From: Gammaproteobacteria bacterium
GTDB taxonomy: Bacteria > Pseudomonadota > Gammaproteobacteria > GCA-001735895
Length of the DNA: 10,595 bases
Assembly: GCA_050298595.1 (NCBI GenBank)
Contig: JBNKUM010000031.1
Span: 1-10,595 of the forward strand
Direction: 5' to 3'
Shown: piece by piece, positions 1 to 10,595 of the stretch
How positions within the stretch are numbered: the first letter of the stretch is position 1
Layout of the letters: each line of letters opens with the position of its first letter
The notes under the pieces: generated by a model
The model's input: only the letters and a program-made list of their open reading frames with translations
Told to the model about the DNA's origin: nothing
The model's database searches: none
Made by a program: the position numbers and the translations under genes

Positions 1-1
1 G

Positions 2-139
2 GCTGATAATTATGAAGAAGCAAAACAAAAGTGGAGAGTGTTCGAGCAATATCAGAGCGATTGTCTGCCAATCAGTGAAGAGCTATTGGAAGAGTTTGCG
101 CCCTTGAGGCAGAAGGTGATCAATTTTGGCTTACAGTAA
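2..139 (+). CDS. 3' end of a hypothetical protein (5'-truncated by the window), probable integron gene-cassette ORF
   Basis: Open frame from position 2 (ADNYEEAKQKWRVFEQYQSDCLPISEELLEEFAPLRQKVINFGLQ) to TAA at 137-139. The stop lies 3 nt before an attC R'' box, as is typical of cassettes. No family recognised. Confidence 0.7.
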   Translation, partial: ADNYEEAKQKWRVFEQYQSDCLPISEELLEEFAPLRQKVINFGLQ

Positions 140-142
140 AAC

Positions 143-199
143 ACATAACAAGGCAATGTTGCGGATTCGCTACGCTCACCGCAAATTGCGACGTTATCG
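143..199 (+). mobile_element. Integron attC recombination site
   Basis: R'' ACATAAC (143-149) and R' GTTATCG (193-199). Folds as ATAAC/GTTAT, unpaired spacer AAG/GAC, GCAAT/ATTGC, extrahelical G158, TTGCGG/CCGCAA, extrahelical A165, T166/A178, and terminal region TCGCTACGCTC. Length 57 bp. Confidence 0.88.
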
Positions 200-234
200 C
201 CCGTTCGTTTTTGGGGACTAAAAAAGACAATTTA

Positions 235-309
235 AACCACAGAGGACACAGAGTTTGCAAAGCATGAATAGACATATCTTCCTCCTTGATCTTCGTGCCC
301 TTCGTGGTT
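235..309. repeat. REP-like imperfect inverted repeat (AACCACAGAGGACACAGAG ... CTTCGTGCCCTTCGTGGTT)
   Basis: 19-nt arms at 235-253 and 291-309 pair at 16/19 positions counting G-T wobbles. Each arm has an internal CAC(AG/GA)AG periodicity. Resembles a dispersed bacterial repeat I recall near GxxExxY genes (not verified). Confidence 0.6.
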
Positions 310-320
310 AAAAATTAAAT

Positions 321-1439
321 ATGCAACTATCCAACGAAGACAACCTGCGATTAAACGTGCTGCTGGCTCAGGATCTTAAAGCCGTGCGCATTGATGAATC
401 AAAAATGATTGTCTATGCATTGACTGCAAAAGGCGATGTCAAGGTTCAGCTGAACCCCACCTGCAAGGATGAAAAGTACATCAAGATCGTGAAGGAATTG
501 CTATCCAGCAAGATTATGGGCTCACCCGGTGGATATCCAGTTTACATCAAACGCTGGACACGCATGGGTCAGGAACGCCGTGAAGAGAGTCTTGCACAAT
601 TACTCCTGCTCGGTGAACCTGAAGCCGTAGTGGCGGTGGTGCATGCGCCCAACCTGTCACCAGAGATTGCCCAGCATGCCTGGTGGGCTTATCCATCAGC
701 GGATAATGCTCGACGCTTGCTGGAAAAAAAAGAGATAGCGGAGTCAACTCTGGCACGAGAACTGGCCGAATTTCTGCTGGAGTTTCTGCCATTTGAGGTG
801 GAACACCGGGATATGATTGACTCGGTACGACTCTGCCTGCAGCCGCAGTTATTCAAACCCGAAGAGGTAGAAGATTTATGGAAGCGGGCAAAACGTAAGC
901 AAAGCCTGTATGTCGGGTTTTTACATAGCATGCCGGATGATTTGCCTGAAACAGTACCCGAGCATGTCAGATATGCTGAGTTACTCGCTACGCTAAATCC
1001 GCTCATCGAAGTGGGCAATGCTTACGCATTACAGCTTAAGCGTTACTACAGCGCCGCAGGACAGGCTTTTCTCAAAACCGTAAACCAGGTTATCGACAAA
1101 GCGGCGAGTCAGGAAACAATTGTTTCAATGTTCCATGCTATTAGCGCTTATCATGCTGAATTACCATTATCGGCAATCAAGCAACGAGATTTTTCAGAAG
1201 CAGAAACAATGGCCAATAACTGTTTAATTGAAAGCAGCGATGAGCAATTACAGGCCTGTATTAGGTTGGCTGGGCAATATCAGGATCAAATCCGAGCTAT
1301 GCTGATACTCGCGCAGATGGGCGAAGTGACACTCAACCCGATTTTTGGAGTTTCTGATGCATTGGGTTCGGTGATGCGTAAAAAATTAAAACCGCTAACA
1401 GACCCTTTGCAGGGTCAAATCAACATTCTGTTATCGTAA
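321..1439 (+). CDS. dsrS: DsrS, accessory protein of the reverse-Dsr sulfur oxidation system
   Basis: 372 aa. The N-terminus LSNEDNLRLNVLL..AVRIDES.M.VY.L, the motif GSPGGYPVYIKRWTRMGQ..ESL.QLLLLGEPEAVVAV, AWWA....NARR.L and the C-terminal DALGSVMRKKLKP match DsrS of Allochromatium-type sulfur oxidisers as I recall it. Confidence 0.85.
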   Translation: MQLSNEDNLRLNVLLAQDLKAVRIDESKMIVYALTAKGDVKVQLNPTCKDEKYIKIVKELLSSKIMGSPGGYPVYIKRWTRMGQERREESLAQLLLLGEPEAVVAVVHAPNLSPEIAQHAWWAYPSADNARRLLEKKEIAESTLARELAEFLLEFLPFEVEHRDMIDSVRLCLQPQLFKPEEVEDLWKRAKRKQSLYVGFLHSMPDDLPETVPEHVRYAELLATLNPLIEVGNAYALQLKRYYSAAGQAFLKTVNQVIDKAASQETIVSMFHAISAYHAELPLSAIKQRDFSEAETMANNCLIESSDEQLQACIRLAGQYQDQIRAMLILAQMGEVTLNPIFGVSDALGSVMRKKLKPLTDPLQGQINILLS

Positions 1440-1447
1440 CATTTGGA

Positions 1448-1476
1448 GCTCCAGCAATACCCGTTGGAGTTTTATT
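1448..1476 (+). terminator. Probable rho-independent terminator after dsrS
   Basis: Stem GCTCCAGC (1448-1455) / GTTGGAGT (1463-1470) with two G-T pairs and a 7-nt loop, followed by TTTATT. Starts 8 nt after the dsrS stop. Confidence 0.55.
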
Positions 1477-1504
1477 GGTTGTTATAGTAAAGATTCTCTA
1501 TAAT
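1475..1504 (+). promoter_or_regulatory. Possible sigma70 promoter for cysG
   Basis: Perfect TATAAT at 1499-1504, 32 nt before the ATG. Only a weak -35 (TTGGTT 1475-1480, 18-nt spacer). Confidence 0.3.
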
Positions 1505-1536
1505 GAATCGCTTATATAGAGGCAGTAGACCCGTAC

Positions 1537-2937
1537 ATGAATTATCTTCCTATCTTTTTTAATATTCGCGATAAACTCTGCATTGTTGTTGGTGCTGGCG
1601 GTATTGCTGCTCGTAAGGCCGATCTACTCTACTCTGCAGGTGCACTGGTAACCGTCATCTCACCCGAGCTTGGGCAGGAGATGTCGCAATTTCACAAGGA
1701 ATCTAAAATTCAATGGATAGAGCGCGAATATCAATCCGGTGATTTGAAAGACGCGCATCTGGTGGTGGCTTCGACAGATAATGAAAGCGTTAACCGACGC
1801 GTCGCCGAAGAAGCCGAGGCACTCAAAATTCCCTGCAATGTGGTCGATCATGCTGATCTGGGCAGTTATATCATGCCTTCTATTATCAATCGCGACCCGG
1901 TACAGATCGCGGTTTCGACTGGCGGAGCATCTCCGGTACTGGCGCGCCTTATACGAACCAATCTTGAAAGTTGCACGCCATCTGCCTATGGCAAACTTGC
2001 AAAGTTGGTGGAGTCTTACCGTGAATCAGTAAAACAGACATTTCCACGGGTAGAAGAGCGTCGCAAGTTCTGGGAATCGATTCTTGAAGGCCCGGTATCA
2101 GAGCATGTGTTTGCCGGTCGCAATGATGATGCGCGCCAGTTGCTTGAAAAGCTGATCGCAGAGGCCAGTTCAGACCCCAGTTATACCGGCGAGGTATTTC
2201 TGGTCGGTGCGGGACCGGGTGACCCTGATCTACTGACTTTTCGTGCCTTGCGCCTGATGCAAAAGGCAGATGTGATTGTATATGACCGACTGGTCTCTGG
2301 CCCTATTATGGATCTGGTACGGCGCGATGCAGAGCGCATTTATGCAGGTAAAGAACGTTCAAACCACGCCATTCCACAGGAAAATATCAACCAGCTACTG
2401 GTTCGCCTGGCCAAACAAGGAAAGCGGGTATTACGCCTGAAAGGGGGGGATAACTTCATCTTCGGACGTGGTGGTGAAGAGATATCAGAATTGATCGATG
2501 AGGGCGTACCGTTTCAGGTAGTACCGGGTATCACGGCAGCCTCGGGTTGTACCACCTATGCAGGCATCCCGCTAACACATCGAGACTTCGCTCAGGCCTG
2601 TATCTTTGTGACCGGACACCTCAAAGATGGTAGCAGTGATTTGAACTGGGATATGTTGTCGCATGCCAACCAGACGGTCGTTTTCTATATGGGCCTGAAT
2701 AATGTGCAGGCGATCTGTGAAAACCTGAAGCAGCATGGACGAGATGAAGGCACTCCCGCAGCCCTGATCGAAAAAGGTACCACACCTGATCAACGTGTTT
2801 TCATTGGTGACCTGAATACCTTACCAGCACTGGTACAGCAAAATGATGTAAAAGCACCAACCCTGATTGTGGTCGGAGAAGTCGTTGAGCTACATAAAAA
2901 GCTGCACTGGTTTAAACCGGGTGAAGAAATCAAGTAA
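1537..2937 (+). CDS. cysG: Multifunctional siroheme synthase (precorrin-2 dehydrogenase/ferrochelatase plus uroporphyrinogen-III C-methyltransferase)
   Basis: 466 aa. N-terminal MNYLPIF and NAD-binding VVGAGGIAARK, CNVVD, AVSTGGASPVLAR, RRKFWE. Methyltransferase motifs LVGAGPGDPDLLT, YDRLVS, RLKGGDxFIFGRGGEE, VVPGITAA, YAGIPLTHR. GAGG RBS-like sequence upstream. Confidence 0.96.
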   Translation: MNYLPIFFNIRDKLCIVVGAGGIAARKADLLYSAGALVTVISPELGQEMSQFHKESKIQWIEREYQSGDLKDAHLVVASTDNESVNRRVAEEAEALKIPCNVVDHADLGSYIMPSIINRDPVQIAVSTGGASPVLARLIRTNLESCTPSAYGKLAKLVESYRESVKQTFPRVEERRKFWESILEGPVSEHVFAGRNDDARQLLEKLIAEASSDPSYTGEVFLVGAGPGDPDLLTFRALRLMQKADVIVYDRLVSGPIMDLVRRDAERIYAGKERSNHAIPQENINQLLVRLAKQGKRVLRLKGGDNFIFGRGGEEISELIDEGVPFQVVPGITAASGCTTYAGIPLTHRDFAQACIFVTGHLKDGSSDLNWDMLSHANQTVVFYMGLNNVQAICENLKQHGRDEGTPAALIEKGTTPDQRVFIGDLNTLPALVQQNDVKAPTLIVVGEVVELHKKLHWFKPGEEIK

Positions 2938-3047
2938 AGATCTGTGGCTGTTATGTTTTTTTGATCGTATTTTAATAATTCCTGCACTATAACTGACCCT
3001 ATCTGAGTTATGATGTGACACAAGATTTCAATCAAATCTATGAGCGC

Positions 3048-3602
3048 ATGCTAACTAGATACCTGAAACGATTAAAAGGGCAGGGTATTAAAAGCCCTCC
3101 CATTCATCCCTTTAGCTGGATGCTGTGGTCATGGCTTGGTGCTTTTGCAGGCATTCTGGGAGCCGCCCTGATCAATCGCTTTCTACCGCTAACCCCTTAT
3201 GATCAGGTACTCCTTATTGGGTCATTTGGAGCATCTGCTGTCCTCATCTATGGAACACCTCATGCTTTTTATGCGCAACCCAGAAACCTGATTGGCGGTC
3301 ATCTAATCGCAGCAGTAGTGGGTGTTTGGGTGACGCAAACTCTGGATTTTTCCATAGAGGTTCAAGGCGCAATATCCGTAGCCACAGCAATATTTTTCAT
3401 GCATCTCACTAAAACCCTGCATCCACCAGGCGGGGCAACCGCATTGATCGCTGTCGTTGGTAGTGACAGTATCCAGCAACTGGGTTACTGGTACGTACTC
3501 CAACCGGTAATGTCTGGAGTTTTTATGATGTTGCTGGTTGCACTACTAATTAATAACCTGTCATCTAATCCTGAGCGACATTATCCCAGATACTGGCTGT
3601 AG
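3048..3602 (+). CDS. HPP family integral membrane protein
   Basis: Motifs IGSFGASAVLIYG.P...AQPRNLIGGH and TKTLHPPGGATAL with 4-5 hydrophobic helices. ATG 3048 preferred because homologues begin near Y..R.KG; GTG 3015 is the alternative start. Confidence 0.92.
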   Translation: MLTRYLKRLKGQGIKSPPIHPFSWMLWSWLGAFAGILGAALINRFLPLTPYDQVLLIGSFGASAVLIYGTPHAFYAQPRNLIGGHLIAAVVGVWVTQTLDFSIEVQGAISVATAIFFMHLTKTLHPPGGATALIAVVGSDSIQQLGYWYVLQPVMSGVFMMLLVALLINNLSSNPERHYPRYWL

Positions 3603-3731
3603 AGATACTTCAATTCAAGACCAATGAAAAAACTGGACTATTGATTGAACCAGGATTCCGCACAGCAATAGATTCAACCAGAACCATTGGTCTATAATTG
3701 TGTGCATTGGATCTGTTAGGTAGAGACATTT

Positions 3732-4703
3732 ATGTTTTGTGCTAGAAGAAAGATGGGATTGCTAAACTTGAGCAGTTTTTTATTCTTATTTTTAGGCACT
3801 GGCAATGTATCTTCCGATACTGCCAAAGTGCTTTTTATCAATTCCTATCATCCGGGTTATGAGTGGAGTGATGGTGTCGAGGAAGGGCTCGAGGATGAAC
3901 TTGCAGGACATGCAGTGCAATTACAAAAATTCTACATGGATAGCAAGCGCAAACGCTCTGCCGAAGAGATCTCGGCTGCTGCCAGAGCTGCGCGGGAATT
4001 GATCCAGTCAACCCAGCCGGATGTTGTGATCACCTCCGATGATAATGCGGCTAAGCATGTGATTCAGCGCTATTTCAGGGATTCACTGATTCCCTTCGTA
4101 TTTACCGGGGTCAATTGGGATGCGTCTATCTATGGATTCCCTTCTCGCAATGTGACCGGTATGGAAGAGGTTTCCCTGATTAAGTCAATTGTTAAGCAGC
4201 TGCGCGCCTATGCCAAAGGAGATTCAATTGGTCTGATCTCAATTGATGCAATTTCGGGTAGAAGAAACGCGGAATATTTTGAAAAACAACTGAATCGACG
4301 CTTTGATCAAACCTTCTATGTCAAAAGTTTCGCTGAATGGAAGCAAAAAATTGTTGAGTTGCAGAGCCTGGTCGATATGGTCATTCTCGAAAACCCGAAA
4401 GGAATTAGCGGCTGGGATAATAAAATGGGACTAACTTTTCTGCAGGAAAATACGCGGGTGCCAATAGGAACCACGCATGTCTGGTTGGCGCCATATGCTT
4501 TACTAACAATCGCCAAAATTCCGCAAGAGCAGGGACGTTGGGCTGCACGAACCGTACAACGAATCCTGCAAGGTACTAAACCCGGCGATATTCCTATTGT
4601 GCAAAATAAGGAAGGGAGGTTGTATATTAATTTGAATATAGGGCAAAGGCTGGGGGTGATTTTTACACCGGAACTGATTAAAACAGCCACCATAATTCGC
4701 TAA
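3732..4703 (+). CDS. Periplasmic ABC-type substrate-binding-fold protein (ABC_sub_bind-like), probable accessory sensor
   Basis: 323 aa with a signal-peptide-like N-terminus. Motifs KVLFINSYHPGYEWSDG, YMDSKR, PDVVITSDDNA, PFVFTGVN, NVTGMEE, EQGRWAA..V.RIL.G..P..IPI. No permease or ATPase gene adjacent. Confidence 0.8.
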   Translation: MFCARRKMGLLNLSSFLFLFLGTGNVSSDTAKVLFINSYHPGYEWSDGVEEGLEDELAGHAVQLQKFYMDSKRKRSAEEISAAARAARELIQSTQPDVVITSDDNAAKHVIQRYFRDSLIPFVFTGVNWDASIYGFPSRNVTGMEEVSLIKSIVKQLRAYAKGDSIGLISIDAISGRRNAEYFEKQLNRRFDQTFYVKSFAEWKQKIVELQSLVDMVILENPKGISGWDNKMGLTFLQENTRVPIGTTHVWLAPYALLTIAKIPQEQGRWAARTVQRILQGTKPGDIPIVQNKEGRLYINLNIGQRLGVIFTPELIKTATIIR

Positions 4704-4738
4704 TTGAAGGAACTACATTAAAAACCATACACAAGGCT

Positions 4739-6688
4739 ATGAAAATACAGACAAAATTTAGTCTATATCAGGCGATCATTCTGGCGCTGATGGGAAGTGC
4801 ACTGGTATTCAACGGTTACTGGATGATCAGTCGAATTATTTTTCAACAGTACGAACAAAAACTGGAGCATAAACTGGAAGATGTCATTACTGAAGTTAAA
4901 GATGCCTACAGCACGCTGGAGAAAGCCGGTATCCTCGATCTCAGCGCTTATGTTGAAGCGACACAAATACGTCTGATTGACAGCATCAGGAATCAACAAT
5001 TTGGTGATACAGGATTTGTTCAGGTTTTTGATGCTGATGGACATCTGATAACTGCATCCGAGCATTCAGGCGCAGACCAGATTCCAGTAAAACAGATTTT
5101 GATGCAAACCTCGGGGAAACTCGAATACACTCTGGATGGCAGGGATTATTTCGCCCTGTATGCACCAGCAGGTCATTGGGAATGGACCATATTTATTTCC
5201 ATAGCCGAGCAGGAAATGTTCACCAGTCGCAATGAGTTTCTTTCCTATGTGTCGCTGATAGCGGTGATCATCTTTATTTTACTACTTGGATTAACCCGTT
5301 GGCTTTCTTCTAGCACTTCTCGTCGTATTAACTTCACGCTAGATACTTTGAAGTTGATGCAGGAGGGAGACTACTCTCAGCGCTTTCAAGGTAACCTGCA
5401 CGATGAAATTGGACGAATTGAACAGGGCATCAACAACCTGATCAGTAAAATTGATGAAGAGATTTCACAGCGAAAACAAATTGAGATGAACCTGCTCGAG
5501 GCTAAAAACAGGGCTGAAATCAATAACAGGATCAAAACCAAATTCCTGTCAGCCATGAGTCATGAGATTCGAACCCCAATGAACGGAGTTATCGGAATGG
5601 TCAGTTTACTTCGTGACACAGAGCTGGATGATGAACAAAGATATTATCTTGAGGTGGTTGAGCAGTCATCAAATACAATGATGCATGTCATCAACGATAT
5701 TCTGGATTTTTCACGTCTTGAATCAGGCGAGTTAAAGCTGAATAGAACCGAGTTTAGTCTTTTTGATCTAGCTAACGAACAGATAAATCTGTTCTCAATC
5801 AACGCCGAGAATAAAAACATCGAGCTAATTGCAGATTTCAATTTCAACCGAGAAGTTGTTTTACTTGGAGACGTAAAACGCATTCGTCAGATTCTCAGCA
5901 ACCTGATCAGTAATGCATTCAAATTTACCGAACAGGGTAGTATCACCTTGGGTATAGTCGTATCAAGCCCGGATGAGAGTGGTGTTTGCCTGGTTCATTT
6001 TGAAGTGGAAGATACCGGTATTGGTGTACCCGAAGATAAACAGTCAGATCTATTTGAGCATTTTGTCCAGGCTGATGCGACAGTCATACGCAAGTACGGA
6101 GGCACCGGGCTTGGGCTGGCGATTAGCAAGAGCCTGGTAGAAGTCATGCAGGGCAAGATCGGGTTGCGCAGTCAGGAAGGTAAAGGAAGTTGTTTCTGGT
6201 TTGATTTACCTTTACCTGTAGTAAAGTTAAGGCCACAACCCAACAGCGAAACGGCTGCGGCAACAACTGACGAAGCCCCGCAGCTAGAGTCAGCAGGAAA
6301 ATCGATCAATATCCTGGTCGCGGAAGATACGCTGCCCAATCAACTGATCATTCGAATAATATTACAAAAGCTTGGCCATCAGGTAGATATCGCGAAAGAC
6401 GGCGTAGAAGCCACTGAAGCAGTACAAAATGGTAGTTACGACATGGTTTTGATGGATATTCAGATGCCGAACATGGATGGCATCACCGCCTGCCGGGAGA
6501 TCAAGCGACTGGGACCACCATACTCAAATATTCCAATAATCGCGATGACGGCCAATGCAACCAGTGACGATCAGAAGTATTGTTTAGATGCCGGTATGGA
6601 GGATTTTATATCCAAGCCACTTTCACTCAACAAGGTACAAGAAAAACTCGCCAGTTGGGAACAGCGTCTGCAAACTGTATATTCGTAA
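4739..6688 (+). CDS. Membrane-bound hybrid sensor histidine kinase (TM-Cache-like-TM-HAMP-HisKA-HATPase-REC)
   Basis: 649 aa with two TM segments. H-box FLSAMSHEIRTPMNGVIG (His275), N-box QILSNLISNAFKFT, G1 DTGIG, F-box LFEHFVQ, G2 GTGLGL. Receiver domain LVAED / LMDIQMP (Asp573) / IIAMTA / FISKP. No HPt domain. Confidence 0.95.
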   Translation: MKIQTKFSLYQAIILALMGSALVFNGYWMISRIIFQQYEQKLEHKLEDVITEVKDAYSTLEKAGILDLSAYVEATQIRLIDSIRNQQFGDTGFVQVFDADGHLITASEHSGADQIPVKQILMQTSGKLEYTLDGRDYFALYAPAGHWEWTIFISIAEQEMFTSRNEFLSYVSLIAVIIFILLLGLTRWLSSSTSRRINFTLDTLKLMQEGDYSQRFQGNLHDEIGRIEQGINNLISKIDEEISQRKQIEMNLLEAKNRAEINNRIKTKFLSAMSHEIRTPMNGVIGMVSLLRDTELDDEQRYYLEVVEQSSNTMMHVINDILDFSRLESGELKLNRTEFSLFDLANEQINLFSINAENKNIELIADFNFNREVVLLGDVKRIRQILSNLISNAFKFTEQGSITLGIVVSSPDESGVCLVHFEVEDTGIGVPEDKQSDLFEHFVQADATVIRKYGGTGLGLAISKSLVEVMQGKIGLRSQEGKGSCFWFDLPLPVVKLRPQPNSETAAATTDEAPQLESAGKSINILVAEDTLPNQLIIRIILQKLGHQVDIAKDGVEATEAVQNGSYDMVLMDIQMPNMDGITACREIKRLGPPYSNIPIIAMTANATSDDQKYCLDAGMEDFISKPLSLNKVQEKLASWEQRLQTVYS

Positions 6689-6714
6689 ATATAATTTTGG
6701 ATTCACCTTTCTAA

Positions 6715-6808
6715 TGTGGAATAACTCGCTCGCGACATCGTGCTAAATGTAAATAAAGATTTCCAAAAAATGTCATTCAGCATTGCATCGAGCTGGTTAT
6801 GAAACACA
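6715..6808. repeat. Degenerate inverted-repeat element
   Basis: TGTG..ATAAC..GCTCG on the left pairs with CGAGC..GTTAT..CACA on the right. The interior is AT-rich and unpaired. Confidence 0.35.
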
Positions 6809-6840
6809 ACAGTATTAAGCATTTACCGTTTCTTGGCGCA

Positions 6841-6953
6841 TAGATGAGAAGTTCACATAACATCGTCGCGAAATCTGCTATCACGATAGCCTGCACTGCG
6901 TTCCAGTTGCCCCAAGGTTAGGTGGTGTTACTAATGAAGTGAACTCTCATCTA
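6841..6953. repeat. 113-bp MITE-like element with terminal inverted repeats
   Basis: TAGATGAGAAGTTCAC (6841-6856) and GTGAACTCTCATCTA (6939-6953) are complementary apart from one extra A. Inner TAACATC/GGTGTTA pairing and a central palindrome GCTATC-AC-GATAGC (6877-6890). Confidence 0.6.
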
Positions 6954-7145
6954 AGAACCTGATTTCCAGGTACAGCGGTATTTTTAGAAGGTGATGCTCC
7001 CAGCTTAAAAAAAGCAGGATGAGATATTGAAAGATATCCCAAATTGAAGTTAGCAAAGCTATCGCATTGCGGATGTGCTAGTGGGTAACGGGTTTCAACG
7101 GGTATACTCGATGTAATGCAACCTTCTACGATTGGGTAGATATCA

Positions 7146-8348
7146 GTGGAAACACACAGCTTCTTTCTACAATTGCTCGCAATCCTGTTAATGGCGCGTT
7201 TATTGGCAGAAATTGCTGTTCGTTTTGAGCTCCCCTCAGTCATCGGTGAGTTAACCGCCGGTGTTATTCTAGGTCCCAGCCTGTTGGGCTGGTTACAGCC
7301 CAATGAAGTACTCAAACTACTGGCTGAGATCGGTATCATACTGCTACTGTTTCAGGTAGGTCTGGAAACCGATATTCGGCGACTGGTAAATAGCGGGCAA
7401 AAGTCTCTGGTAGTGGCTATTGGCGGATTTTTTGTGCCATTTATTCTGGGTTACTGGTTAAGCAGCAGTGTGTTTGAGCTGCCCGTGCTGGTGAGCCTGT
7501 TTATCGGTGGTACATTAACGGCAACCAGTATAGGAATTACCGTTCGAGTACTTGCTGACCTGGGTCGTCAACATTCACCGGAAGGCCAGATTGTACTCGG
7601 TGCTGCAGTACTGGATGATATATTGGGCGTTGTATTGCTAGCCCTGCTATATGAGTTTTCTATTGGAGGTGGCATTAATTTATTGAATATCGGTAAGGTG
7701 GTTCTGTTCATTGCTACCTTTTTTGTGCTGGCTCCTTTAGCTGCAAAACTGATCTCGGTACTGATTCATCGCTTTGATAAGATTAATCATATGCCGGGAT
7801 TAATCCCGACGACTATCGTCTCTCTGGTATTGTTTTTTGCCTGGCTCGCGCATGCGGTAGGTGCCCCTGAATTACTCGGCGGGTTTGCAGCCGGTCTGGC
7901 TCTATCGAGACGTTTTTTTCTACCCTTTGGGGTGGCATTGAGTACCGATGCTGCGTTTTCAAATCGTATCGATACCCAGATGAAACCGATCATCCAGTTA
8001 TTTATTCCGATATTTTTTGTTATGGTCGGTGTGTCATTGAATCTGCATCAAATCGACTGGTCTTCAAGTTATATCTGGGTTTTCTCACTATTATTCTTTG
8101 TGCTTTCCATCGTTGGAAAATTTGCAGGAGCCTTTTTCATTCGCGAATCAACGCATATGAAATCTATGATTGGCCTGGCGATGGTACCGCGCGGAGAGGT
8201 GGGTATTATCTTTGCTGAACTCGGCAGGGTGAGCGATATCTTTAGCAACGAAATTTATGCAGCGATGATTATAGTAATCGCACTCACTACGATAGTACCA
8301 CCACTACTCATGAAGTGGTTATATGCACGCTATGGCAGCCCAATGTAA
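7146..8348 (+). CDS. Cation:proton antiporter, CPA2 (NapA/KefB-like, no cytoplasmic KTN domain)
   Basis: 400 aa, about 12-13 hydrophobic helices. Motifs LPSVIGEL.AGVILGPS, LLFQVGLETD, TATSIGIT, GAAVLDD (CPA2 DD motif), PIFFVMVG, GKFAG, MVPRGEVG. GTG start. Confidence 0.93.
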   Translation: METHSFFLQLLAILLMARLLAEIAVRFELPSVIGELTAGVILGPSLLGWLQPNEVLKLLAEIGIILLLFQVGLETDIRRLVNSGQKSLVVAIGGFFVPFILGYWLSSSVFELPVLVSLFIGGTLTATSIGITVRVLADLGRQHSPEGQIVLGAAVLDDILGVVLLALLYEFSIGGGINLLNIGKVVLFIATFFVLAPLAAKLISVLIHRFDKINHMPGLIPTTIVSLVLFFAWLAHAVGAPELLGGFAAGLALSRRFFLPFGVALSTDAAFSNRIDTQMKPIIQLFIPIFFVMVGVSLNLHQIDWSSSYIWVFSLLFFVLSIVGKFAGAFFIRESTHMKSMIGLAMVPRGEVGIIFAELGRVSDIFSNEIYAAMIIVIALTTIVPPLLMKWLYARYGSPM

Positions 8349-8453
8349 TTGCCTATTGATCAATGGTTACTTCAATAACCTAATACTAACGAGTGATAGC
8401 TAAGACTCAGTAAACGATTGAAATCAGCATATAATATCGGCACAGTAGCTAGC

Positions 8454-8717
8454 ATGAAAAAAGATCAAAAAAATAACCCATTGCATGGCGTTACGCTTGA
8501 AATGGTTGTAACGAGATTGGTGGACCGTTTCGGCTGGGTTGGGTTAGCTCAGAGAATCGACATCAATTGTTTTAAGAGTGACCCATCTATTAAGTCATCA
8601 CTGAAATTTTTACGTAAGACCCCATGGGCCAGAGACAAGGTTGAGAGTTTATATATCGCAACAGTCGAAAAACCATCTCCCTGGGATAATTTCAAAAAGG
8701 ATAAATTTAACAAATGA
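8454..8717 (+). CDS. VF530 family (DUF2132) small putative nucleic-acid-binding protein
   Basis: Signature [10 protein letters not shown].....L....GW..L...[34 protein letters not shown] 8454 preferred over TTG 8418. Confidence 0.9.
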
Positions 8718-8747
8718 TACAATTTTTTGCCCCAGGCAGGCATATCT

Positions 8748-9296
8748 ATGAATGATGAAATCAATTACAGTAATAACCCCTTACATGGTGTAAGTTTAAA
8801 AAGCCTGTTGACTGAAATAGTGGGTTACTATGGTTTTGATATTCTTTTTGCCTATTTACATATTAACTGTTTTAAGACTAATCCTTCGATTGAATCGAGT
8901 TTGACGTTTCTTAAGAAAACAGACTGGGCACGAGAGAAAATTGAAAACTTTTATCTTTATGAATTCAAAAATCTGCCCAGAGCATCTGACGAGCAGTTTG
9001 AATTATCACCCAGAGATCGAATAGTGCCTGATGAGCACAAGCCTGGTGAACCTGCGATATTGAGTCTGGTTGATGCTGAACAATTGCGCGAGAAGCGAGA
9101 GAGGAGGTTGGCAGAGAGGGGTGAGAACTCCAGGTTCCGGTCGGGTCCAGGCATGAATATTAGTGCCAGACGAGATAGGGCATATTCAAAAAAACGCGAA
9201 TTTGATGATACTCGCAAGGATGATAGTAATTCTAAAGGTTCTTTACGTGGATCAAATGTTAGTGATTCGGATCCCTGGGCGAAGTGGAAAAGGTAA
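8748..9296 (+). CDS. VF530 family (DUF2132) paralogue with C-terminal extension and Arg/Ser/Asp-rich tail
   Basis: [12 protein letters not shown].....YGF..L.....[29 protein letters not shown], then about 110 additional aa. ATG 8748 is preceded by AGGCAGG. Confidence 0.88.
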
Positions 9297-9459
9297 TTGG
9301 AGTTTGATGAATAAGGAGCTTTCTTCAGGGTAAAGCATGCAGTTATTTTGTCATTGCTTGCACAAGTTCGGATGACATCTGGCAGTTTCAAAAAGTAGTT
9401 CTGATTTAGTCTGTGAAAGCAGATATTCGTTTGTGCGGTGCAATAGGCAAGTAGGTGCC

Positions 9460-9629
9460 CAGGCTGTGTGAAAATACGCTTCAAACTGATGACACCAACA
9501 ATATTTTCCACTACGGGGTAATTTTTAGAGAATATTTAGAGTTCAATTAGCACAAATAATACGAAATTGATCCTATATAAGCCCGTATATTCCACTTGAA
9601 AAAATGGACAATGGTTTTCAAACAGACCG
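9460..9629. mobile_element. 170-bp MITE / internally deleted IS remnant (IS1182-like ends) with 4-bp target duplication
   Basis: Left IR CAGGCTGTGTGAAAAT (9460-9475) and right IR GTTTTCAAACAGACCG (9614-9629) match at 12/16. Flanked by direct repeat TGCC (9456-9459 and 9630-9633). AT-rich interior, no transposase. IS family is from recall of GGCTGTGTGAAAAC-type ends. Confidence 0.72.
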
Positions 9630-9670
9630 TGCCAGAAGCGGTCATTGATTAATTTACCTATGAATGAGAA

Positions 9671-9724
9671 TATAATGCAACATAAGTCAATATTTGTGCG
9701 TGTCACATAATGAAGCTGTTAGCT
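9671..9724 (+). other. Possible attI-like site / cassette entry point (G|TTAGCT at 9718)
   Basis: GTTAGCT core begins 28 nt before a cassette-like ORF and is not the end of an attC hairpin. Upstream are TATAAT (9671-9676), ATGCAACATAA (9675-9685) and an imperfect dyad ATTTGTG/CACATAA (9692-9710). Confidence 0.4.
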
Positions 9725-9745
9725 TAAAAAGGAAAGGAGATAGGA

Positions 9746-10087
9746 ATGGGTGCAATTTTCGAGTTGGTTTTAAGTTTCTTAATTGAAACAATAATTTTTA
9801 TTTTTGAAGTCGTAATTTGGAATTATATTCTTTTTTATATTGGTGTTACAGTTTTAAAGATAATTACTTTTTCTAACTATCCAACAGGTATGCAACTTGA
9901 GAAGCATGTAAATGTAATAAGTGGCGCGGGTCTAAATACCATTTATATTTTTTGGGCATGCATAGCCACATACAATTACAATGAAAACATATACTTTTTA
10001 ATTGCTGGTCTTGTTGTAGCAGTAATGCAATCATTGTTAATTGCAATAAAGTATTATTCTCGTGATAGAAATCAATATGGATTTTAG
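9746..10087 (+). CDS. Hypothetical membrane protein (about 4 TM), probable integron cassette gene
   Basis: 113 aa, very hydrophobic. Strong RBS (AAGGAGATAGGA). Visibly more AT-rich than the core genes. Bounded by GTTAG upstream and an attC left half downstream. Confidence 0.78.
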   Translation: MGAIFELVLSFLIETIIFIFEVVIWNYILFYIGVTVLKIITFSNYPTGMQLEKHVNVISGAGLNTIYIFWACIATYNYNENIYFLIAGLVVAVMQSLLIAIKYYSRDRNQYGF

Positions 10088-10108
10088 ATTGTGTTTAAAT
10101 CAAAAAAA

Positions 10109-10152
10109 AAATAACAACTATCTCCACAGGACACAAAAGTGCCGTTGCGCTC
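10109..10152 (+). mobile_element. Left half of an attC site, interrupted at its apex
   Basis: AAATAAC (R''), spacer AACT, ATCTC-C-ACAGG-A (L''-like with expected extrahelical C and A), CACAAAAGTGCCG, then TTGCGCTC, similar to CTACGCTC in the attC at 143-199. The complementary right arm is absent from the window. Confidence 0.65.
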
Positions 10153-10374
10153 GTGAGCGATCTGGGAAAAGGCTGTCTAGAACAGTCATGTGAGTATGAT
10201 GGAGATGAACGAAAGTGAACCCCTGATGCGGTGTCGAAATGGAGAACGTTGCTTGTCAAAACCTGGCTATGAGTGTAAGTCTGGGATAAGTCTTGATGTT
10301 AACTGGAATACAGGCAAGACGGCAGCTGGCATAGAGGGGGCATCAACACCATACATAATCTTTATAGACACCCA
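10153..10374 (+). mobile_element. Group IIB intron ribozyme domain I, RmInt1/class D-like, partial
   Basis: Collinear with RmInt1 domain I as recalled: GTGAGCG, GAyGAACGAAAGTGAACCC, GyGTCG, GTCrAAACC, CTGGGAyAAGTC, GGCrTAGAGGGGGCrT. Internal helices visible: GTATG/CATAC, CCCCT/AGGGG, GTCTTG/CAAGAC, and CCTGGCT/AGTCTGG enclosing the EBS1 loop. Confidence 0.8.
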
Positions 10375-10595
10375 GTGCGCCGAGATAAATCGGCAAAATA
10401 TTGGCGGTGAAAGTCCGCTACCTGGTAAGGATTAGCAATCCGCCAGGACCCCGAGTCATGGGCCGACCTCGTTGGGTGATAGGGAAGGCAACACAGCTTT
10501 ATCGCGTTACAGCGAGTGATAAGGTTGACTCTCCGGAGTCATAGACCTGATGCATGTGCTGATGTCTTTTGTGCGGAACTCGGGAGATCCTGAAG
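10375..10595 (+). mobile_element. Second group IIB intron (class E/F-like), 5' end and domain I, running off the window
   Basis: Canonical 5' GTGCG. Hairpins GCCGA/TCGGC, GCGG-TGAAAGT-CCGC, CCTGG/CCAGG. Motifs CCCCGAGTCATG, GCCGAC...GGAAGGCAACA, GGAAC.CGGGAGATCC. EBS1 TGGGTG (10473-10478) is exactly complementary to the upstream CACCCA (10369-10374). Possible alpha/alpha' pair TAGC (10433-10436) / GTTA (10506-10509). Confidence 0.88.

Follow-up and report, generated by a model that had tools for sequence, protein, structure and literature searches.

A remnant of a group II intron at the end of the contig

The window analyzed here is a stretch of 10,595 nucleotides that makes up the entire contig C31 of a genome assembly of 119 contigs. 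Pfam assigns housekeeping functions to its genes (cysG, an HPP-family gene and genes for a substrate-binding protein, a hybrid kinase, a Na/H exchanger and two VF530 proteins) and the window is not a cassette array. Toward its right end, a short open reading frame is followed by one half of an attC site, a cassette-like arrangement, and the half-site is followed by the remnant of a group II intron (intron A), the outer end of a multicopy repeat and the beginning of another group II intron (intron B). The features referred to below are as follows.

146–198, + strand: intact attC-like hairpin (TAACAAGG...GTTAT) with apex TACGCTC at 171–177; the fold pairs ATAAC with GTTAT
9746–10087, + strand: 113-aa open reading frame that matches no Pfam family and shares its strand with the attC half-site after it
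10110–10152, + strand: attC left half with the apex, serving as 5' exon of intron A, with the same architecture as the 5' exons of relatives
10110–10117, + strand: R''-type box AATAACAA of the interrupted attC
10140–10145, + strand: IBS2 (TGCCGT), followed by IBS1 (TGCGCTC) at 10146–10152
10153–10355, + strand: intron A remnant, part of domain I only, of an RmInt1-like, class D-like group IIB intron
10239–10244, + strand: EBS2 of intron A (ATGGAG), facing exon positions -13 to -8
10262–10284, + strand: EBS1 hairpin of intron A, with EBS1 (GAGTGTA) at 10271–10277 pairing with 10146–10152 at 7/7 positions
10356–10374, + strand: outer end of the multicopy repeat, which truncates intron A and supplies the 5' exon of intron B
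10375–10595, + strand: 5' part of intron B (GTGCGCC...), a second, unrelated group II intron that runs off the contig end

Alignment with full-length relatives places 10153–10355 at nucleotides ~125–327 of a 1855-nt intron, and no open reading frame, domain V or domain VI was found within this segment. Window positions 10164–10355 are 93% identical to positions 1–191 of locus L028 (contig C59 of genome G001), which runs on into a reverse transcriptase (RT) frame and domains V and VI (RF00029, 67.6 bits) and where the intron terminates ...CTACTCGAC. Searching 41 genomes (its own and 40 related ones) with window 9600–10374, we found 10151–10355 conserved at 92–93% in two same-genus genomes, one of them G001, and as a fragment at 79% in a third; an exact pattern scan of genome contigs returned two loci, both in same-genus genomes from this search. 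The 203 nt also match 15 of the 17 metagenome loci described below at 84–92% identity. Within its own genome, 10100–10357 is single-copy by BLAST, unlike the repeated 10358–10595, and the rest of intron A is absent elsewhere, the window being the sole match to the full intron as query.

The initial annotation was based on sequence letters all of which are present in the window, including TGCGCTC at 10146–10152, GTGAGCG at 10153 and GAGTGTA at 10271–10277, as well as AATGG at 10238–10242, CCGTT at 10142–10146 and TACGCTC at 171–177. The reading in which GTGAGCG is the intact 5' end of a single intron running to the contig end is refuted. The GTG at 10153 does resemble the GUGYG start of such introns, and intron-like sequence continues to 10595. 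Against this, eleven copies (10 metagenome loci and genome G004) have GTGTGT as their start and ~124 nt of conserved intron sequence ahead of GTGAGCG, the match to the full-length intron ends at 10355, and the sequence from 10375 belongs to a different family (RF02005 versus RF01999) with copies and exon pairing of its own. GTGAGCG is thus internal and not a native 5' end, since the first ~124 intron nucleotides, beginning GTGTGTCATGAAG in full-length copies, are missing. The window reads exon|GTG, followed by the ~124-nt gap and AGCGATC, with a TCGTG microhomology common to both sides of the gap. The flank upstream of it, ...GTGCCGTTGCGCTC, is a genuine 5' exon, comparable to ...CCGCTGCGCTC and ...CCGTTGCACTC before full-length copies. 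The opposite view, in which intron A is spurious and the only intron starts at 10375, was overturned by the conservation of intron A in relatives and its continuation in contig C59 of G001.

A 714-nt Logan contig from sequencing run X3 covers 9900–10395 without a difference and thereby spans both junctions of the remnant (10152/10153 and 10355/10356); shorter Logan contigs from runs X1 and X2 bridge one junction each. These three runs belong to a single study, possibly that of the source sample. One X1 contig is a variant of 10197–10318 with EBS1 GAGCGTA and a repaired stem, which implies that the sample also contains a copy that has decayed less. Runs with a small share of matches (X5 and others) match only the repeat parts of the window and are uninformative on habitat. 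Rfam scans of the window gave no family at gathering scores, with 10153–10374 blank even at relaxed thresholds; the miss of intron A is explained by RF01999 spanning intron nucleotides ~47–164, most of which are deleted here. An 81-aa open reading frame at 10190–10435 and the other frames of this region run over the borders between elements and match no family; they were dismissed as chance frames.

Similarity of intron A to contig C59 of G001 stops at 10355. The sequence that follows, TAATCTTTATAGACACCCA from 10356 on, forms the outer end of a transposase-linked repeat, uninterrupted copies of which read ..TTTATAGACACCCA|GCGATTGG. The repeat is found on about 20 contigs of the genome (16 copies of at least 100 nt were collected and aligned) and adjoins a gene for a 335-aa protein with an HUH-like motif. 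This protein matches NF047646 (REP-associated tyrosine transposase) with an E value of 1e-10, although its 41.6 bits fall short of the cut-off of 80, and Pfam Y1_Tnp with an E value of only 0.028. Intron B, which begins at 10375, matches Rfam family RF02005 (group-II-D1D4-6) at 10410–10548 (44.6 bits, gathering score 49, E value 2e-11). Its copies in contigs C46, C57, C100, C50, C49 and C28 start with GTGCGCC after (A)GACACCCA, and all repeated copies begin GTGCGCCGAGATAAATCGG. The EBS1 of intron B (TGGGTG, 10473–10478) pairs with IBS1 CACCCA at 10369–10374, and its 3' exon is again the transposase-linked repeat. Followed via C46 into C14/C30, intron B has domains V and VI and mere scraps of an RT frame, and is an ORF-less, internally deleted copy. 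The intron sequence up to 10355 and that from 10375 belong to two different introns.

The window copy of intron A is a dead remnant without remaining function, and its value is that of a pointer to the lineage. In our reading it entered an attC site behind the 113-aa open reading frame. The first ~124 nt were lost, or not copied, either through abortive cDNA synthesis joined by microhomology or through a later deletion, and the end of the HUH-transposase-linked repeat, carrying another intron, then cut the copy at nucleotide ~327. A 97% identical copy of the 113-aa open reading frame in contig C131 of G001 has the HUH-linked repeat end directly after its stop codon.

Full-length relatives and their class

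Metagenomes scanned with a 223-aa segment of the RT yielded 52 candidate stretches, 17 of which encode a relative, mostly at 85–91% identity. A probe for the 3' end matches 14 of these 17 loci, and both intron ends are present in 10, giving a length of 1853–1857 nt; the RT frame is open over 417–426 codons in 9 of the 10. One genome of the same genus adds a further full-length relative. Full-length copies have the native 5' end GTGTGTCATG, with a GTGTG start, and carry the other hallmarks of group II introns, namely an RT/maturase open reading frame in domain IV and a domain V/VI core. Domain V scores 67.6 bits against RF00029 in L044 and 66.6 in L037, and in domain VI a bulged A lies, by eye, 7 nt before the ...CTCGAC end. 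Three more distant loci (L033, L034 and L035) encode an RT that is 52–56% identical. All three were considered as further attC copies; L033 sits after ...GTTGACG with attC features absent, and was used as an outgroup for that reason.

The RT of L044 (2196–3440, 415 aa) matches RVT_1 with 151.9 bits and GIIM with 27.8 bits and has no other domain. It is 49.4% identical (397 bits) to a 419-aa protein on S. meliloti GR4 plasmid pRmeGR4b, its best plasmid match being one of 54% on a Rhizobium plasmid. Scores against RTs of solved structure are far lower (157 bits for GsI-IIC RT, 118 for LtrA and 116 for the 6me0 maturase reverse transcriptase). Across domains I–III, 332 of 617 alignment columns are identical to the pRmeGR4b intron, and RF01999 (gathering score 36) is matched with 93 bits by L044 and 90 by L037, compared with 114 by the pRmeGR4b intron itself. 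A CGC triad in domain V is the mark of IIC introns. The relatives of intron A have an AGC triad instead, and an EBS2 is present, so the lineage is not IIC; together with a domain I homologous to that of RmInt1, these are ribozyme features of the IIB type. On the RT, domain I and domain V comparisons we call intron A RmInt1-like and class D-like, a label that expresses similarity to RmInt1 in a comparison that covered the pRmeGR4b protein and solved IIC, ML-type and CL-type RTs. The class proposed from the window, a IIB intron of the RmInt1 type, is thereby supported. RmInt1 is classified as IIB3/class D, with one copy on pRmeGR4b (PMC5894124), and its protein is described as having no En domain (PMC4075523, PMC5894124).

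attC sites and guide loops

The 5' exons of the relatives have a TAACAA box upstream and read ...CCG(C/T)TGCGCTC at the junction. The box, (T/A)TAACAA, lies ~34–55 nt upstream of the junction in 7 of the 10 distinct 5' exons (those of the window, L044, L042, L041, L047, L037 and L018), and the boxed exons end ...GC(G/A)CT(C/G); it is absent from the exons of L050 and L051, and that of L048 is too short to judge. On the other side, an R'-like box (GTTAGGC, GTTAGTA, GTTAGCC, GTTATGT or GTTGAGG) occurs 20–50 nt downstream in 7 of the 10 distinct 3' exons and is lacking in those of L040, L046 and L036, the last of these (in genome G013) being a 5'-truncated copy outside any recognisable attC. The right attC arm that had been expected 3' of the intron is thus present in most distinct 3' exons of relatives; the window's own was not found in the assembly by a short-word BLAST search with the left half, in which matches on the opposite strand were all chance ones of 15 nt or less.

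Both exons are available at eight loci, seven of them evaluable (the 5' exon of L039 is too short). When the exons are joined, four of the seven (L037, L042, L043 and L044) fold into a hairpin with paired R'' and R' boxes and the junction at its apex, as expected if homologous introns split attC sites; the box pattern RYYYAAC...GTTRRRY is found in these four and in window 146–198. In the other three (L040, L041 and L051) the attC halves mismatch each other. Such mismatches could stem from recombination of one intron copy with another or from the assembly, since metagenome contigs across a 1.9-kb repeat can be chimeric. R'' precedes R' on the strand that carries the intron, which makes it the top, cassette-sense strand, and most full-length copies sit in this orientation at the attC apex, between the left and right arms and after the motif CCGCTGCGCTC. 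A single intron variant (L039–L047) occupies no fewer than four distinct attC left halves.

The genome of the window also contains integron components. Three matches to the integron integrase model TIGR02249 exceed its cut-off, among them intI at C89:72502–73446 (466 bits, cut-off 265). About 0.9 kb from it lies an attC at C89:74321–74392, by eye the first of five attC-like sites downstream, three or four of which end their loop in CGCT(C/T) or CACTC (also by eye). This first site is an unoccupied counterpart of the 5' exon of L047, its left half differing at one position, and its TACACTC can form Watson-Crick pairs with the window's GAGTGTA at every position. Similarly, the attC-like hairpin at 146–198, near the edge of the window, which has a 98% identical copy at C111:6618–6680, may be an unoccupied target for introns of this family. 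A loose pattern combining motif and box is not enriched in the genome, with 17 hits versus 39 in a reversed-genome control; in stability, only the five most stable real sites, the hairpin at 146–198 among them, exceed the best control. An attC scan based on folding was uninformative (13 candidates versus 33 in the reversed-genome control), and neither of these two counts serves as evidence here.

The loop proposed as EBS1 proved to be so by structural alignment with RmInt1 and by its covariation with the exon in four specificity groups. Its stem (10262–10268/10278–10284) has 6 of 7 pairs in the window, with T10264 opposite T10282; relatives have A at the mismatch position, which restores all seven. 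GAGTGTA pairs with the interrupted TGCGCTC at 7/7 positions with two G-U pairs and, as had been noted, better with the TACGCTC at 171–177, with one G-U (partly counted by eye). In an alignment of 12 sequences (nine copies of the attC clade, the window, the S. meliloti intron and G048), the EBS1 columns pair with exon positions -7 to -1 at 7/7 in nine sequences, at 6/7 in two and at 5/7 in one. The four groups are as follows.

attC clade: EBS1 GAG(C/T)GTA, IBS1 TGC(G/A)CTC
L050: EBS1 TGGCGAT, IBS1 TTCGCCA
pRmeGR4b intron: EBS1 TTTCGTC, IBS1 GATGAGA
G048: EBS1 CGTCAAT, IBS1 GTTGACG

Each EBS1 pairs with the exons of its own group at 6–7 of 7 positions and with those of other groups at 1–6, while slid registers give 0–6. 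Pairing of EBS1 with IBS1 beyond chance is thus apparent from comparing these sequences, and not from the window alone.

For EBS2, the loop named in the initial annotation stands and its register shifts from 10238–10242 to 10239–10244, both readings describing one helix displaced by 1–2 nt. Elsewhere, this loop reads ATGGAA in L047 (against TTCCGT at -13 to -8), TGTAG in G004 (against CTACG) and ATGAA in the pRmeGR4b intron (against TTCAT). At the commonest exon (CGCCG) the pairing is weak, with 3 of 5 positions paired. An EBS3/IBS3 pairing was not located. Overall, the guides of the lineage, EBS1 GAG(C/U)GUA and EBS2 AUGGA(A/G) or UGUA(A/G), are complementary to CCG(C/T)TGCGCTC. In RmInt1, IBS1 is placed at -1 to -7 and IBS2 at -9 to -13 (PMC4075523), which matches the geometry found here.

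Proposed targeting of the attC loop and comparison with known systems

We favor the reading, with a probability of roughly 85%, that the intact relatives of intron A are RmInt1-type introns whose EBS pairing guides them to the central loop of attC sites, the window copy being an inactive remnant of this lineage. The central proposal of the initial annotation, a IIB lineage directed by sequence to the top-strand apex of attC and distinct from the IIC-attC introns, is upheld by the exons and right arms of relatives and by the covariation of EBS1. In the top strand of one attC family, the motif CCG(C/T)TGCGCTC lies in the unpaired central loop, on its 5' side. By analogy with RmInt1, the intron ribonucleoprotein (RNP) would reverse-splice into DNA exposed as a single strand, such as that at a replication fork, and a nascent DNA strand would prime cDNA synthesis; retrohoming itself, the single-stranded state of the target and the mode of priming are all carried over from that intron. 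Because the loop of a folded attC would already be single-stranded, an RNP unable to unwind or cut DNA could pair there. Every attC of the targeted family may then be a potential homing site, one that is non-coding and co-transcribed with the cassettes.

Two other explanations attribute the association with attC to something other than guide pairing. The link may be passive, a single entry having been followed by spread through cassette recombination, duplication or recombination between copies. Recombination between copies would yield mismatched halves like those of L040, L041 and L051, as would a chimeric assembly, and flanks are shared between loci, with one 3' exon in L044 and L041 and another in L043, L042 and L039. 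Yet at least seven different left-arm sequences precede the intron, and differing left and right arms match each other in L037, L042/L043 and L044, which indicates that whole, distinct attC sites are occupied. Moreover, the insertion always lies directly after the motif that pairs with EBS1, and the changed EBS1 of L050 sits after a correspondingly changed exon. Passive spread thus appears unlikely to us. The other explanation holds that the shape of the hairpin directs insertion, as in IIC introns, and that complementarity of EBS and IBS is merely a need of splicing. All clear targets are indeed hairpins, EBS2 pairing is often poor (3/5), and a role of attC structure with IIB introns is raised by Sonbol and Siam (PMC7923331). 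It is difficult to reconcile with the spacing between R'' box and junction, which varies by eye over ~34–55 nt while the junction always follows the pairing motif, and with a 7-bp EBS1 helix plus EBS2, where IIC introns are described in the same source as having 3–4 bp and no EBS2. Distant relatives (G048 and RmInt1), in addition, use the same loop against sites without attC features. We regard recognition by shape as highly improbable.

Beyond guided insertion as such, a class D lineage may have turned the single-stranded central loop that attC top strands form on folding into a dispersed, self-renewing homing site, a tentative idea to which we give rather less than an even chance. If true, it would set this lineage apart from the IIC-attC introns by the opposite strand and a different part of the site. 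Insertion would part the attC arms by 1.9 kb and should block excision by IntI there, so neighbouring cassettes could become locked together and the intron could directly shape the evolution of integron arrays; the bearing on integron biology lies in the expectation that a split attC should no longer recombine. It would also provide a natural example of retargeting by a change of guide sequence, from the insertion sequence used by RmInt1 to a recombination site, given that targeting is by base pairing. On the main reading, a second, unrelated lineage reaches attC by another route, through long loop pairing and on the other strand, so that retroelements have converged on integron recombination sites as safe havens. 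That reading also bears on the design of RmInt1-type gene-targeting introns and suggests a hypothesis for why introns without an endonuclease would favor hairpin loops in single-stranded DNA.

In the open-access literature we found IIC-attC introns and loose associations of IIB introns with integrons, whereas guidance of a class D intron to the attC loop was not described there, in agreement with the initial remark that such a lineage was not known to be described. The texts treat attC insertion as peculiar to class C, and the review PMC4424553 lists it for that class only. The IIB introns associated with integrons are UHB.I2, H.ha.F1 and H.ha.F2 (Sonbol and Siam 2021, PMC7923331). They resemble the present lineage in being non-IIC and lying within cassette arrays, in cassette orientation and beside attC-like hairpins; an IS200/605 element near one IIB intron of the set is a further likeness. 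In that paper a CL1 intron is located just after an attC with exons that are not conserved, class E fragments lacking 5' ends lie in an attC cluster, and pairing of guides with attC could not be shown (main text). Intron A differs from the introns described there in being RmInt1-like, in its position inside the attC loop and in an EBS/IBS pairing supported by covariation. One intron inserted in the top strand of attC, in cassette orientation, has been reported and was called IIC (cited in PMC7923331).

The IIC-attC introns (S.ma.I2 and relatives) share with intron A relatives the use of attC as insertion sites by a group II intron. They are of class C and insert into the bottom strand at the R'' box (TTGT/T), opposite to the cassettes, by an EBS1 of 3–4 bp combined with hairpin recognition and without EBS2, as described in PMC7923331 and PMC4424553. 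The intron A lineage, by contrast, occupies the top strand at the apex in cassette orientation, has a 7-bp EBS1 plus EBS2 and carries AGC rather than CGC; none of the IIC-attC features (CGC triad, lack of EBS2, bottom-strand insertion at R'') was found in it. The genome of the window also holds IIC-type introns with CGC, at C75:~90217–92200 and in C108. The closest known relative is RmInt1, with which the lineage shares an En-less RT/maturase of ~415–419 aa (49% identical), RF01999, the GUGUG start and an EBS1 in the same hairpin loop, facing an IBS1 at -7 to -1 and an IBS2 at about -13 to -9 (PMC4075523). The two differ in their targets: RmInt1 homes to ISRm2011-2, according to PMC5894124, whereas the guides of the intron A lineage fit the central loop of attC.

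attC-like sites and group II introns elsewhere in the genome and in G013

The beginning of the window recurs on another contig of the same genome (G000), C111, and the duplicated part carries an attC-like hairpin at window 146-198. Several further attC-like sites lie on C111, for example on the minus strand at 1557, 2021 and 3161. Two IIC-type introns were also found in this genome.

Window 1-196 and G000:C111:6618-6813: duplicated segment, in inverted orientation
G000:C75:90217-92200 and G000:C108:~1180-1260: two IIC-type introns
L036 (G013:C74) ~2350-1150, minus strand: 5'-truncated copy of intron A, the RmInt1-like intron

The C75 copy, whose domain V triad is CGC, is located within the cassette array next to an intI gene (C75:87838-88698) and is encoded on the other strand from that gene. 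On C108, the intron lies directly against an attC-like hairpin (C108:1262-1345), on the bottom strand of the hairpin. The right half of this hairpin is also resembled by the 3' exon of the intron A copy in the same-genus genome G001. A further copy of intron A, in locus L036, begins within the RT frame and is placed after a gene, with no recognisable attC at the insertion site, which suggests an abortive insertion at an ectopic position.

Surroundings of the 113-aa ORF

Window 9629-9735: ~95-nt repeat, immediately 5' of the 113-aa ORF
L017 (G001:C131) 300-480: homologue of the 113-aa ORF, compared with window 10060-10160

The ~95-nt repeat is present in at least 14 copies in G000, with further copies in five same-genus genomes at 84-95% identity. 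The G001 homologue of the 113-aa ORF is 97% identical, and its stop codon is followed by two bases and then by the transposase-linked repeat; neither an attC nor intron A follows it there, in contrast to the window. The 113-aa gene is joined to the transposase-linked repeat in both genomes, at different points.

The transposase-linked repeat and its flanks

The repeat was found on ~20 contigs.

G000:C85:~253250-253290, minus strand, also C12, C15, C23 and L017 (G001:C131) 410-470: tandem direct repeats outside the repeat end
G000:C101:63041-63676 and G000:C99:136-4565: copies near integron integrase genes
G000:C14 595-760, reverse strand, with copies in C21, C76, C61, C66, C111 and others: MITE-like repeat

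Tandem direct repeats of 11-17 nt, a different set for each copy, lie immediately outside its end and include part of that end; in G001, for instance, AATCTTTATT is present four times. On C14, one copy is directly followed by the MITE-like repeat, which has terminal inverted repeats of the GGTCAGATAC...GTATCTGACC type. Other copies adjoin integron integrase genes or pieces of them (C101, C99), and on C101, 6 nt separate the start of the repeat from the partial intI that precedes it. Such proximity hints that the transposase-linked element also favours integron regions.

Intron B and its target

Window 10356-10595, continued at C46:25960-26532 and at the C14 and C30 ends: intron B and the repeat end

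Intron B is an ORF-less intron of the Rfam D1D4-6 type. Its homing site is the outer end of the repeat linked to the gene for a 335-aa HUH/Y1-like transposase; repeat copies without the intron read ..TTTATAGACACCCA|GCGATTGG. C100 and C50 hold short pieces of the 5' part of intron B that stop at one and the same internal point (...GGATTAGCGATCC), which is odd, since retroelements usually lose their 5' end rather than their 3' end.

Follow-up and report, generated by a model that had tools for sequence, protein, structure and literature searches.

Truncated introns lying among other mobile DNA are typical of bacteria, and RmInt1 in ISRm2011-2 is a group II intron whose natural homing site lies in an insertion sequence. 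In a twintron, the sequence of the outer intron resumes after the inner intron, and the outer intron retains splice sites and a domain V of its own (PMC4424553). ORF-less bacterial group II introns are described as rare, and related introns, from which an IEP may be supplied in trans, nearly always occur in the same genome (PMC4424553). IIC-attC introns occupy the bottom strand of attC and are oriented against the transcription of the cassettes (PMC3001079).

The window, that is, the whole stretch of DNA analysed here (10,595 nucleotides), is the entire contig C31 of a gammaproteobacterial draft genome (G000; 119 contigs, 5.49 Mb, 98.6% complete) and ends at 10595 inside a group II intron that starts at 10375. 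This intron is called intron 2 below, and the upstream relic of another group II intron is called intron 1. A reading made from the sequence alone had taken the two for a cross-class nest, in which a class E/F-like intron had entered a class D-like intron itself lodged in attC. As in the twintrons of Trichodesmium, Thermosynechococcus and Methanosarcina acetivorans, two group II introns are adjacent at this locus, and the 5′ junction of the downstream one displays EBS1-IBS1 pairing. Unlike in those twintrons, the supposed outer intron is a 205-base internal relic, a transposon end stands between the two introns, and transposon sequence lies beyond intron 2. The arrangement is very probably a pile-up of mobile elements, made of a relic of intron 1, the tip of a transposon-like element and a defective intron 2, and not a twintron.

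The 5′ junction at 10374/10375 is that of a genuine group II intron, as the sequence-only reading had held, and the positions it gave for the three motifs were correct when read directly. The 5′ exon ends with the IBS1 sequence CACCCA (10369-10374, plus strand), the GUGYG-type intron start GTGCG follows immediately (10375-10379, plus strand), and the EBS1 sequence TGGGTG (10473-10478, plus strand) forms the terminal loop of a domain I hairpin in the Rfam alignment, with six of six possible pairs to the exon in the window itself. For the family, pairing was counted in an alignment of six copies, in which the window row is misaligned by the deletion described below and was set aside as gaps. The five related copies with letters on both sides give standard pairs in 29 of 30 cells, as against 30-50% when the partner is slid by one to three columns. 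Two of the pairs have changed on both sides in a compensatory manner, both of them in the single sequence G001:C2 (CGCCTG with TAGGCG). In every copy found in G000, G001, G011 and G038 the exon preceding GTGCG ends in GACACCCA or a near variant of it. Six EBS1-IBS1 base pairs specify the site of intron 2. A by-eye look for an EBS2/IBS2 partnership, at a hairpin GGCTCAGTATAGAGCTCC that is deleted in the window copy, yielded no pairing consistent across copies.

The window holds the first 221 bases of intron 2 (10375..10595, plus strand), which belong to domain I, contain no ORF and run off the contig end. At gathering thresholds Rfam has no match anywhere in the window. Below them, group-II-D1D4-6 (RF02005) matches 10410-10548 with 44.6 bits (E 5e-11), under the gathering score of 49, while a sister copy on contig C46 matches the whole model with 176.4 bits. 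The window copy falls short of the cut-off because it has lost 83 bases. When it is compared with C46 and four copies from relatives, the domain I segment between two GCCGAC direct repeats is absent, and BLAST offsets against C46 place the sole remaining copy of this six-base repeat at 10462..10467 (plus strand). All five of the other copies reaching that region in the alignment keep the 83 bases, and in the Rfam alignment their loss leaves about 90 model positions unmatched and removes one strand of a long helix. Contigs C8 and C108, with weaker D1D4-6 matches, were considered as further carriers of the same deletion and rejected, being distant sequences and not this variant.

The contig ends in a multi-copy repeat. 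Compared by BLAST with the contigs of G000, the sequence from about 10350 onward recurs on C46, C100, C57, C50, C49 and C28, and nothing upstream of about 10349 recurs in that comparison. The last 134 bases of the window are identical, at 100%, to C46:26147-26280. Such an end is where a de Bruijn assembler might join a unique left flank wrongly to a repeat, and the identity of those 134 bases to another contig would agree with an artefact of this kind. Against it, the 104 bases that follow the join hold features of no other copy, namely a T in AAAATATTGG where AAAAGATTGG is found elsewhere, CACCCA where C46 has CCCCCA, and the 83-base deletion. The path from the unique flank into the window copy is thus its own, and a chimeric join is highly improbable. 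The contig break itself is caused by the repeat that bears intron 2, a point of use in finishing the assembly. Farther upstream, the repeats within 9250-10160 were considered as a possible recurring attC; the segment 10089-10150 has no second copy in G000. The AT-rich stretch at 9358-9739, between the second VF530-domain gene and a small ORF (9746-10087), consists of short repeats that occur at 75-95% identity on more than 20 contigs and have a MITE- or REP-like look.

The 19 bases that precede intron 2 (10356..10374, plus strand; ATAATCTTTATAGACACCCA in the window occupies 10355-10374) are not derived from intron 1. Comparison of repeat ends identifies them as the terminal unit, of the ATAATCTTTATAGACACCCA type, of a repeat of about 1.4 kb that occurs at no fewer than 14 places in G000. 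Uninterrupted copies read ...ATCTTTATAGACACCCA followed at the intron site by GCGATTGAAAAGGAAATTAA, and their ends can be written as the unit followed by CGATTGAAAAGGAAATTAA. On C85 the empty site reads ...ATCTTTATAGACTCATCTTTATAGACACCCA then GCGATTGGAAAGGAAATTAA; that contig agrees with the window exon in 17 of 17 positions for ATCTTTATAGACACCCA, and C57 has ATAATCTTTAAAGACACC. In all, 14 uninterrupted repeat ends in G000 represent the empty site, with the unit joined directly to (N)CGATTGRAAAGGAAATTAA. At these ends short tandem units, one to three in number, terminate in GACACCCA; the match to that sequence is exact at 4 of the 14 ends and off by one to three bases at the others. The units measure 15-19 bases, and three of them are present on C15. 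The same exon end also precedes the intron copies in G001, G011 and G038. The 3′ exon includes the GAAAGGAAATTAA... region, and the recurring sequence starts about 6-15 bases past the intron 3′ end on contigs C14 and C30, running for about 1.4 kb on C30. At both of these occupied sites the start of the 3′ exon has an extra tandem duplication of 11-12 bases (GCGATTACCCA GCGATTAGAAAGG; GTAATTGGATCA GTAATTGAAAAGG), directly after the intron 3′ end on the reverse strand (C14:~67765-67740 and C30:~98289-98265).

On the strand opposite to intron 2 the repeat carries an ORF of 335 amino acids that contains an HYHVVL motif; the frame is intact on C23, and the copies on C30, C15 and C85 are broken. The protein has no match in Pfam and no relative in the PDB. 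It resembles the NCBIfam REP-associated tyrosine transposase (REP_Tyr_transpos) with E 1e-10 and 41.6 bits, under the cut-off of 80. Homologues with 42-53% identity are present in 14 plasmid or chromid records, and the matched stretch is annotated as 'transposase' in 6 of the 12 records listed. A RAYT-like transposase of the HUH/Y1 type is tentatively suggested by these similarities. From the comparison of occupied and empty ends, intron 2 sits in its usual target, the tip of this repeat, antisense to the putative transposase gene. Like RmInt1-type introns, intron 2 has one defined site in a repeated element with a putative transposase gene; occupied sites occur in two species of the genus, and empty sites allow a comparison. 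Unlike them, it lies at the tip of its host element, among short tandem units and antisense to the gene, which would encode a RAYT/IS200-like Y1 transposase, and the intron copies found have no ORF. A further copy of the repeat was noticed on C101, where a fragment of an integron integrase gene (63041-63676; model positions 8-135 of 315) stops six bases before it, and the transposase repeat seems to have truncated an intI gene there.

Upstream of the repeat unit the similarity to intron 1 is confined to 10151..10355 (plus strand), as defined by identity to relatives and by alignments with full-length relatives. The sequence-only reading had carried it to about 10367; it stops at 10355, and the next 19 bases match the repeat end instead. 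The segment amounts to 205 bases, or about 11% of an intron of about 1.85 kb (roughly positions 123-327 of ~1850), and lacks the 5′ splice site, all of domains II-VI and an RT. It is 93% identical to G001:C59 (over 10164-10355, at the start of that contig) and 92% identical to G004:C72; on G001:C59 the remainder of domain I, an RT with a frameshift and domain V follow without a break. Identity of 70-83% is seen to domain I of RT-encoding introns in seven plasmid records from Enterobacter, Serratia, Vibrio and others, three of which were inspected. In the seven relatives with a full 5′ end, conservation extends for another 122-143 bases to the left of the position homologous to 10151 and begins with GTGTG, and the window upstream of 10151 is unrelated to this conserved 5′ part. 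GTGCC at 10139-10143 (plus strand), considered as the start of intron 1, was rejected on this account. Past the homologue of 10355 the relatives read GGCTTTAATACGGGACATGAGAACCTGTCG... and continue with the 3′ part of domain I, ...GAGAACCTGTCG..., the RT ORF and domain V; at that point in the window the repeat unit takes over, followed by intron 2.

The 5′ region of the intron-1 family matches the Rfam D1D4-2 model with 114-125 bits, and the RT of the family is closest to the solved GsI-IIC RT (E 4.6e-44); together these similarities point to class C rather than class D. The relic shares with IIC and IIC-attC introns of the S.ma.I2 lineage that its relatives are RT-encoding introns on Serratia, Enterobacter and Vibrio plasmids with an RT nearest to that of GsI-IIC, and that the copies in G058 follow a long inverted repeat. 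The relic itself has lost the 5′ junction by which an insertion in attC would be recognised, and it lies in the same orientation as the upstream ORF. The flank at 10060-10152 was considered as an original attC-like 5′ exon by comparison with the flank in G004, and was rejected as a chance likeness: of 500 shuffles, 152 did as well as the local alignment, which scored 15. Integron integrase genes above the cut-off number three in G000 (on C89, C75 and C99), and none was found in the window. One side observation concerns G001:C10 (36535-36650), where a copy of the intron-1 type keeps its 5′ part and breaks at the homologue of window position 10212; a unit ATAATCGACATACACCCA / ...ATAATCGACATACACCCAGTAATTGAC resembling the terminal unit of the repeat follows the break. 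Units of this kind may, to judge from these two junctions, land in the intron-1 family more than once.

The sequence-only reading had proposed that the downstream side be inspected for an intron 2 RT ORF, for domains V-VI and for the remainder of intron 1. Beyond its overlap with the window, C46 continues over 26281-26532 and finishes with 141 bases that recur unchanged at the ends of C14 and C30 (reverse strand). We infer from these overlaps that the window would continue through C46 into C14 or C30. The two continuations are alike in kind, and the conclusion is the same whichever of them follows the window. Beyond the overlap, both contigs present first an RT remnant SPFYANIYLHYVLDLWVEQ, next domain V and a domain VI helix that has a bulged A, and finally the intron 3′ end CTACGGCGAC and the repeat end. 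A pattern search of the 98.6%-complete draft finds exactly two such 3′ ends in G000, those on C14 and C30, each then followed by the repeat, and these counts agree with the two full 5′ ends (C31 and C46). Given the draft state of the assembly (119 contigs, 98.6%), a third, unassembled 3′ junction is formally possible. The exons of intron 2 sit on different contigs in G000; in G001:C71 a 432-base mini copy occupies the identical site with both exons on one contig.

Domain V on C14 and C30 is atypical. The domain V model (RF00029) scores 27.6 bits on both contigs, under the cut-off of 40. The AGC triad and the two-base bulge are kept, the apical loop has three bases and is not of the GNRA type, and an A stands opposite the G of the triad. 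In a fold of domain VI, on C14 and C30 outside the window, the bulged A lies 8 bases before the 3′ end. Summed over overlapping pieces, intron 2 measures about 850 bases in the C46 copy and about 770 in the window copy. In place of the expected RT ORF only the short remnant is found in G000, and a longer, broken RT is present in the intron 2 copy G001:C36. Intron 2 is a deletion derivative of an RT-encoding ancestor with a short RT remnant left. GIIM domains occur in G000 only on C13 and C75, and over the longest aligned stretch the RTs of these two contigs are only about 24% identical to the RT fragment kept by a G001 copy of intron 2. Current mobility of intron 2 therefore seems unlikely. 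It resembles ORF-less bacterial introns in having no intact IEP, an RT remnant only and recognisable core domains, and differs from them in general in that the RTs sharing its genome are so distant and its domain V so atypical.

These observations bear directly on the twintron interpretation, which holds that retrohoming placed intron 2 inside domain I of an intron 1 that was complete, the remainder of which lies beyond intron 2 and was left unplaced by the draft assembly. Domain I of an intron-1 type does stand directly upstream, and in this respect the earlier claim of two adjacent group II introns of different lineages stands. The contig also stops inside intron 2, with the downstream side outside the window, bacterial twintrons are reported (PMC4424553; PMC4649490), and a Vibrio plasmid carries what looks like a real twintron whose inner intron is related to intron 1. 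Yet the exon bases at the junction are those of the repeat end, and the outer intron does not continue past the inner 3′ end, as both 3′ ends of intron 2 in the assembly run into the transposase repeat. The remaining ~1.5 kb of intron 1 would be unique and should assemble; in G000, blastn with the 1691-base relative of 93% identity finds only 10164-10355, tblastn with the RT of the family finds only the two unrelated RT genes on C13 and C75, and the Rfam D1D4-2 model has no match. Finally, the first ~122 bases of intron 1, including GTGTG and the 5′ splice site, are missing along with domains II-VI, and an outer intron in this state would be unable to splice even if nested. With exon bases foreign to intron 1, an outer intron devoid of both ends and an unrelated 3′ side, nesting is unsupported, and a true twintron is extremely unlikely. 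The sequence-only reading had itself stated that sequence unrelated to intron 1 after intron 2 would refute it, and such sequence is what follows both 3′ ends of intron 2 in the assembly. Its caveat, that a deletion might have juxtaposed two introns, came close to the truth, with the modification that the exon bases ATAATCTTTATAGACACCCA are those of the repeat.

In the preferred reading of a mobile-element pile-up, the locus comprises three successive parts. The first is the IIC-like domain I fragment at 10151-10355, which is missing both ends and is unable to splice. The second, at 10356-10374, is the outermost unit of the RAYT-like (HUH/Y1) transposase element of about 1.4 kb, whose gene lies on the opposite strand. 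The third, from 10375, is the non-autonomous D1D4-6-type intron 2, inserted in the end of the element as its usual target, and the window copy has lost its 83 domain I bases through a deletion between the GCCGAC repeats. This copy probably no longer splices or moves by itself, to judge from its structure. The few copies of intron 2 are likely to have spread earlier, either through retrohoming helped by an RT acting in trans or by being carried along with the transposon-like element.

Either the element entered an old copy of the intron and a deletion came later, or a deletion alone brought relic and element into contact. A more specific version of the former holds that the repeat, with intron 2 already in it or joining later, transposed into a complete intron 1, of which the first 122 bases and the entire 3′ part were subsequently deleted. 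Such a history falls inside the best explanation and implies the same structure. It is consistent with the sharp switch at 10355/10356 from intron-1 similarity to the element unit, with no filler between, and with the differently placed break followed by a similar unit ATAATCGACATACACCCA in G001:C10, which suggests that repeated landing may occur. On the other hand, no intron-1 sequence is found past the far end of the repeat on C14 or C30, and a single deletion could yield an identical junction. On balance we give this history somewhat less than an even chance. A faint resemblance between the element unit CTTTATAGACA and the sequence after the break in intact intron-1 relatives, CTTTAATACGGGACA, leaves an ectopic, target-like insertion slightly possible.

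Apart from the fuller copies, short 5′ stubs of intron 2 are numerous. They were observed in G000 at C100:80994-81062, C50:1005-1072, C49:~25123-25164 and C28:~66250-66271, and in G001 on C8, C58, C219, C241 and C78. The stubs keep about 25-75 bases of the 5′ end behind a GACACCCA-type exon and then break, several of them near ...GGATTAGCGATCC; the C100 stub resembles the product of an internal deletion that extends into the repeat. Incomplete reverse transcription leaves 3′ ends, not 5′ ends. It is conceivable, if rather unlikely, that the intron 2 family is specialised for the tip of a RAYT/IS200-like single-strand transposon, with EBS1 reading the GACACCCA unit that each element offers in one to three tandem copies, and that ORF-less copies and 5′ stubs spread by riding on the single-stranded intermediates of the transposon, or by being processed together with them, and not by an RT of their own. 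Were this true, intron 2 would be a retroelement parasitising a Y1 transposon, which might explain why the stubs keep the 5′ end.

Several other introns were noticed in the course of these comparisons. A genuine-looking twintron lies at ~1400-5400 of locus L020 from the V. parahaemolyticus plasmid pVPH2 (NZ_KP791968.1 86179-92346, reverse complement). Its inner intron, of the intron-1 family (D1D4-2 at 2890-3007, ltrA at 3391-4638, domain V at 4640-4715), interrupts the RT of the outer intron immediately behind the codons for ...RIVRYADD; D1D4-3 (1485-1654) and a separate domain V (5308-5380) belong to the outer intron. In G000 itself, the region C75:87838-92200 contains an integron integrase gene (87838-88698, minus strand; 374 bits) and, about 1.5 kb from it, an IIC-looking intron that starts with GTGTGCC at ~90220, directly after a GC-rich hairpin. 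A stop interrupts the RT of this intron, which also contains a ~37-base repeat (GCTCCTGCAAAACCTGCATTTCCACCATCC) in two copies and may represent an IIC-attC-type insertion. A third intron type is found at C13:1740-3753 (D1D4-3, 83.5 bits), with an intact RT/maturase ORF of 474 residues and a domain V cut by the contig end. Its RT is the only apparently intact group II RT in G000.

Overall, what had been read as a cross-class bacterial twintron in attC is corrected to the common case of truncated introns among mobile DNA, and to that extent the result adds little beyond annotation. Of modest value is the natural homing site, available in both empty and occupied form and with covarying EBS1/IBS1, of a D1D4-6-type intron at the end of a RAYT-like element.
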